Source: Shigella phage JK32
Length of the DNA stretch: 64,000 bases
Sequence record: MK962753.1
Reading direction: 5' to 3' (one strand)
Below, one piece after another: positions 1-64,000 of this stretch; the first letter of the stretch is position 1; every line of letters starts with the position of its first letter. Below the pieces are notes generated by a model, which was not told the origin of the DNA, ran no database searches, and saw only the letters and a list, made by a program, of their open reading frames with translations. The translations under genes were made by a program, and so were the position numbers.

Positions 1-2109
1 TTAAAATTTAACATTCTTAACCAGTTTCATAAAGTCTTGTGCGCGTTTGTCGTTATGCAGAATACGATACCAGTTATCTACAATATCATACAGTAACGGG
101 CTATTCTCTTTAAACTTCGCACAAACTGCTTTAATTCGTTCGTTTGCTGCCGTGAATTTTTCATCACAGATCTTTTTAGTTTCTTCGTCCATAATCCAAC
201 GAGTATGAAGGAGTAACTTGGAAACCTCTTTATTATAATGACGACCGTACAGTCTGTCAACAAATTCTGGAATACAGCGTTCTAATTCATCGTCATGATA
301 CAACATAGTGATCACACCCAGATATTCGCCATACCCCAGATGATTGGTCTTAACCTTCTTAGCTAGACCAGCCAGCTTACCGCGAACAAATTCTAGCGCA
401 CATTCCAGTTGTTCGTCAACGAGATATTTTTGTGTCTCGTTTCGAGTAATAATATACTTTGTTACCCCGAAGTAGTCAAGCGCCGTGTGTAATGTATTTT
501 CACTATAGATCGATTTACGACTACGGCTTTCGAATGCATCACCTACGCGGAACATGTGCAAGCCTGACAACTCGCGAATCTCTGCCGCTTTCATGTGATG
601 GCTGGTTTTATGCCAACTGTCACCAATCTTTTCCATAATATACACGTTAGGCAGCTTAGGAGTCGCTTCACGTTGTGTACGCTCGGTCTTCTCCGGTTTA
701 ACTGCTTTAGCACGCAGATCATCGGCCTCGGACACTTTAATCACGGTCATTTCAGATTCATCATAATACTGTTTGATGTACTCGAAAGTCTCCATATGTT
801 TTTCGTTGTTCTGACGGAACACCAGTACCTTTTTATTGATGCCGTATTCCTGGACCATGCCGTTAAGAGTCAGTGCACGCAGTTTCGGTTTATCGGTATC
901 ATCAATAAGACACGTAATATCTTCTTTATGCATCCATACAAAATGCGTAATGTTGTATTGACTGCTAACGAAAGCAGGGCGCAATTTACTGATTGTGTGT
1001 CGAGTACGATACAGAGTATACACTTGACCTTCTACGTCATTAGGCGAATCTTTACCAGCATTAACAAACTTATTATAGATTTCTACCGGATCATCCCATT
1101 GTCCGATCTTACCCATCTTGCTAATAATATTGCGTTGAGTCGATGAATACTCGCTCATAAATTGCGCAAGTTTACGCTCTGTTTTAATGTTGGCGATCTT
1201 TTCTTTAACCTTTTCCAACATCATTTCATTGATTTCTGCAATGCGTTTTTCGATGTTCGCTTTAGTCTCAATTGACAAGTGAACTTCTTCACGCGATGGC
1301 ATCAGGTCCAGATCACCCAACTCAAAATTAATGTAAATGGTCTGGTGCTGGCGGTTTACAGCTTCTAACCATGTTCCGCGAACATATTCATACGGGATCG
1401 GATACTGGATCTTACCCATGATTGCATATACCACATACGCATCATTATCGCGACCATTACAAACATAATAATTATCAAAGATAGGGAAATAATTAATTTC
1501 GATTGCATTGATATTAGGTTTGTGTTCCCCAAAATGACGCAGTACAAATTGTGCTTCTCGATGCCATGTCTGAATATCTTTTTCTTTCACTGGAATAGTG
1601 ATTTTCAGACCATTGTCTTCATCAGTCGGTTCGTCGAAAATCTGCACCATTTTCGGCATAGAGTTTTGCACAAATGCCGTAAAGCCATAAGCGCGACCAT
1701 TGTAATAGTTTACGATTGTAAAGGTGTCGGTATAGCTATAAGCAGACTTCGCACCCAAACCAAAAGATCCAATATAATCATTAGTCTGGTCTTTTGTTGA
1801 TTCAAAGTAAACTGTAAACAGTTTTTCTAATTCCTTCTTAGATACAATGCCAGTGCCATAGTCACGCACAGAGAAATAAGGTTCAATTGCGGTAGGCAAA
1901 TGAATATCAAACGGACGATCTAAGGTTCCGGCTTCTTTGTGGGTGTCGGTAGCATTACATGAATACTCACGGACACAAGCACGTTCACAATATTGATAAG
2001 TGTTTTTAGAAAGCACCATAAAAGCCTTGCTACTTGCTTTCAGAGAAAAATCAACCGCACCGCTCAAGTCACTACCAAATACTTCTTCATTATCAATATG
2101 CATTTTCAT
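1..2109 (-). CDS. rIIA: rIIA protein (membrane-associated rII protein A)
   Basis: 702-aa ORF; N-terminal ATPase-like region and overall sequence resemble T4 rIIA; stop codon at window start. Confidence 0.85.
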   Translation of the reverse strand: MKMHIDNEEVFGSDLSGAVDFSLKASSKAFMVLSKNTYQYCERACVREYSCNATDTHKEAGTLDRPFDIHLPTAIEPYFSVRDYGTGIVSKKELEKLFTVYFESTKDQTNDYIGSFGLGAKSAYSYTDTFTIVNYYNGRAYGFTAFVQNSMPKMVQIFDEPTDEDNGLKITIPVKEKDIQTWHREAQFVLRHFGEHKPNINAIEINYFPIFDNYYVCNGRDNDAYVVYAIMGKIQYPIPYEYVRGTWLEAVNRQHQTIYINFELGDLDLMPSREEVHLSIETKANIEKRIAEINEMMLEKVKEKIANIKTERKLAQFMSEYSSTQRNIISKMGKIGQWDDPVEIYNKFVNAGKDSPNDVEGQVYTLYRTRHTISKLRPAFVSSQYNITHFVWMHKEDITCLIDDTDKPKLRALTLNGMVQEYGINKKVLVFRQNNEKHMETFEYIKQYYDESEMTVIKVSEADDLRAKAVKPEKTERTQREATPKLPNVYIMEKIGDSWHKTSHHMKAAEIRELSGLHMFRVGDAFESRSRKSIYSENTLHTALDYFGVTKYIITRNETQKYLVDEQLECALEFVRGKLAGLAKKVKTNHLGYGEYLGVITMLYHDDELERCIPEFVDRLYGRHYNKEVSKLLLHTRWIMDEETKKICDEKFTAANERIKAVCAKFKENSPLLYDIVDNWYRILHNDKRAQDFMKLVKNVKF

Positions 2110-2123
2110 AATATAATCCTCAC

Positions 2124-2381
2124 TTAATTAAAATCTTCTTTGTCCATCTCTGCGTAGATTACATCCCACGCCCATAAATCAATAAACGCATTATATGTCA
2201 CGGTGCAATCGTTGTCAATCACTTCTTTCGCATATTTCTTGATGTTTTCGTAGGAAACTTGCGGATTAATTTTGTTCTTCCGAAGGTGCGCATATTCATA
2301 CCTCAAACATTTCATAAACAGGTCCATCGATTTCTTTTCTCGATGACACTTGGCGATCATAAAATCAAAACTTCGACTCAT
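2124..2381 (-). CDS. hypothetical protein (rIIA.1 position)
   Basis: 85-aa ORF directly downstream of rIIA, same strand. Confidence 0.4.
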   Translation of the reverse strand: MSRSFDFMIAKCHREKKSMDLFMKCLRYEYAHLRKNKINPQVSYENIKKYAKEVIDNDCTVTYNAFIDLWAWDVIYAEMDKEDFN

Positions 2382-2392
2382 TTTTCTACTCC

Positions 2393-2587
2393 TTACACAT
2401 TTTCAATCACCCATTGCAGATGGGCTTCTTCGGCAACCAGTTCAGCGCGGCTTTTCTCTAAGCACTTGCTGTATTCTTTACGTTCCCACTCGGCAATTTC
2501 GTTTTTCAGGACTTCTTCATAGTAAGCAATTACGCCTTTCAGATCGGAAACTCTACGGCTTGCCAGTTCGATGTAATGGTTACGCAT
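2393..2587 (-). CDS. hypothetical protein
   Basis: 64-aa ORF, co-directional, preceded by AAGGAG-like site. Confidence 0.3.
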   Translation of the reverse strand: MRNHYIELASRRVSDLKGVIAYYEEVLKNEIAEWERKEYSKCLEKSRAELVAEEAHLQWVIENV

Positions 2588-2828
2588 TTTGATTCTCCTT
2601 TGTTACTAGATAACGAATTTGGTCTTGCATTGCGATCAGTTCCCAGCGTGCTACTTTCATCATGGAAACTGACTCTTTGAACATAATATTAGCTTTTTCC
2701 TTTTCCCCTGTCAAGTAGATTTCTGCAATTTTTTCACAAAATTTTTGAGTTTCTTCATTCTTAAACGGTTTCATATAAGTCAACCTTTTGTTTTCGATGG
2801 GGATATTATGATATATCCCCGATCTCAT
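2580..2828 (-). CDS. hypothetical protein
   Basis: 82-aa ORF, co-directional. Confidence 0.3.
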   Translation of the reverse strand: MRSGIYHNIPIENKRLTYMKPFKNEETQKFCEKIAEIYLTGEKEKANIMFKESVSMMKVARWELIAMQDQIRYLVTKENQNA

Positions 2829-2841
2829 GTCAACAACTTTT

Positions 2842-3141
2842 TTAATCTTTTTTCAGTGCATCCATTACTCGCTCTGCGATCAGTTCTCGTAAGCACTGAT
2901 AACCATGATATTTGATGGCAATATCACGCAGATCATTAACCAGTTCCCGTACTTCATGGTCTTTCAAATCGTCTCTGTATTTCGATTTAACCGTGTCTTT
3001 AGGTGGATTGCGGATAACCTGAAACCCTTGTTCTGCAATCACTGCGGCTTCTCGCTGGCGTTCGTGTTGTACTGTATTTTTGATTAGGTCTGCTTCCATG
3101 AACTTTGCCATACTCATCATCATGTTATTCTTTTTGCTCAT
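2842..3141 (-). CDS. hypothetical protein
   Basis: ORF 2842-3222 trimmed to internal Met (MSKKNN...) that is preceded by GAGGA; upstream lies a promoter cassette. Confidence 0.35.
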   Translation of the reverse strand: MSKKNNMMMSMAKFMEADLIKNTVQHERQREAAVIAEQGFQVIRNPPKDTVKSKYRDDLKDHEVRELVNDLRDIAIKYHGYQCLRELIAERVMDALKKD

Positions 3142-3164
3142 CGTTAAATCCTCATAAAAGAAAA

Positions 3165-3203
3165 GGGAGACTCCCATTATAGAGAATCTCCCTTGTATGT
3201 CAA
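3165..3203 (-). promoter_or_regulatory. early sigma70-like promoter with stem-loop (minus TTGACA 3203-3198, TATAAT 3181-3176; inverted repeat GGGAGA/TCTCCC)
   Basis: -35/-10 hexamers at 16-nt spacing read directly; same architecture recurs upstream of many genes. Confidence 0.5.
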
Positions 3204-3206
3204 GTG

Positions 3207-5030
3207 TTATGATTGCATCCAAATTTTGCGTTGATCTGCATCTTCACTATAGAGCAAATCGAATAGCTCTTTATAGTTTTCCGGTAACGTGATGATCTCC
3301 ATTACAGGATCGTTGATCACGCGATGATAATCTGATTCTGTGAGCGATGCTAAACCTTTGATATATCGAATGTTGTAACCTTTGATATTATCGCGATCGT
3401 TCTCGAAATCTTCTAGGTCATAATACCATCGAACATCATCACCTTTCTTTGGTTCCGCAATGATAATAGGTGTTTTGATAAACCGGATTCGTCCATCTTC
3501 GAACAATTCAGGCCAACGAGCAAAGAAAGAGATCAGACTAGGCTTAATAGACCCGATCCCGTCAGTATCAGCGTCCGTCATAATCGCAATATTTTTGTAT
3601 TGCATAACTTCCAGTGCATCAACACCAAATTGCAAACCAGTGATCGCCATGATGTTAAAAATTTCGGCGTTCTTAACGATCTTTGCCTCTGGTTGTTCCC
3701 ACGTTGTAAGAGTTTTACCTCGCAACGGGAAACCGCCATGTAAATCTTGATCACGTACAGAGATCAGATAGTTGATCGCGGAATCACCTTCCGTCAAGAA
3801 CAGGGTAGTTTCTGCGTCAGTTCCAATAAGGTTAGCTTTAACGTGTTTTGCTACCTTAGCCCGTTTTGCTGCCTTTGCTGCCTTAGTCGCTGCCGCTTTA
3901 TCTGCTGCCTCTTTGCGTGCCAAAACTACAGCAATAATAGGCATGATAATGTTTTCTTTCTTCGCAATGACTTTAGCCAGTTTTTTAAAATCCAGATCAA
4001 TGTGTCGCTTGATATCACCAGTTGGATTAGTCAAGCGTTCTTTTGTCTGTGAATCAAAACGAAGGTTAGGCAATTCACGAACAATAAGAATACAGGTCAA
4101 TCCAGACTTAACCGCAGCTTTAGTAACATCAACCTTATATTCTTTCTTGATTCGTTTTACAATCTCTTCACAAAGATCATCTGTCACGTAGTCTACGTGT
4201 GTTCCCCCGTTTTTGGTAAACAGACCATTAGCAAAGGATACTGATTTAAAACCTTCTCCCTCGACCGCAGGAACTAGGGCAAGTGAAAAGTTTTTATCCT
4301 CGATGACAAACGGATCATCATTGTATAGTTTAGCATAATCCTTGAATTTGCTTGTTATCTTTTTGCCGTTAAATTTAAACGTGATCTTAGGAAAGATTAC
4401 ACTCAATGAATACATTCGGTCGCAAATCACATCTGAAATTTCTTGTGACATGATCATACCTTCAAAATGATCGAAATCGGGGCAGAACGTAACCTTAGTT
4501 CCTTTCAGTTTTGACGGCTTAGATGACCAGCTAATATTTTCTGCACCATTGGTACATTGAACGGTCAGTTCATTCTCTCCGTCACACGTCACACCAGTAA
4601 ACCAGGACGAGAAAAATGATGTGAGCGCGCTTCCGATCCCATTCATACCCATAGTAACACGATTTGTATCATCAAAGTTAGACCCTGCTTTAGCTCGTGT
4701 CCATGCAGCAACTGGTTGTGGAATCTGTTTCCCTTCTGGCGTCGTAACAATATGTTGCGGAATACCGCGACCATTATCTGTTACTGACACAATGTTATCT
4801 TTTATATCCACACTAATAACATTAGCGTACTCAAAATTAGTGCGGATCGCCTCGTCTACCGAGTTGTCGATGATCTCATCAATGATTTTAACCAGTCCAG
4901 GAACGTATGAAACTTTGGTCCATTTTCCAAATAGGAAACGATTGTGTGATTCATAAGTCGTTGACCCGATGTACATTGAAGGTCTCTTAAGACAGTGAGC
5001 GCGATCATCTAACAGCAAAAATTCAGACAT
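3207..5030 (-). CDS. 39: DNA topoisomerase II large subunit, single-gene form (equivalent to T4 gp39 plus gp60)
   Basis: 607-aa ORF; GyrB-like ATPase N-terminus and Toprim-like C-terminal region in one frame; size matches fused 39/60 of T4 relatives. Confidence 0.85.
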   Translation of the reverse strand: MSEFLLLDDRAHCLKRPSMYIGSTTYESHNRFLFGKWTKVSYVPGLVKIIDEIIDNSVDEAIRTNFEYANVISVDIKDNIVSVTDNGRGIPQHIVTTPEGKQIPQPVAAWTRAKAGSNFDDTNRVTMGMNGIGSALTSFFSSWFTGVTCDGENELTVQCTNGAENISWSSKPSKLKGTKVTFCPDFDHFEGMIMSQEISDVICDRMYSLSVIFPKITFKFNGKKITSKFKDYAKLYNDDPFVIEDKNFSLALVPAVEGEGFKSVSFANGLFTKNGGTHVDYVTDDLCEEIVKRIKKEYKVDVTKAAVKSGLTCILIVRELPNLRFDSQTKERLTNPTGDIKRHIDLDFKKLAKVIAKKENIIMPIIAVVLARKEAADKAAATKAAKAAKRAKVAKHVKANLIGTDAETTLFLTEGDSAINYLISVRDQDLHGGFPLRGKTLTTWEQPEAKIVKNAEIFNIMAITGLQFGVDALEVMQYKNIAIMTDADTDGIGSIKPSLISFFARWPELFEDGRIRFIKTPIIIAEPKKGDDVRWYYDLEDFENDRDNIKGYNIRYIKGLASLTESDYHRVINDPVMEIITLPENYKELFDLLYSEDADQRKIWMQS

Positions 5031-5036
5031 ATTATA

Positions 5037-5795
5037 TCATTCTCCGTCAGTTCGTTTCAGGTATTCCAATGCCGCATATAATCTTTGAGGATCGTCTTTG
5101 AACATCCCTAATCCGGCATTACATTTTCCACAAAGAACACCTCTTATCTTACCAGTCTTATGATTATGGTCAAGATGTTTCCACTTTTGGCGTTTTCTCT
5201 CGCCGCATCGTTCATTTATGAATTTTACACCGCATATCTCGCAATTGTCAACTCTGCCTAAAATTTCTAACGCTTCTCTTTTTGATATTTTTATACCATT
5301 TTCGGCATGATGATATGGCCTATCTAGTTCTCGCTCTCGCTTCTCAAACAATCGACACTCATCAGAACAATACTTTTGAGATGCGTTTATTGCAACAAAT
5401 GGTTTACCACATTTAGCGCATTCTCGTTCAATCTTTATGTTTTGTGCCTGGTCCAACGATGCGCAACGAGAACAGCAAAATTTATGATAGCCTCTAGAGT
5501 ATGTATGATAATTTACAGGATTTGGGCATCTTGCACACTTAACTATTCCTGTTATTCCGTGGCGCAATCTATAAACAGCCTCGTTATATGGTTGTTGATT
5601 TCTGAGACCTCCATTACAGAACTTAAACTCATTCCTTATAATCTGAAATTCCGCAGGATACAATTTTTCCATTTCTGGAATTTTATTTTCTTTAAAAAGA
5701 TTTGAGTTTAGTCTATTTCCGCTTTTCGCCTCCAGAACATCAACAATGAACTTTTTGATGTTCACTTTTCTCTCTCCAATACATAACATAACCAT
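5037..5795 (-). CDS. endonuclease VII-domain nuclease with N-terminal Cys-rich zinc-finger region (mob-like)
   Basis: C-terminal DHNHKTGKIRGVLCGKCNAGLG resembles T4 endonuclease VII catalytic region; multiple CxxC pairs. Confidence 0.55.
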   Translation of the reverse strand: MVMLCIGERKVNIKKFIVDVLEAKSGNRLNSNLFKENKIPEMEKLYPAEFQIIRNEFKFCNGGLRNQQPYNEAVYRLRHGITGIVKCARCPNPVNYHTYSRGYHKFCCSRCASLDQAQNIKIERECAKCGKPFVAINASQKYCSDECRLFEKRERELDRPYHHAENGIKISKREALEILGRVDNCEICGVKFINERCGERKRQKWKHLDHNHKTGKIRGVLCGKCNAGLGMFKDDPQRLYAALEYLKRTDGE

Positions 5796-5867
5796 AACTT
5801 ACTGCAACCGCCACAAAGACGGCTGCAACAATCATATTAAAAATTGAGTGATTGTCAAGTATATGAC

Positions 5868-6041
5868 TCATGACACGCGCACATTTTTATCGTAATACCC
5901 GCCATTAATCCCGCGCGGGGCGGTTAATCCCTGTTTGCATTCTTTACCACATTCAGGGCATTCTGCCTTTTCACGCTCGGAAATTTTGCGGATTTTCTGA
6001 AATTGACCGTGTTCTTCACAAGAATAATCATATAATGGCAT
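5868..6041 (-). CDS. small zinc-ribbon protein (FmdB-like CxxC...CxxC)
   Basis: ORF trimmed to MPLYDYSCEEHG start preceded by AGGGGA; two Cys pairs. Confidence 0.45.
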   Translation of the reverse strand: MPLYDYSCEEHGQFQKIRKISEREKAECPECGKECKQGLTAPRGINGGYYDKNVRVS

Positions 6042-6042
6042 A

Positions 6043-6711
6043 TTATCCCCTTTGTTTCTTAACTGAATTTGGATCTGGATTTTCTGGCAAGTCTTCCAGA
6101 CCCATAGCATAACGTTGTGCATAGATTAGCATAAGAATATCGCGAGCGCAATCATGAATTGCATCATGTGCGATAAAACCATCTAGCGTACCCATTGGTA
6201 ACGGGCATTCACACATACCACGATGCATCAATGTACGCTCAATGGCGGTACGAACATCTCGGATGTTCCAGAATCGCACAGGTTCAAGGCTGAACGTCTC
6301 TCGTGTATTGTGTGCACGGCGGATCATATCAACTAGTAACGGAATATCAAACGCATTGCCGCGTGACCACATTACGGATTTAACCGGATCTACTCCTACG
6401 GCTTCACAGAATGCGTTAAAACGCGCTAAACCTTCTTTAGTTGATACTTCCGTACCATTTGTGATTAATTGCTTTCTCATGCCTTCTGAGGCGGTATTCT
6501 TCCACCATTCAACCACACCATGATCAAAGATCCTTACACCTTTCTGGGAAGGAATATCAAATTTTACCAGAAAGGAATTGTCAACCAGTTCTTTAAATGT
6601 AGGTGGATTATGTGGATCTTCTTTAAATCCGATTGCCGCCATATTGATTACCGCCCCATCAGGCGGATAACCTAAACTTTCAAAGTCAATCATTAAATCC
6701 ACTGGAAGCAT
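6043..6711 (-). CDS. dexA: exonuclease A (DnaQ-like 3'-5' exonuclease)
   Basis: Resembles T4 DexA; start set at Met (MLPVDLMIDFE) preceded by GGAGG, ORF track gives longer 6043-6783. Confidence 0.7.
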   Translation of the reverse strand: MLPVDLMIDFESLGYPPDGAVINMAAIGFKEDPHNPPTFKELVDNSFLVKFDIPSQKGVRIFDHGVVEWWKNTASEGMRKQLITNGTEVSTKEGLARFNAFCEAVGVDPVKSVMWSRGNAFDIPLLVDMIRRAHNTRETFSLEPVRFWNIRDVRTAIERTLMHRGMCECPLPMGTLDGFIAHDAIHDCARDILMLIYAQRYAMGLEDLPENPDPNSVKKQRG

Positions 6712-6712
6712 T

Positions 6713-6955
6713 TTAAATATCCTCCGCGATATGCCGGAACAACTCCAGATCGTTTTTATCCAGAATGAAACCGCTACAATCAATAATCCCTTTACCGTAA
6801 TTATCGGTTAACAGTCGGTCCGTTGCCATGTATGCGCGTACTTTGTTGTTAAAATTCATTACATGTTGTGCATAGTCACAATGAATCTTTTGACGGTTCC
6901 ACGCGACAATTGATTGTAGATGTATTACATTAGCCATATCATTAATAACAACCAT
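6713..6955 (-). CDS. hypothetical protein (dexA.1 position)
   Basis: 80-aa ORF. Confidence 0.35.
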   Translation of the reverse strand: MVVINDMANVIHLQSIVAWNRQKIHCDYAQHVMNFNNKVRAYMATDRLLTDNYGKGIIDCSGFILDKNDLELFRHIAEDI

Positions 6956-6956
6956 A

Positions 6957-7124
6957 TCAAAACCCTCGCTTAGTGAAATGCTCGATCATTTTATTGATAC
7001 ATGCAGCTTCACTATCGCCGGACACATTCCAGCCATATAGACCCCATCTAAAACACATGGTAACAGTTCCATTGTGACGGCTTACCGTCACATCATTAAA
7101 TTCTGGGATACTTCGCATAATCAT
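6957..7124 (-). CDS. hypothetical small protein (55 aa, not in ORF track)
   Basis: ATG at 7124-7122 preceded by GAGG overlapping dda stop; translation MIMRSIPEFNDVTVSRHNGTVNHVFRWGLYGWNVSGDSEAACINKMIEHFTKRGF read by hand. Confidence 0.3.
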   Translation of the reverse strand: MIMRSIPEFNDVTVSRHNGTVTMCFRWGLYGWNVSGDSEAACINKMIEHFTKRGF

Positions 7125-7134
7125 AATAATTTCC

Positions 7135-8526
7135 TCAAATATAGTCTACTCGATACCGCGCACGGGTAACACCCACATATAATAACTGCATTGCCAATTC
7201 AAAGTCAACATTGTCTGTACACATGCAAGGAGTATACAGGAACACGCGGTCTACGCTGATCCCTTGTGACTTATGAATGGTGCAAGCTGGTAATGCTTTT
7301 ACATTCAAGAACATACGTTTCATCGTCCAGAAGGAATCCCAATCTGGTTTAAATTTTGGATTCTCTTTCTTCATTTCGCGATATTGTCCGGCGACCGTAT
7401 TCAGATAGATAGAGAAAATGTTCTTCTGACGTTGTTCTGTCAGAATGTTGATTTCTACTAAATCCGGTTTATCTGTAGTGATTCCGACTGCATCTAAACC
7501 AACTTTCTGATTTAGGATTTCTTTGTCTTCGTCATCATCGACGCTTTCCACTTTCAGAGTATAGCCTAAAACTGGTTGCGGATCTACCCCCGTGCAACGT
7601 AATGTAAATTCACGCGGGATGACCTCTTTAACTCGGATCATCTCACCATTGTTAAAAATAACATTGGGAATCTTCTTCCCGCGTTCATCTCGCAGATATT
7701 CGATCAATGGTTCCTGAGTAACCAGAATTTCATCTACAATCACTGGTTCATCGGTGTTATAAACGCGCTTACGTACAATTTCATTGAGTTTTTCGACGCT
7801 CTTGTTAGTGTAGGCCAGAATACGGTTTTCTAGAAGGTCTTCCGGCGTTTTAACGGTTTCGAAATAATGCTTCATAAACTCCGGTAGAGTTGAGCTATGG
7901 AATACACCCTCGTTACCGCACTGCTTTTCGAATACCCATTTACCGTTACGAACAGCGGTCGCCACATCAATGATCGGTGCATTAGATCGTTTAATTTCTG
8001 TCAACTCCACGTTTTGAAAATTTTCATCCGTGAAGAAAGGAGAAATTGACGTTGCACCACTCGGATCAACTGGTCGTAACTGGTGCGGATCGCCAACTGC
8101 AATAACAACAATTCGACCGTTGATACTCTTCATGAGAATATCAAATAGTTTCTTATCGACCATACTCGCTTCATCAACAATGATGATCTGAACATCATCT
8201 AGTTTAGGAGTATCTTTTTGCTCAAATACTTGAGTATCTTCATAGTTGGTCGGGTTTAGTCGCAGTAGTGCATGTAAAGTAAATGCTTGACGACCTACCG
8301 CTTTACTCAAAACTTTTTTAGCCTGGTGGGTAGGCGTTGCCAAAACCACACCAGTCACACCACGGCGGACCATTTCCTGAACAATGAATTTCATCATTGC
8401 GGTTTTACCAGTACCCGCCGCACCACGGACAGTTGTATGCTTCTTTTGTTCAATGCGTTTCATTAGAACATCAAAAGCATGTTTTTGTCCGTCTGTCAAC
8501 ATGTCGAAAGTTAATACTCTGCTCAT
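7135..8526 (-). CDS. dda: Dda DNA helicase (SF1)
   Basis: 463-aa ORF; GAAGTGKT Walker A and strong collinear similarity to T4 Dda. Confidence 0.9.
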   Translation of the reverse strand: MSRVLTFDMLTDGQKHAFDVLMKRIEQKKHTTVRGAAGTGKTAMMKFIVQEMVRRGVTGVVLATPTHQAKKVLSKAVGRQAFTLHALLRLNPTNYEDTQVFEQKDTPKLDDVQIIIVDEASMVDKKLFDILMKSINGRIVVIAVGDPHQLRPVDPSGATSISPFFTDENFQNVELTEIKRSNAPIIDVATAVRNGKWVFEKQCGNEGVFHSSTLPEFMKHYFETVKTPEDLLENRILAYTNKSVEKLNEIVRKRVYNTDEPVIVDEILVTQEPLIEYLRDERGKKIPNVIFNNGEMIRVKEVIPREFTLRCTGVDPQPVLGYTLKVESVDDDEDKEILNQKVGLDAVGITTDKPDLVEINILTEQRQKNIFSIYLNTVAGQYREMKKENPKFKPDWDSFWTMKRMFLNVKALPACTIHKSQGISVDRVFLYTPCMCTDNVDFELAMQLLYVGVTRARYRVDYI

Positions 8527-8840
8527 TATCCTAAAATCCTCACCTTGCGAACACAGATAGTATTGAGTTCTCGCCGTACCCGTTCTTTTTCATATTCAGG
8601 AATTTTGTATTCTATACCATCCCGAACAATTTCAGAAGATCGGATTATACCAAATTTTCGTTTAGGCACAACCTTGTATTTCGGTTCACCTGCCAATAGA
8701 CTCTCACAATAATCTATCTGATCACACATTGACGCTAACGCAGCATCATGTGTTTCGCAAGTTAGGACGCGACCTTTCGCGTCCACTGAGTATTGAAAGA
8801 ATCCGTCTTTATCACGATAACATACAGCAAATACATGCAT
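8526..8840 (-). CDS. hypothetical protein (dda.1 position)
   Basis: 104-aa ORF. Confidence 0.35.
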   Translation of the reverse strand: MHVFAVCYRDKDGFFQYSVDAKGRVLTCETHDAALASMCDQIDYCESLLAGEPKYKVVPKRKFGIIRSSEIVRDGIEYKIPEYEKERVRRELNTICVRKVRILG

Positions 8841-9595
8841 TATAAACCTACCTTCGCTTTCATCAATTCAATCCACGACGCATCAATCGGAAGCCCGTAT
8901 TTCACGCGTTCTTTTTGTGCTGGCGTTAAGTTCTCATACTTAGAAAGAGATTCAATCAAAACGCTGGTATATTTTAGCACGATTTCGGTATTGTTTGCAA
9001 TAGCCTTAAGTTTTTCCTCTTTCTTGTTGATTTCGCTAAGGGCTTGCTTGAGATCTGCAATTTTCTGATAACGTTCTTCCATACGGAAGAGAGTATTTTT
9101 AATCGCTCGCTCGGCTGCCTCTGCTTTCTCCGGTTCGTTGTGCTTTTTGTGGCGCTCGATTGCTAATTTCTTTTCTTCGATTGCCATTTCCTGATTTTTG
9201 ATGCGATTCTCGTTAAGTTCGATCCACTCGATGTACTTCGCACGTAGGGCAATTTCATCATCAGAAAGTTTACCGTTAGTTCCTAGTTCCTGGATCTCTT
9301 TAAGAGATTCGATAGTGTGATTGCCACGGAAAGAATTGTATTTCAGTTTAACCGGAATTACATTGCCATCAACATATCCCAGATTGCAATCAATGCGCTC
9401 TAAGGAGAGTCCGTCATCACCTTCACCGAAAGCCTCACCTGAATAGGCGCAATGAGTCTGACGGTAAATGTTACGCACAGTGACTAAGCTCATAGAGAAG
9501 TCTTTGTTGCGACGTGAAGCGCCAGCCATGATAGAGTTCAGACGGAAAACAACCAGCGCCAATTCTTCGTTAGATTTAAAAGCAAACAGTTTCAT
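8840..9595 (-). CDS. hypothetical protein with coiled-coil C-terminus (position of T4 srd)
   Basis: 251-aa ORF; assignment positional only. Confidence 0.3.
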   Translation of the reverse strand: MKLFAFKSNEELALVVFRLNSIMAGASRRNKDFSMSLVTVRNIYRQTHCAYSGEAFGEGDDGLSLERIDCNLGYVDGNVIPVKLKYNSFRGNHTIESLKEIQELGTNGKLSDDEIALRAKYIEWIELNENRIKNQEMAIEEKKLAIERHKKHNEPEKAEAAERAIKNTLFRMEERYQKIADLKQALSEINKKEEKLKAIANNTEIVLKYTSVLIESLSKYENLTPAQKERVKYGLPIDASWIELMKAKVGL

Positions 9596-9624
9596 AATTG
9601 ATTCTCCTTAGTTGGTATGTGTGT

Positions 9625-9653
9625 ATTATTGTCTGTCTGGTTTGTGCTGTCAA
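9625..9653 (-). promoter_or_regulatory. early sigma70-like promoter (minus TTGACA 9653-9648, AATAAT 9630-9625)
   Basis: Hexamers with 17-nt spacer upstream of AAGGAG and ATG at 9595. Confidence 0.5.
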
Positions 9654-9656
9654 CAC

Positions 9657-10160
9657 TTAAATTAAAGAAAATTTGTAAATCTCTATCAGATCGCCATTAC
9701 ACGCGTAAACTTCCTCGATCTCATCAAGGATCATGGTCGTCCCTGTCTTGTATATACACTCGCGCTCATCTGCCAACATAGCATACAAAGACAGTCGAGT
9801 AGTCGGATTGTCATACTCTTTAGACACCACTCGGTCAATAGCATGTTCGTAATAATTCATGCAAGGCTTGGTAGGTTTTATTGCAATAATCTTTCCTGTT
9901 GCATAAACATCGGTTGCAAAGTCCTCTGCTGTTGATTGCAGTGGCGTAAAGCTCATAGGACGCTCTACAACGAAAGAATCACCTACAATTAGGGTATCCA
10001 GCTTACGGCCTTCTCTTTTGCTCACACCGCGATACAAGGCTTCATGATGCACTAACCGTTCAGTCTTTTCAATCAATCCATTAAGGATCGACATATCGAT
10101 ATTTTCTTTAGAGTTCATCACTTCATCAATGATGTTAAGTTCTTCTGGTGTAAATTGCAT
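9657..10160 (-). CDS. putative ADP-ribosyltransferase (ModA/ModB-like)
   Basis: 167-aa ORF at the T4 modA/modB position; candidate R, S-T and E-x-E motifs (YRG, QSTAE, ERE). Confidence 0.4.
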   Translation of the reverse strand: MQFTPEELNIIDEVMNSKENIDMSILNGLIEKTERLVHHEALYRGVSKREGRKLDTLIVGDSFVVERPMSFTPLQSTAEDFATDVYATGKIIAIKPTKPCMNYYEHAIDRVVSKEYDNPTTRLSLYAMLADERECIYKTGTTMILDEIEEVYACNGDLIEIYKFSLI

Positions 10161-10193
10161 AATAAAAAAGCCTCCAATCTTTCGACGGGAGGC
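10161..10193 (-). terminator. rho-independent terminator (stem GCCTCC/GGAGGC plus T-run on minus strand)
   Basis: Hairpin followed by TTTTTT on transcribed strand directly after gene 56. Confidence 0.5.
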
Positions 10194-10229
10194 ATAATAA
10201 AACCATTATAGAGTAGTGTCAACTAATTT

Positions 10230-10754
10230 TTAGTATCCGCGTTCTTGACGGGCGAAGTTTTCAGCATTTTTCAGATAGTACAGAATAAAGAGTTCTTGAG
10301 CGTCAATACCCAGCGGGATCATCTTTGACAGAATGAAGTGGATCGCGTCCACAAATTCAAATTTCACTTCAAGCTGATCTTCTGGTGACAGTTCAGAGAA
10401 TTTACGCGCTCGCGCTTCCCCGTGGTTCTTTTTCCACATTTTCCAGATTGCACTTGCATCTTTGCCATTGGACATTCCACCCAGCGATGTGTAAAGCTCT
10501 CGTGTTTCGTCTGCGATAGCGTCATCCATCCGTTGCATCCAATCCAGCATTTCACCGCAAGTCTCTAGCTTAGTTGGATTTGGGACCCAATCAAATTTTT
10601 CGGATAATGCAACCTGCAAACCAGTTTGCATTTCTAGCATCACCTGAAACGGATCTTTACCTTCTGCAATCGCGTGATGATATGCGGCGATAGCCGCGTT
10701 AATATCTTTTTCGTTAACCAGACCAGCACAAGAATTAAATTCTGACATATTCAC
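10230..10754 (-). CDS. 56: dCTP pyrophosphatase (dCTPase)
   Basis: 174-aa ORF with strong similarity to T4 gp56, including the C-terminal ...LYYLKNAENFARQERGY. Confidence 0.85.
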   Translation of the reverse strand: MNMSEFNSCAGLVNEKDINAAIAAYHHAIAEGKDPFQVMLEMQTGLQVALSEKFDWVPNPTKLETCGEMLDWMQRMDDAIADETRELYTSLGGMSNGKDASAIWKMWKKNHGEARARKFSELSPEDQLEVKFEFVDAIHFILSKMIPLGIDAQELFILYYLKNAENFARQERGY

Positions 10755-10762
10755 CTCATTAA

Positions 10763-11791
10763 TTAAAATTTACAATATTTCATAAACCGCATTTTAGCCA
10801 TCAGACCTTGTACGGTGTTCTCTTTGATATATTCCATGATCTGGTCGCGTGTAGCGCCCTCGTCCTGAATCATGGCGTTAACGTCTTTAGAATGCCACGG
10901 GCAACGATCCCACAAAACAATCTTTTCCCCTGCATTGATAAACTTTTCCAGTCGGTGCATTGTATCGGCTGACCGTGGTTCGGCGTCAAGTACAAACACT
11001 CGCTGATCAGGGAAAGGGATTTCATCTAATCCCAAAGTACCGCCAGTAATTGCACACCCGTTATCAATAAACAATGAATCGATCGGACCTTCTAAGAAAT
11101 ACACTGGCTTACTCGGATCGGCGCGTTCAAGACCATAGACCTTACTCGCTAACTCGTGAGTTTTAATCGTCATATATTTGGTCTTTCCGTAATCCTTTCT
11201 CAATGCTCGCCCCTGAATGGATTCTATCTTGTTCTCACGGTTAAAGATAGGAATCACTAAACGCGGTTCAGGTTGTGGATTCTTGAAAGTATCAGCCTTA
11301 ATGTGATTTGCTACCTTTTGCCATTCTCTCGTGAAATACAGAAGATCCCATTTATCGTGGGGAATGCAACGATCACTGACATACTTTATTATAGGATGAT
11401 TAGCCGGAAGAGTATCTAATCTCTCGCAGAAAGGCAATGTTTGCACTTTCTTAATCTCCGGCTTTTCTACCTTTTTCAGTGGCTTGAACGTGGTGTTCTT
11501 GTGGTCGCCTTGTTCCTTACGTCGTTCCATAAGCCATTCCCTGAATAGGTCCGGCTTATACTGTTTGAGAAATTCACCTAACGGCTGATTGTAGTTACAG
11601 TTGAAACAGCCGCAACGCAAACTATCCTTATAGGTATAGATACGGAATCTCGCCATTGTGCTATTCTTTTTGGAATCTCCGCAGATCGGACAACTTGCTA
11701 CTAACGTAAATGAGTTAGTATGTAACCGCTTGAAATTTCGTTCGCCGTATAATGCTTTTTCGGCTATTTCATAATCTGCGTAGTAAATCAT
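10763..11791 (-). CDS. 61: DNA primase
   Basis: 342-aa ORF; CPICGDSKKN zinc ribbon and Toprim region collinear with T4 gp61. Confidence 0.9.
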   Translation of the reverse strand: MIYYADYEIAEKALYGERNFKRLHTNSFTLVASCPICGDSKKNSTMARFRIYTYKDSLRCGCFNCNYNQPLGEFLKQYKPDLFREWLMERRKEQGDHKNTTFKPLKKVEKPEIKKVQTLPFCERLDTLPANHPIIKYVSDRCIPHDKWDLLYFTREWQKVANHIKADTFKNPQPEPRLVIPIFNRENKIESIQGRALRKDYGKTKYMTIKTHELASKVYGLERADPSKPVYFLEGPIDSLFIDNGCAITGGTLGLDEIPFPDQRVFVLDAEPRSADTMHRLEKFINAGEKIVLWDRCPWHSKDVNAMIQDEGATRDQIMEYIKENTVQGLMAKMRFMKYCKF

Positions 11792-11800
11792 AATAACCTC

Positions 11801-12004
11801 TTATAGCTCAAATTTCATGAAAGTTCCTACACTTTCATTTTCATTCTCTCCGTTCTCATCTAAGCCAAATTTGTAGACACTACCATCTGGCGATGTGTAA
11901 GAGAATACACGAAAACGGCCTACCGGATCAAGTTCTGTAAATTCATATTCTTTTCCGGCTTCAAAAAGTGCATATGTGCTTTTAAGACATTTCATCGTAA
12001 TCAT
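11801..12004 (-). CDS. hypothetical protein
   Basis: 67-aa ORF. Confidence 0.35.
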   Translation of the reverse strand: MITMKCLKSTYALFEAGKEYEFTELDPVGRFRVFSYTSPDGSVYKFGLDENGENENESVGTFMKFEL

Positions 12005-12192
12005 TTAAGCGCCACCGACAACAGAATGAGAATTACACCAACATACATTGTGATCTCGGATAACTTTTCTGTTTTTGTTTTGTGTCCAGATAATCCGAAA
12101 ACAACAACACCTATAATAGCGGACAGCAAGCCAACGATAAACATGATGATACTAAGCACCGTCTTTCTCCTTCTTGCGTTTTTCTTTACCAA
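12001..12192 (-). CDS. small membrane protein (two hydrophobic helices)
   Basis: 63-aa ORF, hydrophobic. Confidence 0.35.
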   Translation of the reverse strand: MVKKNARRRKTVLSIIMFIVGLLSAIIGVVVFGLSGHKTKTEKLSEITMYVGVILILLSVALK

Positions 12193-12324
12193 CTACACTA
12201 GGTCCACGATTGGTAATAGATCCGCTCGTTTCCCCCGCTGCGATCTTCTCAGGATTGCCGCCAGCATCGCCAGCGGTCATATCTTCTTTGAGTTTATTTT
12301 CTTCAACAAACTGTTTAAAGCCAA

Positions 12325-12699
12325 TCATAGAATAATCTCTTTCAGTAAGTCAACAATCTGGTCTTTCGTCAGTTTATCCTGATTCTCTACAATCTTGATG
12401 ACACAAGCGTTAACATCTTTGCGAGTCACGCGGGAGATCGTTTTAATACGATGAAACGGTTCGTAGAAATATACTGCTTCATTATAGAGCGCAGCAATTT
12501 TTCGACGCATTTGATCTTTATCAGCCAGAAAAACAATTGCAGTTTTCGGATCTACACCAGCCACATCATAAAGTTCGGCGACTCCCCAGCGTCCTTCCGG
12601 TTCAACCATACCAGCATGTTTACCGTTAATAAAGATAAGAATGTCTCCGTTATTTGCGGTTTTAAATGCTACATCTTCCGGTGTAATCATATTTTTCAT
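12325..12699 (-). CDS. hypothetical protein
   Basis: 124-aa ORF. Confidence 0.4.
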   Translation of the reverse strand: MKNMITPEDVAFKTANNGDILIFINGKHAGMVEPEGRWGVAELYDVAGVDPKTAIVFLADKDQMRRKIAALYNEAVYFYEPFHRIKTISRVTRKDVNACVIKIVENQDKLTKDQIVDLLKEIIL

Positions 12700-12729
12700 A
12701 ATATAGTCTCCTTAGAGTTTCATTATAGG

Positions 12730-13365
12730 TCAAGCGAACGTAGAAAGCAAATGTTTTGTTTCTTTCAGTTGTCGTTCAAGATCTTTGCGTTTCTCTTTAA
12801 GTTGCATTTTAGCATTGTTTCGCTGTTTTTCAACATCTTTATCGATGTGCTTAGTCCAATTATCAATATCAGAATAAGTTGGCATACCCAATTCTAAACC
12901 TAATGCGGTTGGATACAGGGTAACAGTCCATAAACCGCTAATCTTCTTAAATAGGTCAGGGTGTAGTGTACTACCTACATCTTCCGGTGTCAACTCTTTT
13001 TCTTCTTTCAGTGGTGGGATCTCGTCATATGGTTCCAGTGCATTTACTTTAATATCAGATACCTCATCAAAGAATCCGCGTACATCCGCAGGAAATACAC
13101 AAGCAATTTCCCAACCGTGATCACGCAGAGAAGTAATATTTTTCACTCCCCCACCATGTGTGATGATTGATGTGACATTGCCATCAAGGTCCACCGAATT
13201 TACGAGAAATGGCTTATCGTCTGTCAGATCATTATAAAACTGTGCTTCGGCTGTAGTCATCTCCAGAAACAGATCTCGGATCGGACGACCATCAGGTGCG
13301 TTACCTTCCTTGAGAGTATAAAAGCGACTTACGATCCATTTTGGCGGTAAAGCATTAGCGATCAT
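12730..13365 (-). CDS. hypothetical protein
   Basis: 211-aa ORF between primase and helicase. Confidence 0.4.
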   Translation of the reverse strand: MIANALPPKWIVSRFYTLKEGNAPDGRPIRDLFLEMTTAEAQFYNDLTDDKPFLVNSVDLDGNVTSIITHGGGVKNITSLRDHGWEIACVFPADVRGFFDEVSDIKVNALEPYDEIPPLKEEKELTPEDVGSTLHPDLFKKISGLWTVTLYPTALGLELGMPTYSDIDNWTKHIDKDVEKQRNNAKMQLKEKRKDLERQLKETKHLLSTFA

Positions 13366-13415
13366 GTTATATCTCCTATCAAATCATTCACCAGCGCCCC
13401 GTAGGGCGCATTTTA

Positions 13416-14828
13416 TTAGAAAGTCATGTTATTTGCTAGCTCGTCGAGTTTTTCGCGTTTCTCGGCTTGCTGTGCGCTTTGTGGTTTAACTTGTGCATTC
13501 TCCTGATCTGCGATCTGGTTTGGTACTTCATACCAACGCTGATTTCCTTTTTTCACACCAACGTTAAACCGTGAATAGTAGTTCTTATCACCGTAACGAG
13601 ACTTGATCTGCTTCATGAGTTGGACGCCCATTTTAGCCAGGTCTTCGGTTTCAATTACACCCAACATAAAATCTGCAGTAGCCGGAAGACCTGCTGATTC
13701 AGCGGTATCACTCATGTTAAGGTCGGAAGCATCCCAACCCGCGCGGGTAGTTTGTGCCGCAGTCCAACCAACAACATCCCACTTAACAAAAAATCCGCGA
13801 AGTTCTTCCGCAATCGCTTTAACGAGAGTGTAGCTATTCTCAGAGTATACACGCAAGCGAGACGATGCGCAAATCCCCAGATAGTCAACAATCACAACAT
13901 CAGGTTTAAACTGTTTCTTGAGTCGCAATTCATTCATTAACGCCTCAAAGTGGTTGGAGTTCGCGCCACCTGTCGGATATTGCTTGATCATCAATTTTCC
14001 AACCGGACGATCTCCGATCTTCTTATTCTTGACACGCTTCATACGTGCGGAATATTCAGCAAAGGAAACATTACCACTATCCAATTCATCTAAGGTAATG
14101 TCAAGCAAGTTTGCGTCAATACGTTTGGCTACGACATGCTCTGCCATTTCCATAGAGATATACAGAACATTATAACCGCATTCCATATAGTCCGCAGCAA
14201 GAGAACACAAACCCAATGATTTGCCAACGTTTACACCAGCGAGTAAAACATTCAATGTCTTTTTCTCTGCCCCACCTTTCGTGATTTTATTCAACATCGG
14301 CAGCTTAAACGGGATCTTATTCGCTTTAGTCTGATATAGCAAGAATCGTTTTTCAAAGTCATTAAACCAGTCATGACCTACATCAGAATCAAACGTAATT
14401 GATAATGCCTCCTGCATGATCTCAGGAATAGCACCCTCACTCGGCAATTTCTTATTCTGTTTCTCTTTTGGTAGTTGTGCGTTCGCCTGAATCTCAAGCG
14501 CCCGTGACATTGCGTTATACATGGCACGGTCACGAATAAATTTTTCGGTTTCCTTCATTAACCAATCAAGGTCTTCCGGTGTATTCTCAAGCGAATCAAG
14601 AAGAGTTTTAGCCCCTTCATATGTTGTCTGATTGCCTCTCTCCTTGTCTAAAGCAATCTGTAATGCAGTTGGCGTAGGAATATTGGAATATTCGTCTACG
14701 TGCTTTTTAATCAGCTTATAAATCAGTTTTTCTTCGTCTTCGGTGAAGTAGTCCGCTTTAAGATGAGGCCATACATTCGTAAAGAATGCGCCATTGTAAA
14801 TCAACTGTGAAAAGATAGTTTTAATCAT
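13416..14828 (-). CDS. 41: replicative DNA helicase (DnaB-like)
   Basis: 470-aa ORF; GVNVGKS Walker A; collinear with T4 gp41. Confidence 0.9.
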   Translation of the reverse strand: MIKTIFSQLIYNGAFFTNVWPHLKADYFTEDEEKLIYKLIKKHVDEYSNIPTPTALQIALDKERGNQTTYEGAKTLLDSLENTPEDLDWLMKETEKFIRDRAMYNAMSRALEIQANAQLPKEKQNKKLPSEGAIPEIMQEALSITFDSDVGHDWFNDFEKRFLLYQTKANKIPFKLPMLNKITKGGAEKKTLNVLLAGVNVGKSLGLCSLAADYMECGYNVLYISMEMAEHVVAKRIDANLLDITLDELDSGNVSFAEYSARMKRVKNKKIGDRPVGKLMIKQYPTGGANSNHFEALMNELRLKKQFKPDVVIVDYLGICASSRLRVYSENSYTLVKAIAEELRGFFVKWDVVGWTAAQTTRAGWDASDLNMSDTAESAGLPATADFMLGVIETEDLAKMGVQLMKQIKSRYGDKNYYSRFNVGVKKGNQRWYEVPNQIADQENAQVKPQSAQQAEKREKLDELANNMTF

Positions 14829-15142
14829 ACATAGCCCCCAACTACACGCATAACAAAGGTCTTTAGTTTATACCAGAAAGTTTCTTTTTTCAACTTTTCT
14901 TCTGCTTCTTTGATCTGCGCTGTTAACGCCTTAATGACGTGAGGATATACCACATCACGATCTGACGGCGTGGAGTAGTCGACCACAATACCTTTAGTGT
15001 CTGGATCGTATTCAACATTATGAATATAGACAATATGATGCTCTCCCTCTTCATCAACAATTATCAGTTCCTGAATAACTGTCTTCATTGCTTCTTGAAT
15101 CAAGCCGTGTGCTTCTTCTAAACTTGTTGGTTTCTTATCCAT
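14825..15142 (-). CDS. hypothetical protein (position of T4 gene 40)
   Basis: 105-aa ORF; positional only. Confidence 0.3.
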   Translation of the reverse strand: MDKKPTSLEEAHGLIQEAMKTVIQELIIVDEEGEHHIVYIHNVEYDPDTKGIVVDYSTPSDRDVVYPHVIKALTAQIKEAEEKLKKETFWYKLKTFVMRVVGGYV

Positions 15143-15162
15143 AATATAATCCTCTCTAGATA

Positions 15163-15187
15163 TGAAAAAGGGGCACGTAGCCCCTTT
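15163..15187 (-). terminator. rho-independent terminator after uvsX (stem AAAGGGGC/GCCCCTTT)
   Basis: GC-rich hairpin followed by T-run on minus strand. Confidence 0.5.
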
Positions 15188-15197
15188 ACTACCATTG

Positions 15198-16268
15198 TTA
15201 TGCTAACATATCTTCGATTTCTTTGTCAACTGCTTCGTCGCTGATCACTTGCCCCAGCTTATAATGATCGTTGATTGCTTCGTTAAACTTATCGTTTGTC
15301 AGAAGTGGTTTCCAGAACTCAATGCTATTGGTTTCTTTAGCACGGAACTTGCGTTCTTCGGTTTCCATCTCTCCGGTCTCAGTATTCAGGATTGAACGAG
15401 AATACCAGCCGTTTGACGGTTTCACTACCCAGCCTAACTCTACAGCCAACTCCAGCAAACCGGAATAAGGATCGATGCCACCGCTAAATGTTACGCTAAT
15501 CGGGAACTTAGATTTTTCTTTAACGGTTCGTGATTTTTCCGCATTCAGGATAAAATCATAACCAGTAATTTCGGTTCCTTCTTTCTGCTGACGACGACCA
15601 ATAATGAAAACTTCATTGGCTGAATACATCGCGCCCGTACCGCCGGACATAACGGTCTTACTAAACATTTCTTGCGTTTCGTAAGTGTGGTTAATAGCGA
15701 TGCACGGGATATCATTCATAGTCAGATACGGCGTAACCATACGGAACAAGCCTTTAAGTGCTTTAGCTCGCGTCATATCCTGCGCGGATTTCTCATTAAT
15801 CGCGTCTTCAACTTCTTTTTTACTTGCCAAGTTACCGATTGAGTCAATAAAGATGATCACTTTATCTTCACGGGTAATTTGCTCAAGCTGGTTCATGATT
15901 TCAAATTTAAGTTCTTCGATGTTCTTGATTGGAACATGCACCACGCGATCAGGATCTACGCCCATAGATTCCAGATATGCGGAAGTAATACCGAACTCAG
16001 AATCAAAGAACAAACAAGCCGCATCGGGATTCTGTTTCATGTATGCACTAACACAAGTTAATCCCATGTTTGATTTAAAGTGCTTAGACGGACCAGCAAA
16101 GAAAATCAGACCAGATTGAAAGCCTTTTTTAAGATCACCTGAAAACGCAATATTCAGCATCGGGATCTTAGTGCGAGTATTTGTTTTTTCGTTAAAGAAG
16201 CTGGATTTAGACAGTACCGCAGTAGTTTTCAGGGTAGAGTTCTTTTTCAGTTTTTCAAGTACAGACAT
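15198..16268 (-). CDS. uvsX: UvsX recombinase (RecA-like)
   Basis: 356-aa ORF; GPSKHFKS Walker A; strong similarity to T4 UvsX. Confidence 0.9.
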   Translation of the reverse strand: MSVLEKLKKNSTLKTTAVLSKSSFFNEKTNTRTKIPMLNIAFSGDLKKGFQSGLIFFAGPSKHFKSNMGLTCVSAYMKQNPDAACLFFDSEFGITSAYLESMGVDPDRVVHVPIKNIEELKFEIMNQLEQITREDKVIIFIDSIGNLASKKEVEDAINEKSAQDMTRAKALKGLFRMVTPYLTMNDIPCIAINHTYETQEMFSKTVMSGGTGAMYSANEVFIIGRRQQKEGTEITGYDFILNAEKSRTVKEKSKFPISVTFSGGIDPYSGLLELAVELGWVVKPSNGWYSRSILNTETGEMETEERKFRAKETNSIEFWKPLLTNDKFNEAINDHYKLGQVISDEAVDKEIEDMLA

Positions 16269-16279
16269 TATTAATACCT

Positions 16280-16507
16280 CTATTCAGTTAATCCGTAATA
16301 CTTTAATTGCTTCATTGTTATTCGATCTTTGTAGTGCTCTTGAATTAACTTTTTCATCGCATCAACATCGATCGTCACAAATACTTCGTTGCTGTGATTT
16401 CCGTGAACTTTCTTGAAATGCTCTATACCTTCCTCACGTTCACGTTTAATCTTTTCAATGTCTCTCATAGTATATTTCTCACGTTGGCGGGTATCGTCAC
16501 CCAACAC
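16280..16507 (-). CDS. hypothetical protein
   Basis: 75-aa ORF; only gene between uvsX and gene 43. Confidence 0.3.
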   Translation of the reverse strand: MLGDDTRQREKYTMRDIEKIKREREEGIEHFKKVHGNHSNEVFVTIDVDAMKKLIQEHYKDRITMKQLKYYGLTE

Positions 16508-16529
16508 CCGCCATTATACACACTTTATC

Positions 16530-18006
16530 TTAAATGTCAAACAGGTCTGTAAGAGATGCCACTTTTTCATATTGCAGCTTTGCAGCCGTGGTAATGTTCT
16601 CCAGTGGTTTGACGAAAGTCTTATTAAACAACAAAGGCCAGTCTAACCACTTTAACACCTCTGATTCAATTTCTGGAGGAATACGAGTACCGGACAACCA
16701 ACCAAAACAGATTTCTCCAAACGGATTTCGGTCTTTAAGCGGTACAATCATAACCTTCTCGCCTTCACGAATCGGATCTAGTCCGAATTTTCTGGCATTA
16801 CGATTATAACACAATACACTCTTAACCGCATACGGACAACCCTTAATCGGATACCCGTTTGAATCGCTGTATTTCTGTAGGTTGTTTGCAGATGATACCG
16901 CAGCAACCTCAAGATAATCAAGTTTTCTAAATTCTTGCTCAAAAATACCGTAGTATTCCTGCAATGACTCTTCACCTTCCTGCAACATACGGCGAATACA
17001 TTCTTTCAGTGATTTCTGACATGCTTTAGGGGTAGAGCTACGTTGCGTTTCCAAGCCCATGATTTTTAGCTTAGGTTCAGCAAAGCGTGTTCCTTCCATA
17101 TCCCAAACATTAAGAGCATAACGCTTTTTACCAGTCCAGAATCCACCGATACCCGCAGATTTCAACGGAGGACCAGCAATTGCCTCACGGTCCATAAACA
17201 TCAAGTGCTCATAGTTGTTCATGTACTCGCATAACTCGCGATATCCTTTGTCGATAATCGGTTCCATTCGATGTTTACCGAAATTATCAAGGAAGTCAAC
17301 AAGTTTTTCGGTATCGTCAAAACGGTCTTCCCCGCCAACCTTATCAACAACATTGTTAACCAGCACATAAACGGAGTCAGTATCACAATAACGAACATAT
17401 GCAAAATCAGTTGTTCCGCAAAGCTCGTTTAAGTATTCGTTAATCTTACGCTCAATCCACTGAATTGCAAGCTGACCGAACAGTGTGATCGCACTAGCGT
17501 TACGGAGATCATAAAAACGGAATTTAGGATTCCCCAACGCACCATAAAGGGAGTTGATCAAAACTTTTCGAGAAAGCTGGTTTGTATTGCACAAGATCGA
17601 CTCGTCTTTACATTCTTCCAGCAATTTCTCTAAGGCATCTTTGCTCAATTCAGAAAGCATCGATTTAAACGCTTCATCGAAGTCGTGACGCACTTCAACG
17701 CTATAGCTAATGGTTCCCCCATAAACATGATTTTCATCGTGTAGAATCGCTTTACAGAGTTCAGCATTGCGATCACATGCCAACATCATGTTTTTGTACT
17801 GCTTACGCTGGTCAAATACCTTTTTAATCTCAATCGGTACGATACCATGAATATCTTTTCGATACATCCATCCGTTAGGCGAGCAAGAATACTCATCACT
17901 CGGACGCGGGGCAGTTTTATTAATATACTCGTGCATCGGTGCAGCATCAAAAGATCCAGCGATTGTTTCCGGCGAAATGTTAGCCTGACGAATGATTGAT
18001 GGATAC
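16530..18006 (-). CDS. 43: DNA polymerase gp43, exon 2 (polymerase domain; KILINSLYGALGN and YCDTDSVYV motifs)
   Basis: Frame reads WYPSIIRQANISPETI... directly after an in-frame stop, upstream of the annotated Met at 17936; family-B motifs B and C present. Confidence 0.8.
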
Positions 18007-18146
18007 CATTATGTTCAGCGCGGTTCGCTACTCCCGCGCCCGTTCTCTTGCGAACTGCTACATGTCACCATGTAGATCAGACTATATCACATTCTCATAG
18101 AGAATCCTGCCATTTCGAATCGCTTGATTCTACTCTACTCGGTTCG

Positions 18147-18971
18147 TTACCCTTTCGATAGTCGTTGAACAACTGCATCTTTAAGCTCATTTTGATCAAA
18201 CGGTGTTCTCTTACAGTACCCGCTATAATTCTTAGCAAAAGGTTTCTTCTTACCAAAGATCTCTTTTCCTGAATTATATGCTTCAACAAGAAAATTCACC
18301 ATTTCATCAAATGTGAAACTTGCAAATTTAGCATAAGTTTCATTACGTTTTGACATTATTTTACTCATAACTTCCGGTCGTTTAGACGCTGAATTTTCTC
18401 GTTTCTCGCCAGTATTAAATGATACTAACTCACCGGAAACATATCTAGGATCGTCACAACTAACTCTAAACCGATTTCCTTCCTTATCCTTAACGATAAC
18501 AGTATTCTTTAGCTTTTCTGCCATAGAATCAAGACCTTTTCGTATAGTGTCCTCATCAGCCCCGAAATATTTCTTTCCGCTCATATCGGTTCTGGCTTTT
18601 CCGGTCTTGTTTTCGGATATTTTCCGTCTAACTTCCTCTCGCTTGGCTGGGTTATTGTCTCCAGCGAATGCATCTTTGGTTAACGCCTTCACTTTATCGT
18701 CATAAGACCCTCTAGAGATGAAAGCATATGCTCTCTTACACTCACCGTTATTGAATATTAAACACAACAACCGATGCGCCTCTACATGGTCTTCAAACTT
18801 TAGTCTTACGAGATTCCATTTATCTAACCGATGTTCAGGAAACATGGACTTCGGGCATATATGATGCACCTCGGAATATTCTTCACCCTGATACGGATTA
18901 GACACCAGTTTAATGTAGTCGTTTAATGCTTCCTCGTTATGTATTTCGTACTTTCTTAAAATGTCTTTCAT
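18147..18971 (-). CDS. intron-encoded HNH homing endonuclease
   Basis: EVHHICPKS...N...H HNH motif; start set at ATG (MKDILRKY) preceded by GGAGG, ORF track starts upstream at a non-ATG codon. Confidence 0.7.
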   Translation of the reverse strand: MKDILRKYEIHNEEALNDYIKLVSNPYQGEEYSEVHHICPKSMFPEHRLDKWNLVRLKFEDHVEAHRLLCLIFNNGECKRAYAFISRGSYDDKVKALTKDAFAGDNNPAKREEVRRKISENKTGKARTDMSGKKYFGADEDTIRKGLDSMAEKLKNTVIVKDKEGNRFRVSCDDPRYVSGELVSFNTGEKRENSASKRPEVMSKIMSKRNETYAKFASFTFDEMVNFLVEAYNSGKEIFGKKKPFAKNYSGYCKRTPFDQNELKDAVVQRLSKG

Positions 18972-18994
18972 CTCGCGCCTCCAATGTATATCAA

Positions 18995-19002
18995 TATTTA
19001 TA
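18995..19002 (-). promoter_or_regulatory. late promoter consensus TATAAATA upstream of intron ORF
   Basis: Exact TATAAATA on minus strand about 24 nt upstream of the endonuclease ATG. Confidence 0.5.
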
Positions 19003-19120
19003 TACATTATAAGACACGTTAGCTCAAAATGCAACTGCTGCTGATTGTCTCCTTAGAGATTTCCCAGCAATTAAGCAGGTTATTCGATCACTGTCACCAG
19101 TGAAAGCCCCATATCAGTTT

Positions 19121-20352
19121 AGGGAAGTAAGGTCAAAACTCATCATCCATCTGTAAGCATTAGGCACTGGCTCTTTTACGAATGCACCCGGATATGTCTG
19201 TTTAGGCTGTATCTTATTTTCAGGTACTACTTTACCCTCAGCTTTCAGAGATCCGAAAATAATAGCATCCCATACTTTCATCGGGTTATAAACATGGTTA
19301 AATTTAATCTTTGCATAGAAACATAGACTATACACAAGATCGATAAATCCACGCTTTTTATCAATCGCCAGCACACGATCAACGTCGCCGATGTTATAAT
19401 CGATGTAAAGTTGATGGTTGTCATCACGCAATTTCTTTAACGGACCATCATAATCAACCTTACCGATTCCTGTCTCATATTCAGCAACATAATCTAACGC
19501 ATATGTTGGTTGAGTCGTAAAGCTAAATTTCTTGTACAGGTCAATATAATCAAGGCTTTCGATCCCCATGATCGTAAATGCTTCACGCTCGTTGCCAAAA
19601 TCATCCTGTGAGATTCGGGATTTAATCTTACCGCACGGGCTTAGACGGTTAGCGGTTCTACTTCCGAACTTATTACTGATACGTTTAATGATATATGGAA
19701 TATCGAATGTTTCTGTGTTCCAGCCAGTGAAACCAACGGGTCGGTTTTCCTCAAAGAATCGGATGTATTCTAACAGCAATTCATCTTCTGTATCATAGAC
19801 GTTATAAACAACGCGCTCTACAATATCAGGTCGAAGAATAGACTTTCTTGCTTCCCAGATTTCACCGTTTCTTCCTTTCAAATCAAATACAAAGAAACGA
19901 TCATGTACGGAATCATAATGCGTAATTGCATCGATAGGATATTTCGCTTCTTCTGGTTTAGGAAATTCTGGGGCGGTGACCTCAATATCAACCCATGCTA
20001 CACGGATTTTATTTCGGTCATATCGAATCTCGCCTTTATATGTATCGGACAGATAGGAGATGATAAAATCATCCATCCCTAGTGCCTCTTGCCCCATTTC
20101 TCCCATCTTTTTACGCCATTTGTTGGCCTCGTTCATAGATGGGAATTTTTTAGCAATGCAAGGCTTGCCATAGATATCTTTATAATTCGTAACCATACCA
20201 GGCGCGGCATGATGAAATAAAGTTGGCGTATATTCAACGTAACGCTCTTGTTCTTGTCCAGCATCATCAATATAACGCTCGTAGATCTTATCACCTACTC
20301 GCTCACATGACAGAAAATACATAATATAAACTCCTTCACTTACGAAAGACAC
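19121..20352 (-). CDS. 43: DNA polymerase gp43, exon 1 (N-terminal and 3'-5' exonuclease domains)
   Basis: Collinear with T4 gp43 residues 1 to about 410; ORF terminates one codon after ...SFDLTSL. Confidence 0.8.
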
Positions 20353-20404
20353 TCATTATAGGGGAATCGACTTAGTTTGTCAATACCCCTATCCCATCAG
20401 TATC

Positions 20405-20767
20405 TTATCGCCCGATCTGATATTTCTCGATCAGCGTCCACTCTTCTTTCTGTTTGAAAGACAATACACGGAAATTATTAACTTCGGTAGTTTCAAAATC
20501 ACTATCAATCAGGGTACACAGATTCCACTGCGCCAGAAGTTTTGCAATGTTATTACGGCGTAATTCATCTTCCCACGTCATTTTAACACTACGACCATCT
20601 AATTTCAACAACTCCTTGAAATGAACGATGTAATAGCGCCCTTTCTTCTGGAGAATATGACAAGACTGATACAGTGTCTTGTCTCGATTGTTGGCAATGC
20701 CGCAGCGGGTTAAAGTTTCCTTAATTTTAAGGAAGTTTTCAGGACTAATCAAATTAATTTCAATCAT
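20405..20767 (-). CDS. regA: RegA translational repressor
   Basis: 120-aa ORF with strong similarity to T4 RegA (LYQSCHILQKKG, NNFRV.SFKQK). Confidence 0.85.
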   Translation of the reverse strand: MIEINLISPENFLKIKETLTRCGIANNRDKTLYQSCHILQKKGRYYIVHFKELLKLDGRSVKMTWEDELRRNNIAKLLAQWNLCTLIDSDFETTEVNNFRVLSFKQKEEWTLIEKYQIGR

Positions 20768-20768
20768 T

Positions 20769-21347
20769 TTACCACCTTTCTATAATCTTTTTAAGTCGTT
20801 TCCTTTCTGTCTGATTCTTAGTAACACCCGCCAAAAGTTCATCGGTCGCATACGGTTTAATGTGCTTCAATAACTTGTCCATATATCCCTTTTCATTAGC
20901 CAAATCGAGATAAAACCGGGCGTCATCCATATTTACACAATATGCTTTCGCCACTGCCATTAAAACCAATTTTTGGTCCAATTCTTCTGTTAGTTTAGCC
21001 CATTTACCGTATCGTTTCCCCTTAGAAATACTCTGTAAGAGATAATCAAAATGCATTTGATCTGGGAGGCCATGACCGATTAAATTCATCACATACGCGC
21101 TATATAGACAATCTGCGTGCTGGGAAAGAGCGGTATTAATCCATCTCTGATTGTATGCAGAATTATTCCCAACATTAACGCGCTGTTTATCTAAGGTGAT
21201 ATGATCCATCAGAGCAAATAATGCATTGTCGGTTTTCTCGGTGAATGTGTCCGCTAGTTCAGACACTTTTTCCCAATCACGAGAGCGCCATGCAATTTCA
21301 TGCTCGTTTAATTGTGTATCATCTTCACCGAAAAATTGACCTAACAT
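20769..21347 (-). CDS. 62: clamp loader small subunit
   Basis: 192-aa ORF at conserved position between regA and gene 44. Confidence 0.65.
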   Translation of the reverse strand: MLGQFFGEDDTQLNEHEIAWRSRDWEKVSELADTFTEKTDNALFALMDHITLDKQRVNVGNNSAYNQRWINTALSQHADCLYSAYVMNLIGHGLPDQMHFDYLLQSISKGKRYGKWAKLTEELDQKLVLMAVAKAYCVNMDDARFYLDLANEKGYMDKLLKHIKPYATDELLAGVTKNQTERKRLKKIIERW

Positions 21348-22321
21348 TATACGAACTCCAATTCAACCATTAATTGCATTAACAAAAAGACAATGTGAAT
21401 CTCTTTATCAGCCGCGTGCGCAAACATCTGATTATTTTCACCGATAATCTCGGTCAGTCGGATAATCGACGCTGGCTTAACTTGAGTATACAACTCATTA
21501 TAAAGTTTCTTGACAAATTGAGCGTATGTGTTGGTATATCGCGGTGCTAGTTTACGCACATTAGCAAACTGTTTAGTTTTAAGTGCTTCCACCACATCGG
21601 TTACTTCGGTATTGCTACTTTCGATAACCATGCTCAATACGCCAGCATCAATTTTGCCATGTTTAGCGTAGCGGTCCAAAAGTTTCATTACGCGCCGGAA
21701 GTCTGGGAAGTTCTGCTTAACCAGTTCCGCCAGTACGCGCATTTCTTCTACTGGCACACCTTCTTTATCAAGAATTGCTTTACACCGGACGATCATTTCT
21801 TTCATCATGCGAAGCTGATCATCTTTGGTCGGAGATCCAAACGTGATGGGGTCAAATCGAGATCGCAACGCTGGGATAATACCTTCTAGATCATTTGCTG
21901 TAATGATGAATGTCACATTGTTTGAGTATGCCTCAGAGAAACTACGCAAGTGTCTTTGAGCATCAGCCAGCCCCGCTCGGTCATACTCATCGATAATAAC
22001 AACTTTGCCTTTTTCTCGTTTTTCTTCATCGAGTGATACACTCTGCGCAAAGCGTGTAATCTCATCGCGGATAAAATCAATCTTACAATCTGCGCCGTTA
22101 ACAAACAGATAATCAACACCCACATCTTCGCAAAGCGCCTTAGCAACGGTTGTTTTACCAGTACCCGGCGATGGGCTATGCAGAATCATTGAAGGGATTC
22201 GGCCTTGCTTAACAATCTGCGCGAAGATCTTTTTATCTGCTTCCGGCAGAATACATTCAGAAATTGATTTCGGACGGTATTTCTGTTCCCACTGAAACTC
22301 ATTTTCATTAACACTCAGCAT
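21347..22321 (-). CDS. 44: clamp loader ATPase subunit (AAA+)
   Basis: SPSPGTGKTTVAKAL Walker A; collinear with T4 gp44; start set at MLSVNENEF Met after GAGGTGA (ORF track extends to 22336). Confidence 0.85.
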   Translation of the reverse strand: MLSVNENEFQWEQKYRPKSISECILPEADKKIFAQIVKQGRIPSMILHSPSPGTGKTTVAKALCEDVGVDYLFVNGADCKIDFIRDEITRFAQSVSLDEEKREKGKVVIIDEYDRAGLADAQRHLRSFSEAYSNNVTFIITANDLEGIIPALRSRFDPITFGSPTKDDQLRMMKEMIVRCKAILDKEGVPVEEMRVLAELVKQNFPDFRRVMKLLDRYAKHGKIDAGVLSMVIESSNTEVTDVVEALKTKQFANVRKLAPRYTNTYAQFVKKLYNELYTQVKPASIIRLTEIIGENNQMFAHAADKEIHIVFLLMQLMVELEFV

Positions 22322-22346
22322 ATAATCACCTCTCACAAATTACATC

Positions 22347-22374
22347 ATTAAAACGGGGAGTATTTGCACTCCCC
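22347..22374 (-). terminator. rho-independent terminator after gene 45 (stem GGGGAGT/ACTCCCC)
   Basis: Hairpin followed by GTTTT on minus strand. Confidence 0.5.
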
Positions 22375-22386
22375 ACAAACATTATA

Positions 22387-23076
22387 TTAGTCGGTGTAGC
22401 TGGAGTCAAGGTCACACGCGATCATATAAGATACGGTTTCACCTGCCAGCCATACAGCCTTACGGCGAGTGAAGCTCAGTTTGTAATCGCCGAAGTCAGT
22501 AGCAACCAGTTTCATGTTATCTTTACGAATAAAGAAATGGAAGTCGGCGGTTCCGGCATATTCGCCCATGTCAAGACAAAACATCTCATTCGGATTATTT
22601 TTGTCAATCTCTTCCCAACCTTTGATCATCAGACGACCATCAATCGGTAGAAACTCAAGGCGATCCACTTTAAGCTGATTGCTCATTTTCATAAGCTGTT
22701 TCAGATCGTCGTTGCTCAGTTCGTAATCTACATCGCTTGCAGGTGGAGTAACTCGGCCTTTCGGTGATACGATAGCAGCAGCACTAGCACCAGGATAATT
22801 AATTTTCAGTCGATCGTTAGACACACGAATGTTTCCAGTTCGGTCATCAACCGTAATATCTGCTTCATCGCCTACCAGATTCAGAATACCCAGGAAAGAG
22901 TTAAGATCATAGATCCCAATTTCGTGTTCCAGTTCTTGATTCAGAGTCGCTTCACCATATACAACGTTTGTCATGTTTTTGGTGATCAGGACGTTTCCTT
23001 TTTTCAGGATGATACCTGGGTTAATAGCGGAAAAGTTTTTCAGGGTAGCAATGGTTTCTTTAGTCAGTTTCATCAA
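22387..23076 (-). CDS. 45: sliding clamp
   Basis: 229-aa ORF collinear with T4 gp45. Confidence 0.85.
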   Translation of the reverse strand: MMKLTKETIATLKNFSAINPGIILKKGNVLITKNMTNVVYGEATLNQELEHEIGIYDLNSFLGILNLVGDEADITVDDRTGNIRVSNDRLKINYPGASAAAIVSPKGRVTPPASDVDYELSNDDLKQLMKMSNQLKVDRLEFLPIDGRLMIKGWEEIDKNNPNEMFCLDMGEYAGTADFHFFIRKDNMKLVATDFGDYKLSFTRRKAVWLAGETVSYMIACDLDSSYTD

Positions 23077-23103
23077 ATCACCTTTATCATGTTAATCAAT
23101 TAA

Positions 23104-23502
23104 TTACGGGTTTACTTCGTGTTCATTACGAATCTTGAGCATTTTGTTTTGGAAGTTTTCCGCAGCTTGCTCATCAATAGTATGAGTATATCTGAATCCA
23201 ATGTATGCTGTCAAGTATTGTTGCAGAGCATAGACAGTAACAGGATTCTTTGCGGTCTTCTTGCCTTCGAGATATACCAGATCCCCACAAGGTTCAAAAG
23301 CAAGTTTACGACGAATCACATTATCAACAAACTCATCAACAACAAAATGCCAAATGTTGCTATCGGTTCCAATATCAAAATTAACCACACTGCCACGTTT
23401 GACATAATCAAACGGTATCGGGAATAGTTTATAGTCAAGTTCGATAAACATTAATTGTTCTTTTAAGCTCATACGTTTCATTCTATCACTTCCCATCAGC
23501 AA
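23104..23502 (-). CDS. hypothetical protein (position of T4 rpbA)
   Basis: 132-aa ORF; positional assignment only. Confidence 0.35.
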   Translation of the reverse strand: MLMGSDRMKRMSLKEQLMFIELDYKLFPIPFDYVKRGSVVNFDIGTDSNIWHFVVDEFVDNVIRRKLAFEPCGDLVYLEGKKTAKNPVTVYALQQYLTAYIGFRYTHTIDEQAAENFQNKMLKIRNEHEVNP

Positions 23503-23878
23503 TTGCGATCAGACGAGTTACTACTACGCTAGCGGCTTCAATCAGCAGTTCATCAGTGTCAATCTGATAACCTTTTTCGAGAATATCTTTACCTCGAATA
23601 GTTTTAGCTCCTTTAGCAATTGAATCATCGTAATACTTGCGCATTGCCGCGATCCATTCTTTTTGCACCATATCATCAATATGCGCGTACAGTTCAAAGC
23701 GTGCTTGCTGCGGGATAACCTTCATTTTAGCTTTCTCGCTTTCCGGCATTTGTAGTACCCACGCTTTACGGATCTTGTTCATTGCTCGGTCAAATTCGAG
23801 ACTGGTTTTCTTGTTCTGAATGTCTGCTACAGTAATTTTAGCCAGGTTTGCGGAAGTAGTCATAATATTAATCTCCAA
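23486..23878 (-). CDS. hypothetical protein (45.1 position)
   Basis: 130-aa ORF. Confidence 0.35.
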   Translation of the reverse strand: MEINIMTTSANLAKITVADIQNKKTSLEFDRAMNKIRKAWVLQMPESEKAKMKVIPQQARFELYAHIDDMVQKEWIAAMRKYYDDSIAKGAKTIRGKDILEKGYQIDTDELLIEAASVVVTRLIAIADGK

Positions 23879-23893
23879 AATAAAATCAGTATA

Positions 23894-24124
23894 TCACGTT
23901 CTAAAGTTTGTTGCAATACCCGAATCGGGAAAATCTAACTTATTAAACATAGGTACTAACAAAAATTGACTATGGCGATTTGACAACATTTTAGTAATCT
24001 CGGTCTCACTATAAACGCTATTTTTCATATCGTCCATAGTCACAACATATTCTTCACCAGAGAATAGATTCGTTAAGGTATACAATTCTAACTCAGGTTG
24101 TGTCACTCTGTCAAATGTTAACAT
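23894..24124 (-). CDS. hypothetical protein (45.2 position)
   Basis: 76-aa ORF. Confidence 0.35.
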   Translation of the reverse strand: MLTFDRVTQPELELYTLTNLFSGEEYVVTMDDMKNSVYSETEITKMLSNRHSQFLLVPMFNKLDFPDSGIATNFRT

Positions 24125-25808
24125 TCATTTCAGTGAATCGCCCACGTTTAACCATCTTGAGATGACGGCTAAAATCATCAGGGTTATGGTCACGATGGCT
24201 GATAATATACACGTTATCATCTAACTTGTCAATGATGGAATCAAGTGCTTTTACGCCTTGAACGTCCGTAGCCCCATCATAAATTTCGTCGAGTACCAAC
24301 AAAGAAATATTAGTACCAGATACTTTACCAGCAACATCACGCCATGTAAAGAGCATCGCAAGGTCAATACGTGCCTTTTCGCCTTGACTGAATGATGTAT
24401 ACGAAAACGATTCACGCCCCCGTGATTTGATTGTTTCGTTAAACTCTTCATCTAGCGTAAAGATATAATCCGCTTCCATGATATCAAGATAATACGCAAT
24501 CCGATCATTGAAATATGGAATATATTTCTTGACGATAGACGCCTTAACACCGGAATCCTTCAACATTTCTGTTACAAATCCACGATGATATTTTTCAAGA
24601 ACTAGCTTTGATTTTTCATTAGTGATCTCTACCAGTTCGTGTTCCAGTTTAGCAAGTTCTTCGGAATTGTCAACCCTTTCTTTTTGTAATTCCTGAATTG
24701 CTTTCTGGATCTGTTTAGCACGACCTACAGATGCCGTTAAATTCGCTCTCTGTGACTCTATAGCGCGTTTAATTTCCAAGACCTTAGTTTGTGCTGTCTG
24801 GAAAGAATTGGCTTTCTCTGCGTATTCTACGCGTTTCTCGTCAATAAGAGACAGTTTATGTTCTGCTTGTGCTTTTTGTTCGCGTACAGCCCGATCATTA
24901 CCCTGAATGATCGGTTGTGTGCACGTAGGACAGATCCCGCCTTTCTCGTGCATATGGATAACACGGTCAAAGTTCTGGATCTGCGCACCAATCTGTGCGA
25001 TAGCCGTATTAATTTTAGCCAATGCCGCGCTAGGATCTTCCGGCATAACAACAGCCAATAGCTCATCGGTCAAGCGCGTTTCTTCGGCTTTAAATGCTTT
25101 AGCCGATTCTACCTCTTTATCATACATATTCTGCAAACGCTGTAGATTCTCGGCACTAGCCTTGCTCGCGTCCTCTATGTACTTTTTATGAGTGTTGATT
25201 TGTTGCTGAACGTGATTAGCTTTCATTTCCTGCATTTGGATATTCTGGGTAATCTCGCGCACATACGCTTTATTCAGTTTATCCATTTCGCCTAGCGTAG
25301 CAATATCAAGCAAATCCTCGACCAGTTTACGGCGACCCGCTGCCGGAAGACTCATAAACGGAACATAACCAGCAGTACCTAAAACAACGATCTGTTTAAA
25401 GCTGGCTAGGTTCATGCCTATGATACCTTCAAAATATTCCTGAAAGTCTTTGGTGCTTGCGCTCTCGTCGATCTTTTGACCGTCGCGATGCACTTCGAAT
25501 ACTTCCGGTTTTTGACCACGTTTGATATAAAACTCTTTCCCGTCCAGTTCAAACCAGACTTCGACTAACAGTTTCTTTTTGTTGACGCTGTTAATCAATT
25601 GGCCTTTCTTGATACTACGAAACGGTTTACCGAACAACACAAAGCAAAGCGCCTCGATCATGGTCGATTTACCAGCACCGTTAACACCAGTGATTAGTGT
25701 CTTTTTGAATCCGTCTAGCTGAATCTCAACAGGTTCAGCACCCACGCTCATTATATTTTGATAGCGCAAGGTTTTAAAATTTAACTTTGCCATTAATCCA
25801 CTCCGCAA
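24111..25808 (-). CDS. 46: recombination endonuclease subunit (Rad50/SbcC-like ATPase)
   Basis: 565-aa ORF; GVNGAGKST Walker A, central coiled coil, LLVLDE Walker B. Confidence 0.85.
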   Translation of the reverse strand: MRSGLMAKLNFKTLRYQNIMSVGAEPVEIQLDGFKKTLITGVNGAGKSTMIEALCFVLFGKPFRSIKKGQLINSVNKKKLLVEVWFELDGKEFYIKRGQKPEVFEVHRDGQKIDESASTKDFQEYFEGIIGMNLASFKQIVVLGTAGYVPFMSLPAAGRRKLVEDLLDIATLGEMDKLNKAYVREITQNIQMQEMKANHVQQQINTHKKYIEDASKASAENLQRLQNMYDKEVESAKAFKAEETRLTDELLAVVMPEDPSAALAKINTAIAQIGAQIQNFDRVIHMHEKGGICPTCTQPIIQGNDRAVREQKAQAEHKLSLIDEKRVEYAEKANSFQTAQTKVLEIKRAIESQRANLTASVGRAKQIQKAIQELQKERVDNSEELAKLEHELVEITNEKSKLVLEKYHRGFVTEMLKDSGVKASIVKKYIPYFNDRIAYYLDIMEADYIFTLDEEFNETIKSRGRESFSYTSFSQGEKARIDLAMLFTWRDVAGKVSGTNISLLVLDEIYDGATDVQGVKALDSIIDKLDDNVYIISHRDHNPDDFSRHLKMVKRGRFTEMNVNI

Positions 25809-26037
25809 TCACACATTCCATAATATTAAATGCTAACACATCTTCATCAATGTTGTAAACACTTGCCGCCTTCACTTTAACTAATGTGTCTCTGCGATCT
25901 GGCAACATGATAACATAATCCAGTGTCGACGGATCATATGTCATAAAGGGATCAACATAAATCCCTTTATTCAATGCCAGATATTCGCGAAGACCTTCTA
26001 TAACCCTGTGTCTAAGGTAGGTCATCGATAGAATCAT
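25774..26037 (-). CDS. hypothetical protein
   Basis: 87-aa ORF. Confidence 0.35.
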   Translation of the reverse strand: MILSMTYLRHRVIEGLREYLALNKGIYVDPFMTYDPSTLDYVIMLPDRRDTLVKVKAASVYNIDEDVLAFNIMECVIAEWINGKVKF

Positions 26038-26630
26038 TTTAGTTTATATTCCTCTAAAAATTCTTCAATTTCACCTTGCAGGTCTTCCGCTTGTTGTTCC
26101 AGAATATCGCGAAATTCACCTACAGTCAAGCGGTAATCACACTTCACCAGTCGATGTGGGAGAATATACCCTTTATACATCGTCTCTGACGCTTCCAGAA
26201 ATACCCCACTATGCATGACAGAGATCCAACCTGTTAGCGTCAATGGAGTATTCGGAAAATAATATTTGCTGGATTGTTTCCACTGGACGAAAGCACCGTA
26301 TACAATCGGATTATATTCACCAACCACACTCTTAATAATGGATTCTACTTTGTCTTTTACAAAGTCGCCAATGTCCATAGTTACCATCAAATCCTGTGGA
26401 TGAATCACTTTAAGGTAACGACGGTAGCCGTCATCATACCACATCTTAACCACTGGCTGACCCCACATTTTAGCAATACGCGCTTTCAGATAGCCATAGA
26501 TCGGATTCTTGCAATGTGATTGTTTTAGTGTGTATGTTTGCACCAATTCAATAAAATGTTCCATTACCAGCGAATCAGAATCAGCCGCGAGCATAGTCGT
26601 ATTCATAATATGTTCCTCGTTCAATTTCAT
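26034..26630 (-). CDS. hypothetical protein
   Basis: 198-aa ORF; true start may be internal. Confidence 0.35.
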   Translation of the reverse strand: MKLNEEHIMNTTMLAADSDSLVMEHFIELVQTYTLKQSHCKNPIYGYLKARIAKMWGQPVVKMWYDDGYRRYLKVIHPQDLMVTMDIGDFVKDKVESIIKSVVGEYNPIVYGAFVQWKQSSKYYFPNTPLTLTGWISVMHSGVFLEASETMYKGYILPHRLVKCDYRLTVGEFRDILEQQAEDLQGEIEEFLEEYKLK

Positions 26631-26898
26631 ATTGTTTCAGGTCTTCTAAAAGTTCATCCACTGCTTGTTTCAGCACATGACGCAGCGTAAAGTAATAGCT
26701 TTCATCAAATTCTATTTCCGCGCGAGGAATAGAGCGAAACTTACACTTAACAGTAGTATCGGTGAGTCGCTTTTCGACCATCATCCGAACTTCTTCATGC
26801 TCTTTGGAATACCATACATCAACGGAGATTCCCTTACGGCGAGCGAACATAGGCAACGCTGCATTAAATTCCATTACTTTTTGTGCAAGTGTTTTCAT
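26581..26898 (-). CDS. hypothetical protein
   Basis: 105-aa ORF. Confidence 0.35.
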   Translation of the reverse strand: MKTLAQKVMEFNAALPMFARRKGISVDVWYSKEHEEVRMMVEKRLTDTTVKCKFRSIPRAEIEFDESYYFTLRHVLKQAVDELLEDLKQYEIERGTYYEYDYARG

Positions 26899-27158
26899 CG
26901 TACAGACTCCATAGACCCACGAGCAATAACATTCTGGGTAATATCAGCAATCTTACGGGATACGATGTTTGTTAGCCCCTCTTTGGTGATATTTTCACGA
27001 TCAAATGGGATTTCGTCATGAGTCCACAAACCATAGTTAGACCGAAATGATAGCATATACTGACCATCTCGCACAACCTCAAATACATGGATCTTAGTGA
27101 ATTTCGATAAACCTTCGTTGATTTCTTTCAGTGCATTAGTAATCATAACAACCTCCAA
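26895..27158 (-). CDS. hypothetical protein
   Basis: 87-aa ORF. Confidence 0.35.
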   Translation of the reverse strand: MEVVMITNALKEINEGLSKFTKIHVFEVVRDGQYMLSFRSNYGLWTHDEIPFDRENITKEGLTNIVSRKIADITQNVIARGSMESVR

Positions 27159-27200
27159 TCAATTTTTAGAGAGTATAACGGGGATTTCTCCCCGCGTCAA

Positions 27201-28235
27201 CTAACTTTTTGCGCTATTTACTTCGGCTAAAAGTTCATCAGAAATACGCTTGACCGCCGCAAGTTCTTCCGGTTCTAGGTTTTGTTCTTCCAGATATTCA
27301 TAGACCATCTGAATAGTGCTTTTAACTTCAATAACACCTGTTTCCTGTGATGCGCTACTCTCCAGCTTATGGACCACTTTTAGCTTGTGTACAACGGCCT
27401 CTAATGCGCTTTCTAACTTAGTTAACCCATTATCAGCGACCGTTGCGATAAGACGCACACTAAGCCCCTTAAAGCGTTCTACATCGATTTTATCATCTGA
27501 CGGGTAAGTGATACGCACATGATAAGTTTTGTCATTCTGGATAAACTCTTTTTTGTGTGTATCGGTATCGAATACCCAAAAACCACGCGGATCATTTTCG
27601 TCACCCGCCGTTAGTGTGTATGGTGTGCCAATATACGTTACGTTACCACCATCGCTGATAGTATGAAAGTGACCAGAAAACACTTCACGGTATTTCTTGA
27701 GGAAGTCCGCGCTATAACCTTCAGATTTTAGCCCTTTATAGAAATAGTAACCGGACAATTCCCAATGGCCTACACAATATTCGCTGAATGAGTTTTGAAT
27801 AAACTCTAAAATCTCTGATTTATTGTCATCACAAAACCACGGGAACAGATCAAATGATACACCATCAAAGGTAACTGTTTCCGGTTTATCGATAACCTTA
27901 ATGCAATCATACTGGCTTAACACTTCACGCGGTGCGTTAGGCTGGATCTTGTTTCGTTTAAACATATCATGGTTCCCGACCGTGATATAACAAGTAATAC
28001 CAGCCTCTTCCAGTAACGGGATGATTTTCGTTCTATTAAAACGCATAGTTGCATGTGTGATTGCTTTTCGGCAATCAAACCAGTCCCCTGTCTGAATCCA
28101 TGCCTTAATATTATGTTTTTTTGAATAATCGACTGCCTTTTTAATAGTATCAAGAATATACTCATGTATCCACGGATCATCGTTGCCGATACCAGTATGC
28201 AGATCACCCAAAAGCAAAATTTTCATATTATACAT
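27201..28235 (-). CDS. 47: recombination nuclease subunit (Mre11/SbcD-like phosphoesterase)
   Basis: 344-aa ORF; LLGDLHTG and GNHD phosphoesterase motifs. Confidence 0.85.
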   Translation of the reverse strand: MYNMKILLLGDLHTGIGNDDPWIHEYILDTIKKAVDYSKKHNIKAWIQTGDWFDCRKAITHATMRFNRTKIIPLLEEAGITCYITVGNHDMFKRNKIQPNAPREVLSQYDCIKVIDKPETVTFDGVSFDLFPWFCDDNKSEILEFIQNSFSEYCVGHWELSGYYFYKGLKSEGYSADFLKKYREVFSGHFHTISDGGNVTYIGTPYTLTAGDENDPRGFWVFDTDTHKKEFIQNDKTYHVRITYPSDDKIDVERFKGLSVRLIATVADNGLTKLESALEAVVHKLKVVHKLESSASQETGVIEVKSTIQMVYEYLEEQNLEPEELAAVKRISDELLAEVNSAKS

Positions 28236-28241
28236 AATCTC

Positions 28242-28796
28242 CTAAAAATTTTTAACACCATATTCACCAAAATAAAGATCAACCGCTTTGTCATAAGCTC
28301 TGGCCGCATCTTCTTCGTTGACATAATACCCAAGAGATATTAGTTTATCATTATTTCGTATTCTTGCAACCCATTTCTTCGTATGTTTATGCCAGCTAAC
28401 CCCTTTATACTTGCTTGCTTTATTCTTGTACTTTCCAACGTTACAAGCATTTTTCTTTGCGTCGGACTCTCTAAGATTGCGTGGTGCGTTGTTTAAAGGA
28501 TTTCGGTCTATATGATCTATAATTTCTGGTTGTGTTCCATGCTCAAGAAACCATACAATACGATGTACATATGGCTTTAAAACCCTCCCATTATCCATAA
28601 CAATTGCAATTTGGAGATGATCCTGACTTTTAAAAGTTTTTACTTTATCTCCTGCCTTATAAAACTTTCCTTCGTAATTCTTTCCTCCGGCTCGGCTATT
28701 CTTTAAATGATAAAGAATACCATCGTCGTCATGTCTATATCTTTCTCGTATAATTCGTTGCGTTTCTTCATCCCACAATTTGGAACGTCTACTCAT
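28242..28796 (-). CDS. free-standing HNH endonuclease with AP2-type DNA-binding domain
   Basis: HRIVWFLEHG...IDHIDRNPLNN HNH core plus YKGVSWHKHTKKWVARI AP2-like segment. Confidence 0.65.
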   Translation of the reverse strand: MSRRSKLWDEETQRIIRERYRHDDDGILYHLKNSRAGGKNYEGKFYKAGDKVKTFKSQDHLQIAIVMDNGRVLKPYVHRIVWFLEHGTQPEIIDHIDRNPLNNAPRNLRESDAKKNACNVGKYKNKASKYKGVSWHKHTKKWVARIRNNDKLISLGYYVNEEDAARAYDKAVDLYFGEYGVKNF

Positions 28797-28840
28797 AGTC
28801 TCTTCCTCTCTTCGTTTTCGATGCTCTCACTATATCACAG

Positions 28841-28865
28841 AAAAATAAAAAGGGAAACCCCTTTC
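28841..28865 (-). terminator. putative terminator hairpin (approximate)
   Basis: AAAGGG/CCCTTT stem followed by T-rich run on minus strand. Confidence 0.3.
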
Positions 28866-28886
28866 AGAGTCTCCCTTATAAAGCCA

Positions 28887-29174
28887 TTACAGCATACTTA
28901 ATACCGTTTGCCGTGTACTAATCCACATAGCAGAAAGCAGTTCTGGCGTGTGTGGCTGTTTGTAGATATCACGTAATTTTCCGATAGCGTAGATATACGC
29001 ATCACGGTTATCATCGATGATAGCTTGTTCAGCCCACCGCTTAAGGCGTGCAATCTCTCGCGAGTTCTTACGCAAGATCTTTTCCGCTTTCTTAGCGGCT
29101 TTCGCCTCTAGTTCTGCTTGTACTTTGTCTACTTCATTCACTGCAATCTTGTCATGCTGTTCATCGTAAGTCAT
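28887..29174 (-). CDS. hypothetical protein
   Basis: 95-aa ORF. Confidence 0.35.
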   Translation of the reverse strand: MTYDEQHDKIAVNEVDKVQAELEAKAAKKAEKILRKNSREIARLKRWAEQAIIDDNRDAYIYAIGKLRDIYKQPHTPELLSAMWISTRQTVLSML

Positions 29175-29175
29175 G

Positions 29176-29409
29176 TTATTTTCCTTCTGGGATATAGTCG
29201 ATGATTAAAGAAAATTCATCTTCTGATACATTATAGCTATGTGAGATTGTACCCGTAAAGACCTCAAGATCCGGTGACTTGATATTACACGGATCGATAA
29301 TCACCGGAACGCCGCAATCTCTCAAAAATAATTTGGCGAAATACGGCACAAGGTCAGTTTCAAACTCTGCTTCTTCCAGCAAACGGGAAATGTTAATTTT
29401 CAATCTCAT
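29176..29409 (-). CDS. hypothetical protein
   Basis: 77-aa ORF. Confidence 0.35.
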
Positions 29410-29926
29410 AAAATTGGTCCAGGCTAGGCAATTCCTCGGTCAATACATCTTCAACCTTTGGCGCTTTCGGTTTATTGACCGATTCCTCGTAGTTGTTGAT
29501 TTTATCGTAAATGTCCTGTATGAATGCCTCATCCGCAATCTGGCACATATCAGCGTCGCGTTCGTCATATACATGATGCACAAAATATTTGTATTTTGCG
29601 GCTGTCGCTGTTCTTTCTTTTTTAATGCGTTGCACAAAAGCATTAAAGCACGCTTGCGTAATGTAAGCATGAGGATTTTTATACTTTGTCTCGTCAAAAT
29701 TAATCAAACCCTTGACCGCCGCTTCGATTCCATCGTCGATCATTTCTTCGCGCCATGTTTGACTATAGCCAGAAAAGTTAAAACGCCGTGATAGATTTTT
29801 AGAGATTTGCATAATTGCTAGGCCGATTTGGTTGCTCATAGGCACTTGTCGACCTTCGGCTGCAATTCGTTGTTTCCAACGACAAATTTCTTCGTAAAGC
29901 TCTTTATTGTTTACATAATCAGACAC
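29393..29926 (-). CDS. 55: late transcription sigma factor gp55
   Basis: 177-aa ORF with strong similarity to T4 gp55 ([36 protein letters not shown]). Confidence 0.85.
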
Positions 29927-29966
29927 TTCGCACCCTCGCTATTATTTAGGAAATAACCCTTTCGGG

Positions 29967-31436
29967 CTATTCCCCATTACCATTATACTTTCTTTGCTTA
30001 GTTATCCACACTCTAACCATCTCTACAGATTCGCCGTCAGACGGATCAAGAGTTTTTCCTTTTTTCTTCATGCGGTACTTAAATCCGTTAAATCTTGCAT
30101 TCTCTTGCTCGTTAAAGTCGAACATCTTTTTAAATGATTTTCGCCCTTTACGCTCACCGCATTCTAGAGGAATCATTCGGTCTGTTATTACATTGGCATT
30201 AGGTAGAAACGTTTTTAGATAATCTACCAACGCCCAATCAGGAACATATAGATTAACATTCTCCTTGCTCTCGTTGTCTCTCAGGTTACAACGCAAACAT
30301 AATTGAAATGCTGGTTCCAGATAATCAGACACATGACGCGCTTTCAAAAACTCGTTTGTCGGGAGATCGCAACTATTAGCAAGACCTTTTAAAATATCAA
30401 TCTCCCATCGTTGAGGGTTAAAGCTGAACATCACAGCAACGTTTTTATGATGAATGTAAGAGTTAAGACCATAAGACCCGTAAGGTATCCGCTCACCAAT
30501 ACCATTTGTGCACGCTTCTCGGTCCCGATTCACGGTATAAATGAAGTCATCACCGCATTCATTTTTAACCATATCAACAAGACGTTCAAAGGTATTGTTT
30601 GTTTCTGACTGGTGACGCGACCATCGTTCAGAGTCCGTCATAAGGATGATGTTAACTCTATCTGTATTTTTATACTCTTTGAAATATAGCCTTGATTCTA
30701 GCGCACTAGGAACAAAATCGCAATTTGCATAGTATCGTAGATACTTCCCACTATATGTATCAAAGAGATTTGCACATGCTATCGTAACCTTTTTAAAGTC
30801 TCCCCACGTACCGTGTTTGTTATCGTTCAAGAAAACAATTTTCGACCCGTTCTTCCGGTGTCCTTCGTTATGTTTTACCATAACGTTGATTTTCTTCTCT
30901 AATAACGCCTCATAAAGCCCTCTAAGAGAAGAATCGATCATATCAGTACCATCCTTTGCACTTTCTATCTTTTCTTTGATAGCGGCCTTCTCAGAGTCTT
31001 TTAGAACTAAGTTCTGTAGGCATTCCGATTCGTCGGCGATTGGTTCGCAATGCTTCGTGATAAGTTCAAGATTAGACTTAAACGGATACTCATTAAATTC
31101 AACCAGTTGAGGAACTTCATCAATGTAAAGAGCATATTCACTAAACATTTTTGAACGCTCCATATTAGATAACGCTGTATGTGTGATGAATATCACATCA
31201 GCACCATCTTTAACTGATTGCATTATCGACGCTTGCACTGTCTTAAGGCTTCTTAGTCTGGTGCTATCAATCAAGACAGCACGACCGCCCATTCTTTTAA
31301 ACTTATTGTAAGATTGTTCACTTAAAACACGAGATGGCGAAGCAATAACCGCTTTTTCTTTTGTCTCTAGGACGTGGGAAAGTATAGCATCAGTTTTCCC
31401 CGCCGCTGGCAATGCGATTAATGTTTCAATCTTCAT
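29967..31436 (-). CDS. P-loop NTPase of unknown function
   Basis: 489-aa ORF; N-terminal LPAAGKTD Walker A and candidate Walker B YIDEVPQ; rest unassigned. Confidence 0.4.
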   Translation of the reverse strand: MKIETLIALPAAGKTDAILSHVLETKEKAVIASPSRVLSEQSYNKFKRMGGRAVLIDSTRLRSLKTVQASIMQSVKDGADVIFITHTALSNMERSKMFSEYALYIDEVPQLVEFNEYPFKSNLELITKHCEPIADESECLQNLVLKDSEKAAIKEKIESAKDGTDMIDSSLRGLYEALLEKKINVMVKHNEGHRKNGSKIVFLNDNKHGTWGDFKKVTIACANLFDTYSGKYLRYYANCDFVPSALESRLYFKEYKNTDRVNIILMTDSERWSRHQSETNNTFERLVDMVKNECGDDFIYTVNRDREACTNGIGERIPYGSYGLNSYIHHKNVAVMFSFNPQRWEIDILKGLANSCDLPTNEFLKARHVSDYLEPAFQLCLRCNLRDNESKENVNLYVPDWALVDYLKTFLPNANVITDRMIPLECGERKGRKSFKKMFDFNEQENARFNGFKYRMKKKGKTLDPSDGESVEMVRVWITKQRKYNGNGE

Positions 31437-31741
31437 TAGAAACCCTTACGTCGTGCTTTCTGGCATTTCTTGATCATTTTATCAGAAATTTCGCGCTTCG
31501 GTGCAATCTCTTTCACACCGAAAGCACTAATGCCAAATTCAGAGAGAATATATTCAACCAACAATTCACGCACACGCGCTTTACCGATATTCACGCCGTT
31601 ATTTTTCAGATATGTCTGGCCTTCGACTTGCATCAGATCTAAATCCGCGTCGGTAATATTGATTTCTTCCATGCGCCCAAATCGAGAATAAACCATGTGT
31701 GCGATTGCATTGTGTACTAACATAATATATTCCTCACTCAA
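31436..31741 (-). CDS. hypothetical protein
   Basis: 101-aa ORF. Confidence 0.35.
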   Translation of the reverse strand: MSEEYIMLVHNAIAHMVYSRFGRMEEINITDADLDLMQVEGQTYLKNNGVNIGKARVRELLVEYILSEFGISAFGVKEIAPKREISDKMIKKCQKARRKGF

Positions 31742-31892
31742 GAATTACTTAATGATACTTACTTTACCAGATCCGTGACAATGAGCGCAACACCCATCAC
31801 CGCGCAATCCTGTTCCGTTACAGTGTTTACACGTCTTCAACGGTAAAGCCATTATAGCAAATAAAGCAATAATGAACACCGAAACTAAATTC

Positions 31893-32162
31893 TCAATAAT
31901 CATAAATAGCCCTCAGTTCTTTATAGCCTCCAATGTGCTCGTTGTCAATGAATATCTGGGGGTATACAAATCGGAGGCTCTTTGAGTTCAGCCTCCCCGC
32001 CAGTTCTTCAATCATATCACGGTCGGGAATAATGTCAACCCCGACCTGCTTGAATACTGGTTTAAGTGTATACGGAATACCCAGATCATCCAGTAGCTTC
32101 ATTGCACCAATACAACCATAACAATGATAAGCCTCTTTCGGTATACCGTATATCTCGATCAT
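31893..32162 (-). CDS. glutaredoxin-like protein (NrdH position)
   Basis: 89-aa ORF with CYGC redox motif. Confidence 0.5.
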   Translation of the reverse strand: MIEIYGIPKEAYHCYGCIGAMKLLDDLGIPYTLKPVFKQVGVDIIPDRDMIEELAGRLNSKSLRFVYPQIFIDNEHIGGYKELRAIYDY

Positions 32163-32659
32163 TTCTCAGCCTTTAATCTTTCTAGTTCTTCTTCCAGTTC
32201 CTTGATCCGTTGGTCACGTTCAAAGTCACGCTGTAACTTAGTGGCGAATACTCGTTTAAACTGATTGTAATCATCGATTTTAAACACTTCTTCTTCGCCA
32301 TAGCGACGTACAGAAACTTCGTAGTTGTTGAAGAATTGTTGCATCATTGCTTCGGATGACAGTTCTGCTGATACTACTTTAAAATATTGATCTTCTGTAG
32401 GCGAAAACCAATTACAAGCATAAAGATAAACCTTTTCATTGTCTGGACACTGGTAAGCCTTACCATCGATTTCAATCACAGAAACATATTCAGGTATACT
32501 AGATGAATCAATAGCTAAGACTTTAAACGCACGGTCCCCGATAAACTCGGAGATCACACGATTCGCATCACTGGTTGCAAATGCTTTACGCGCTTGTTCG
32601 TTTTTCCACTTATAGGTCATACCAACAACAAACATATTACCAACCTCGCTCTTTACCAA
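32159..32659 (-). CDS. paralogous family protein (TYxWK domain plus charged helical tail)
   Basis: MTYKWKNEQARKAF N-terminal motif and RIKELEEELERLKAEK tail. Confidence 0.45.
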   Translation of the reverse strand: MVKSEVGNMFVVGMTYKWKNEQARKAFATSDANRVISEFIGDRAFKVLAIDSSSIPEYVSVIEIDGKAYQCPDNEKVYLYACNWFSPTEDQYFKVVSAELSSEAMMQQFFNNYEVSVRRYGEEEVFKIDDYNQFKRVFATKLQRDFERDQRIKELEEELERLKAEK

Positions 32660-33470
32660 TCAAAAATTCAACTTCACGACGTTTAATGTCTTCTTGAAGG
32701 TCTTTAATCTTCTGGCGATCTTGCATGATTTCATCCATCTTGTCAAGTGCCGCAATGAAATCATCGAAACGTTCAAAGGTTTTACCTTCATTTGCTTCGC
32801 CAAATTTAACCATTGTCAGGCCGTAACGACTACTAAACAGACGTTTCAACTGTCCAACGACCTTAGAATCATCGTTCACCTTTTCTTCTGGTTCTTTCGC
32901 TGTTTCAACTTCACGAAAATATTTTCGTTCAAGCCCAACAAACCACACAGCATCAACATCATCATCAACACCCGCCGAATGAGGATTAAATGTTCCACAA
33001 ACATTATCATTATTGACGTCGATCATAGTAACGAAACCAACAGAATCAACGGAAGATACCGTAAAAGTCTCATCTCCTATCCAATCAGCAATTTTACGGT
33101 TGATATTAGAACAGTGAGAAAACGTCACTTTTGCGTTTACATCCTTCCAAATATAAGTTTTACCAACTTCCCATTTAGGAGGAACTTCTTCAACTTCACG
33201 AAAGAATTTTATATCAAATGGACTAAACAAATATGTTGACGTCCAAATGTCTTTTCCTGTAGCCGTTTTCGCCGTATGATAAACACCGTCTAGCTCTATT
33301 GCATCAATCCAACCATTACCCTCGATCTCGATGATGGTAAATGGCTTGTCACCAATAGCTGCACTGATATCGCTGTTAAGTGGAGAAAGATCACCTGCTA
33401 CGTTAGTAATAAACTCAGTTTTAGCGTTTTCATCTTTCCAAGTGTAAGTTTTACCAATTTCCCATTTCAT
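32637..33470 (-). CDS. paralogous family protein, two tandem domain copies
   Basis: KWEIGKTYTWKDENAKTEF and KWEVGKTYIWKDVNAKVTF within one ORF. Confidence 0.45.
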   Translation of the reverse strand: MKWEIGKTYTWKDENAKTEFITNVAGDLSPLNSDISAAIGDKPFTIIEIEGNGWIDAIELDGVYHTAKTATGKDIWTSTYLFSPFDIKFFREVEEVPPKWEVGKTYIWKDVNAKVTFSHCSNINRKIADWIGDETFTVSSVDSVGFVTMIDVNNDNVCGTFNPHSAGVDDDVDAVWFVGLERKYFREVETAKEPEEKVNDDSKVVGQLKRLFSSRYGLTMVKFGEANEGKTFERFDDFIAALDKMDEIMQDRQKIKDLQEDIKRREVEFLIGKERGW

Positions 33471-33482
33471 AATATATTCCCC

Positions 33483-33962
33483 TTAACCGATTTTATCAAG
33501 TTCGTTTAATGCTTTCTCTGCTTCCTGTATAGCTTGCACTCTTTCCGGCATTTTGTCAAGAAAATCTTTCAACTCTTCAAAACTGGAGATATGACGCAAG
33601 GCGTTAGCACCGATAGCCGCATGTGATTTGCATTCAAAGCGAATTTTATAATTATCCATCGCCAACTTGAGAAGGTCCATCAGTTTAGATTCTTCTGGAA
33701 TAATAATTTCTTCAAATCTGCTACGGTCATGATCCAGAAACCAACAAGATAGACCTACATCGGTTGAACTCATATAAGTTCCATCATGAAGATAAACAGA
33801 CCGCACGTATCCTTTTTTCGCATCAACCGACGCAACTTTAAACGGTAATCTCAGATATTTCAAATAATCAACATCATACCATTTAAAAAATTGGTTTGCA
33901 TCTTTTACATCTTTCCACGCATAGGTCTTACCAGCTTCCCATTTCATAATATCATCTCTCAT
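33483..33962 (-). CDS. paralogous family protein
   Basis: KWEAGKTYAWKDVKDANQF; tail LKDFLDKMPERVQAI. Confidence 0.45.
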   Translation of the reverse strand: MRDDIMKWEAGKTYAWKDVKDANQFFKWYDVDYLKYLRLPFKVASVDAKKGYVRSVYLHDGTYMSSTDVGLSCWFLDHDRSRFEEIIIPEESKLMDLLKLAMDNYKIRFECKSHAAIGANALRHISSFEELKDFLDKMPERVQAIQEAEKALNELDKIG

Positions 33963-34506
33963 TTTTGATACGTGATTCTAATTGGATCATACGGTCGCGC
34001 GTTTGTTTGTATTCTCGGATAGCACCGATCCGGCTAGGCATACCATCCAGTACGCTCTTAATATCTTCTAGGGTAGTAATTTTGGCAATGCTATTATGTA
34101 ACCCCATCTTATCGATCAACTGAATGTCGTAGGCTTCCATAAGCAGACCCAGACGTTCTAATGTTAAATCCGGTTCTTGTTCTTTATCTTCTTCCTTTTC
34201 TTCCGGTTCTGGGATTTCTTTGTCAATAGTAGCTTCGGTAAAGAAACGACGCTCACCAGCCCAAAACCACACACCGGAAAAGCCAATAGGGGATTCTTTT
34301 AACGTCATAGAGTCGTAACCACTGCCGATAATAGTAATTTCTCTAACATCACCATCATCGTCAATGTCTTCTACCCTAAACGGGCGACCAGCCAACAAGT
34401 CCACAATACGTCTGTTAATAGACGACGAAAATTTAGTCAGTTCGGCTTTCGACGCTTCGCATTCAATCTTGTAAGTTTTACCAACTTCCCATTCCATAAT
34501 AATCAC
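33952..34506 (-). CDS. paralogous family protein
   Basis: EWEVGKTYKIE...; tail LEDIKSVLDGMPSRI. Confidence 0.45.
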   Translation of the reverse strand: MIIMEWEVGKTYKIECEASKAELTKFSSSINRRIVDLLAGRPFRVEDIDDDGDVREITIIGSGYDSMTLKESPIGFSGVWFWAGERRFFTEATIDKEIPEPEEKEEDKEQEPDLTLERLGLLMEAYDIQLIDKMGLHNSIAKITTLEDIKSVLDGMPSRIGAIREYKQTRDRMIQLESRIKNER

Positions 34507-34507
34507 C

Positions 34508-35017
34508 TCAAATAATTTTCACTGGAATACTATTAACAATCTTGTATTGTACTTGATTGTCAGACCCCCGCCACGGCTTCTTCGTTGGCATATCTTTAAT
34601 ATAACGCCCATCGATGAACATGTCAACTGATTCTACAATTTTTCTTTGCTCATCATTCAATTGGTCAAGGGTATAACCGGACCATAGCCAAATATCTTTA
34701 TTTGGCATCCATGATTTTACCTCATCGATGATCCGCTGTACACCCTTTAAATTGCGTTTATACAGTGGATCACCACCTAAGAATGTTAGCCCCTGAATAA
34801 AATCAGGTCTAAGCAGATCCAGAATCAATCCCATTGTATCATCGGTGAATGGTTCCCCGTTCTTAGGATTGAGTAGGCTAGCATTAAAGCAACCATCACA
34901 TGCGTGTGAACATCCGGTAACGTAAAGGGAGACTCTCACTCCCTCACCGTTAACCATATCACAATCTTTAATATCGGCATAGCGTAGTTTGCCGTATGTA
35001 TCAGAACTCATATTCAA
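34508..35017 (-). CDS. nrdG: anaerobic ribonucleotide reductase activating protein (radical SAM)
   Basis: 169-aa ORF with CSHACDGC cysteine cluster. Confidence 0.8.
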   Translation of the reverse strand: MNMSSDTYGKLRYADIKDCDMVNGEGVRVSLYVTGCSHACDGCFNASLLNPKNGEPFTDDTMGLILDLLRPDFIQGLTFLGGDPLYKRNLKGVQRIIDEVKSWMPNKDIWLWSGYTLDQLNDEQRKIVESVDMFIDGRYIKDMPTKKPWRGSDNQVQYKIVNSIPVKII

Positions 35018-35228
35018 TTACCCCGAACTCGTTTACAATCTGCGCTTTATAGTAACCACCGCGAGATGCCAATAGATAAGCTGGGCTTAGGTATTCGTAT
35101 TCACGGATTTCTACTTGTGCGTTTTCAGTTTCCCAAATCAGTAAAGTCCACATATTTGATTCTCCTGTAAAGTTGTATCTCGTCTTGATGAATATAGTAT
35201 AGGGGATCTCGCGATCCCCGTCAAGCAT
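35001..35228 (-). CDS. hypothetical protein
   Basis: 75-aa ORF. Confidence 0.3.
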   Translation of the reverse strand: MLDGDREIPYTIFIKTRYNFTGESNMWTLLIWETENAQVEIREYEYLSPAYLLASRGGYYKAQIVNEFGVIEYEF

Positions 35229-35762
35229 TTATTTTAAATTTTTTCGAATGTATTCAGACCATTCTCTGCCAGTAAGTTCGGTCCCATTCTGGAAACTGAA
35301 ATATTCATACGGCATCGAGTCAAGATAAAACAGGATCATACATCGCGCCATATAATACCAATCACGATTAAAGTAAACTACGTTATCGCCAGTACCATCA
35401 ACCCCTTTATCATAACCATCGCGGGTACGGGCGACCCATTGAATAGTATCATTTTTCTCACGGATAGTAACAGGTTCCCAATATCCAGCACAGCCAGCAT
35501 GACCACACGAACAAGTAAGGAAATATTGACCTTTTGCTTTGTTGTCATCCCATTCACGATGAATTGGTTCGATTTCGTGAAACAGTGCCAAGCAATCATG
35601 ATTATGCAACACTGGCTTACCATCAATCAATGCATGGAATGTATGCAAACGACCAGTAGACAAATAGCTATCCTCACGCTCAACCAGTTCAATAGCAATC
35701 TTTTTAGCTCGTTCTTTGTGTCGTTGTGCTTTACGCTTACGGTTTAATGATTTCATACTCAC
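35229..35762 (-). CDS. hypothetical protein
   Basis: 177-aa ORF. Confidence 0.4.
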   Translation of the reverse strand: MSMKSLNRKRKAQRHKERAKKIAIELVEREDSYLSTGRLHTFHALIDGKPVLHNHDCLALFHEIEPIHREWDDNKAKGQYFLTCSCGHAGCAGYWEPVTIREKNDTIQWVARTRDGYDKGVDGTGDNVVYFNRDWYYMARCMILFYLDSMPYEYFSFQNGTELTGREWSEYIRKNLK

Positions 35763-35775
35763 CTCACAATTTCAA

Positions 35776-36309
35776 TTAGCAACGATACTGCACATTATCA
35801 AAATGAGAATGTACATTACCGATGGTATAGATCAAAAATCCCTCGTCCGGCGATTGCACCACAAATTGAGTAGGTCCAACTGCAACAACCTTAAACACAC
35901 GATCACTAACTTTGTGTTTAATCTCTGCGCCAACTTCCAAAGGAACAAATTTTACTGTGGAAAGTTCAATACCAAAACCATCATCATGCAAACGAATAGG
36001 TTTATTGTTATCGATCATTTTCACATATTCAAGATCATACAATTCGCGGGTGCTATCAGTGTAAACCAATACTGTATTGTTATGATAACGAATTACATAC
36101 ATGTTATGGTCATCATCAAGTACACATAAATTACGAATCGGTGTACCCTCTCCTTTTTTACTCCAACAGATATTAACCACATTACCTTGAATTGTGAATG
36201 GCTTAGACGTTCCGAAAGTCGCTAAAGTGCTTTCTCTCATCTGGACGGTTACGCGAGTCCCAATAGTCAGCGGCTTAAAATCATACCCATTAGTCAGTAC
36301 ACAAAACAT
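35776..36309 (-). CDS. hypothetical protein
   Basis: 177-aa ORF. Confidence 0.4.
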   Translation of the reverse strand: MFCVLTNGYDFKPLTIGTRVTVQMRESTLATFGTSKPFTIQGNVVNICWSKKGEGTPIRNLCVLDDDHNMYVIRYHNNTVLVYTDSTRELYDLEYVKMIDNNKPIRLHDDGFGIELSTVKFVPLEVGAEIKHKVSDRVFKVVAVGPTQFVVQSPDEGFLIYTIGNVHSHFDNVQYRC

Positions 36310-36341
36310 AATGTTATCCTCTCTTTGTTTTCGATGTGAGC

Positions 36342-36369
36342 ATTATACATTAGCTAATCAGGTTGTCAA
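36342..36369 (-). promoter_or_regulatory. early sigma70-like promoter (minus TTGACA 36369-36364, TATAAT 36347-36342)
   Basis: Hexamers, 16-nt spacer. Confidence 0.5.
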
Positions 36370-36374
36370 CACCT

Positions 36375-36407
36375 AAAAACGAAAAAGCCGACCCTTTCGG
36401 ATCGGCT
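36375..36407 (-). terminator. rho-independent terminator after nrdD (stem AGCCGA/TCGGCT, UUCG-type loop)
   Basis: Hairpin plus T-run on minus strand. Confidence 0.5.
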
Positions 36408-36412
36408 AAAAA

Positions 36413-38275
36413 TTACATGTGCTTAACGCGGTTTACCATCTCAGAGTGTTTCCCGTGGTTAAATGGACGCAGATCAACAGACCCAAGATATCCACTAACG
36501 CGACGGATAACATTCATCTTTTCCAGATTGTCATTGCCGCAATCAGGACAAACAAAACCAAACTCGGTCGCTCTCATTTCCTTAGTAGATCCGCATACAT
36601 GACATACATCAGAAGGAGTATTAACACCGAAGTAGTGCAATTTATCCATTGCATAATCTACTACGGTTTCAAGCCCTTTCAGGTTGTTTTTCATGTCTGG
36701 GAACTCAACATAAGAGATCATACCACCGGACGCCAGCCAGTGATAATCTTTCTCAAAGTCGATTTTCTCAAACGGTGTGACTTTCCGGTCTACGTCAAGG
36801 TGGAATGAGTTGGTGTACCAGTCTTTATCGGTAGCACCCTTAACAATACCAAATTGCTCTCGGTCCAGTCGATTAAATCGATAGCAAAGGCTTTCGGCTG
36901 GCGTACCGTAAAGACTAAACCCAAGTCCGGTTTCGTCCTTCCATTTTTCAGTATAATGACGCAAGATCTTAAGAATATGTTTACCGTATCGCTGCGCTTC
37001 TTCCGAATCAAACGGATGAACACCAAACAGGACGCTCAATACTTCATGTAAACCAATATATCCAAGCGAGATACTAGCGCGACCATCTTTCAGCACTTCC
37101 AAAATTTCATCGTTTTGATGGATACGGAAAAATGCACCTTCTGTATACAGCACCGGAGCAACATTGGCTTTAGCCCCTTTTAAAGCGTCTACGCGACTCA
37201 TCAGCGCATCAAAGCAAATAGGCATACGATTAGCCAGCTCTTGTTCGAATAGCTCAATTCTGCGCATTACAGACGCTTTACCAGCACGACGCGCGGCAAT
37301 AAGAGCAATACGCGGAAGATTCAGAGTCACAACACCTAAGTTATTACGTCCGTCTAATACTTCTTCGCCTTTCTCATTATGCCACACACCCAGGAAGCTA
37401 CGACAACCCATCGGGCTAACCGGAACACTAGATCCAGTGATACTACGGTTATTCTTCGCAGAGATATAATCAGGGTAAAGACGCTTACTAGAACATTCCA
37501 ATGCAAGTTGCTTAATGTCGTAGTTCGGATCTTCCGGTTTAAGGTTTAATCCTTCTTCTAAGAACATCACCAGCTTAGGAAACACCGGAGTGATACCATC
37601 TTTACCTAAACCTTTAGTTCGAACGTTCAGGATCGCTTTCTGAATCAGTTTTTCTTCCCAGCTAGTACCCATACCAAAGGTTAAAGTCACAAAAGGCGTT
37701 TGACCATTGGTAGAGAACAAAGTGTTGATCTCATATTCCAACGCCTGATATCCGTCTAACGTTTCTTTTTCTGTCTTCTCTTGTGCATAGAGAGTATCAG
37801 CTTTGATTCCGTAGGTTTCGGCATCAGCAAGGTGTTTATGATATGTTTTCTCAACGTATGGCGCTAAAACCTGATCAATGTTTGCTATGGTAGTTCCGCC
37901 ATATTGATGACTTGCCACCTGTGCGATAATTTGAGCGGTTACAGCACATGCAACACCGATTGATTTCGGACTTTCGATTTGTGCACTACCCAATTTAAAA
38001 CCATTCTCTAACATGTCTTTGAGATTAACAAGACAGCAGTTAGTAAACGGCATAGCGGGTGCATAATCCATATCATGATAATGAATATCACCGTCTACAT
38101 GCGCTTTATAGATGTGCTCAGGTAACACGGTTTTAGCAATCTGTTTAGACACAGCGCCAGCAATCAGATCTCGACGTGTCGGGAATGTTCGCGCGTCTTT
38201 GTTCGCGTTCTCTTTGCTTACTTCGTTTTCTTTACCCGTTGCGATCTCTGTAATGTCTTTGATTAGTTTTTCCAT
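36413..38275 (-). CDS. nrdD: anaerobic ribonucleoside-triphosphate reductase
   Basis: 620-aa uninterrupted ORF; C-terminal Zn ribbon (CHVCG...CPDCG) and glycyl-radical region (VIRRVSGYLG). Confidence 0.9.
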   Translation of the reverse strand: MEKLIKDITEIATGKENEVSKENANKDARTFPTRRDLIAGAVSKQIAKTVLPEHIYKAHVDGDIHYHDMDYAPAMPFTNCCLVNLKDMLENGFKLGSAQIESPKSIGVACAVTAQIIAQVASHQYGGTTIANIDQVLAPYVEKTYHKHLADAETYGIKADTLYAQEKTEKETLDGYQALEYEINTLFSTNGQTPFVTLTFGMGTSWEEKLIQKAILNVRTKGLGKDGITPVFPKLVMFLEEGLNLKPEDPNYDIKQLALECSSKRLYPDYISAKNNRSITGSSVPVSPMGCRSFLGVWHNEKGEEVLDGRNNLGVVTLNLPRIALIAARRAGKASVMRRIELFEQELANRMPICFDALMSRVDALKGAKANVAPVLYTEGAFFRIHQNDEILEVLKDGRASISLGYIGLHEVLSVLFGVHPFDSEEAQRYGKHILKILRHYTEKWKDETGLGFSLYGTPAESLCYRFNRLDREQFGIVKGATDKDWYTNSFHLDVDRKVTPFEKIDFEKDYHWLASGGMISYVEFPDMKNNLKGLETVVDYAMDKLHYFGVNTPSDVCHVCGSTKEMRATEFGFVCPDCGNDNLEKMNVIRRVSGYLGSVDLRPFNHGKHSEMVNRVKHM

Positions 38276-38287
38276 TGTATCACCTAT

Positions 38288-38309
38288 GAAAAAGCGGGAT
38301 TTCTCCCGC
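38288..38309 (-). terminator. putative terminator hairpin (AGCGGGA/TCCCGCT)
   Basis: Hairpin plus short T-run on minus strand upstream of nrdD. Confidence 0.35.
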
Positions 38310-38319
38310 TCGTTGATAG

Positions 38320-38814
38320 TTATTTTACCAGTTCTGCTAATTCTTTTTCCGCCGCTTCCAGTTCAGCTTTCAGTTGTTTAATCTCTTGTCGCTTCTTATT
38401 AGCGGCTTCCTGCTTACTATTTCGGATAACCTGATCTAGATATGAATCCCACTCCTGAATATTTTTGATAATGTAACCGTCAACGTTCAGAACTTTAATA
38501 TTAAGAACTTCTTCCAGCTTACTTAAAGAACGTTGTGTTTCGGGGAAGAAATAGTCATATTCACCTCGGTCAAACCAGTAGCGTATGCCAGCTTTATCTA
38601 AACGACGATGCAATTCATCAAAATCTCTACCATCTTCGACGATGAGTTTGTCTACATCGCCATTACAGTTAACAGAGACTTTGAATCTAATATTATCAAC
38701 CCCACCAAAAACATCAATAAGGATAGTTCCTATCGTGTTATCCGCGCTTCCAGTATCCATAAAAGATTCTAGTTTTTCTTGATTAGTAACGTACCAAACA
38801 TCTTGTTTCCACAT
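38320..38814 (-). CDS. paralogous family protein (coiled-coil tail)
   Basis: 164-aa ORF; C-terminal QEIKQLKAELEAAEKELAEL. Confidence 0.4.
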   Translation of the reverse strand: MWKQDVWYVTNQEKLESFMDTGSADNTIGTILIDVFGGVDNIRFKVSVNCNGDVDKLIVEDGRDFDELHRRLDKAGIRYWFDRGEYDYFFPETQRSLSKLEEVLNIKVLNVDGYIIKNIQEWDSYLDQVIRNSKQEAANKKRQEIKQLKAELEAAEKELAELVK

Positions 38815-38838
38815 AATATAATCCTCTCGTTGTTAAGT

Positions 38839-38872
38839 GGGAGTATTATAGCATACTCCCTTCGCATGTCAA
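38839..38872 (-). promoter_or_regulatory. early promoter with stem-loop (hairpin GGGAGTA/TACTCCC spanning TATAAT; minus TTGACA 38872-38867)
   Basis: Direct reading; -10 lies in hairpin loop. Confidence 0.5.
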
Positions 38873-40047
38873 GCACTAACTTTTTTCTTTACTGCTTTCA
38901 CCTTCTGGCGAATTGCTCGAATCTCTTCGATCTCTTTTTCAGTCTCTTTAACAATTTCTTTGCGATTCTGAATATCTGTATCGAGATTATCATCAAGTTT
39001 AGGCAGCATGTCAATCAAGAACTTTTTAAAGTCTTTCAGGTTTCTGATAACAGCACCTTCACCCATTACCGCCACCCCTACACCATCCGGCAGATCGCCA
39101 AACAGTTTAACCAGTTCAGACAGATGATCATGATCTTCTAGTGCTTCTTCCGGTTCAGATGGCAGTTCAACAAAGTTATAACGTTCATCATTGCTGATGA
39201 GGTGATACCAGCAAAGCCCGAATGATTTCGGTGTATATTCTACACCATCAATTTCAACCGAGTCAACACTTCCATAATCATCTACTTTAGTTACCTTAAA
39301 TCCTTGTCCCAGCTTTTGAACAATTTCAACAACATGACTTGATACAGTTTCAGCGGTAAACCAATATGGCAAATTATGCTGATTTGGCTTGTAGCGTTCA
39401 CCTACTTTAAATCTCTGACCAGCCGCTTGCATAGCATGAAATTGTTGTTTCGTGATTTCCGCGAAGTATTCAAATTCGCTACCATCAAACACACAAGCCC
39501 ATTGATCACAAAAACGATCTGCCTTGACGGTTTCACCTTTCGCGGTGATCATGGTAGCTGATCCGTGCAATTCTTCTTCAACTAAAAAGCCATATTCGAC
39601 AAAATCGACAAGTTTCATGGCTTCTTTGTGCTCTGGATCATGCTCTCCCCAGAATCGCTTAAATTCTTGCAAACCTTCCGGGGTAAACGAATAACATTTA
39701 CCTTTTTCAAAGTAAGTCGGCATTGCATCCTCTTTCTTGTTCATCGCTTCGTATGCCTCTTTTGAGATGCGTTTAAAGTATTTGCGCTCATTGTGCATAA
39801 TCATAGTAGACCAATAATAAACGATATCCTCAGCGGAATAAACTACATCTCCAGCTTCAATAGTAATAACATGACCGTGGTCATCTTTTTCTAATACTTT
39901 AAAGCCCTTTTCTACGATTTCAGCAACCCGAATATGACCACGGCGCGAAGCATCGGTCAGAATAATTGAATAGCGAGAAAAGTCTAGAAACTCATCTTTA
40001 CCGCCTTCACGGAATGCATAGTAATGACCTTCAAAGAATTTAGCCAT
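38869..40047 (-). CDS. paralogous family protein, three tandem domain copies
   Basis: FEGHYYAFREGGKDEF, FEKGKCYSFTPEGLQEF and a third repeat; tail LKDFKKFLIDMLPKLDD. Confidence 0.45.
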   Translation of the reverse strand: MAKFFEGHYYAFREGGKDEFLDFSRYSIILTDASRRGHIRVAEIVEKGFKVLEKDDHGHVITIEAGDVVYSAEDIVYYWSTMIMHNERKYFKRISKEAYEAMNKKEDAMPTYFEKGKCYSFTPEGLQEFKRFWGEHDPEHKEAMKLVDFVEYGFLVEEELHGSATMITAKGETVKADRFCDQWACVFDGSEFEYFAEITKQQFHAMQAAGQRFKVGERYKPNQHNLPYWFTAETVSSHVVEIVQKLGQGFKVTKVDDYGSVDSVEIDGVEYTPKSFGLCWYHLISNDERYNFVELPSEPEEALEDHDHLSELVKLFGDLPDGVGVAVMGEGAVIRNLKDFKKFLIDMLPKLDDNLDTDIQNRKEIVKETEKEIEEIRAIRQKVKAVKKKVSA

Positions 40048-40071
40048 AATATAATCCTCTCGTTGTTAAGT

Positions 40072-40106
40072 GGGAGTATCTTACTACTCCCGTTTCATCA
40101 TGTCAA
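40072..40106 (-). promoter_or_regulatory. early promoter with stem-loop (GGGAGTA/TACTCCC; minus TTGACA 40106-40101)
   Basis: Direct reading. Confidence 0.45.
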
Positions 40107-40687
40107 GCGTTAAATGACTTTTGGATCTCTTTCAGTTCAGCTACTTTATCGGCGCTGAATTTAGCGTAGGTATCATGTCGAATAATTTCACTTTCAAGAA
40201 AGGTTTCCAGACGAGATCTATTTTCAATAAGGAACTCTTTCAGGTCTTCCGCGTTCTTGATAAAGATTTTATTGTCGGTAATGTCATCTTCAATCGCAAA
40301 GGAGATAGAGCGAACTTTACCAAACAAGTTAATCAGATCTTCCAGAGATTCTTCTTTCTTAACTGGTTTCATTTCTTCAAACTGCTTTTTAGTGATTCGT
40401 TTAAAGTATTTGCGCTCGCTTGCATCAATCATGATTGACGCGCCCTCATAATCATGAGTTTCTACCAAATACACTTTACCCATAACATTAACCGTCAGAA
40501 CTTTAAAGCCCTTGTGAAGCACACCATACAGGAACTTGTTATGTTGTGGATAGCGTTTAACAAATTCCTCTGCGGACTCAGCATTACGGAAAGTGTAATA
40601 ACGACCTCGTTCAAAAACAGCATCATTTGAAGACTTAGCCGGATACAATTTATACGTTTTCTGTACCATAATATAATCCTCTATCAT
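40103..40687 (-). CDS. paralogous family protein
   Basis: FERGRYYTFRNAESAEEF; tail AEDLKEFLIENRSRL. Confidence 0.45.
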   Translation of the reverse strand: MIEDYIMVQKTYKLYPAKSSNDAVFERGRYYTFRNAESAEEFVKRYPQHNKFLYGVLHKGFKVLTVNVMGKVYLVETHDYEGASIMIDASERKYFKRITKKQFEEMKPVKKEESLEDLINLFGKVRSISFAIEDDITDNKIFIKNAEDLKEFLIENRSRLETFLESEIIRHDTYAKFSADKVAELKEIQKSFNA

Positions 40688-40956
40688 TTCACTAATTGAA
40701 CAGCACGAAACAGAATGCGGTCACACGGAAGCAGCATAAATTCCCAACGCGGTTCAAAGTCTTTAGCGGTATATGTTTTCCCATCAACCGAGATTTCACT
40801 TACATAACCAATAGGTGACACTTTAAGAACAGTAAATCCATTCTTGATGACTTCGTAGGTATCTTTCAATCCGTCGTAGTCATCCTCTAGGAAGTCTTTA
40901 CGTGCTTGCTCAGATTTAAAAACATAGGCCACACCGGATTTAAACATCTTACGCAT
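40684..40956 (-). CDS. paralogous family protein (single domain)
   Basis: Start set at MRKMFKSGVAYVFKSEQARKDF after AAGGAGAA; ORF track extends to 41016 into the promoter. Confidence 0.4.
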   Translation of the reverse strand: MRKMFKSGVAYVFKSEQARKDFLEDDYDGLKDTYEVIKNGFTVLKVSPIGYVSEISVDGKTYTAKDFEPRWEFMLLPCDRILFRAVQLVK

Positions 40957-40981
40957 TGTTGATTCTCCTTCTTGATTAGAT

Positions 40982-41016
40982 GGGAGTATTTTATTACTCC
41001 CATTTCTTATTGTCAA
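40982..41016 (-). promoter_or_regulatory. early promoter with stem-loop (GGGAGTA/TACTCCC; minus TTGACA 41016-41011)
   Basis: Direct reading. Confidence 0.45.
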
Positions 41017-41019
41017 CTA

Positions 41020-41508
41020 CTATCTTAATCTTTGTATAAATTGTTTCTTATACTTCTTCGTGATCTCTTCTCTTGTATCCGCGTCGCAGTAATCGAAACC
41101 TTCTGCGTCCATAATAGCAACCATCTCCGCGCGTGTCAAGCGTGAAAATCGTTTTACTTTATCAACAGCATATTGAGGATGTAAATGATTGTTGGTGTAG
41201 TCTCCTTTGATGTAATTAACATAGTTTGTAGCCCAAACAACGAAATCAGCACCTAAAGCACCAACACCAAACCGTTTAAAGTCTCCAGTCAACGATCCTT
41301 CTAGGCGGTTGCAACACGAATGAAGCAATCCCCTTACGCGGCCTTGCCCTTTCCCATCTAGATCGTGGTCGTGGTCAAGATGGTTTTTGCTCATATCCTC
41401 AAAAAGTGGCAATTGACAAAGGGGGCAATTGCCCCCCTGTTTTTCGAATAGTTCTTGTTTGTACTCTTTAGCACTCTTAGCAGTCAGTAACATAAATTCA
41501 CCCTCCAA
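41020..41508 (-). CDS. 49: recombination endonuclease VII (Holliday junction resolvase)
   Basis: NHLDHDHDLDGKGQGRVRGLLHSCCN matches T4 gp49 catalytic region; collinear. Confidence 0.85.
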   Translation of the reverse strand: MEGEFMLLTAKSAKEYKQELFEKQGGNCPLCQLPLFEDMSKNHLDHDHDLDGKGQGRVRGLLHSCCNRLEGSLTGDFKRFGVGALGADFVVWATNYVNYIKGDYTNNHLHPQYAVDKVKRFSRLTRAEMVAIMDAEGFDYCDADTREEITKKYKKQFIQRLR

Positions 41509-41517
41509 AGAAGGTAT

Positions 41518-41811
41518 TTAACCATTAATCTTGTTTTTGACTACAAAGGATCGGAACTCATCAAAACCACCGATATAATCACCATTATAGAAAATCTGCG
41601 GCATGGTGGCAATAACTTCTACCCCTGCGCGATCCTGAATGTCGGCAATGATAGAATCAATCTTTACCGGACGACCGTTTTCGTCCACACCATCATTAAC
41701 CGGAATGTAGATGTAAGGGATCTTACGCGCTTCACAAAGGCGCTTTGCATTCTGGCAATACTTACAGTTGTAACCTTCAAAACCAAAAATTTCTACCATG
41801 TTATACCTCAA
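41518..41811 (-). CDS. nrdC: glutaredoxin/thioredoxin (NrdC-like)
   Basis: CKYCQNAKRL redox site and TMPQIFYNGDYIGGFDEF resemble T4 NrdC. Confidence 0.7.
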   Translation of the reverse strand: MRYNMVEIFGFEGYNCKYCQNAKRLCEARKIPYIYIPVNDGVDENGRPVKIDSIIADIQDRAGVEVIATMPQIFYNGDYIGGFDEFRSFVVKNKING

Positions 41812-42620
41812 TCTACGTTAGTTACATAAACTTCTTGTGTATCAGAAGACTTGCCACCTGAACGATCTAGACAATAGGTCTTATTCAACAGGACGCAGTT
41901 TAGATCATTCCGCTTGATAAAGTCAAGAAGATGATCATTTACCTTTCCCTTATGATGTGTGACATTACTGATACCAAACTGAAAACCACGCGCCATAATA
42001 GATTCTACCCACTGATAGAATTTAATCTCTTCCTCGTCACTCCAGAACTTATTATATTCCGCAGAAGTGATAAGGTACGGCGGGTCCAAATAAACGAAAT
42101 CACCTGGCAAGATCTCGATCTCGTCATATCGTCCAGAAGTAAAATTGATTCGACCGTCTTTGTTTTCATACTTAAAATTCAGGACACGCTCTACCGCGTT
42201 TTCGTTAAAAGTCCGGCGACCAAAATTAGCATTAAATTCACCCTTCCGGTTATGTCGGTTAATGTTGCTAAAACTGTGCTGAATCAGAACAAACAGAGAT
42301 AGCGGATCTGGATTCTCGTTATACTTCTTGCGGAATGCCATATAAGAATCTTTATCATCACGAGACAGACCATTCTCGGCAATAATACGCTTGATTGTCG
42401 AAACCGGATCAGGACACTCGTCAATCGCTTTGTAAGCGTCAATTAAGCGGTGATCATAGTCATTAGCCAGCACATCACCTTCAACATACAGAGACACGCT
42501 CAAACCGCCACAAAAGGCATCGACAAAGCGGTTATAGTGCTTAGGGAAATACTTACTGACACCAGGCAATAACTTTTCCTTATTGCCAGTATAGGGAATT
42601 AAACCTAATGCTTTCTTCAT
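41808..42620 (-). CDS. dam: DNA adenine methyltransferase (Dam, N6-A)
   Basis: FVDAFCGGLSV and DFVYLDPPYL motifs; collinear with T4 Dam. Confidence 0.85.
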   Translation of the reverse strand: MKKALGLIPYTGNKEKLLPGVSKYFPKHYNRFVDAFCGGLSVSLYVEGDVLANDYDHRLIDAYKAIDECPDPVSTIKRIIAENGLSRDDKDSYMAFRKKYNENPDPLSLFVLIQHSFSNINRHNRKGEFNANFGRRTFNENAVERVLNFKYENKDGRINFTSGRYDEIEILPGDFVYLDPPYLITSAEYNKFWSDEEEIKFYQWVESIMARGFQFGISNVTHHKGKVNDHLLDFIKRNDLNCVLLNKTYCLDRSGGKSSDTQEVYVTNVD

Positions 42621-43051
42621 TATCCCTTCCTCAAATAAGTTCTTTCGGTTTCTACCAGTTCGAAAAATTCATCCCAATCACACGGAAAGTTGCAGTTTCC
42701 AAAATGGTCTTCGTTATAGAGTTCTTTACCGGATGGCAGCTTAATATCTGTTACAGTATACCAACCGCAACAATCGCAATCACCCTCAGCAACAGAAACC
42801 TTCGTAGGAATTTGCATCATTGCCAGATAGGTCGGTACGTCAGACTGTTCAAAGATCATGTAACCTTCATGGTCAAACGAGACAAAATTGTCATCACCCA
42901 AAAAAGGAATGTAATGGTCATAATCGGTTACAGGTTGACCGTGCAATTCCCACTCTACAATTTTAACATTACCGCTAAACTTGATACCCATAATTTCAAC
43001 AAGAAAATGAGTATCGTCAATGTAAATCTTACTAGGGGTTGGATAAACCAT
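42620..43051 (-). CDS. hypothetical protein
   Basis: 143-aa ORF. Confidence 0.35.
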   Translation of the reverse strand: MVYPTPSKIYIDDTHFLVEIMGIKFSGNVKIVEWELHGQPVTDYDHYIPFLGDDNFVSFDHEGYMIFEQSDVPTYLAMMQIPTKVSVAEGDCDCCGWYTVTDIKLPSGKELYNEDHFGNCNFPCDWDEFFELVETERTYLRKG

Positions 43052-43061
43052 TATATAATCC

Positions 43062-43358
43062 TCATATATCAGAGAATAGAATCTCTGTTAGCTTCACTGA
43101 CTGCTCTCTGAATGTTAGCGTATACTCGAAAGGAAAGTCAACACCTAATTTCAGAAGAGAATAGCCTACCGCCTCTTTATGCTTATCGGTTAGGGCAATC
43201 CTAACCAATTCCCGTTGAATCTCTTTAGGCGGTGAATGGATAGTAACACGGGTATCATGCAATGTCCAGTCACCATTTCGAATTAAGATTAACGGTTTAT
43301 CATCATTGAAGATCACCGACCCCTTTCCGGTCGGTGAGTGTTTTATACTAATCATCAA
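43062..43358 (-). CDS. hypothetical protein
   Basis: 98-aa ORF. Confidence 0.35.
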   Translation of the reverse strand: MMISIKHSPTGKGSVIFNDDKPLILIRNGDWTLHDTRVTIHSPPKEIQRELVRIALTDKHKEAVGYSLLKLGVDFPFEYTLTFREQSVKLTEILFSDI

Positions 43359-43569
43359 ATTCTAAGAAATATTCTGGAACGATATACCCGTTAAAGTCAT
43401 TGCACTTATAAAAATGTGGTGCATTCAATGCTGGATGAGCGTTTGTAAACCGCACGTCAGCCAGAAACAGAACGTAATTAACAGGTCTGATACCGACAGA
43501 ATCAGGATCTAATCCCTTTTCTCTCAGTTCAGCCAGCGTTAAAACTCGTCCAGATCGTAACTTAGCCAT
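43348..43569 (-). CDS. hypothetical protein
   Basis: 73-aa ORF. Confidence 0.3.
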   Translation of the reverse strand: MAKLRSGRVLTLAELREKGLDPDSVGIRPVNYVLFLADVRFTNAHPALNAPHFYKCNDFNGYIVPEYFLEFDD

Positions 43570-43855
43570 GATTTACCCCCAATTCATCAAGATTATGTCG
43601 CAGCATTTCAGAGTATTTTTCTACTTCCTTGATCTTAGTGTGGATCTCCACGATCTCATCTTCACTATCAGAAAGTTTAATGGCAATAGGGGTGCTGCTT
43701 TTACCCGCCTTGATCGCTTCTTTCAGTTCAACCAACATGTCCGCGTGTTTCAATAGTAATTCTTCACGTCGAACATAAGCGACGGTCAAAGCCTCATCAG
43801 CGATTTCTAAAGCATTTTCAGCGACACCAACAACCATTTTACGAGTAGACAGCAT
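43562..43855 (-). CDS. hypothetical protein
   Basis: 97-aa ORF. Confidence 0.35.
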   Translation of the reverse strand: MLSTRKMVVGVAENALEIADEALTVAYVRREELLLKHADMLVELKEAIKAGKSSTPIAIKLSDSEDEIVEIHTKIKEVEKYSEMLRHNLDELGVNHG

Positions 43856-43869
43856 AAATTCACCTCACA

Positions 43870-44178
43870 TTATTTCACGTTAACGCCGTCATCAATCCAG
43901 CCGACGCTATTTGGTTTAACAGTTTTACCATAGGATGCATACTTAATCAAGCATGGTTTAACATCATTATCAAATCTTCCTAAACGTACTCCAAAATCAG
44001 GAATATCCATGTATGCGGCTTTATATCCCCATGTGCCATATTCAGAATCAATCTCAACCGGACGGCCTTTAAAAGCATACACTACACCGTGACGGTCAAC
44101 GATAACATAGCAATAGCCAGCCGGAAGATACACAGTTTCGCCGTAAACTTTAACTGGAGTAGCAGAAGAGATAAACAT
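43870..44178 (-). CDS. hypothetical protein
   Basis: Start set at MFISSATPV after GAGG; ORF track extends to 44214. Confidence 0.35.
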   Translation of the reverse strand: MFISSATPVKVYGETVYLPAGYCYVIVDRHGVVYAFKGRPVEIDSEYGTWGYKAAYMDIPDFGVRLGRFDNDVKPCLIKYASYGKTVKPNSVGWIDDGVNVK

Positions 44179-44204
44179 AATATAATCCTCACATCGTTCA
44201 TTTG

Positions 44205-44241
44205 ATGCGGTCATTATATGATAACCGCATTTTCATGTCAA
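44205..44241 (-). promoter_or_regulatory. early promoter with stem-loop (ATGCGGT/ACCGCAT spanning TATAAT; minus TTGACA 44241-44236)
   Basis: Direct reading, 17-nt spacer. Confidence 0.5.
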
Positions 44242-44247
44242 CAGTTT

Positions 44248-44622
44248 TTAAAAATCTTCTTCCGGTTTATATCGACCGTCATCGACTGGTTTTGGACTGA
44301 ATCCGGTATGTGTTCGCGGTTTAGCTTCCGGTTTGCCAGCAATCATCAAACCAAAACATTTCAATCCTTTATAGCACATAACAATATTAACCACTGTCCA
44401 CGTTATAGGCCATACGATTGCAGCAATACAAAATGCTCCTGTATCGACCTCTTTGGTGTCCTTGTCGAATCTGGCGTACAAGCAGAATACTAGATACGAG
44501 ATCATTGCACCCGTAGGCCAGATATAAAGCACATTAACAATATCTTGTGTTGTCACGTTATCCTCCTTACATGTCTTGCAGTGCATAAAAGCATTTTTCT
44601 TCGTAGTCATAGAAAATGTCAA
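44248..44622 (-). CDS. membrane protein (several hydrophobic helices)
   Basis: 124-aa hydrophobic ORF. Confidence 0.4.
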   Translation of the reverse strand: MTFSMTTKKNAFMHCKTCKEDNVTTQDIVNVLYIWPTGAMISYLVFCLYARFDKDTKEVDTGAFCIAAIVWPITWTVVNIVMCYKGLKCFGLMIAGKPEAKPRTHTGFSPKPVDDGRYKPEEDF

Positions 44623-44845
44623 AGTATGCTTTTTCTACATACTCGCCATTGATCCAAGCGGCAGTAACAATCAGAGTGGTCCAGTTAGATCCGCTCTCAA
44701 CGGTAAAGGTTTTAATACCCAGCTTCGCTGCTAAGTCGAACGCAAACCGGACGCAACCACGGCAGGAAGTGATATTGGAAGTTTTGATTTTAAAGCCACC
44801 GCGAGTTTTAGAAATTTCTACTTTAGCGAAAGACAGGTTGCTCAT
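44567..44845 (-). CDS. hypothetical protein
   Basis: 92-aa ORF after promoter cassette. Confidence 0.35.
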   Translation of the reverse strand: MSNLSFAKVEISKTRGGFKIKTSNITSCRGCVRFAFDLAAKLGIKTFTVESGSNWTTLIVTAAWINGEYVEKAYFDIFYDYEEKCFYALQDM

Positions 44846-44887
44846 TTTGATTCTCCTTAAGAAAGTGTGTTTCGTTTTGATGTGTGT

Positions 44888-44916
44888 AGTATAGGGGATC
44901 GGTGATCCCCTGTCAA
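44888..44916 (-). promoter_or_regulatory. early sigma70-like promoter (minus TTGACA 44916-44911, TATACT 44893-44888; hairpin GGGGATC/GATCCCC in spacer)
   Basis: Direct reading. Confidence 0.45.
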
Positions 44917-44925
44917 CAACTTTTT

Positions 44926-45255
44926 TTATGAGTTTAGTGAATTAACTACTACATCAAAATGATGTACAGAGTACACCTTATTAAACACATACTCATCGTG
45001 TTTAGGAATAGCCCCTAATCGCTCTATTTCGCTCGCTAACACGATAAACCGTTTATCCGGTGCATTTACCTTATATGCTTCAACAACGCACGGGAAACGC
45101 GTTTCAGAGAGTTCTGGATAGTTTTCTGAATCCATCAGGACAATGAATACCCTGTTACATTGATTGTAGAATCCTGTTTTTGATTTCATCAAGTTTTCTT
45201 CTCTGTACAATTCGTGCAATCTTCCTTTCATGATTTCGTTGGTTCTTGTCTTCAC
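44926..45255 (-). CDS. hypothetical protein
   Basis: 109-aa ORF; overlaps next ORF by about 100 nt so start uncertain. Confidence 0.3.
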   Translation of the reverse strand: MKTRTNEIMKGRLHELYREENLMKSKTGFYNQCNRVFIVLMDSENYPELSETRFPCVVEAYKVNAPDKRFIVLASEIERLGAIPKHDEYVFNKVYSVHHFDVVVNSLNS

Positions 45256-45496
45256 AGTTTACCCACTCAACAAGATCTTTACCTAACTCGAAAGCCCATT
45301 CTCGGTCTTGCTTTACGTTTTGTAGGTATGGACTTTCTGACACTCTACGAAGTGATGTTGTCGTAACAAGAATGATCCCCGGAATGGTCGGATGTTCCTT
45401 TCCATATACAATAGGACGCGAGTCACTATCAATACCTTGTAAGAAGGTGTATCCTGAATCACTTAGAATCATATACTTTTTCATTTCACACATCAC
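45155..45496 (-). CDS. hypothetical protein
   Basis: 113-aa ORF. Confidence 0.3.
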   Translation of the reverse strand: MMCEMKKYMILSDSGYTFLQGIDSDSRPIVYGKEHPTIPGIILVTTTSLRRVSESPYLQNVKQDREWAFELGKDLVEWVNCEDKNQRNHERKIARIVQRRKLDEIKNRILQSM

Positions 45497-45750
45497 AGTT
45501 TCCTCAACCAGTTATTAAAGCGAGCAAACCATGATGCTTTTCGTGCTTCTTTTACTTTATGTGCACGTAAACTACTGAAACACCATTCATAATCATCACT
45601 GAAACATGATTCAACAGGAACACCCGCATTTCGTAGTTCTCTGGTCTTTATCATGAATCCTTGACATAAGGGGCGACCTTCAACAATGATAGGAAGTTTA
45701 ACTTTTTCCATGAAAGTATACCCAGCACGGTCAATAATTTCAATTTTCAT
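45493..45750 (-). CDS. hypothetical protein
   Basis: 85-aa ORF. Confidence 0.35.
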   Translation of the reverse strand: MKIEIIDRAGYTFMEKVKLPIIVEGRPLCQGFMIKTRELRNAGVPVESCFSDDYEWCFSSLRAHKVKEARKASWFARFNNWLRKL

Positions 45751-45995
45751 TTTACATTATCTCCATAGATCTTTCCATCAATATCAATTTCACCAGCGCG
45801 AACATCTAGGATAAGATGCGGTAGGTGTATGCAGTTTTCCCACCCTACGCGCTTCATTTCTGAAACAGTGACGTAAGCCCACCCGTTCGCTGTAATAAAG
45901 TCTACTTCAACCTTGAGAGGAAAGCAAGACTTTTCTATGTCTTCGAATCCGATAATGTGTTTTGTCGTTGAATATGGAATATATCCGATGATCAT
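45747..45995 (-). CDS. hypothetical protein
   Basis: 82-aa ORF. Confidence 0.35.
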   Translation of the reverse strand: MIIGYIPYSTTKHIIGFEDIEKSCFPLKVEVDFITANGWAYVTVSEMKRVGWENCIHLPHLILDVRAGEIDIDGKIYGDNVK

Positions 45996-46453
45996 TTTGT
46001 GATCTCCTTATACTCAACACACCATAAGCGGGTAGCCCATGATAAACGCTCATAACGCTGGCAGAAATCGGACCATAGATATTGTGTACCGTCTTGCATG
46101 GTTGAAATATGCGTTTTCTCACCTACTTTCACGAAAGAAGTATTCGATTTTGTGATCTCGACCGGAGTATATCCGAAAGCTGGTTCCAAGTCAACATCTG
46201 AACTAAATGCTAATTTAACAGAATTTGTTTTTCTGACCGCTGTCCGGTTTCCTTCTGGGTATAGCACAGCAGGTTTAGCGCCTAAGCGGATAAACTCAGT
46301 GTTTTTAATGAACAGAATATCATGATAACCGTCATATTCCGACACTTCCATAGTAACAGGAAAATCGACATGTTCTAAACCTGGTAGATCTCGCATATCA
46401 TGAAATGTAGCCATCAACTTTTTCATCTTGTATTCCTCACTCTTCTGTTTCAT
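45992..46453 (-). CDS. hypothetical protein
   Basis: 153-aa ORF. Confidence 0.4.
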   Translation of the reverse strand: MKQKSEEYKMKKLMATFHDMRDLPGLEHVDFPVTMEVSEYDGYHDILFIKNTEFIRLGAKPAVLYPEGNRTAVRKTNSVKLAFSSDVDLEPAFGYTPVEITKSNTSFVKVGEKTHISTMQDGTQYLWSDFCQRYERLSWATRLWCVEYKEITK

Positions 46454-46673
46454 TTCTTTTATATGGTACTATAACAGGATTAATACAGCAAGCACCAATT
46501 ACGTTATGAGCACCACAATTTAAGCATTTATAATCATGGAACTTATTAAGGAATCGACCAAACTCATAACCGACTAGCGCCGCATGTACTTGAGTCTCGA
46601 TCTCATCCATATCAGCCAATGTTTTAACCTTCATAGTATAATCCTCAAACGGTAGTTTTGCGAAGATGGTCAT
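46437..46673 (-). CDS. hypothetical protein
   Basis: 78-aa ORF. Confidence 0.35.
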   Translation of the reverse strand: MTIFAKLPFEDYTMKVKTLADMDEIETQVHAALVGYEFGRFLNKFHDYKCLNCGAHNVIGACCINPVIVPYKRNETEE

Positions 46674-46935
46674 TACATGCTTTTAATGCATCAGTCGCGG
46701 TGTCATAGCGAGTATTATCATAGCACCAGTAACCATCGGTCAACTGATAAATCAATCCATCCCTTTTAGCTTCGATGAAAGATAACTCTTTGAAAGTTTC
46801 TACTTTCTTTGCTGATACTCCACGGTCACGGCGCTTATAGAGTTTAGCTAAAATGCGTTCAGCTTGTTCCTCTTTATCACCAGACAGATCCCAAATAATG
46901 TTGCGGATATGTTTGATTAATTGTTCAGTGGTCAT
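46645..46935 (-). CDS. hypothetical protein
   Basis: 96-aa ORF after promoter cassette. Confidence 0.35.
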   Translation of the reverse strand: MTTEQLIKHIRNIIWDLSGDKEEQAERILAKLYKRRDRGVSAKKVETFKELSFIEAKRDGLIYQLTDGYWCYDNTRYDTATDALKACNDHLRKTTV

Positions 46936-46964
46936 CTTTGATTCTCCTTAGTTGGTATGTGTGC

Positions 46965-46992
46965 ATTATAGCACTATGATTTTCATTGTCAA
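46965..46992 (-). promoter_or_regulatory. early sigma70-like promoter (minus TTGACA 46992-46987, TATAAT 46970-46965)
   Basis: Consensus hexamers, 16-nt spacer. Confidence 0.55.
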
Positions 46993-47002
46993 CAACTAAA
47001 AA

Positions 47003-47029
47003 CAAAAAAGGCTACCCCGAAGGATAGCC
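47003..47029 (-). terminator. putative rho-independent terminator after adhesin-like gene
   Basis: Imperfect GC hairpin with UUCG-type loop followed by T-run on minus strand. Confidence 0.4.
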
Positions 47030-47036
47030 CATAAAA

Positions 47037-47816
47037 TTACACGCGAGCACCGTAGATCGTGCCTACTTTATCCCAGCGAGGGGCATTGCCAGTAACAGCC
47101 TTACCAGCCGCTCCGCCATTATATTCCGACCCCTGTCCACGGATATTACATTTACCACCAGCACCACCAGCATCACCACCGTTACCGCCATTATATACAC
47201 CGTTGACAGACCCCTTACCTGGCGCGGAAATAGTACCAGCAGTAGCACCCCGTTCCATATTAGCAGACCCACCGGCAGCACCAAATGGACGACCGCCACC
47301 TCCACCAAAAGTCAATTTCATTTGTGAAAAAGGAGAATAATACCCGCCGCCACCGCCGCCACCACCGCCGCAAATAGCGCCGTTATTTGTGATGCGTAAG
47401 CGTGTGCCTATACCGTTGTTAATTGCATTACCACCAGCACCACCAGCGGAGTTATTGCCACCATTACCACCACGCCCCCAAACATGAACACCTGCGTTAA
47501 TGATCAATGTTACATATTCGTTTGTTAACGAGCTAGGGAAGTCAAGACAAGGAACGCCAGTAGATTGGGAAACAATATTACCTGTGATAGTAATTACTAC
47601 CGGAGTAGATCCTTGTGCTTTCATCCAGTTAATAAGAGTGTCTTTATTGTAAGAGTTACTAGCGCCAATGCTATAATGAATCTCTTTAGAGCGTCCGACC
47701 ATCGCCGACATATACGCCGGACGACCTAAGCGAACAGCTTGCATTGCGGCGCTCATCCACCGTTGACCAGTCTCGGACACAGCCGATGATCCGACCCAAC
47801 CTGCTTTAATTGCCAT
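47037..47816 (-). CDS. glycine-rich protein resembling T2-type gp38 tail-fibre adhesin
   Basis: 259-aa ORF; N-terminus MAIKAGWVGSSAVSETGQRWMS and repeated glycine-rich motifs (GRGGNGGNNSAGGAGGNA, GGGGGGGGGY, FGGGGGRPFGAAGG) recalled as typical of T2/T6 gp38. Confidence 0.45.
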   Translation of the reverse strand: MAIKAGWVGSSAVSETGQRWMSAAMQAVRLGRPAYMSAMVGRSKEIHYSIGASNSYNKDTLINWMKAQGSTPVVITITGNIVSQSTGVPCLDFPSSLTNEYVTLIINAGVHVWGRGGNGGNNSAGGAGGNAINNGIGTRLRITNNGAICGGGGGGGGGYYSPFSQMKLTFGGGGGRPFGAAGGSANMERGATAGTISAPGKGSVNGVYNGGNGGDAGGAGGKCNIRGQGSEYNGGAAGKAVTGNAPRWDKVGTIYGARV

Positions 47817-47870
47817 AAAGTTTCCTCACAAGAAAAGCCCCAATTAAGGGGCATTGATTAATAATATTAC

Positions 47871-48092
47871 TTAGATGACCTCTGCTTCACCATTCAGGAA
47901 GAAAGACCATGTTTTGTTAGGATAGCGAAGCGCCCATGATTCAGCAGTTTTAACACCAGCTTCGAACAATTGACGGCTGGTTACTTTAGCCATACCATCT
48001 TCGATGGCAACGTTTTCAATAATCATCGGGTACTTAGCGCCACGCATGAAACCGAAGCCAGCGGAAGATTTGATAATTTTAACAGTTGCCAT
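47871..48092 (-). CDS. hypothetical protein
   Basis: 73-aa ORF. Confidence 0.35.
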   Translation of the reverse strand: MATVKIIKSSAGFGFMRGAKYPMIIENVAIEDGMAKVTSRQLFEAGVKTAESWALRYPNKTWSFFLNGEAEVI

Positions 48093-48133
48093 TTTTGATT
48101 CTCCTAGAAAGTGTATCTCGTTTCGATGGGTGT

Positions 48134-48162
48134 ATTATGCAATAACACCGGATCGCTGTCAA
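48134..48162 (-). promoter_or_regulatory. early sigma70-like promoter (minus TTGACA 48162-48157, CATAAT 48139-48134)
   Basis: Direct reading, 17-nt spacer. Confidence 0.5.
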
Positions 48163-48180
48163 CACTTTCTAAGAAAAATT

Positions 48181-48465
48181 TTAAATTAATCGAATATAGC
48201 CCAGAATTTCAGCACTTTTAGCCAGTCCTAAAACTTCCCATTCAATGTCGCCGTAGTCATAATTTGCAACCATCAACTGACCATTTTTCATGCAGCATTC
48301 ATGAGAGAAAATTTGCCCCGCATAAACTACGATCGTAATAAACTTTCCTGATTCTGGCGGTATGGAAGACAAAGCGACCATATGACCATTCAATTTAGTC
48401 ACCAGTGATGGAACAATAAAATTCGGGCTTACCTGAATGTCGTTAAATTCGTTTGTGTCTTTCAT
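48181..48465 (-). CDS. hypothetical protein
   Basis: 94-aa ORF. Confidence 0.35.
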   Translation of the reverse strand: MKDTNEFNDIQVSPNFIVPSLVTKLNGHMVALSSIPPESGKFITIVVYAGQIFSHECCMKNGQLMVANYDYGDIEWEVLGLAKSAEILGYIRLI

Positions 48466-48812
48466 GCCAGACCTCGCAAAACACTAATAGCATAATCATG
48501 CTGGTTATTCATAATATCAATTGCATTGTGATAACGAGCTAAACCGTCAAGGATAAATTCTTGTTTATCCTGTTTTAGCTTAGTATCACGCGCAGCCATA
48601 AGAGCATCGAGAACAGGTCCAAAGTGATTATCTAATTCATCTTCGGTTGCAATGTTTCCTATTGCCTCGTCGATCCGTGATTCTAATGCTTGCTTTTCGT
48701 TGATCACTTGCTGGGTATATTCCAACACATCAAGAATATCGCGGGTAACGTCGCCATGATAAGGTATTCCCGCATGAAGATGATCAATTAATCGCTGAAT
48801 ATCAATGTTCAA
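48462..48812 (-). CDS. hypothetical protein
   Basis: 116-aa ORF. Confidence 0.35.
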   Translation of the reverse strand: MNIDIQRLIDHLHAGIPYHGDVTRDILDVLEYTQQVINEKQALESRIDEAIGNIATEDELDNHFGPVLDALMAARDTKLKQDKQEFILDGLARYHNAIDIMNNQHDYAISVLRGLA

Positions 48813-49147
48813 TTGTAACCCTCCTCTGAAAGCACATCCCAGATCGTTGCATCAAGGTGCATTAAATTCCACATAATAGAGTCATAACTACCGAAGCCAG
48901 AAGTAAAAATTACATCACACTGGCGATAGGTCTTATGAAAATCGGTGGCTGTATCTGCATCAATAGGCATATCGTCACCGGAAAGCACCAGACATTTAAG
49001 AATCATAACTCTGTTAGCCGTTGGCGCTTGCTTAGTCTTTTCAGCATATTTTTCGATGATCCGTTTTGCCTTTTCTTCTTTGATACGTCCAGACCAAATC
49101 CGGTTTCGGTATTGATTCATAATAATTTCAATCACATCATTTTGCAT
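48809..49147 (-). CDS. hypothetical protein
   Basis: 112-aa ORF. Confidence 0.35.
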   Translation of the reverse strand: MQNDVIEIIMNQYRNRIWSGRIKEEKAKRIIEKYAEKTKQAPTANRVMILKCLVLSGDDMPIDADTATDFHKTYRQCDVIFTSGFGSYDSIMWNLMHLDATIWDVLSEEGYN

Positions 49148-49346
49148 TCTTCACGGTCTCCATAATTGTTTTGTAAGCCAGTTTAAGATGATCACCGAAA
49201 AACTTTGCAGTGTTACCCTTCGGATCGCGGAGCATGGTTTCTACGATCTCATCGGCAGTAACAATTTCTCCTTTCTTTGCTGCATGTCCTACCATATACT
49301 TCAAAGTTTCTTCGGAAGCAAGTGCTGCGGCTACTGGATTAATCAT
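49137..49346 (-). CDS. hypothetical protein
   Basis: 69-aa ORF. Confidence 0.35.
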   Translation of the reverse strand: MINPVAAALASEETLKYMVGHAAKKGEIVTADEIVETMLRDPKGNTAKFFGDHLKLAYKTIMETVKNAK

Positions 49347-49375
49347 TTTGATTCTCCTTTGTTGTCGATGTGTGC

Positions 49376-49404
49376 ATTATGCTATACCCTATTCCGGTTG
49401 TCAA
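49376..49404 (-). promoter_or_regulatory. early sigma70-like promoter (minus TTGACA 49404-49399, CATAAT 49381-49376)
   Basis: Direct reading, 17-nt spacer. Confidence 0.5.
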
Positions 49405-49408
49405 CACC

Positions 49409-49445
49409 TAAAAACGAAAAAAGCCACCCTTTCGGATGGCTTTTG
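49409..49445 (-). terminator. rho-independent terminator after the 712-aa gene
   Basis: GCCACCC/GGATGGC hairpin with T-run on minus strand. Confidence 0.45.
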
Positions 49446-49450
49446 ATTAA

Positions 49451-51589
49451 TTAAGGATTTCGGCCAGGGTAATGCTTAAATCGACCGTAACCAGTTTCAA
49501 TGCTCATATCTCGTTGACGCACAATCGCCCAATAACCGTTGCAGGAATCTTGAAGATATAGATCCTTACCTTTTAGGAACTCATTAAAAATAGTGATCTG
49601 CCAATCATAATAGACCGCATCAGCAAGACTACCCATCCAACCGTGCGGATCTTCCATCAGTTCGACAAGTTCATCAATTACCCAATATGGACAAGGGCTA
49701 AATTTACCCTTACTAAAATCGCTGAACATAGTAACGATCTTGACTTCCGGTCGAGGCTGATCGGGAATATCTGGACGTTTGTTAACTACGACTTGCACAT
49801 ATTTTGTGTAGCCTACAATTTCACCTTCATCTAAGTTAGTGTTATTGTTTTTGTCGGCAAATGCAACAAATTTGTAAACACCAGAATCGTTTAATGTTGC
49901 ATTAGCTTTACGATATACCGGAACACTGGAATCTGCAATAGGTAATTTAATACCACTTTTACTAAATTCATAGGTCGGCACATAGTTAGATGGCGGTTTA
50001 ATCATGGTTGCTTCCAGCACCAACGGATCACCCTCAGTAATTTGCACCGGATGCGGACCGTCAAATTCCATATTAGGAATTACTTCAACTTTATAGGTTG
50101 CACGTCCTGCAATATCATATCCGGTATGCGCACTATGAGGATCTCGGCTAGGGCTATCGCGATATTCATGAGACCAGATACCATTATGTTCTTTATCCGC
50201 CGCATCAGTAATCTTATATTCTTTCGTTTCAATCGGCAATTCTGTTACAAGAACATCGTTTTTCAAAATTGCTAACGAACGAGTTTGAGTCGGGTCATTA
50301 CTTGCTGGCGGTTCTGGATCAACAATTTTAATAACAATAGGTTCCCCAACCTCAATACCGCTATAATCATGCTCGACGTCATAGATATCTAACATACGGC
50401 GATCATAAAATAATGGGCGAGAAGTTGGAGTTCTCTGCGGATCATCATCACGCGCAGGAGCTACCAACAATTGCAGGGCTACACTATTATCATATTGCAA
50501 TTTCTCAAGACTAATACGGTCATAACCAGGATCACCATATTTCTTGCTTTGTAATTGCGTACCACCTAACATCCACGTAAAGTAGACATTATTTGTTAAT
50601 AAACCATAATGTCGGTTCCATGAATTATCAACAGGGGAAACTGGCATATCAATACTAACAGAAGACCCAGAAGGATAACGAAATTCAATAGCAGAAAAAT
50701 CTCGGCTAAAAAATTCGTTTTCCTTGACGTTAACGCGGAATCGATGGCGCTGACCATCCAGATACGATTCACTACTACCAGGACCATTTTCAACCTTATA
50801 GGAACGAATACAAGCGACATAATCACCTGCATCTGCTTCGGTAGCATGTTTCGTCACATATAAAGTTTTATTCTTTGATTCATAAACCAAAGTACCATCG
50901 CCACGTTCCAGACGATAACGAACTATGGTATGTTCAGCGTCATTTGGGGCATCGTCTTCTACAGTATAATAGGCAGGTGCATATTTTTGTACATTGAATA
51001 CAGCTAAATTTTCTCGAATTGTTGCTGTAAACGGATATACAAATTTAACATCACCTGTTTCGTCGCTTAATTCCATTCGATAAAGACCGGAAAATTCAGG
51101 CCATGCGAATTTTGCAATTTTAAATTCACGATGATCCAATCCCAAATCACCATCCACGGAATCAACTAGACCATTATTATAATACAAGTCAACAGAGATA
51201 TTAGCAGGAATATTACTACGAAAAACAATTTTCGCTTTAAGTTCATCACCAATATTAAATGATGTCGGAGGATATACATGTTCAACATATGGATTATCAA
51301 ATAACTTAAATGTAAAGTTTTCCGTGCCAATATCGATAGAATCACCACTAAATGATGTGTCGCCTAGCGCATAACCTCGAACGTTTACAGACCATCCGGT
51401 AACATCGTCTTCTTTAACGGAATCCAATGTAAATGTCGGAGAGGCACTTGTTGCTATAATCTGGTCATTTTTCTTCCAGACATAACCTTTTTTCGGTTTT
51501 GTTGAATCAGGGCTTTCATCAACAATACAGCAGCTAAAATCGTGCGGCATCCAAATCATATTATTGACCGTGGTGTTTACTACTGCCAT
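49451..51589 (-). CDS. large protein with probable Ig-like repeats (possible virion decoration or fibre protein)
   Basis: 712-aa ORF; recurring D.G.Y...F/C segments (DAGDYVACIRSY, DSGVYKFVAF) suggest Ig-like beta-sandwiches; inference. Confidence 0.35.
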   Translation of the reverse strand: MAVVNTTVNNMIWMPHDFSCCIVDESPDSTKPKKGYVWKKNDQIIATSASPTFTLDSVKEDDVTGWSVNVRGYALGDTSFSGDSIDIGTENFTFKLFDNPYVEHVYPPTSFNIGDELKAKIVFRSNIPANISVDLYYNNGLVDSVDGDLGLDHREFKIAKFAWPEFSGLYRMELSDETGDVKFVYPFTATIRENLAVFNVQKYAPAYYTVEDDAPNDAEHTIVRYRLERGDGTLVYESKNKTLYVTKHATEADAGDYVACIRSYKVENGPGSSESYLDGQRHRFRVNVKENEFFSRDFSAIEFRYPSGSSVSIDMPVSPVDNSWNRHYGLLTNNVYFTWMLGGTQLQSKKYGDPGYDRISLEKLQYDNSVALQLLVAPARDDDPQRTPTSRPLFYDRRMLDIYDVEHDYSGIEVGEPIVIKIVDPEPPASNDPTQTRSLAILKNDVLVTELPIETKEYKITDAADKEHNGIWSHEYRDSPSRDPHSAHTGYDIAGRATYKVEVIPNMEFDGPHPVQITEGDPLVLEATMIKPPSNYVPTYEFSKSGIKLPIADSSVPVYRKANATLNDSGVYKFVAFADKNNNTNLDEGEIVGYTKYVQVVVNKRPDIPDQPRPEVKIVTMFSDFSKGKFSPCPYWVIDELVELMEDPHGWMGSLADAVYYDWQITIFNEFLKGKDLYLQDSCNGYWAIVRQRDMSIETGYGRFKHYPGRNP

Positions 51590-51610
51590 GAATCCTCCTT
51601 ATAACTGAAA

Positions 51611-52009
51611 TTAAGCCAGTCGAGTGAGTTTATAAATGGTTTTAAAGCATAGAACTTTGATATCGTCTAAAACGCTCTGCAACGAGCTATCAACATCATT
51701 ATAAATCTCACTAGCCATTTGCGTTAACTCTTGCAAATAGGCAATTTCGCTAATCTCCTTGCGGACGACCAACGTTGGCTGATACCGACCAGTGATCCCA
51801 ATATTGGTTTCTGTGAAATTATCAACCAATTCTTGCATTTCAAGATAGAACTCTTCTAGAGCCTTATGTTTTGAATAAGACCCAGGTCCAGTTACCCCAA
51901 AATGCGCAGAATGCATATAAGTAACGCTCATTAGGCATTCACCAATAAAGCGGTCTACTTTATTAGCTTTTCCTTCCTCGGAAGTCTGCCTAAATTCACT
52001 GAATTTCAT
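51611..52009 (-). CDS. hypothetical protein, possibly ferritin/Dps-like
   Basis: Start set at MKFSEF after GGAG; MHSAHFGVTGPGSYSKHKALEEFYLEMQE loosely resembles Dps ferroxidase region. Confidence 0.3.
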   Translation of the reverse strand: MKFSEFRQTSEEGKANKVDRFIGECLMSVTYMHSAHFGVTGPGSYSKHKALEEFYLEMQELVDNFTETNIGITGRYQPTLVVRKEISEIAYLQELTQMASEIYNDVDSSLQSVLDDIKVLCFKTIYKLTRLA

Positions 52010-52295
52010 TATATCGATTCTCCATTTTATTAAGCACAATAAATTGATTTGCGGCATACTCTCCCATCATGAAACAATGTTTAGCATCCATACATTTACT
52101 ACGTGCGTATGTTTTCATTATGTGGTCATGAAATTTTTGACTTGTCTCCACCGATGGTTGTATTTTGTTTATATACACGATCATAGCACCGTCGAAGTAA
52201 TCAGTAAAGTCACCAACAGGACATTGATCGGCACTTACGCTACCAACTGCCATAACGCATATACCCGCAACGAGTGTTTTACGAATAAATGACAT
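51996..52295 (-). CDS. secreted/periplasmic small protein (N-terminal signal-like segment)
   Basis: 99-aa ORF starting MSFIRKTLVAGICVMAVGSVSA. Confidence 0.4.
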   Translation of the reverse strand: MSFIRKTLVAGICVMAVGSVSADQCPVGDFTDYFDGAMIVYINKIQPSVETSQKFHDHIMKTYARSKCMDAKHCFMMGEYAANQFIVLNKMENRYNEIQ

Positions 52296-52327
52296 AAGTC
52301 ATTCCCCCAGATTAAAAATTTCAAGTA

Positions 52328-52335
52328 TATTTATA
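52328..52335 (-). promoter_or_regulatory. late promoter consensus TATAAATA
   Basis: Exact TATAAATA on minus strand about 33 nt upstream of start at 52295. Confidence 0.4.
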
Positions 52336-52356
52336 ATCTGGGGATATATTTACGCC

Positions 52357-52953
52357 TTAGTGGATAGATCCATCAATAAAATGTTTACGACAAACAGAAA
52401 CATATTTATCCTCTGCACCAACTTCTATTTGAGCACCATCGCGAATAACATTACCATCTTTATCTACGCGAAGGACCATAGTCGCTTTCTTGCCACAATG
52501 ACAAATACCCTTCATTTCGACCAGTTTATCAGCCAATGCCATTAATGCCGCAGATCCTTCAAATAGATTGCCCTGAAAGTCAGTGCGAAGGCCATAACAC
52601 AAAACAGGGATATTGGCATCATCAACCAGTGCACATAAGCCTAAAACATGTTCTTTAGTCATAAATTGGGCTTCATCTACAAATACAGCATCTGGACGCC
52701 AGCGATCCGGTCTACGCTTACCGAGTGATTCACGATAAACCAAGTCGAAAAGATCATCAGATTTAGTGAATGTGATCGCTGGAGCACTTAGACCAATTCG
52801 GGAAACAACTTCACTTTCTGAATCTCGATTATCAATCGCTGGTTTAAGAATTAATACTCGCATATCACGTTCGGTATAGTTATAAGCACTTTGTAATAAG
52901 GAAGTAGACTTACCAGCGTTCATAGATGCATAGTAGAAGTATAGTTGTGCCAT
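52357..52953 (-). CDS. tk: thymidine kinase
   Basis: 198-aa ORF; MNAGKST P-loop and C-terminal Cys cluster typical of TK1-type kinases. Confidence 0.85.
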   Translation of the reverse strand: MAQLYFYYASMNAGKSTSLLQSAYNYTERDMRVLILKPAIDNRDSESEVVSRIGLSAPAITFTKSDDLFDLVYRESLGKRRPDRWRPDAVFVDEAQFMTKEHVLGLCALVDDANIPVLCYGLRTDFQGNLFEGSAALMALADKLVEMKGICHCGKKATMVLRVDKDGNVIRDGAQIEVGAEDKYVSVCRKHFIDGSIH

Positions 52954-53246
52954 TAATTAATCTCCAAAAATCCAGAAAGACCTAAACCAACATAAACCCA
53001 GATACAAAGGAAAAAGAAGCAAACACCCATAGCAAAGATAAATCCGCGTAGTGTCTTTGGATAACCTACCCAATATTCCCGACCATCTTCTAACCGGATC
53101 AGTCTATTGCCTTGAGAGTCCATATCAATTACAACATGTTTATTTCTGGATTGTAACAGATATTGCTTGACAATCTCAATACCCGCCATAATAACAATAA
53201 CGAAATTAAAAGTCCACATAACAAGGTTAATGATAGTCTCAAGCAT
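52953..53246 (-). CDS. small membrane protein
   Basis: 97-aa ORF with two hydrophobic segments. Confidence 0.35.
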   Translation of the reverse strand: MLETIINLVMWTFNFVIVIMAGIEIVKQYLLQSRNKHVVIDMDSQGNRLIRLEDGREYWVGYPKTLRGFIFAMGVCFFFLCIWVYVGLGLSGFLEIN

Positions 53247-53481
53247 TTTCTATCACCTCCACCCAATCAGGCGTTTCCTGAAATACTCCTTCGCCTTCGT
53301 GGTGGATGCATCCTTTATTGCTACAATACATCCACCAATCCCACATTCCCCACGGTAAACGCTGCATATCGTCGTTACAGCAAGTGAAGACAATAGGCCA
53401 ACCACATCTACCACAACGGCAGTTTTCCTTCATGTGAGCGGTATTAGGCTTCTTCATAGATGACTCCAATATAATCGACAT
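53239..53481 (-). CDS. Cys-rich small protein
   Basis: 80-aa ORF with CRCGRCGW and CC pairs. Confidence 0.35.
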   Translation of the reverse strand: MSIILESSMKKPNTAHMKENCRCGRCGWPIVFTCCNDDMQRLPWGMWDWWMYCSNKGCIHHEGEGVFQETPDWVEVIENA

Positions 53482-53684
53482 TTACATTTAGGGCAATGCG
53501 GTTCTTTAATATAATACCCGTCTGTCTTTGGAACACTAACAGGAGCGGTTTTTATATTGTATTCAGTGAAACAGCGAAAACAAGTTACGTTTTCTACAGA
53601 CTGACGTTTCACCCAATCACCGGAATATAGATCATTTTTATTTGTCATATTCAACCACCACAATATTGATATCTGGAGTAGCAA
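53454..53684 (-). CDS. zinc-ribbon small protein
   Basis: CFRC...CPKCKC. Confidence 0.35.
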   Translation of the reverse strand: MLLQISILWWLNMTNKNDLYSGDWVKRQSVENVTCFRCFTEYNIKTAPVSVPKTDGYYIKEPHCPKCKCRLYWSHL

Positions 53685-54093
53685 TATTAATGATCTCTTC
53701 TACACATTCCCACTCAAGGCCACCGATACCGCAACCGATTTTAGGAATATAGAAAGGCTGTATAGCACCTTCAAAAACATCATTGATAGTCTCAAATCCT
53801 TTCAGGATAGCACCATATTCAGCATTTGGACCAGGCCGGAATTGGGTATAGAGATTCACCCCGCACCAGTTATAACCATTAACTTGATGCGTCCAGACAC
53901 TAAACCCACCCAGCTTTTCTACCTTACCGCGAGAAGTTTGCTTGTCAATTTCTAACGCTTGCGGGAACTCTTTCGCGATCTTTGCAGCAATACCAGCGCC
54001 CATAGTATGAAAACAATTACAACCATGAATTAAATGACCGTTTCCTTGTTTAAACAGGGCGATGAGATCGCCCTTTACAGTATCAATAATCAT
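53638..54093 (-). CDS. macro-domain-like protein (putative ADP-ribose binding/processing)
   Basis: 151-aa ORF; HGCNCFHTMGAGIAAKI and IPKIGCGIGG segments resemble macro-domain glycine-rich loops; by eye only. Confidence 0.45.
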   Translation of the reverse strand: MIIDTVKGDLIALFKQGNGHLIHGCNCFHTMGAGIAAKIAKEFPQALEIDKQTSRGKVEKLGGFSVWTHQVNGYNWCGVNLYTQFRPGPNAEYGAILKGFETINDVFEGAIQPFYIPKIGCGIGGLEWECVEEIINIATPDINIVVVEYDK

Positions 54094-54108
54094 AATATAA
54101 ACCTCTCA

Positions 54109-54468
54109 TTAGTCACGGGATGACAACCCAGCCATAAAACGGCTTAACAGTGTGTCGCGATAAGCAAAGCACAATTGCTTATCAGGGGCAGTATCACACA
54201 GGTTGCGTTTTGTTTTAGCAAAGCTGGCAATACTAAGATCCCATGCTCGATTTTTTCGTTTTTCGTCTCGACCTTGTTTGTATGCTTCGTCGAGTTCAAG
54301 TGCGATAAAATCGCTACACATGTTATCATTATCACAGAAGGTTTTAATGATCTTTTTGTTGATCTCAAATCCTTTGTATTCGAACTTTGGATAAGGGCGC
54401 TCATTACTAGCAAGCGCACCAGCCGAGAACATCATAGCAATCATAGCAATTATTGTCAACTTTTTCAT
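54109..54468 (-). CDS. secreted small protein
   Basis: 119-aa ORF with signal-like N-terminus MKKLTIIAMIAMMFSAGALA. Confidence 0.4.
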   Translation of the reverse strand: MKKLTIIAMIAMMFSAGALASNERPYPKFEYKGFEINKKIIKTFCDNDNMCSDFIALELDEAYKQGRDEKRKNRAWDLSIASFAKTKRNLCDTAPDKQLCFAYRDTLLSRFMAGLSSRD

Positions 54469-54475
54469 ATATTCC

Positions 54476-55066
54476 TCAATAGCGTTTAGTTTTAAGAATG
54501 CCTTTACTCTTTAGATGGTTAGCCTTTTTTAGTACGTCATCAGCATAACCCAATCCGGCTTTATAGTTCCATCCAGCATTGTAAGAAGCTAGCGCGAGTC
54601 GGATATTACCGTTTCGAACATCCAGCCAGTATGCTAACTCATCCATCGCGTAGAATGCAGAAACCTCGCGATTCATGATAAAGTTGATAGTCTGGCGATC
54701 ACTCATTTTAACACCGCGCTTTGCATTTTTCGCTTTCACCGTTTTAAGGTAATTTTGAAATAATCCATAAGCATGATGATTTTTCTTTGGTGCTAAGTTT
54801 GCACCCGCGCTTGATTCTTGCCATGCGATACCCGCCATGATGTGACCTAAACCCTTTCCGTTATAGCGAATATTCGGATGGTCATGTTTCAACTTACCGC
54901 TTTTCTCGAATTGTTCGCCGTATTGATAGGCGAAATGTAAATTATCTAGTTGGTGTGCTGTAAAGTTGTCTATCGGCGCTTTTTTGATCGGTGCGCTAGT
55001 CGATGCGTGTGTAGCACCAACGGCTAGTGACAGACTCAATACTATCGCTTTTAGAACTTTTAACAT
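54476..55066 (-). CDS. secreted lytic transglycosylase (SLT domain)
   Basis: Signal-like N-terminus; SLT signature motifs IAWQESS, AYGLFQ and SYNAGW. Confidence 0.7.
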   Translation of the reverse strand: MLKVLKAIVLSLSLAVGATHASTSAPIKKAPIDNFTAHQLDNLHFAYQYGEQFEKSGKLKHDHPNIRYNGKGLGHIMAGIAWQESSAGANLAPKKNHHAYGLFQNYLKTVKAKNAKRGVKMSDRQTINFIMNREVSAFYAMDELAYWLDVRNGNIRLALASYNAGWNYKAGLGYADDVLKKANHLKSKGILKTKRY

Positions 55067-55151
55067 TAATTTCTCCTGTTTGGTTTAACTTTCTGATTCC
55101 ATAATATAGCCCTATCACCAGAAAGTCAAGCATTAATTTAACCAATTTCCA

Positions 55152-55574
55152 TTATTGGTCCACTTTCAAAACAACAGCCGACATTTTACCCGCCAGTCGT
55201 TTTGGATTCTCTATAATCATTCGACAGCATAGACCGTGATATGGCTTACCGTCTTCAATTAGGTCTACTGTCATCCCGATCCACATGTTACCGTCAGTAA
55301 TTTCTAATCGATTAGGTCGGTCTTCCATTTTCAGGAAGTCGAAGATCTCCGGCAAACGAGTCTCTACCTTATTGAATAGTTCCATTGTCTTATGTTCATC
55401 AATATGACGGTCGGTTAATCTGTCGATCATATGCGGACTAAAGCGAATGAAAATATACTCACCGTAACCATCATTCAAGCACTTTTCTTTGATCTGCGCA
55501 TTGGTTTTGCGCATTTCGGTTTCGAAGAATCTACGCAGCTTACTACGGCGAACGTGTACATTAATTGTTTCCAT
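55152..55574 (-). CDS. hypothetical protein
   Basis: Start set at METINVHV after AAGGAG; ORF track extends to 55646. Confidence 0.35.
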   Translation of the reverse strand: METINVHVRRSKLRRFFETEMRKTNAQIKEKCLNDGYGEYIFIRFSPHMIDRLTDRHIDEHKTMELFNKVETRLPEIFDFLKMEDRPNRLEITDGNMWIGMTVDLIEDGKPYHGLCCRMIIENPKRLAGKMSAVVLKVDQ

Positions 55575-55575
55575 T

Positions 55576-55914
55576 TTATTCTCCTTTCTTAAACAAATTG
55601 CGAAGCCAGTATACAAACGGGATTTCTTTAAACTTGAACTTGTCAATAGTTAATTCTTTAGTAGCAAGATGAATACCATAAGCATCATGTGTCACGATAT
55701 GCCATTTTCTATAGTCCAAATGTGAACAACCGTCTGAATCTAGGTTAATAATAGTTTCTCGCTCACTAGGATTGTTTTTCCACAATTTTGTAATCGGATC
55801 ACACATAATTCGACCTAGCGTACCATGAATAATCTCACAACGGTAAAGTTTTCCGGCAGTGATATAGGCACACCCGTCATAGTCGGTATAAACAAACACT
55901 TCTTTAACACTCAT
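55576..55914 (-). CDS. hypothetical protein (small YxF-motif paralog)
   Basis: 112-aa ORF. Confidence 0.35.
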   Translation of the reverse strand: MSVKEVFVYTDYDGCAYITAGKLYRCEIIHGTLGRIMCDPITKLWKNNPSERETIINLDSDGCSHLDYRKWHIVTHDAYGIHLATKELTIDKFKFKEIPFVYWLRNLFKKGE

Positions 55915-55940
55915 TTTTAATACTCCTTTGTTGTGTCGAT

Positions 55941-55975
55941 GGGGGTATATTACTACCCCCGATCATGGGTGTCAA
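55941..55975 (-). promoter_or_regulatory. early promoter with stem-loop (GGGGGTA/TACCCCC; minus TTGACA 55975-55970)
   Basis: Direct reading, 17-nt spacer. Confidence 0.45.
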
Positions 55976-56236
55976 CTACTTTTTCAAGAATTTTTTAATT
56001 GCGTTCCAAAGACCTTTATTCTCAGGCTGTTTTGGTTCTTCGATCAGTGTCCACGGACGGTCGTCAAGATATGCACAGCTTTTCAGAGAAATAAAAAGTT
56101 TGTATCCTTTATCATCTTTGATGTAACCGTAGGTAGACATTCTTTCATCTGGCGTAAACTTATACAGTTTATTTGGGGTGATGTAAGATCTACTACTATA
56201 AGGTGTCATTACATATTTCATGGTACTAACTCCCAT
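55976..56236 (-). CDS. hypothetical protein (small paralog)
   Basis: 86-aa ORF; similar to 56218-56412 product (YxFTP...GYI.DD.G). Confidence 0.35.
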   Translation of the reverse strand: MGVSTMKYVMTPYSSRSYITPNKLYKFTPDERMSTYGYIKDDKGYKLFISLKSCAYLDDRPWTLIEEPKQPENKGLWNAIKKFLKK

Positions 56237-56412
56237 TTATCACCGCGAAGATGAGAACATCCACCATCAAGAAGGATCGTAATACGAAACCCCGCATCAT
56301 CTTCAATATACCCGATAGTCGGTGGATGTTCGTCGTCTCGTGCCGGGGTAAAATCATACATCTTACCAGGCGTAATATCTTGTCCTTTATTGCTATTGGT
56401 ATAAACTTGCAT
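56218..56412 (-). CDS. hypothetical protein (small paralog)
   Basis: 64-aa ORF. Confidence 0.35.
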   Translation of the reverse strand: MQVYTNSNKGQDITPGKMYDFTPARDDEHPPTIGYIEDDAGFRITILLDGGCSHLRGDKWELVP

Positions 56413-56433
56413 TTTCTTAATCTCCTATATTAA

Positions 56434-57132
56434 CTAACCACGGGTATAGTGTTCCAGAACAACTGTCAGATGAATATATTCTAATAGATCTTTCCAAAAG
56501 TCAACATCTGGTTCTTCCGGCATACCGTTTTTCTTTGCCTCTTCACGCGCGAGTTTAACACGTTCGTAGAGATCTTTCAATTCTTCCCGCACATTATCAA
56601 ATGTTCTTTCTCCTAACTTACACGCTAAAATAGAAGAACGTCGCGCGAGCGGGAATTGTAGATCACCAGTTTGATAGATTTCAAGTAGCTGATAACCAAC
56701 ACGCAGAGCATGAGAAAGATCTTTCCAGTTACTGAAATATTTTTCAGATTTGACTACCTGCTTTTTGAGATAACCAGACAAACCCCACATACCAACATGA
56801 TAGAATTTATCGCGATGTGTTCGGATGTATTCCCATTCTCTGGAGGATTCAATCAACATGTTACTAGGCGCGTGCACCATATCAATAGCGCCGATATCAC
56901 CTTTACATGCCAGATTGATAAACCGTTTTAGACTGAACATATTAACATCAATATCGTCTTTGGTGTTCTTGATACCTTGACCGCTAGTGCTTTGGTCATA
57001 GTGTTCTTTCATCGATCCTAAGATAATTTCTTTCGCAGTCGGAACAAAGATACCACGATAATCTTTATCTGAATTTTCAGTATCAAGACCGTATAAGTGA
57101 GATCCGAAGACCATTTTAACCATTGTATGCAT
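56434..57132 (-). CDS. putative nucleotidyltransferase (Pol-beta superfamily-like)
   Basis: N-terminal GSHLYGLDTENSDKDYRGIF fits the G[SG]x9-13Dx[DE] nucleotidyltransferase signature. Confidence 0.45.
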   Translation of the reverse strand: MHTMVKMVFGSHLYGLDTENSDKDYRGIFVPTAKEIILGSMKEHYDQSTSGQGIKNTKDDIDVNMFSLKRFINLACKGDIGAIDMVHAPSNMLIESSREWEYIRTHRDKFYHVGMWGLSGYLKKQVVKSEKYFSNWKDLSHALRVGYQLLEIYQTGDLQFPLARRSSILACKLGERTFDNVREELKDLYERVKLAREEAKKNGMPEEPDVDFWKDLLEYIHLTVVLEHYTRG

Positions 57133-57150
57133 AATTAAACCCTCATGTTA

Positions 57151-57744
57151 TTAAACGTATTCAGCAACAACATTATGTTTAAAATTACCGCTCATTTTTG
57201 GATTTGGATTTTTCAATCGACTATGTATTAAATTTTTGTTGTATCCGGTTGCTTTAGACGCTTCGCCAATACTTTGATAAACAACACCATTAACACGAAT
57301 CGGACGAGACTTATTAAACAGTTTATTCAATCCGGCATCATATGCATGGTTTTGGTTTTCTTGTCTCGTTGCGATCTCAAGATTCCAAACACAATTACAA
57401 GATTTTACCCCACTTTTATGATTAATTTCAAGCCCTTCACAATCACCTATAAAGTGTTCAGCGACTAGTCTATGAATATAGCGATATTTCTTAGTTTCCC
57501 CGTCATGCAAGCATACATTATAATAACCATCACCAGCGCGTTTAGGTCGGAGTAGTTTACCTTTAACACGTTTTATAGTAGGGAACTCACCAAATTGATT
57601 TCGCTGGACAAACGAAATCTCGCGGTCTAATGAACGGATTCGACCATAGTTAGACACTTGATAAAAACTTTCATAGCCTTTAATTGGCTTCCATATCTCA
57701 GGGATTTCTACACCATCAATAACAACAAGTTTAAATTCTTCCAT
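57151..57744 (-). CDS. free-standing HNH endonuclease (NUMOD4-like N-terminus)
   Basis: YQVSNYGRIRS segment plus HRLVAEHF...INHKSG...N HNH core. Confidence 0.6.
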   Translation of the reverse strand: MEEFKLVVIDGVEIPEIWKPIKGYESFYQVSNYGRIRSLDREISFVQRNQFGEFPTIKRVKGKLLRPKRAGDGYYNVCLHDGETKKYRYIHRLVAEHFIGDCEGLEINHKSGVKSCNCVWNLEIATRQENQNHAYDAGLNKLFNKSRPIRVNGVVYQSIGEASKATGYNKNLIHSRLKNPNPKMSGNFKHNVVAEYV

Positions 57745-57753
57745 ATTTCACCT

Positions 57754-57789
57754 CATAAAAAAATAAAGCCAACCCTTTCGGATTGGCTT
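57754..57789 (-). terminator. rho-independent terminator (stem AAGCCAA/TTGGCTT plus T-run)
   Basis: Hairpin and T-run on minus strand after GrcA-like gene. Confidence 0.45.
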
Positions 57790-57794
57790 GTCGA

Positions 57795-58208
57795 TTACAT
57801 AGATTCCGTAAAGGTACGGGTGATGATATCAAGTTGTTGTTCGCGTGTCAAGGCGTTGAATCGGGTAGCATAACCACTGATTCTAATAGTCAGTTGTGGG
57901 TATTTTTCAGGATTTTCTAACGCATCAAGAAGAGTTTCCCGACGCAGCACGTTCGCGTTGAGATGATGACCAGCGTTACTATTTACCCCGTTATCAATTG
58001 CTACAGGACGGAAGCTAGTTGTGTGTAGTGCCAGCGAATCGACGTCTTCTGCGGTGATCACATGGTCTTCTGCGAAAGTTTTACTAACAATTACTTTAGC
58101 GCCGATCAGTGCTTTCGGTTCGGATACCAGAATCATAGGCGCGAAATGTCCACCGATAATAGTACCTTTATGCTCACCTTTCATGATTTGAATTGCTTTA
58201 AATTCCAT
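57795..58208 (-). CDS. autonomous glycyl radical cofactor-like protein (GrcA/YfiD-like)
   Basis: C-terminal [12 protein letters not shown]...[33 protein letters not shown] closely resembles E. coli GrcA and the glycyl-radical RVSGY motif. Confidence 0.65.
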
Positions 58209-58343
58209 AATTCACCTCTTATAGATCAGGACGTTCGTCATTAACTTTTCCAACCAAAACCCCATAGAGTTTATCAGGTTGGACTTTACGATTCTTATTG
58301 ATTGTAGCACGGAATCGACGAGCTACGCTATCTTTATTTTTCA

Positions 58344-58835
58344 TTAGTTGATACCTAAGCCAATGAAAATAGGTTGGTCTTCTACATTACCCATTCCAAC
58401 ACTACGTCGATTTAACTCTAAAAACTGCAATACGCTGTCAGTAAATCCGCGCATGGTAGTATCTAGGATAAAGATTGTTTTGTCAAGCCGACGACCTCGC
58501 CATGTAATCGGATTCAGGAAAGTTCGGATCGACGTACAATCTACATTTGAAATATTGACATTTTCACCACGACCGCGATCTCGGATCGTTTTGACATGTT
58601 CCCGCGTTGTCGAAACGATAAAGACACTATAGCCTTTTCGCGTATAATGGTCATATAACTTGATTGTAGCGTCTGTATGCCCTGTTTGACGCCCTAAATT
58701 GATTGAGACGATGGAATCTAGGTCATCAGCAAAATTGCGTCGCTTACGGCGTTCTATGATGCCATCTACGGCAGAAACACATGCAGCATAAATCAAATCT
58801 TTACTTTCTAATTTTACATCAATATTCATTGTCAA
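58344..58835 (-). CDS. hypothetical protein
   Basis: 163-aa ORF. Confidence 0.4.
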   Translation of the reverse strand: MTMNIDVKLESKDLIYAACVSAVDGIIERRKRRNFADDLDSIVSINLGRQTGHTDATIKLYDHYTRKGYSVFIVSTTREHVKTIRDRGRGENVNISNVDCTSIRTFLNPITWRGRRLDKTIFILDTTMRGFTDSVLQFLELNRRSVGMGNVEDQPIFIGLGIN

Positions 58836-58891
58836 GTCTCCAGTGAACGGGGAGAGATCCTTAGATTGTCTCCCCGTTGATGGTTAATATT

Positions 58892-59467
58892 TTATTTTGG
58901 ATCTGGGAAATTCAATAGAGCATATTCTCCATAAAATTTCCTAGCTGCATTATCATAAGCGATTGCAGCTTCGATTTCTGTGTCATATTGTCCAAGAACA
59001 TGTCTTTGTAGGTTGACCATTATACTAGCTCTCCATTTCTTACGCAAATCCTTCCTGTTACACTTACTAACACCCTTATACACACTAGAAAACTTTTTAG
59101 ACTTCTTCTTTCTATTATGTTGATTTTGCGCGTCGGTTGCCTCCCTAAGATTTGGAGGATTGTTATTAGCAGGATTACCGTCAATATGATCAATTAATCT
59201 AACTTGCGTCCCATGTTCTAGAAACCAAACAACCCTATGCACGAATAGATGAACTCTAGGAAGACCGTCATCTCTACTATGCCAAAATCTAAGATGACCA
59301 TCTTTATTTGTTCTGACTTTAACTAAATCGCCGTGTTTATATCTACTCCCTAATGGTCGTCCTTTGATAGCTTTACTATCGACTCTATAATATAAGATAC
59401 CCTCTATATGAGCATATCTAAGTTTTATCTCGTTTTGTAGGGATTCATCCCAATATTTAAAGGTCAT
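58892..59467 (-). CDS. free-standing HNH endonuclease with AP2-type domain (paralog of 28242-28796)
   Basis: HRVVWFLEHGTQ...IDHIDGNPANN and YKGVS...WRASI segments. Confidence 0.65.
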   Translation of the reverse strand: MTFKYWDESLQNEIKLRYAHIEGILYYRVDSKAIKGRPLGSRYKHGDLVKVRTNKDGHLRFWHSRDDGLPRVHLFVHRVVWFLEHGTQVRLIDHIDGNPANNNPPNLREATDAQNQHNRKKKSKKFSSVYKGVSKCNRKDLRKKWRASIMVNLQRHVLGQYDTEIEAAIAYDNAARKFYGEYALLNFPDPK

Positions 59468-59512
59468 TTTATAATCCTCACAAAGCCAGCGATTAAGCTG
59501 GCTTTATTTTAG

Positions 59513-59902
59513 TTATACCGGGTCTGGATATACCTTTTTATCGAGTTCCATATGCGGTCCGTCTTTAAAAGTAACCCAATCAACACCGCAGATAACAGGA
59601 ACACCCAATTCTCGACCAGCTTGTTTAAATGCATCAGCGATCATGCGGTAATATTTCATGTTCCATGTATCCTTATCTTTAGGATACGCTACAACGTCAA
59701 CCGCGAAACCGTGAAGATGACGAGATTTCATAGTCTTAGATTTACCTTCCGCAACATATTTCTTTTGCGTTTCTAGACTACGCACACCTTCCGTAATACC
59801 AAAATCGACCGGAGTCAGTTCTAATGCACGATGAACGACTTTTACTAGGTCTGGATGTACACCAACAAGCCGATCTTTGCTTCTTTGAGATAATTTAAAC
59901 AT
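59513..59902 (-). CDS. endolysin, peptidase M15-type (L-alanyl-D-glutamate peptidase-like)
   Basis: SRHLHGFAVDV and DGPHMEL zinc-binding motifs; 129 aa. Confidence 0.7.
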   Translation of the reverse strand: MFKLSQRSKDRLVGVHPDLVKVVHRALELTPVDFGITEGVRSLETQKKYVAEGKSKTMKSRHLHGFAVDVVAYPKDKDTWNMKYYRMIADAFKQAGRELGVPVICGVDWVTFKDGPHMELDKKVYPDPV

Positions 59903-59930
59903 TATTCACCCCCTTTGTGAGTGATAATAT

Positions 59931-60122
59931 TTAGATTCCGGTGATCCTGCATAGAGTTCTTGTATTAGCACCAATCAGGATCGCATTAACGACAACCATT
60001 CCCCAATCAACCCACTGATTATTATAAATGCTAAACCCGTTTGCAAGACCAAATACAAGCATTCCGGTACACATACTCAGAGCAATAATCAACATCACGG
60101 TAAAACCAAATGCAAATCTCAT
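59931..60122 (-). CDS. small membrane protein (lysis-cluster candidate)
   Basis: 63-aa hydrophobic ORF upstream of endolysin. Confidence 0.4.
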   Translation of the reverse strand: MRFAFGFTVMLIIALSMCTGMLVFGLANGFSIYNNQWVDWGMVVVNAILIGANTRTLCRITGI

Positions 60123-60123
60123 A

Positions 60124-60339
60124 TTATTTTCCTTTTCTCTGTTTACGTTTATAAAAGTAATACATTACCTCATCGCGTCCGGTGATCCAACATGCTAGGG
60201 CAGTAAACAGGTTTACAATTCCCAACACACCTACGGATGCGGCGCTGTCAACAGACATAGGAACAGTAAAGGCCATAGCTAACATAGCAACGCCACAAAT
60301 GACATTAAGCACCATTATAATAAGACCGAAGAAAACCAT
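60124..60339 (-). CDS. small membrane protein (lysis-cluster candidate)
   Basis: Start set at MVFFGLII after GGGAGGA; ORF track extends to 60390. Confidence 0.4.
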   Translation of the reverse strand: MVFFGLIIMVLNVICGVAMLAMAFTVPMSVDSAASVGVLGIVNLFTALACWITGRDEVMYYFYKRKQRKGK

Positions 60340-60341
60340 TG

Positions 60342-60521
60342 TCAATCCTCCCAAATAAGAAAACCAACAATCACGCCAGTGATAAGACATGATGCACCAC
60401 TAATCAGACAACCCGCGCCAAGCGATTCCCACCAGATCAGGGAAGCGACAATAACACCGAATCCCCAGACTACCGCAATCACAACATAGGCAAAGATCGC
60501 CCAAAACATATATTTGTTCAT
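60342..60521 (-). CDS. small membrane protein (lysis-cluster candidate)
   Basis: Start set at MNKYMFW overlapping upstream stop (ATGA); ORF track extends to 60533. Confidence 0.35.
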   Translation of the reverse strand: MNKYMFWAIFAYVVIAVVWGFGVIVASLIWWESLGAGCLISGASCLITGVIVGFLIWED

Positions 60522-60706
60522 AATAAACCCCATTCACCAAACAAATAAGAAAAAAGCCATATCAACAGAAACGAGGCAATTGATCCGGCAAGCAAAATGA
60601 TATTAGAGAATCCGCTGTTTATCCAGTCGATCAAACAGAATACACCAGTATAGAAGCATAATCCCATTACAAAGCATACTATAAGCAACCATAGATAAAA
60701 CGCCAT
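60518..60706 (-). CDS. small membrane protein; its 5' end lies inside the tandem duplication
   Basis: 62-aa hydrophobic ORF. Confidence 0.4.
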   Translation of the reverse strand: MAFYLWLLIVCFVMGLCFYTGVFCLIDWINSGFSNIILLAGSIASFLLIWLFSYLFGEWGLL

Positions 60707-61122
60707 AGAAAGCCCTCTAGTGAGCTAATTTAGTGCGGGTAGTACATTACCCTACCCGCATTGTTAATCATCGCAGAGCGTGTTCTAGAACGATTCCACA
60801 CCAACCGCTAACCACACCCAAACACACAGCAACAAGCAGATTCATTCGGTCTTTTGAGCAAAATGATATTAGAGAATCCGCTGTTTATCCAGTCGATCAA
60901 ACAGAATACACCAGTATAGAAGCATAATCCCATTACAAAGCATACTATAAGCAACCATAGATAAAACGCCATAGAAAGCCCTCTAGTGAGCTAATTTAGT
61001 GCGGGTAGTACATTACCCTACCCGCATTGTTAATCATCGCAGAGCGTGTTCTAGAACGATTCCACACCAACCGCTAACCACACCCAAACACACAGCAACA
61101 AGCAGATTCATTCGGTCTTTTG
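60591..61122. repeat. perfect tandem direct duplication, 2 x 266 bp (60591-60856 and 60857-61122)
   Basis: Identical sequence read twice head-to-tail; also betrayed by identical plus-strand ORF prefixes at 60733 and 60999. Confidence 0.85.
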
Positions 61123-61194
61123 GAATCATCGCAAACAGAACAACACCCACACAGAAAGCCATCACCATTGAAGTTAACATTTGTTCAACCATTA

Positions 61195-61533
61195 TCACAC
61201 CTTTAAAGTCATAGACGCATAAACATTAATGCCAGGCCAGTTAGGATCGCAATTATACTCAACATCCCACAAATAAAGCGGTTTAGATGTATCAGCCAAG
61301 TTTTTAAAATCTTCTACCCACATTTCAATGCTATATGATGGATAAACTAGGCTGTCATATCCTCCGTAACGTTGGCCTACTGGTCGGTCAGTAAAAACTA
61401 CCTCAAGATCCGGTAATTCTTTTTCAAGGATAACCGCCAGCGCATAAATCAGACGGTCTTCCTTGTTACGCTGCCGAAGGACCGTTGTCAGTTGGTTTTT
61501 CTGGTTCACTAGCAAGCACCTCCACATTTTCAC
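61195..61533 (-). CDS. hypothetical protein
   Basis: 112-aa ORF. Confidence 0.35.
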   Translation of the reverse strand: MKMWRCLLVNQKNQLTTVLRQRNKEDRLIYALAVILEKELPDLEVVFTDRPVGQRYGGYDSLVYPSYSIEMWVEDFKNLADTSKPLYLWDVEYNCDPNWPGINVYASMTLKV

Positions 61534-61786
61534 AGAATGAAATTTTCACAGACACAATTTTACCATAAGTGAAGAATGAATATACATTATCGAGATATTC
61601 AACGTCACCTACAATCACATCAAACTGCGGATCAGCAACCGCCGCAACATATTCTACCAGTTCATCAAGAGAATGCAACTTAATTTCATCAATTCGGCTG
61701 TATTTGGTTGCATCTTTAATTTTAAAACCACGTTCTTTCAGTTTGTCAATCAGAATTTCACGCGGAGTTTCAAACAGTTTGCTCAT
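61466..61786 (-). CDS. hypothetical protein
   Basis: 106-aa ORF. Confidence 0.35.
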   Translation of the reverse strand: MSKLFETPREILIDKLKERGFKIKDATKYSRIDEIKLHSLDELVEYVAAVADPQFDVIVGDVEYLDNVYSFFTYGKIVSVKISFCENVEVLASEPEKPTDNGPSAA

Positions 61787-61807
61787 AATATAATCCTCAC
61801 ATTAAAT

Positions 61808-62008
61808 CTAAAATTTGTTAACGACGAATTGCATAATTAGACTAATCACAAACATTGCAAACCAAGTATAAATGCAACAGATAAAAGCTACATACAATTC
61901 AATCTGGTCAGAGAATACACCGGGTAAAAGCATTAGCAAAATAACAACAGTAAAGACGCTAGCGATACCCGCAACAAAACCAATATCATTTTTACTAATC
62001 GTCATCAA
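61808..62008 (-). CDS. small membrane protein
   Basis: 66-aa hydrophobic ORF. Confidence 0.35.
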   Translation of the reverse strand: MMTISKNDIGFVAGIASVFTVVILLMLLPGVFSDQIELYVAFICCIYTWFAMFVISLIMQFVVNKF

Positions 62009-62202
62009 GTCACCGTTTTGTAAAGAAACACAATAAAATCCAAGACAAGAAAGACAGTGTAAATGATCATCGTCAAGACAGTAAACACTGTCAGATTTTC
62101 ATCGTTAGTTAATTCATAGTCGCCCATCCATACAATAACAAGATATAGCATTGAAAGAATGGAAGCACCTACGAAGTTAAAAACATATTCTTGAGCGTCA
62201 TA

Positions 62203-62385
62203 TTAACAACCATCGCGGCTTAAGTCAACAGCAATTGCATACAGCATAATGAATATGCTAGCAGATCCGAGAATCAATGCACCCTCACATTTTGAAACTC
62301 GCTCATCAAAATGTAACATTATCCATCCGAGGATGTTAAAGGCGCAGACCGCGCCTATGTTCGCTAACCAATTAATCTTTTTCAT
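62203..62385 (-). CDS. small membrane protein
   Basis: 60-aa ORF. Confidence 0.3.
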   Translation of the reverse strand: MKKINWLANIGAVCAFNILGWIMLHFDERVSKCEGALILGSASIFIMLYAIAVDLSRDGC

Positions 62386-62393
62386 AATATACC

Positions 62394-62720
62394 TTAGAAA
62401 GAAACAGTTTTCAAGAAATCCAGATTTTTAGTACCGAAAACAGAAAAGTAGTGTTTTCCTTTTTCGGTTTTAGAGAAAGCGATTGTCTTCTCTACATGGT
62501 GACGGAAGCCAGACAGACGATCACCCAAGTCAAGGCGGCAAGCGTAAGTAGTGCCGTTTTCGAAAGTAACCTCGATTTGAGTTTTGTCATATTCGCTTTC
62601 ATAGGCTTTTGCTGCCGCGTCCTTTGCTTTACGCTCGAAGTCTTCGAAGTGGAATACTTCGTTTGCGTTAGCGAATACAGAAGATTCAGAGAAGATAACT
62701 TTAACAGATACTGGTTTCAT
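62394..62720 (-). CDS. hypothetical protein
   Basis: 108-aa ORF after promoter cassette. Confidence 0.4.
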   Translation of the reverse strand: MKPVSVKVIFSESSVFANANEVFHFEDFERKAKDAAAKAYESEYDKTQIEVTFENGTTYACRLDLGDRLSGFRHHVEKTIAFSKTEKGKHYFSVFGTKNLDFLKTVSF

Positions 62721-62762
62721 TTTGATACTCCTTAGTAGTTCGTGTTTCGTTTCGATGGGTGT

Positions 62763-62791
62763 ATTATGCTATACACCCTCTCGCGTGTCAA
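62763..62791 (-). promoter_or_regulatory. early sigma70-like promoter (minus TTGACA 62791-62786, CATAAT 62768-62763)
   Basis: Direct reading, 17-nt spacer. Confidence 0.5.
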
Positions 62792-62799
62792 CAACTTTT

Positions 62800-62988
62800 T
62801 TAGTCTTTTTTCATAATTTCTAGAGCAGTTTCTACCGCACCTTTCCAACCTTCCCACATAATGGACATAGTAATGAAGTTAAAGCACCCGCAGAAATCAA
62901 CCTTTTTAGAGATAAACCATTCTACAAACGCTTCGCTCATACCATGCTCTTTAGCGGATTCGCGTAATTGTTCAATTTGGTCTTCCAT
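62800..62988 (-). CDS. hypothetical protein
   Basis: 62-aa ORF. Confidence 0.35.
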   Translation of the reverse strand: MEDQIEQLRESAKEHGMSEAFVEWFISKKVDFCGCFNFITMSIMWEGWKGAVETALEIMKKD

Positions 62989-62997
62989 AGTATCACC

Positions 62998-63186
62998 TCA
63001 ACATTTAACGTTATTCAAACGATTTTGAAAGTACATATAGCAAGCATAATTTTGCTTTGGTTGTACCGTGTCAGATAGACACGCTTTTACAGCCTCGCGG
63101 TCCGATGGATCTACACCCTCAGCCTTAAGTAATGCTAAAATCTGGTTATAGCGTACTCTTAGTTGTACTAATGGTTTCTCTCCCAT
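62998..63186 (-). CDS. hypothetical protein
   Basis: Start set at MGEKPLV after AAGGGG; ORF track extends to 63249. Confidence 0.35.
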   Translation of the reverse strand: MGEKPLVQLRVRYNQILALLKAEGVDPSDREAVKACLSDTVQPKQNYACYMYFQNRLNNVKC

Positions 63187-63196
63187 ATTACACCCC

Positions 63197-63424
63197 TTAC
63201 AGTTGATCAGCGATGTATGCGGTGCAAGCGCGGAGTTTTGCCATAGCACCGCCTTTCATGTCACTAGCACCGACAATGTTCATGATCTCTAAGCGATCCG
63301 CTGGATTTAAGCGGGTAGCCCAGATCTGATTAGCCAGTTCCAGTTTACCCATTTGAGGTTCAATTTCTAACATTTCACGCTCAAAGTCGATGATTTCTTT
63401 TGCTGCTTCTTTAAAGTTGATCAT
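63197..63424 (-). CDS. hypothetical protein
   Basis: 75-aa ORF. Confidence 0.35.
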   Translation of the reverse strand: MINFKEAAKEIIDFEREMLEIEPQMGKLELANQIWATRLNPADRLEIMNIVGASDMKGGAMAKLRACTAYIADQL

Positions 63425-63453
63425 TTTGATTCTCCCGTTTCGTTGATGGTTGT

Positions 63454-63482
63454 ATTGTAGGGGAGTTATACTCCCCTGTCAA
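63454..63482 (-). promoter_or_regulatory. early sigma70-like promoter (minus TTGACA 63482-63477, TACAAT 63459-63454; hairpin GGGGAG/CTCCCC in spacer)
   Basis: Direct reading. Confidence 0.45.
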
Positions 63483-63491
63483 CACTTTTTA

Positions 63492-63677
63492 TCAGAAATA
63501 TGCGATATAGTTTGCCAGTCCTACAGAGTCATCATTCGGCATTGCTTTTACTGCTAGTTCAAACCCTGCTTCAACTTTCTGTTTAGCGGATTCTTCGTTA
63601 TAACCCCAGATTACCAGAATAGCTACTACGTTTTCTTTGCTTACTGCTTTCAGTGCTTTAGTGATGCGACGTGCCAT
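63492..63677 (-). CDS. hypothetical protein
   Basis: 61-aa ORF. Confidence 0.35.
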   Translation of the reverse strand: MARRITKALKAVSKENVVAILVIWGYNEESAKQKVEAGFELAVKAMPNDDSVGLANYIAYF

Positions 63678-63723
63678 AATTTGATTCTCCTAGTTAGAAA
63701 GTGTGTTTCGTTTCGATGGGGGT

Positions 63724-63752
63724 ATTATGCTATAGGCGTGATCTGGTGTCAA
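63724..63752 (-). promoter_or_regulatory. early sigma70-like promoter (minus TTGACA 63752-63747, CATAAT 63729-63724)
   Basis: Direct reading, 17-nt spacer. Confidence 0.5.
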
Positions 63753-63773
63753 CAACTTTTTTAAAAAAATTTA

Positions 63774-63805
63774 GGCAATAAAAAAAGCCACTCCGAAGAG
63801 TGGCT
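63774..63805 (-). terminator. strong rho-independent terminator (8-bp stem AGCCACTC/GAGTGGCT, UUCG loop, T7 run)
   Basis: Perfect GC-rich hairpin with tetraloop followed by TTTTTTT on minus strand. Confidence 0.7.
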
Positions 63806-63806
63806 T

Positions 63807-63955
63807 ATAGGGAAGGTAGCGAATCTTCCTTGTCTCCAACCTGCTAGCGGCCTAGCAAGTGAATGCTTTAGCGTACCGGGTCACCCCATACGCTGTAATA
63901 AATGCGGCTAGGTGACGTCCAAATCATTCTAACCGCGCTGTCTTTAGTTCACTAT
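63807..63955 (-). ncRNA. candidate small non-coding transcript between late promoter and terminator
   Basis: About 150 nt with no convincing ORF, bounded by TATAAATA and the strong terminator; internal hairpin TGCTAG/CTAGCA; no tRNA cloverleaf found. Confidence 0.25.
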
Positions 63956-63963
63956 TATTTATA
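63956..63963 (-). promoter_or_regulatory. late promoter consensus TATAAATA
   Basis: Exact TATAAATA on minus strand. Confidence 0.4.
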
Positions 63964-64000
63964 TCGCTTTCTCTCGCGACGTTTTTGATCTTCTTCCTTG

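Follow-up and report, generated by a model that had tools for sequence, protein, structure and literature searches.

The locus and its surroundings

We analysed a stretch of 64,000 nt from the genome of Shigella phage JK32 (sequence record MK962753.1), referred to as the window. It contains a gene for an M15-type peptidase preceded by four small genes, here called m1 to m4 (Table 1). The original prediction of four co-directional hydrophobic ORFs of 59-71 aa in front of an M15 peptidase is confirmed, and all of them lie on the minus strand. The start and stop codons, described there as overlapping, do so only for m1/m2, the sole true overlap of the set, via ATGA. The other neighbours are separated by gaps, of 2 nt between m2 and m3, 1 nt between m3 and m4 and 28 nt between m4 and the M15 gene.

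The region shares 93-97% nucleotide identity with 58 Krischvirus records, and by this comparison JK32 is a Krischvirus, i.e. an RB49/JSE-like T4-type coliphage. The gene order of 51, 62, 59, 71, 63 and 129 aa is also present in a lineage whose m3 is only 80% identical. T4 has the order vs.6-vs.7-vs.8-denV-ipII-ipIII-e and RB49 the order vs.6-orf-vs.8-M15. As judged from gene order, the M15 gene is in the genome place of T4 gene e, adjoining vs.8 and vs.6. It is the 3' end of an early-type operon unusually full of tiny inner-membrane proteins. The GC content of the region (0.405, window 0.402) bears no compositional trace of recent transfer.

Table 1. Coordinates of genes and predicted elements in the window.
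Feature	Position	Strand	Details
M15 endolysin CDS	59902->59513	-	129 aa
m1	60706->60518	-	62 aa
m2	60521->60342	-	59 aa
m3	60339->60124	-	71 aa
m4	60122->59931	-	63 aa
RNA hairpin, endolysin leader	59896..59933	-	predicted fold and conservation
Late-promoter-like octamer TCTAAATA	59928..59935	-	7/8 match to T4 consensus TATAAATA
Palindrome	59482..59505	-	minus-strand RNA fold -17.2 kcal/mol, z -5.5
Perfect 266-bp tandem duplication	60591..61122	.	60591-60856 = 60857-61122
Stem-loop GCGGGUAG / CUACCCGC, gene B-m1 gap	60734..60760	-	fold; no U-tract
Gene B	61034..61192	-	52 aa, two-TM, island member; pN/pS 0.21
Three tiny hydrophobic ORFs	61808..62385	-	66, 48, 60 aa
Sigma-70-type early promoter-like site TTGACA-17-CATAAT	62763..62791	-	11/12 match
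rI, T4-type antiholin	51999..52295	-	tblastn with JSE RI: 74% identity, E 8e-49

Small hydrophobic ORFs are concentrated upstream of the endolysin gene, eight of the 11 in the window falling within 59931-62385. Ten of the 11 came from a heuristic and m2, which the heuristic had dropped for overlap, was added; gene B, dropped as well, was counted by hand among the eight. Two soluble ORFs (106 and 104 aa) stand between gene B and the three further tiny ORFs. Growth of this island by gene duplication was considered and, in spite of the tandem duplication in JK32, dropped: the best pairwise E value among the eight ORFs was 0.06 in a tiny database, which for hydrophobic sequences is not significant.

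The tandem duplication yields a chimeric ORF, m1' (60972->60808), in which 39 aa of m1 are followed by 15 out-of-frame residues. It is missing from JSE and from all 58 related records, where the match is about 1635 nt long as compared to 1901 nt, and is thus, as far as these records go, private to the JK32 genome. The stem-loop in the gap between gene B and m1 has a second, duplicated copy at 61000-61026; in relatives the stem is kept and the loop sequence varies. Below the sigma-70-type site runs a series comprising an LPD25 gene, the small ORFs, m1-m4 and the M15 gene. The record of phage GEC-3S annotates a promoter at the matching place, and its first annotated terminator comes only after vs.6. 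An internal sigma-70-like site at 60345-60317 (11/12) was treated as a chance match because its -35 element overlaps the m3 start codon. The palindrome beyond the end of the M15 gene is terminator-like on the plus strand, where a T-run follows; on the minus strand it is followed by GUGAGG, not by a U-run.

The M15 endolysin and the lysis genes of the genus

The M15 protein contains the motifs SRHLHGFAVDV (residues 60-70) and DGPHMEL (residues 114-120). It scores 33.9 bits against Pfam Peptidase_M15_4 (PF13539), above the curated threshold of 25 bits, falls into PHROG 465 (endolysin, E 5.5e-63) and matches the PDB entries 23ri (E 2.3e-77) and 8q2g (E 2.9e-74). More distant PDB matches are ChiX (5opz, E 1.9e-32) and the T5 endolysin (2mxz, E 3.4e-20). 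Residues 1-103 are the same as in the 23ri chain and show two differences from 8q2g. The translated sequence keeps the Zn ligands H62, D69 and H117, the catalytic D114 and W109, the catalytic and Zn positions being those defined for EndoRB49 (PMC10487532). With the EndoRB49/EndoT5 family (8q2g, 23ri, 2mxz) the protein shares these residues as well as the 129-aa length and the single domain. By homology it is the EndoRB49 orthologue, an M15C Zn-dependent L-alanoyl-D-glutamate endopeptidase endolysin. L-Ala-D-Glu cleavage has been reported for the RB49, RB43, T5 and KP27 enzymes (PMC8140593, PMC5219037). The earlier assignment to an M15-type peptidase endolysin, not a lysozyme-type one, therefore stands on the PF13539 score, PHROG 465 and the matched EndoRB49 structures. 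EndoRB49 is already characterised biochemically and structurally, with solved structures, and the enzyme identity is not new here.

The JK32 enzyme differs from EndoRB49 in its final ~25 residues, which represent a second allele, (V)ICGVDWVTFKDGPHMELDKKVYPDPV as compared to EWGGDWTSFKDGPHLQLPHSKYPDPK. In this allele, other residues take the places of W105 and G107 in the WGGDW motif. The same C-terminal allele is found exactly in JSE and Whisky, and the L007-L009 lineage has a near-identical one (VVCGVDW...PHIEL...). A strict link between a homing endonuclease and this allele was rejected, since L007-L009 carry the near-identical allele without the endonuclease; a loose association between the two remains. 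The pN/pS values are 0.22 for the M15 gene and 0.19 for vs.8. Krischvirus M15 proteins are 57-64% identical to enzymes of temperate enterobacterial phages and 47% identical to those of KP27 and RB16. The nearest M15 genes outside Krischvirus (59% identity) are those of Solent and P88, which are set in real holin-endolysin-spanin cassettes. When T4 lysozyme was compared with JSE, the sole match was the gp5 lysozyme domain, and no e-type lysozyme was found. Gene e is absent from RB49 and phi-1 according to Uzan & Miller 2010, and that review lists RB49, phi-1, RB16 and RB43 as having 'no apparent gene e'.

The M15 protein is a single domain without signal or SAR sequence (maximum 19-residue hydropathy 0.81), and is therefore holin-dependent. 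In JSE, a Phage_holin_T protein (E 1.6e-60) is encoded after the tail-fibre genes, ~100 kb from the endolysin gene. JSE moreover has an RI antiholin (PF24205, E 9e-23), rIIA/B, and pseT.2/pseT.3 annotated as spanins, with an LSSC lipobox seen in the pseT.2 ORF. The T holin, RI and pseT.2/.3 are scattered in JSE, a dispersal of lysis genes exactly like that of T4. The JK32 window itself holds rI, 7 kb from the endolysin gene; a canonical TATAAATA accompanies it at 52328-52335. The genus counts holin and spanins among its core genes (PMC10194099), and from the relatives of JK32 we infer that those of JK32 lie outside the 64-kb window. The same dispersed T/RI/spanin (PseT.3/PseT.2) system has been described for KP15/KP27, T4-like phages with an M15 endolysin (PMC5219037). 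Krischvirus likewise has T, RI and annotated pseT.2/.3 in JSE, and rI in the window. The layout had originally been described as differing from T4. This is not borne out, as the phage itself is T4-type and its lysis genes are dispersed as in T4.

The four small membrane proteins

As the original prediction required, helices are predicted in all four small proteins, by hydropathy and, for m3, by AlphaFold2. Two hydrophobic helices each are found in m1, m2 and m3, whereas m4 has one clear hydrophobic helix and a weaker second helix inferred from sequence; GRAVY values of m1-m4 are 0.7-1.7. The AlphaFold2 model of m3 is a helical hairpin (H2-25 and H30-69, pLDDT 77). For m3, the prediction places a short loop in the periplasm, between the two TM helices, and the basic C-tail (YKRKQRKGK) in the cytoplasm. 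This protein is alone in having a highly charged tail (RDE...KRKQRKGK); m2 ends in ED, m4 has two Arg and m1 contains no basic residue whatsoever.

T4 Imm is an 83-aa two-TM protein for superinfection exclusion. With class II holins (S21) and T4 Imm, m3 shares the small two-TM plan and the charged C-terminus; neither sequence nor profile comparison links it to them, and m1, m2 and m4 lack the charged tail. By these predicted features, m3 is the most holin-like of m1-m4, and equally Imm-like. Its architecture by itself cannot tell a holin from an Imm-like protein. No homologue of T4 Imm or Sp was found in JSE. With eight of the 11 small hydrophobic ORFs placed just ahead of the endolysin gene, and with the class-II-holin-like layout of m3, there is room for a lysis-related role.

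Coding constraint is evident for all four genes. Summed pN/pS values are 0.39 for m1, 0.25 for m2, 0.25 for m3 and 0.27 for m4. The genes are intact wherever scored, in 10-11 of 11 genomes (m4 11/11, m1 10/10). This count takes in ungapped full-length matches only and includes the JK32 window; Whisky m1 was left out as a gapped match with a 1-nt deletion near its 3' end. By these measures m1-m4 are genuine genes under purifying selection. They belong to PHROGs that are all of unknown function, namely 19354 (m1), 16151 (m2), 15232 (m3) and 15016 (m4, E 6e-45). Neither Pfam nor PHROGs nor NCBIfam gave a holin, antiholin or spanin family for m1-m4. The best Pfam match was Phage_holin_3_5 (E 0.032, 14.8 bits, below the cut-off of 27), PADLOC returned nothing, and PF24205 (RI antiholin) did not match. 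A tblastn search with m3 and m4 against 50,697 phage records found matches in 58 Krischvirus records alone, among which m3 has 95.8-100% amino-acid identity, the highest conservation of the four. Among 5.8e9 proteins m3 has 10 clusters, nine at >=80% identity and one a fragment, and its profile found only its own family among 1.84e9 protein representatives. Across these searches, m1-m4 are genus-restricted orphans.

The original prediction likened the small genes and the M15 gene to a holin/antiholin/spanin cassette; taken as a model, this means a self-contained lysis module in which the small proteins supply the holin, antiholin and spanin(s). The genes are indeed adjacent, tightly packed and in the same orientation, m3 resembles class II holins in its two TM helices and basic C-tail, and the sub-threshold Phage_holin_3_5 match and the true cassettes around the Solent and P88 M15 genes point the same way. 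However, a T-type holin, RI and spanins are already present in the genus. The small proteins, 59-71 aa and almost wholly hydrophobic, show no canonical lipobox, no periplasmic coiled-coil and no periplasmic domain of spanin length. A lipobox LSMC in m4 was rejected, as it has Met at -1, is non-canonical and lies within the TM helix. A dual-start (holin/antiholin) motif MNKYM in m2 was likewise rejected, because its second Met is unconserved, being Leu in the diverged lineage; none of the four proteins shows a conserved dual-start motif. Beyond the missing family matches, m1-m4 have no similarity to the Solent and P88 holins. The idea that a holin was co-transferred with the M15 gene was rejected, since none like m1-m4 was found among 2,088 ORFs flanking 79 non-Krischvirus M15 homologues (IMG/VR). 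Moreover, no NNTAAATA late motif lies upstream of m1-m4 (59936 to 63955), and a putative sigma-70-type promoter is ahead of them. The endolysin start is, by prediction, structurally insulated from m4 by a hairpin (see below). In other T4-like phages with M15 endolysins the upstream neighbours are soluble; in KP27 and RB16 the endolysin gene follows soluble proteins, in Krischvirus an island of tiny membrane proteins. Taken together, a self-contained cassette is very improbable, and an identity of m1-m4 as the holin, antiholin or spanins of JK32 is not supported as such by these comparisons.

A weaker form of the lysis hypothesis would make m3, possibly with m1, m2 and m4, an auxiliary lysis-timing factor beside T/RI, which might for instance depolarise the membrane in the manner of a pinholin or modulate holin T. 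Such a role would explain the conserved position beside the endolysin: the five-gene order is strictly kept even in the lineage with 80% identity, hydrophobic ORFs cluster next to the endolysin, and m3, the most conserved of the four, has 95.8-100% amino-acid identity in a region with 93-97% DNA identity. Yet synteny is generally conserved in T4-type early regions, which makes adjacency weak evidence for a timing role, and T4 Imm shares the architecture of m3 and is no holin. The operon is early-type and has no late motif, and the Shine-Dalgarno sequence of m3, GGGAGG, includes GGAG, the motif cleaved by RegB in T4 and typical of early messages (PMC3014915). We therefore consider a timing factor unlikely, even if less so than a complete cassette. 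Most likely, m1-m4 are early accessory inner-membrane factors. That they may serve in host-membrane takeover or in superinfection exclusion, in an Imm-like role, is speculation by analogy.

A predicted hairpin with a late-promoter-like motif at the endolysin start

The leader of the endolysin gene is predicted to fold into a hairpin in which the 15 nt upstream base-pair with the Shine-Dalgarno sequence GGGGGUGA (59913-59906) and with the AUG (59902-59900). The minimum free energy is -12.3 kcal/mol (z -4.93), and none of 200 shuffles was equally stable. Eleven genomes with 6-15% difference in the flanking codons share one and the same 41-nt leader, and synonymous sites near the leader vary (pS 0.15-0.29). 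In the diverged lineage the leader carries a 1-nt deletion, and the fold is still -18.2 (z -5.4). Because the leader has almost no sequence variation, support for the hairpin comes from conservation and two alternative registers, not from true covariation.

The octamer TCTAAATA sits in the 5' arm of this hairpin, 33 nt before the ATG, and includes the TAA stop codon of m4. It belongs to a motif class, [ACT][AC]TAAATA, with just five members on the minus strand of the whole window, four of them 24-40 nt before a start codon. JSE has 13 CTAAATA sites, six of which precede annotated starts by ~23-42 nt; the genes concerned include gp37, holin t and a baseplate hub gene. The expectation is ~0.3, as estimated from the genome fraction that lies 16-45 nt upstream of starts, so that CTAAATA is enriched ahead of late genes. 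CTAAATA is reported to be the late consensus of phage Aeh1 (Nolan et al. 2006). At -12, TCTAAATA has C, the usual Krischvirus form being (N)ATAAATA. RNA beginning at 59922 is predicted to be unstructured (-3.8, z -0.17).

This arrangement is known from T4 gene e, where a hairpin inhibits the RBS and the late promoter(s) lie in its 5' strand (McPheeters et al. 1986, reviewed in PMC3014915). Translation of the long T4 transcript is reported to be down 100-fold (PMC3014915). When the leader of T4 gene e was folded in the same way, the result was -14.9 kcal/mol (z -3.6), comparable to the -12 to -18 kcal/mol of the Krischvirus leaders; its 5' arm contains TATAAATA, and the stop codon of the upstream gene lies 1 nt before the stem. 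In both phages the hairpin buries the Shine-Dalgarno sequence and the AUG, a late-promoter-type octamer lies in the 5' arm, the upstream gene (here m4) stops at the stem base, and the gene stands at the 3' end of an early transcription unit in the vs.6/vs.8 neighbourhood. Differences concern the regulated enzyme, here an M15 peptidase non-homologous to the GH24 lysozyme, and the promoter motif, of which there is one, TCTAAATA, as opposed to two of the form TATAAATA. The leader sequences are unrelated, and the arrangement in JK32 is a prediction from sequence. In the M15 leaders of KP27 and RB16 the Shine-Dalgarno sequence is also in a stem (-24.9 and -24.0 kcal/mol; z -5.1 and -4.6), the 5' strand of which lies upstream of a late-promoter-like NNTAAATA. 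The endolysin gene thus appears to carry its own T4 gene e-style RNA switch, with a putative late promoter in the hairpin.

The reading we prefer, at a probability of about 0.6, is that of a known Krischvirus endolysin under a hairpin/late-promoter switch, with dispersed T/RI/spanin lysis and with m1-m4 as early accessory proteins. Upstream sigma-70-type promoters would drive the early small membrane proteins with read-through into the endolysin gene, and on this read-through RNA the conserved hairpin would hide the endolysin Shine-Dalgarno sequence and AUG. Late in infection, gp55-RNA polymerase would initiate at TCTAAATA in the 5' arm, with a start at ~59922. We propose that, with a start within the 5' arm, the short late transcripts are unable to form the hairpin and hence are translated. 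The soluble endolysin would then build up in the cytoplasm and be released on triggering of holin T, with RI setting the timing. The released enzyme would cut the L-Ala-D-Glu bond, and the spanins would next disrupt the outer membrane.

Alternatively, the leader hairpin may be no temporal switch. Endolysin would then be made from the early polycistronic RNA via coupling to m4 or hairpin breathing and would be harmless before holin T acts, and TCTAAATA would be fortuitous, partly forced by the m4 stop codon. Cytoplasmic endolysin without holin is not toxic, which is in line with this view, as is the departure of TCTAAATA from the form usual in the genus. The m4 stop codon lies within the 5' arm, so that terminating ribosomes could melt the hairpin. 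Against this, the non-coding 41-nt leader is perfectly kept next to variable synonymous sites, folding is strong in both leader versions, and the motif class is rare and strongly tied to start codons. The KP27 and RB16 leaders show a like logic, and the geometry is identical to that of T4 gene e with its reported 100-fold reduction (PMC3014915). By analogy, this T4 precedent argues that opening of the hairpin by the terminating ribosome of m4, i.e. coupled early translation, would be minor. We regard the absence of a switch as doubtful, albeit the least improbable of the alternatives.

A bolder extension is a long shot. The island of m1-m4, perhaps of all eight genes, could form an undescribed Krischvirus inner-membrane system, acting either in lysis timing or endolysin release parallel to holin T or in superinfection exclusion, and at least three T4-type genera could have reassembled the gene e switch on a non-homologous endolysin that came by horizontal transfer.

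For annotation, the case warns against giving the names holin, antiholin or spanin to a row of tiny membrane proteins beside a T4-type endolysin: the phages have the T/RI/PseT system, and the small genes are orphans of early type. The eight-gene island of membrane proteins is a compact and conserved candidate for functional screens for exclusion, toxicity and lysis timing. An M15 endolysin stands in place of T4 lysozyme in Krischvirus and also in Slopekvirus and Pseudotevenvirus, with gene e-like RNA logic apparent. What appears to be new here is the predicted hairpin over the M15 endolysin start with a putative late promoter in its 5' arm. If confirmed, it would extend the classic gene e paradigm to phages set aside as 'no gene e' in the 2010 review, and would mean that delayed endolysin translation is itself selected in T4-type phages, whichever enzyme is used.

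The small membrane-protein genes and their surroundings

The region shares 93-97% identity with 58 phage records, all of them Krischvirus (RB49, Phi1, JSE, GEC-3S and others), and between rIIA and about 61.6 kb the window is colinear with JSE; the phage is therefore T4-type by sequence. The contrast with T4 drawn in the original prediction is hence a comparison within the same family. Every gene of the locus is carried by the minus strand (Table). As predicted, four co-directional hydrophobic ORFs of 59-71 aa, here m1 to m4, precede the M15 peptidase gene. Concerning their topology, hydropathy gives two hydrophobic helices each in m1, m2 and m3 and one strong helix in m4, for which the sequence suggests a second, weaker one; the AlphaFold2 model of m3 is a helical hairpin. 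The ORFs are intact in every scorable genome (10-11 of 11, the window counted), their summed pN/pS is 0.25-0.39 as compared to 0.22 for the peptidase and 0.19 for vs.8, and the order of 51, 62, 59, 71, 63 and 129 aa is kept in a lineage whose m3 is only 80% identical. This confirms the small-ORF observation, and m1-m4 are more than chance reading frames. A dual start of m2 was rejected, since the apparent motif is not conserved. In Whisky (L002 4119-4306), a 1-nt deletion near the m1 3' end changes the last ~10 codons, and one 101-aa ORF is annotated there in place of separate m1 and m2; the deletion is either a sequencing error or a sign of a dispensable m1 C-terminus.

Table. Features of the endolysin region and related sites
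Feature	Position	Strand	Remarks
Sigma-70-type promoter-like site	62791-62763	minus	heads the run of small genes
Gene B	61192->61034	minus	52 aa; then stem-loop before m1
Tandem duplication	60591-61122		perfect, 266 bp (60591-60856 = 60857-61122)
Chimeric ORF	60972->60808		created by the duplication
Gene B/m1 stem-loop	60734-60760		copy 61000-61026
m1	60706->60518	minus	62 aa
m2	60521->60342	minus	59 aa; ATG overlaps m1 stop as ATGA
m3	60339->60124	minus	71 aa
m4	60122->59931	minus	63 aa; 28-nt spacer to M15 gene
Leader RNA hairpin	59933-59896	minus	15 bp; pairs Shine-Dalgarno GGGGGUGA and AUG with upstream strand
M15 peptidase	59902->59513	minus	129 aa
Hairpin after M15 gene	59505-59482		
HNH-AP2 homing endonuclease	59467->58892	minus	3' of post-M15 hairpin
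vs.8			downstream of homing endonuclease gene
vs.6, GrcA-like	57795-58208	minus	follows vs.8
Second homing-endonuclease-like ORF	57151-57744	minus	197 aa; just downstream of vs.6
rI	51999-52295	minus	encoded in window; canonical TATAAATA precedes
KP27 leader	L017 2435-2520		
RB16 leader	L018 2435-2520		

Eight of the 11 small hydrophobic ORFs of the 64-kb window fall in 59931-62385 (48-71 aa), as counted by a simple ORF and hydropathy heuristic, with m2 and gene B, dropped for overlap, added by hand. Two soluble ORFs break up this island; each of its eight ORFs falls into a PHROG of its own, of unknown function, and no paralogy was detected among them. The duplication takes in the gene B 3' end, the stem-loop of the intergenic region and 39 codons from the start of m1. 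Neither JSE nor any of the 58 related phage records has it, and it either arose very recently or is an artefact of assembly. The 8-9-bp GC-rich stem between gene B and m1 (GCGGGUAG/CUACCCGC) is conserved in all relatives, with a freely varying 9-10-nt loop and no U-tract after it. PeSL-type recombination hotspots have been described for RB49-like phages, and the stem-loop may be such a hotspot or an RNA-stability or processing element.

An M15 endolysin at the position of T4 gene e

The claim of an M15-type peptidase endolysin was borne out. The protein matches Peptidase_M15_4 above threshold and the endolysin PHROG 465, contains both predicted motifs (SRHLHGFAVDV, DGPHMEL), is related to ChiX and the T5 endolysin, and in residues 1-103 is identical to PDB chain 23ri, with two differences from 8q2g. 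Its orthologue EndoRB49 is a Zn L-alanoyl-D-glutamate peptidase characterised by Mikoulinskaia and colleagues (PMC10487532; PMC8140593), with the Zn ligands H62, D69 and H117, catalytic D114 and essential W109 (PMC10487532), all of which are kept here. The endolysin is already known. It should need a holin, because hydropathy reveals no hydrophobic N-terminus.

The M15 gene occupies the position of T4 e, the gene order being vs.6-vs.7-vs.8-denV-ipII-ipIII-e in T4 and vs.6-orf-vs.8-M15 in RB49. RB49 and phi-1 are listed in a T4 review as having no gene e (PMC3014915), and a search of JSE for a counterpart of the e lysozyme matched the gp5 domain only. Outside the genus, the M15 protein is closest to endolysins from temperate phages of enterobacteria (57-64% identity), those of other T4-like phages being only 47% identical, which fits non-orthologous replacement through horizontal transfer. 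No sign of recent transfer was seen in the base composition of the region.

JSE and Whisky also have the free-standing HNH_3 and AP2 homing endonuclease gene between the endolysin gene and vs.8, and the G2248 annotation shows an HNH endonuclease there; the gene is absent from RB49, Phi1, GEC-3S, W115 and the L007-L010 lineage. Genomes bearing it have a different hairpin after the endolysin gene. Endonuclease-bearing Krischvirus isolates have the ICGVDW...HMELDKK C-terminal endolysin allele; a near-identical allele occurs in L007-L009, which have no endonuclease. Further downstream, the vs.6 product is a GrcA-like autonomous glycyl-radical cofactor (Pfam Gly_radical, E 6e-15); the DNA of this gene is only 77-81% identical to relatives, as compared to 94-97% for its neighbours.

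Lysis functions in the genus and the role of m1-m4

The reading of the small genes as a holin/antiholin/spanin cassette, forming with the M15 gene a true lysis module, is not supported, as no test for a lysis family gave a positive result and T, RI and spanins are known from the genus; a true cassette is left as an unlikely rival reading. Each of m1-m4 constitutes its own PHROG, with the model as long as the protein. Pfam returned sub-threshold noise only (best for m3, Phage_holin_3_5, 14.8 bits against a cut-off of 27), and NCBIfam and PADLOC searches with the small proteins gave no match. No likeness was found to holins beside the closest foreign M15 genes or to ORFs flanking 79 further M15 homologues, and all four are devoid of a spanin-like periplasmic domain or canonical lipobox. 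The M15 endolysin genes of KP27 and RB16 are preceded by genes for soluble proteins, so membrane proteins are not generally linked to M15. m3 and m4 are limited to the 58 Krischvirus records; m3 forms 10 clusters among 5.8 billion proteins (9 at at least 80% identity, one a fragment), and a profile search of 1.84 billion representatives revealed no remote relatives. The small genes, annotated as hypothetical or putative membrane proteins, thus appear to be conserved, genus-restricted orphans. The two TM helices and basic tail of m3 match T4 Imm (83 aa) as well as a class II holin, and this layout is therefore not diagnostic. That m3 is an auxiliary lysis-timing factor remains a rival reading, kept alive mainly by the conserved cluster of hydrophobic ORFs beside the endolysin gene.

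The complete JSE annotation includes rIIA and rIIB, an rI of the T4-like antiholin family (E 9e-23) and, behind the tail-fibre genes, a holin of 218 aa (Pfam Phage_holin_T, E 1.6e-60). pseT.2/pseT.3 carry a spanin annotation there, and the pseT.2 ORF shows a proper LSSC lipobox. Krischvirus core genes include holin and spanins according to a pan-genome study (PMC10194099), and the T4-like KP15/KP27 are described as combining an M15 endolysin with the same dispersed T/RI/spanin system (PMC5219037). Enzyme identity is established, and so is the occurrence in Krischvirus of T, RI and annotated spanins; the roles of holin, antiholin and spanin appear to be filled already, with only rI located in this window. 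The RI protein encoded here shares only 74% identity with that of JSE, although the DNA around the gene is about 94% identical, which suggests that the antiholin evolves fast or as a mosaic, possibly matched to the periplasmic domain of its holin T.

Concerning expression, the site heading the small genes corresponds to one annotated as a promoter in GEC-3S, where no terminator is annotated until after vs.6. No late-promoter-type motif was found on the minus strand of 59936-63955, and the m3 Shine-Dalgarno GGGAGG includes GGAG, a typical target of RegB in the early messages of T4 (PMC3014915). Because of the sigma-70-type site, the lack of a late motif and this GGAG, we read m1-m4 as probable early genes. 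We favour early accessory inner-membrane functions; since an Imm or Sp homologue is not detectable in JSE, the specific role is perhaps, with low confidence, exclusion or takeover.

A candidate switch in the endolysin leader

The 41 nt from the m4 end to the endolysin ATG are invariant in 11 genomes, except for one A/G difference in JSE; the coding DNA beside them differs by 6-15%. The leader hairpin has -12.3 kcal/mol (z = -4.9; 0 of 200 shuffles as stable). A diverged lineage, with a 1-nt deletion and two changed codons, has a stronger fold (-18.2 kcal/mol, z = -5.4). The 5' strand contains TCTAAATA, 33 nt before the ATG, which matches the T4 late promoter TATAAATA at 7 of 8 positions and encloses the m4 TAA stop. 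The late RNA, with its predicted start at ~59922 some 6 nt past the motif, is unstructured (-3.8 kcal/mol, z = -0.2). Folded in the same manner, the leader of T4 gene e behaves identically (-14.9 kcal/mol, z = -3.6): its 5' strand carries TATAAATA, and the stop codon of nudE, the gene upstream, lies 1 nt ahead of the stem. In T4 this layout is reported to lower lysozyme translation from early read-through RNA about 100-fold, whereas late transcripts are translated (PMC3014915).

Most JSE late genes have (N)ATAAATA 28-45 nt upstream. Of only 13 CTAAATA sites in 166 kb of JSE, 6 precede an annotated start by about 23-42 nt (gp37, holin t, a gene of the baseplate hub, uvsY.-2, gp55 and the endolysin); from the genome fraction that close upstream of starts, we estimate that about 0.3 would be expected. 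According to Nolan et al., the late consensus in phage Aeh1 is CTAAATA, and the first position is loosely conserved in RB49. The window minus strand holds only five such motifs, four of which precede start codons. In JSE, holin t and tail-fibre gene 37 (157290, L006, and 154066) are preceded at about -41/-42 by CCTAAATA and TCTAAATA, the same variant as at the endolysin gene and not the canonical TATAAATA. This hints at a late-promoter sub-class common to the two lysis genes.

The same logic recurs in the M15 leaders of KP27 and RB16, from two other T4-like genera and unrelated in sequence to that of Krischvirus. Here the Shine-Dalgarno is covered by an outer stem (-24.9 and -24.0 kcal/mol; z -5.1 and -4.6), the 5' strand of which lies upstream of the late-promoter-like CATAAATA or CGTAAATA (NNTAAATA inside). 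The inner KP27 hairpin, followed by a U-run, carries a terminator annotation.

We propose that m1-m4 would be produced early off a polycistronic RNA on which the endolysin cistron is closed to translation, and that late gp55-dependent transcripts starting within the hairpin would be open. The enzyme would build up in the cytoplasm until the RI-controlled holin T triggers, and spanins would finish lysis. A leader hairpin with no role in temporal switching remains the rival to this proposal. The literature, as far as covered, yielded no description of a gene-e-like switch on M15 endolysins. On sequence grounds, the M15 leader switch would be a new case within a known kind of regulation, and it merits a simple experiment.

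Follow-up and report, generated by a model that had tools for sequence, protein, structure and literature searches.

Introduction

From work by Arbiol et al. in 2010, promoter/stem-loop cassettes (PeSLs) are said to mediate modular shuffling in the hyperplastic regions of T4-type phages. These phages package their DNA by the headful mechanism and carry circularly permuted genomes. Both properties are documented for T4, and head-to-tail duplications form readily in T4-type phages (PMC9391042). The segmental amplifications of evolved T4 arise at microhomologies of typically 6–10 bp (2–10 bp across the work cited there), with one microhomology copy kept per junction; the amplified units span whole genes plus a promoter, and selection maintains them (PMC9391042). 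In turn, tandem repeats in deposited phage sequences may also have a technical origin, and overlapping ends of circular phage contigs are an acknowledged artefact requiring removal (bioRxiv 10.64898/2026.07.08.737226).

Here we analyse a 266-bp tandem repeat found in the first 64 kb of a Krischvirus record. This 64-kb stretch is referred to as the window, and coordinates are positions in it. Like the short-homology amplifications of T4 (dmd-tifA, Hp17 genes 16–18 and the rII duplications), the repeat is arranged head-to-tail and lies in a non-essential early region. Yet the T4 events rely on 2–10 bp of microhomology, are usually multi-copy, comprise whole genes and a promoter and are selected, whereas the window repeat has 0 nt of microhomology, two copies and neither a whole gene nor a promoter. 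With the untrimmed overlap of a permuted contig it shares perfect identity of the copies, boundaries set independently of genes, the absence of microhomology, restriction to a single record and a rotated record, but its length of 266 nt does not correspond to any standard k-mer overlap. As for the PeSLs, the common features are small ORFs in a hyperplastic region, a stem-loop between genes and, in one relative (L013), a deletion endpoint inside that hairpin. Unlike the PeSLs, however, the hairpin of the window is not dispersed and has no adjacent promoter, and the boundaries of the duplication fall within genes, off the stem-loop.

Structure of the 266-bp Repeat

We found that the two copies (Table 1) are identical at 266/266 nt, both by repeat search and by direct string comparison, and Tandem Repeats Finder describes them with a period of 266, 2.0 copies, 100% matches and a score of 1064. 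They are arranged head-to-tail, and the perfect 2 × 266-bp tandem duplication that an earlier note had read from this DNA is thereby confirmed. By self-BLAST it is the sole long exact repeat of the 64-kb window, which places it far beyond chance. The bases flanking the repeat pair mismatch at once on both sides (left, A versus G; right, G versus A), so that the junction between the copies has 0 nt of microhomology and there is no partial third copy.

Table 1. Coordinates of the repeat, the genes and elements around it, and the two assembly loops of phage Skers (window positions unless an accession is given).
Feature	Position	Strand	Description
Repeat copy 1 (upstream in gene orientation)	60857..61122	-	gene A 3' 89 nt, 61-nt intergenic stretch, gene B 5' 116 nt
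Repeat copy 2 (downstream in gene orientation)	60591..60856	-	gene A 89-nt orphan, 61-nt intergenic stretch, gene B 5' 116 nt
Novel junction	60856..60857	.	minus strand ...AATATCATTTTGCT / CAAAAGACCGAATGA...; 0 nt microhomology
Gene A, intact	61034..61192	-	52 aa (MVEQ...HALR), two hydrophobic stretches
Gene A orphan 3' remnant	60768..60856	-	89 nt including stop codon
Chimeric ORF B'	60808..60972	-	54 aa, created by junction
Gene B, intact	60518..60706	-	62 aa, two hydrophobic stretches, without charged tail
Gene B ribosome-binding site GAGGG	60713..60717	-	read directly from sequence
Duplicate GAGGG, for B'	60979-60983	-	read directly from sequence
Intergenic hairpin copy 1	61001..61025	-	GCGGGTAG-N9-CTACCCGC; 8–9 bp GC-rich stem, 9-nt loop, no U-tract
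Intergenic hairpin copy 2	60735..60759	-	GCGGGTAG-N9-CTACCCGC
Endolysin, Peptidase_M15_4	59513..59902	-	real
Skers gene A junk insertion	MW748999.1 147,527-147,673 (= L001 2567-2713)
Skers second loop	MW748999.1 78,423-78,883		176-nt exact repeat, clean adapters between copies

All local genes are encoded on the minus strand, and the order of transcription is gene A, spacer, B', second spacer, gene B. The repeat unit extends from the middle of gene A to the middle of gene B (89 + 61 + 116 = 266 nt) and duplicates no whole gene. In copy 1, the gene A portion belongs to the intact gene A, while the 5' 116 nt of gene B begin the chimeric ORF B'; in copy 2, the same 116 nt belong to the intact gene B. 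The start of gene B at 60706 (a minus-strand ATG), its GAGGG ribosome site and the hairpin in each copy had been placed correctly in the earlier note, which described the unit by its gene B part, ribosome site and hairpin but overlooked the last 89 nt of gene A with the stop codon. It had also predicted a truncated, diverging peptide from the second copy, and such a peptide is indeed encoded: the 54-aa B' consists of 39 aa of gene B, including the first hydrophobic stretch, followed by 15 out-of-frame residues (KRPNESACCCVFGCG) derived from the gene A remnant. The exact B' product has no match on record. The remnant itself holds an in-frame 25-aa ORF with an ATG start, without an obvious ribosome site.

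Gene A is a homolog of RB49p107/phi1p107 (PHROG 16035) and gene B of RB49p106/phi1p106 (PHROG 19354), both families of unknown function. The exact gene B allele of the window has no match on record elsewhere. The gene B region carries substitutions seen in none of the aligned relatives, among them a G-to-A change in the ribosome site at 60718 (CTAGAGGG versus CTGGAGGG) and, at 60612-60672, about five changes within 22 nt (TGATCGACTGGATAAACAGCGG). These private substitutions are present in both repeat copies.

The Locus in Related Phages

The region matches 58 phage records at 90–98% identity, none of them identical, and all belong to Krischvirus, the T4-type coliphages around RB49, Phi1 and JSE. 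In 57 of the 58 the homologous stretch measures 1635 bp, exactly 266 less than the 1901 bp of the window; the remaining record is that of phage Skers, whose extra bases are adapter junk. Thus, a comparison with related phage genomes, which the earlier note had proposed as a check, gives a single copy in all 58 records, and the same holds for seven independent Logan/ENA metagenome contigs. In all, ten contigs code for the identical gene A protein, namely these seven and three GenBank genomes, and each has a single copy. When one copy is taken out of the window, the remaining 545-nt stretch can be aligned without any gap to the relatives in which gene B is kept. A search with 200 bp centred on the junction found no contiguous match in the phage collection, where every alignment broke at query position 100/101, and none in the collection of E. 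coli genomes. Nor was the 29-mer across the junction found in IMG/VR, JGI metagenomes or GTDB genomes.

We determined that base 1 of the window is also base 1 of the rIIA-first records of phages Cognac and G5211. This shared rIIA end indicates that the record was rotated to the conventional T4 start after assembly, and the contig ends produced by the assembler therefore lie inside the record.

Among the relatives, gene B is absent in ELT4, L008, L012 and L013, and the endolysin is kept wherever the contig covers it. In ELT4 and the metagenome contigs L008 and L012, the deletion of gene B joins two TATGGC motifs. The larger deletion in L013 removes genes B to D and joins GTAATGTA(C/T)TAC in the hairpin loop to the same motif at the end of the fourth gene downstream. 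In turn, E26 has lost the ribosome site of gene B. The gene B locus is a hyperplastic, dispensable region.

Small Membrane-Protein Genes

Genes A and B, like the three genes that separate gene B from the endolysin, encode products of 52–71 aa with two hydrophobic stretches each. Each of the small genes A to E belongs to a PHROG family of its own, of unknown function, and no Pfam matches are on record for their homologs. The product of gene B has no charged hydrophilic C-terminal tail, as it ends in ...FGEWGLL with a net charge of -2. In the annotation of phage Skers, a T4-type holin gene adjoins the tail-fibre adhesin gene, and spanins and rI are found at other places. The naming of the locus as a lysis cluster with a holin-like gene, as in the earlier note, therefore finds no support in PHROG, Pfam or the position of the Skers holin.

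An older paralogy among five to eight of the small membrane genes was considered and rejected, the similarity being at the level of composition alone (best E ~0.01). The gene two upstream of the endolysin (60124-60339, minus strand), of 71 aa in the annotation of relatives, encodes a protein that has a strongly basic C-terminal tail (...YKRKQRKGK) besides its two hydrophobic stretches; this product looks more like a class II holin than that of gene B does, and in some records its gene is mis-annotated as "tail length tape-measure protein". A 191-aa homing-endonuclease gene with HNH_3 and AP2 domains (58892-59467, minus strand) separates the endolysin from the vs.8 homolog. It is present in JSE, G5211 and phiS and absent in Phi1, Skers and several metagenome contigs, and thus represents a mobile insertion polymorphism.

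Intergenic Hairpin and Promoters

The hairpin sequence occurs in the 64-kb window once per repeat copy and nowhere else, hence it is not a dispersed repeat. The 76-nt spacer that contains it folds at -23.8 kcal/mol (z = -2.4). Comparison of E26, RB49, ELT4 and Phi1 revealed that the stem is kept across Krischviruses while the loop is free to vary: the window, JSE and G5211 have the loop GGTAATGTA, E26 has the exact reverse complement of it (TACATTACC), and variants, or a wholly different loop, occur in RB49 (L020), ELT4 (L024) and Phi1 (L003). This pattern suggests a structural element, the loop of which may have been flipped by recombination between the stem arms. An intrinsic (rho-independent) terminator was considered and rejected, as the U-run is absent (the stem is directly followed by ACUAAAUUAG) and the terminator scan makes no call. 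Rfam covariance models gave no match at E<=1 in 59400-62600. As a guess, the hairpin may form the 3' end of an mRNA or take part in its processing. Being close to the centre of the unit and away from the boundaries, it is not implicated in the formation of the repeat.

A promoter scan of the unit returned a single weak sigma-70-like match (9/12), situated inside gene B, and no late-promoter TATAAATA was found near the unit. The nearest strong early-promoter motif is located ~1.6 kb upstream, at 62742-62802 on the minus strand, and consists of TTGACA-17-CATAAT with an A-rich upstream element. A second copy is found at 63703-63763, also on the minus strand. The motif is 61 nt long, reads AAAAAGTTGTTGACA-N17-CATAAT...CGAAACGAAACAC on the minus strand and is 85% identical between the two copies. 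It is likely a strong early promoter cassette from which the small-ORF operons, the duplicated region among them, are transcribed.

Assembly Loops in Phage Skers

The genome of Skers (MW748999) carries 263 extra bases in gene A. Having been considered as a second independent duplication, Skers was rejected as such, since the extra 263 bp are adapter and junk and another such loop exists elsewhere in the genome. The insert comprises Illumina TruSeq adapter (AGATCGGAAGAGCGTCGTGTAG, CTACACGACGCTCTTCC), low-quality read-through and poly-C junk, and is flanked by exact repeats of 118 nt and 48 nt. Both Skers loops (Table 1) are misassemblies of short library inserts, and one of them has produced a spurious annotated CDS, SKERS_245. 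It follows that tandem repeats made by assembly do occur in deposited genomes of the genus.

The Skers loop and the window repeat are found in the same genus and the same gene A, and in both an exact repeat flanks the join. Yet the Skers loops keep adapter and junk between the copies, whereas the window junction is clean. The breakpoints in Skers gene A (2712/2649 of L001) lie 1–9 nt from the equivalent of window position 61122 (61116-61122). For randomly placed sites, we put the probability of such a coincidence at ~1e-3 or less; it may reflect a hot spot of fragmentation or breakage, or chance.

Origin of the Repeat

In our view, the phage DNA probably lacks the second 266-bp copy, which would then represent an untrimmed contig-end overlap or a similar finishing artefact. 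The assembly history that we infer begins with a circularly permuted T4-type genome, for which an assembler would give a "circular" contig with the same sequence at both ends. If this end overlap were left untrimmed before rotation to rIIA, the old contig ends would become an internal repeat, perfectly identical, head-to-tail and with arbitrary boundaries. By a related route, a short library insert could have been looped via an adapter that was later excised. An origin of this kind predicts all that was observed, namely identical copies, arbitrary boundaries within genes, 0 nt of microhomology, occurrence in a single record, clean excision of one copy and a rotated record. Two observations count against it. 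None of the standard de Bruijn k-mers (55/77/99/127) has a length of 266, so that an overlap-type assembler or manual joining must be assumed, and the window contains no diagnostic adapter remnants, Ns or excess of frameshift-like or homopolymer indels relative to G5211. Indeed, the window otherwise looks cleanly assembled, which favours a genuine and very recent neutral tandem duplication that became fixed when the stock passed through plaque purification or a bottleneck. We hold this second explanation to be a tentative possibility. Such a duplication would have arisen via microhomology-independent recombination or template switching in the dispensable hyperplastic early region, would add a hairpin and express B' with its single hydrophobic stretch, and would vanish fast by homologous recombination between the copies. 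It fits with the readiness of T4-type phages to duplicate head-to-tail and with the plasticity of the locus, where relatives have lost gene B, genes B to D or the gene B ribosome site. Both gene A and gene B are intact, thus an obvious cost is absent, and 266 bp is far under the ~3 kb of headful slack in T4 (PMC9391042). However, the junction has 0 nt of microhomology, as opposed to 6–12 nt in the T4 events and the local deletions, which is unusual for real illegitimate recombination, even if a genuine event could still have produced it. The junction was also found in no other genome or metagenome searched. Moreover, the unit contains no complete gene or credible promoter, and hence nothing selectable that could be kept amid very active homologous recombination. 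The prior for finding a neutral and unstable duplication in a single isolate is small when set against the assembly repeats seen in the genus, as in Skers. The earlier note was right to hedge between a very recent duplication, a population variant and an artefact, and the evidence leans toward the last of these.

The coincidence with Skers brings in another explanation, by which the repeat would mark a feature of virion DNA, either a fixed terminus bearing a short direct terminal repeat or a nick or break at a specific site in gene A. Fragment ends would then be over-represented there and could seed real duplications or assembly errors in independent genomes. Skers is an independent Krischvirus assembly with gene A broken next to the equivalent of 61122, and 266 bp is within the size range of phage direct terminal repeats. 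We nevertheless regard this explanation as very improbable, and equally so the proposal that the duplication is real and was born at a recurrent site-specific break or nick in gene A of Krischviruses. Headful packaging of circularly permuted genomes stands against it, and none of the 57 other records starts or ends here, the nearest being the end of KFS-EC, ~0.9 kb off. The second, unrelated Skers loop at 78.4-78.9 kb shows the loops to be random short-insert artefacts, and the other boundary of the window repeat has no counterpart in Skers. No PhageTerm result on Krischvirus termini was found in the portions of the literature accessible to us. Finally, the earlier note had suggested that the duplication alters the dosage or regulation of a holin-like lysis gene, which would make it a selected change. 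The unit does duplicate a ribosome site and the conserved hairpin, and lies among consecutive small membrane-protein genes, with the M15 endolysin four genes downstream. Yet the duplication covers no more than 116 nt of the 189-nt gene B, so that the dosage of the full-length gene is unchanged; the unit has no credible promoter or terminator, genes A to E match no holin family, gene B is dispensable in nature, and in the related phage Skers the annotated T4-type holin, the spanins and rI are encoded at other places. Selection for dosage is thus largely refuted by the anatomy of the unit, and we give this suggestion hardly any credence.

Implications

If the repeat is an artefact, the record contains 266 spurious bases and a spurious 54-aa ORF, which should be removed before comparative or therapeutic use. 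The repeat matters mainly as a case of quality control, and it has no bearing on lysis control either way. Were the break-site explanation true, B' would be a new chimeric membrane ORF in the course of being born and gene A would contain a previously unknown break hot spot of T4-type phages, which would also account for the Skers fragment ends and the misassembly nearby. If the duplication is real, it would be an ordinary, probably transient tandem duplication of the T4 type, and would offer a snapshot of how chimeric small ORFs form in a hyperplastic region.

Follow-up and report, generated by a model that had tools for sequence, protein, structure and literature searches.

A candidate non-coding RNA module between a late-promoter box and a terminator in RB49-like phages

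Near the end of the 64,000-nucleotide stretch of phage DNA analysed here (the window), a T4-type late-promoter box is followed by an intrinsic terminator with no gene between the two, and the question raised by this arrangement is what such a short unit would be transcribed for. A promoter-to-terminator unit without an ORF had been proposed in an earlier note made from the sequence, and it is present as described, with the box at 63963-63956 and the terminator at 63806-63780 of the minus strand, the coding direction of the surrounding genes. The window comes from Krischvirus, the RB49-like T4-type coliphages; over its final 300 bases, identities of 90-99% were obtained with 58 phages of GenBank, every one a Krischvirus, with RB49, phi1, JSE, GEC-3S, ECD7 and their relatives among them. 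Our preferred reading, to which we would give about an even chance, is that RB49-like phages carry in this interval (below, the element) a non-coding RNA module peculiar to their genus, about 170 nt long and made both early and late.

Boundaries and coding capacity of the interval

The following features delimit the interval:

63955-64000, minus strand: 3'-terminal part of the RB49p118 homologue, the ORF upstream of the interval, from the RB49 and GEC-3S annotation and sequence
63956-63963, minus strand: TATAAATA, T4-type (gp55) late-promoter box, an exact sequence match
63780-63806, minus strand: intrinsic terminator AAGCCACUC-UUCG-GAGUGGCUU, stem-loop half of a PeSL, from the sequence and annotated in GEC-3S and other records
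63724-63779, minus strand: AT-rich tract and sigma-70 early promoter, promoter half of the PeSL (TTGACA at 63752-63747, 17-nt spacer, CATAAT at 63729-63724)

The gene order in RB49 and GEC-3S is 3, 1, 57A, 57B, a series of small ORFs including dmd, RB49p118, the gap, RB49p117, ORFans and the endolysin gene. The p118 homologue, which starts beyond the window, encodes 72 aa with hydrophobic stretches and is a predicted membrane ORFan; it corresponds to phrog_15168, a Krischvirus-only group with no assigned function. It ends in ...CGA TAT AAA TAA, the stop codon TAA being at 63957-63955, and the exact TATAAATA reported earlier at 63956-63963 on the minus strand is indeed there; it is made up of the final two sense codons together with the beginning of the stop (TAT AAA TAA) and so is not intergenic. 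The exact box, directly followed by ATAGTG, and the A/T-rich sequence downstream of it are what would be expected of a T4-type late promoter at 63963-63956. Late-promoter boxes of this type occupy positions -13 to -6 (PMC1524935), which places the predicted start at G63950 and gives an RNA of about 170 nt.

The terminator with its UUCG loop and T7, expected about 150 nt after the box, was found at 63806-63780, just outside the interval of 63807-63963 in which the unit had first been placed. Its stem starts 149 nt after the box. The T-run comprises seven T in all, the first two counted within the stem, and its length differs among strains, with a U tail of 5-7 nt. The description of this hairpin as the strongest terminator in the window did not hold up, as its energy is -14.3 kcal/mol and about six hairpins of the window are comparably strong, down to -16.9 kcal/mol.

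The composite terminator/early-promoter motif known as PeSL has been described for RB49 and phi1 (PMC2839356), and is characterised by a stable GC-rich stem-loop terminator, an AT-rich tract and a strong sigma-70-like promoter directly behind it, and a place between genes of a hyperplastic region (Arbiol et al. 2010; PMC2839356). The site at 63806-63724 carries these features, with a typical stem-loop, AT-rich tract and sigma-70 promoter; this assignment applies to the 3' boundary of the element only and not to its 150-nt body. The same terminator and promoter are annotated in GEC-3S, and the promoter at 63752-63724 drives the next gene (63677-63492), which has its own Shine-Dalgarno sequence. 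Elsewhere only a few bases separate a PeSL from the ORF before it; here the 150-nt body, which lies outside the cassette, intervenes. Nearby genes are likewise followed by the next signal within about 7 nt, unlike the gap between p118 and the terminator, and the interval is the largest stretch of the 64-kb window without an ORF of at least 45 aa. The PeSL at the 3' boundary is a known cassette and the late box a standard T4-type motif; the body of the element falls outside the described families.

The interval is non-coding. It had been noted to hold no credible ORF, and the only minus-strand ORF of at least 20 aa is a 22-aa ORF with a TTG start that extends across the terminator. Between strains, every possible frame is shifted by 1-2-nt indels in the second of the hairpins described below and by changes in T-run length, and coding is therefore excluded for the element. 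Small proteins from a 19-aa ATG ORF across the same hairpin and from the 22-aa TTG ORF were considered and rejected on the same grounds, neither frame nor length being constant among strains, and the CDS annotated here in Delraymugoa and SSG23 were judged spurious, as their frames shift between strains. The element is unannotated in RB49, GEC-3S, JSE and the other records inspected, and an RNA feature is placed over it in none of the 58.

Late-promoter box and possible transcripts

Full TATAAATA boxes are not in excess in the window (3 observed against 5.6 expected). The ATAAATA core is depleted, with 5 occurrences against 24.3 +/- 4.6 expected, as is WATAAATA (3 against 13.3 +/- 3.8), and among the 21 7-mers of this composition (A5T2) none is rarer than ATAAATA and the two that overlap it. 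Late-promoter-like sequences are thus avoided in this early region. All three full boxes lie on the coding strand and at gene boundaries, which argues against a random occurrence at 63963-63956, and from these counts the box there is very probably not accidental. The other two are found 20-35 nt upstream of the start codons of an rI-like lysis-inhibition gene and an HNH homing-endonuclease gene, gene types that are late-transcribed in T4. The box at 63963-63956 is the only one of the three with no ORF behind it; the nearest start codon downstream is 278 nt off, beyond the terminator, and belongs to a gene with its own early promoter. The 38-nt stretch that holds the box was matched in all 58 isolates and is identical in 52, and the aligned sequences, six further metagenomic loci among them, all have the box intact but for one (L042). 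Nolan et al. 2006 predicted 17 late promoters in RB49 (HMM list), and the site is not one of these.

Early promoters are annotated upstream of p125 and p124, and between them and the terminator at 63806-63780 no terminator is annotated. Our preferred reading accordingly has two parts. Early transcripts would start at the promoters upstream of p125 and p124, and the element would form the untranslated 3' end of a polycistronic transcript that carries dmd and the small ORFs through the p118 homologue. Late, the gp55-RNA polymerase would start at about 63950 from TATAAATA and give a free RNA of about 170 nt. Both transcripts would end at the PeSL terminator. As the element is also the 3' end of the early operon, its transcript need not depend on the late box. 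Three points are missing from the earlier note: the overlap of box and ORF, the PeSL, and the position of the element as the 3' untranslated end of the early operon.

The same evidence can be read otherwise: the element may be no more than a structured, untranslated tail at the 3' end of the early dmd-p118 operon, serving termination or 3'-end protection, with the box a by-product of Tyr-Lys-stop and no separate functional RNA. This is a possible explanation, which we hold to be rather doubtful. It is in line with the position of the box inside coding sequence, with the lack of an annotated terminator before 63806-63780, by which early transcripts must carry the element, and with the absence of the site from the published list of RB49 late promoters. 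It also draws on L042, the metagenomic contig MAVA01000028.1, in which a 14-nt deletion takes out GATATAAATAATAG and hence the box, and two additional A are found in the A-run of the ORF, while the downstream element is intact. Either the RNA does without the late box, since early read-through supplies it, or the deletion is recent; the loss of the box with retention of the element keeps alive the explanation by a 3' tail only. Against it, protection of a 3' end normally takes no more than a terminator hairpin, and no other gene of the window has such a tail. Moreover, the late core is counter-selected elsewhere and is kept here despite the synonymous alternatives TAC, AAG and TAG/TGA.

The layout, with a terminator shared with the upstream mRNA and an internal promoter in the 3' end of the preceding ORF, is that of type I 3'UTR sRNAs, and in this respect the element matches the enterobacterial 3'UTR-derived or terminator-sharing sRNAs. 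These use a host sigma-70 promoter, whereas the promoter of the element would be a phage late promoter, and neither the window nor E. coli genomes yielded a seed or target for the element. The nearest architectural parallel is the lambdoid PR'-tR' unit (lambda 6S RNA, StxS sRNA), where a late promoter is followed by a strong terminator within about 200 nt without an ORF and which gives a regulatory sRNA in Stx phages (PMC7547250). It belongs to another phage class and promoter type, is based on Q antitermination and has no sequence relation to the element.

This parallel (PMC7547250) and the usual attenuator layout, in which a structured leader precedes an intrinsic terminator, would also suit a function of the box in late expression of the downstream genes, with the 150 nt as a 5' leader or attenuator and conditional read-through of the terminator. 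We consider this quite unlikely. A consensus early promoter and a Shine-Dalgarno sequence of its own precede the downstream gene, the terminator is strong, with its UUCG loop and seven T, and no competitor for its 5' arm was seen on inspection by eye. We also know of no such antitermination system for T4-type late transcription.

Distribution and the tRNA slot

The body of the element, as judged from sequence searches, is outside every described RNA family and is confined to Krischvirus isolates and their metagenomic relatives. No Rfam family reached its gathering threshold anywhere in the window; the best sub-threshold score was 22.5 bits against a threshold of 41 and was driven by the terminator hairpin. 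A blastn search of 50,697 phage records found the element in 58 Krischvirus only. Pattern scans of IMG/VR gave two contigs, both Krischvirus-like, and of 48 loci returned by a metagenome scan only two were real. No match came from a scan of 185,579 genomes of bacteria and archaea, and in E. coli it is only the terminator hairpin that matches some of the chromosomes. The element is single-copy, with no paralogues in the window or the genome. Complementarity to the element did not rise above chance in the window or in E. coli genomes, the latter search being sensitive to long matches only. For a trans-acting sRNA of the Hfq type one would look for a long U tail and a conserved unpaired seed; the element has a U tail of 5-7 nt, variable among strains, and linkers that are invariant. 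Mimicry of a CRISPR repeat (an RNA anti-CRISPR) was tried and rejected, as local alignment of the element with the I-E and I-F repeats of E. coli scored no better than that of shuffled sequences.

The suggestion that the region corresponds to the one holding tRNAs and stable RNAs in T-even genomes is borne out by synteny. The locus is syntenic with the slot downstream of 3-1-57A-57B, which in T4 (Tequatrovirus) and three further genera of Straboviridae (Hadassahvirus, Tulanevirus and Nanhuvirus) holds a tRNA cluster in the same orientation. RB49 has no tRNA genes (PMC1524935), and the element appears as the only RNA-gene candidate in this ancestral tRNA/stable-RNA slot. It had also been remarked that the interval could not be folded into a tRNA; in agreement with this, ARAGORN reported no tRNA or tmRNA gene in the whole window, and the Rfam tRNA clan gave zero matches up to E = 10. 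A search of T4 66-76 kb (nhmmer with filters off, and blastn-short) had no match at rnaC or rnaD, and a covariance model run over the regions downstream of 57B in T4, Hadassahvirus, Tulanevirus and Nanhuvirus found nothing.

By position and timing, T4 RNA C (species 1) and RNA D (species 2) are the nearest parallels to the element. They are small non-coding RNAs of 119-139 nt in the slot downstream of 3-1-57A-57B; in the T4 cluster RNA D and then RNA C come last and are followed directly by a terminator and an early promoter, as is the element. TATAAATA is found in T4 within the preceding ORF, trna.2, ahead of the tRNA cluster, as it is within p118 here. RNA C and D are classed as late RNAs, and their functions were still listed as unknown in 2022 (PMC9697503); a 2010 review, which also gives the roles of RNA C and D as unknown, states that for T4 neither a riboswitch nor a regulatory RNA acting in trans had been characterised functionally (PMC3014915). 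The parallel is one of position and architecture and not of homology, as the sequences are not similar. A T-arm and acceptor end like those of a tRNA are present in RNA C, which is released from a tRNA precursor, whereas the Krischvirus element has no tRNA-like domain, no adjoining tRNAs and a terminator of its own.

The position in the tRNA cluster of related genera, together with the lack of tRNA genes in RB49 (PMC1524935), could mean that the element is a decaying remnant of tRNA genes, of an RNA C/D-like gene or of a lost ORF. This we regard as very improbable indeed: there is no tRNA signal and no similarity to the tRNA/RNA C/D region of T4, and a relic should change faster than its neighbours, while the element changes many times more slowly, as the following comparison makes clear.

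Conservation, fold and possible function

Nucleotide diversity (pi) was computed on an alignment of 13 genomes:

p118, the upstream gene: pi 0.075, 71 of 221 columns variable
p118, third codon positions: pi 0.143, 41 of 73 columns variable
p119: pi 0.071, 46 of 183 columns variable
element, 5' part, 50 nt: pi 0.017, 4 of 50 columns variable
element, hairpin 2 and the preceding linker: pi 0.118, 12 of 40 columns variable
element, between hairpin 2 and the terminator, 63 nt: pi 0.007, 2 of 63 columns variable
terminator: pi 0.006, 1 of 26 columns variable

The pattern points to purifying selection on the sequence of the element, which, hairpin 2 aside, varies far less than the coding DNA beside it. 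The downstream gene p117 and its PeSL are likewise highly conserved (pi 0.010), and the low diversity, as far as the 3' half of the element is concerned, may in part reflect a conserved or recently exchanged block and not selection on an RNA. Hairpin 1 is invariant even with a fast-evolving gene (p118) on one side and the hypervariable hairpin 2 on the other. The relatives that diverge most are two contigs, one from IMG/VR and one of 170 kb from ENA; in them the neighbouring genes are 80-92% identical to RB49, and the element outside hairpin 2 is about 96-100% identical.

The sense RNA of 63950-63779 has a predicted minimum free energy of -65.4 kcal/mol (z = -5.3), and none of 200 shuffled sequences was as stable. 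The antisense strand (-57.6 kcal/mol, z = -4.3) is 7.8 kcal/mol less stable, which fits the presence of G.U pairs in the sense hairpins, as these become A.C mismatches on the opposite strand. The RNA would span from about 63950 to the U-tract at 63786-63780, and its predicted fold consists of four hairpins, followed by the terminator hairpin:

63904-63936, minus strand: hairpin 1, GCGGUUAG-AA-UGAU-UUGGAC-GUCA-C-CUAGCCGC, 12 bp including 2 G.U
63870-63894, minus strand: hairpin 2, lower stem of 7 bp (AGCGUAU/GUACGCU) and a hypervariable apex of 2-3 bp, from the fold and nine variants
63840-63859, minus strand: hairpin 3, CUUGCUAG-GCCG-CUAGCAGG, 8 bp, invariant in all sequences
63830-63839, minus strand: single-stranded linker UUGGAGACAA, invariant in the alignment, containing GGAG (63837-63834) and then a purine-rich run
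63811-63829, minus strand: hairpin 4, GGAAG-AUUCGCUAC-CUUCC, 5 bp, from the fold

Hairpin 3 is the one pointed out earlier as TGCTAG-CGGC-CTAGCA; it is real, at 63859-63840, with the loop then quoted from the plus strand and reading GCCG on the transcribed strand. In an alternative given by RNAalifold, a three-way junction is closed by pairing of the 5' end UAGUGAACU with the hairpin 4 loop, and between hairpin 4 and this putative helix of the 5' end and loop 4 the data favour neither.

Structure was examined in an alignment of 14 distinct sequences, in which 99.6% of the pair cells hold standard pairs. The nine variants of hairpin 2 all fold to one shape. One of its pairs is GC in 11 sequences, GU in 1 and AU in 2, its neighbour is AU in 11 and GU in 3, and a pair at the apex is GU in 6, AU in 4 and GC in 1. 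The only disruptive stem change is a register shift at the indel-prone apex. In hairpin 4 one pair is AU in 13 sequences and GU in 1, the A-U to G.U change being that of L067, which also has a C to U change in the loop of hairpin 1; the stems of hairpin 1 are invariant in 14 of 14. Those of hairpin 3 do not vary either, and neither hairpin is hence informative on pairing. Both sides of a pair have changed at one pair only, in two sequences, and 10 of 500 column shuffles match the covariation score. The substitutions are thus suggestive, and not strong, as compensatory support for pairing in hairpin 2, and covariation in the alignment as a whole is thin. Changes at unpaired positions fall in the 5' leader, the loop of hairpin 1 and the linker between hairpins 2 and 3.

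The diversity pattern also bears on whether the element could act as DNA, as an extended recombination arm of the PeSL, a protein-binding site or an origin-like sequence, kept uniform by recombination. Recombination takes place at PeSLs (PMC2839356), breaks in metagenomic contigs recur just past the region, and the conserved block reaches into the PeSL and the next gene. A diverse hairpin 2 amid a conserved stretch, however, makes simple homogenisation unlikely; G.U pairs take part in the stems, the sense strand pairs better, and the element is single-copy whereas PeSLs are repeated. A role as DNA is in our estimation distinctly improbable. According to the preferred reading the element would act as RNA, in the sense orientation, with the apex of hairpin 2 as a tolerated spacer.

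Invariance is as marked in the loops and linkers as in the stems, which makes sequence-specific contacts with a protein or another RNA likelier than a purely structural role, and judging from the alignment such contacts are most likely. This invariance also exceeds the needs of a passive structure and so counts against a mere 3' tail. A discrete RNA species, its ends and any trans-acting function are what we infer from this anatomy. It is possible, and we put it forward tentatively as a somewhat unlikely case, that the element is a dedicated late trans-acting structured RNA without a known family, placed in the ancestral slot beside acb1 (57B) and dmd and acting on a host or phage protein or RNA, for instance as a decoy against a defence system or nuclease. 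Such an RNA could be a functional counterpart of T4 RNA C/D. In one record 57B is labelled as an anti-CBASS protein (acb1), and dmd also lies in the neighbourhood; with these neighbours an anti-defence role of the element is conceivable, though speculative.

With its clear boundaries, the element is a compact and strongly constrained RNA candidate, and it is experimentally accessible, as the phages, a group devoid of tRNA genes, grow on laboratory E. coli. Should it prove to be only a 3' tail, the practical gain would be a corrected annotation.

The invariant linker between hairpins 3 and 4, with its GGAG and purine-rich run, fits the known preference of RegB, the specificity of which has been described (PMC3014915). 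It may possibly be a contact site for RegB or for the ribosome/S1, or a processing site.

Natural variation at the candidate RNA element

The metagenomic locus L042 (MAVA01000028.1, positions 3330-3345) represents a natural variant with two extra A residues and a 14-nt deletion, which takes out the full T4-type late-promoter box TATAAATA. The C-terminus of the p118 homologue, encoded upstream of the candidate structured RNA, is remodelled in this variant, and the RNA element itself is intact despite loss of the box. The apex of hairpin 2 (window 63870-63894) is a hotspot for substitutions and 1-2-nt indels, with nine variants among the first nine distinct sequences compared and further ones in later loci, and the rest of the element is invariant. 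This variability could arise from slippage in a G-run or from relaxed constraint.

Genes and terminators flanking the element

The operon that ends in the RNA element includes dmd and has its start adjoining 57B (1746-3137 in loci L001/L002, upstream of the window's end). Since 57B is annotated in one record as an anti-CBASS protein, the region around dmd and 57B is, by gene content and annotation, an anti-defence neighbourhood. Directly downstream of the element lies this gene:

63492-63677, minus strand: 61-aa gene, phrog_7717 (DUF7421)

This gene is almost invariant across Krischvirus, and homologues with 72-80% identity occur in coliphages and Shigella phages of about 50 kb, among them vojen, tunus, ADB-2 and pSf-1, which we take to be T1-like siphoviruses. 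An ORFan flanked by PeSLs (terminator stem-loop, AT-rich tract and sigma-70 early promoter) is therefore common to different phage families.

Five metagenomic contigs (L004, L068, L069, L070 and L071) are short assemblies ending at the PeSL, 170-250 nt past the p118 stop, which fits breakage of the assembly by the repeated PeSL sequence. Several terminator stems (window 57757-57780, 49417-49440 and 63780-63806, all minus strand) have the frame AAGCCA...UGGCUU in common, with GAAA or UUCG as loops, and from their sequences look like a sub-family of PeSL stem-loops.

Late-promoter motifs in T4 and across the window

In T4, TATAAATA is found within trna.2 at 72869-72876 on the minus strand (6870-6877 in the T4 locus L003), about 340 nt upstream of the tRNA/RNA D/RNA C cluster. 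RNA C and RNA D of T4 have been classified as late RNAs (PMC9697503), and the trna.2 box may be related to this class.

On both strands of the window (1-64000) the late-promoter core ATAAATA is strongly depleted, with 5 occurrences observed against 24.3 expected, and AATAAATA does not occur, which together suggest, at the level of motif counts, that selection in this early region acts against late promoters that arise out of place. Elsewhere in the window, TATAAATA lies 20 nt upstream of the likely start of an HNH gene, which is followed by a stretch without ORFs:

18147-19034, minus strand: HNH homing-endonuclease gene
18000-18094, minus strand: ORF-free stretch of 95 nt, 49% GC

The fold of the 18000-18094 region is not significant (z = -1.7).
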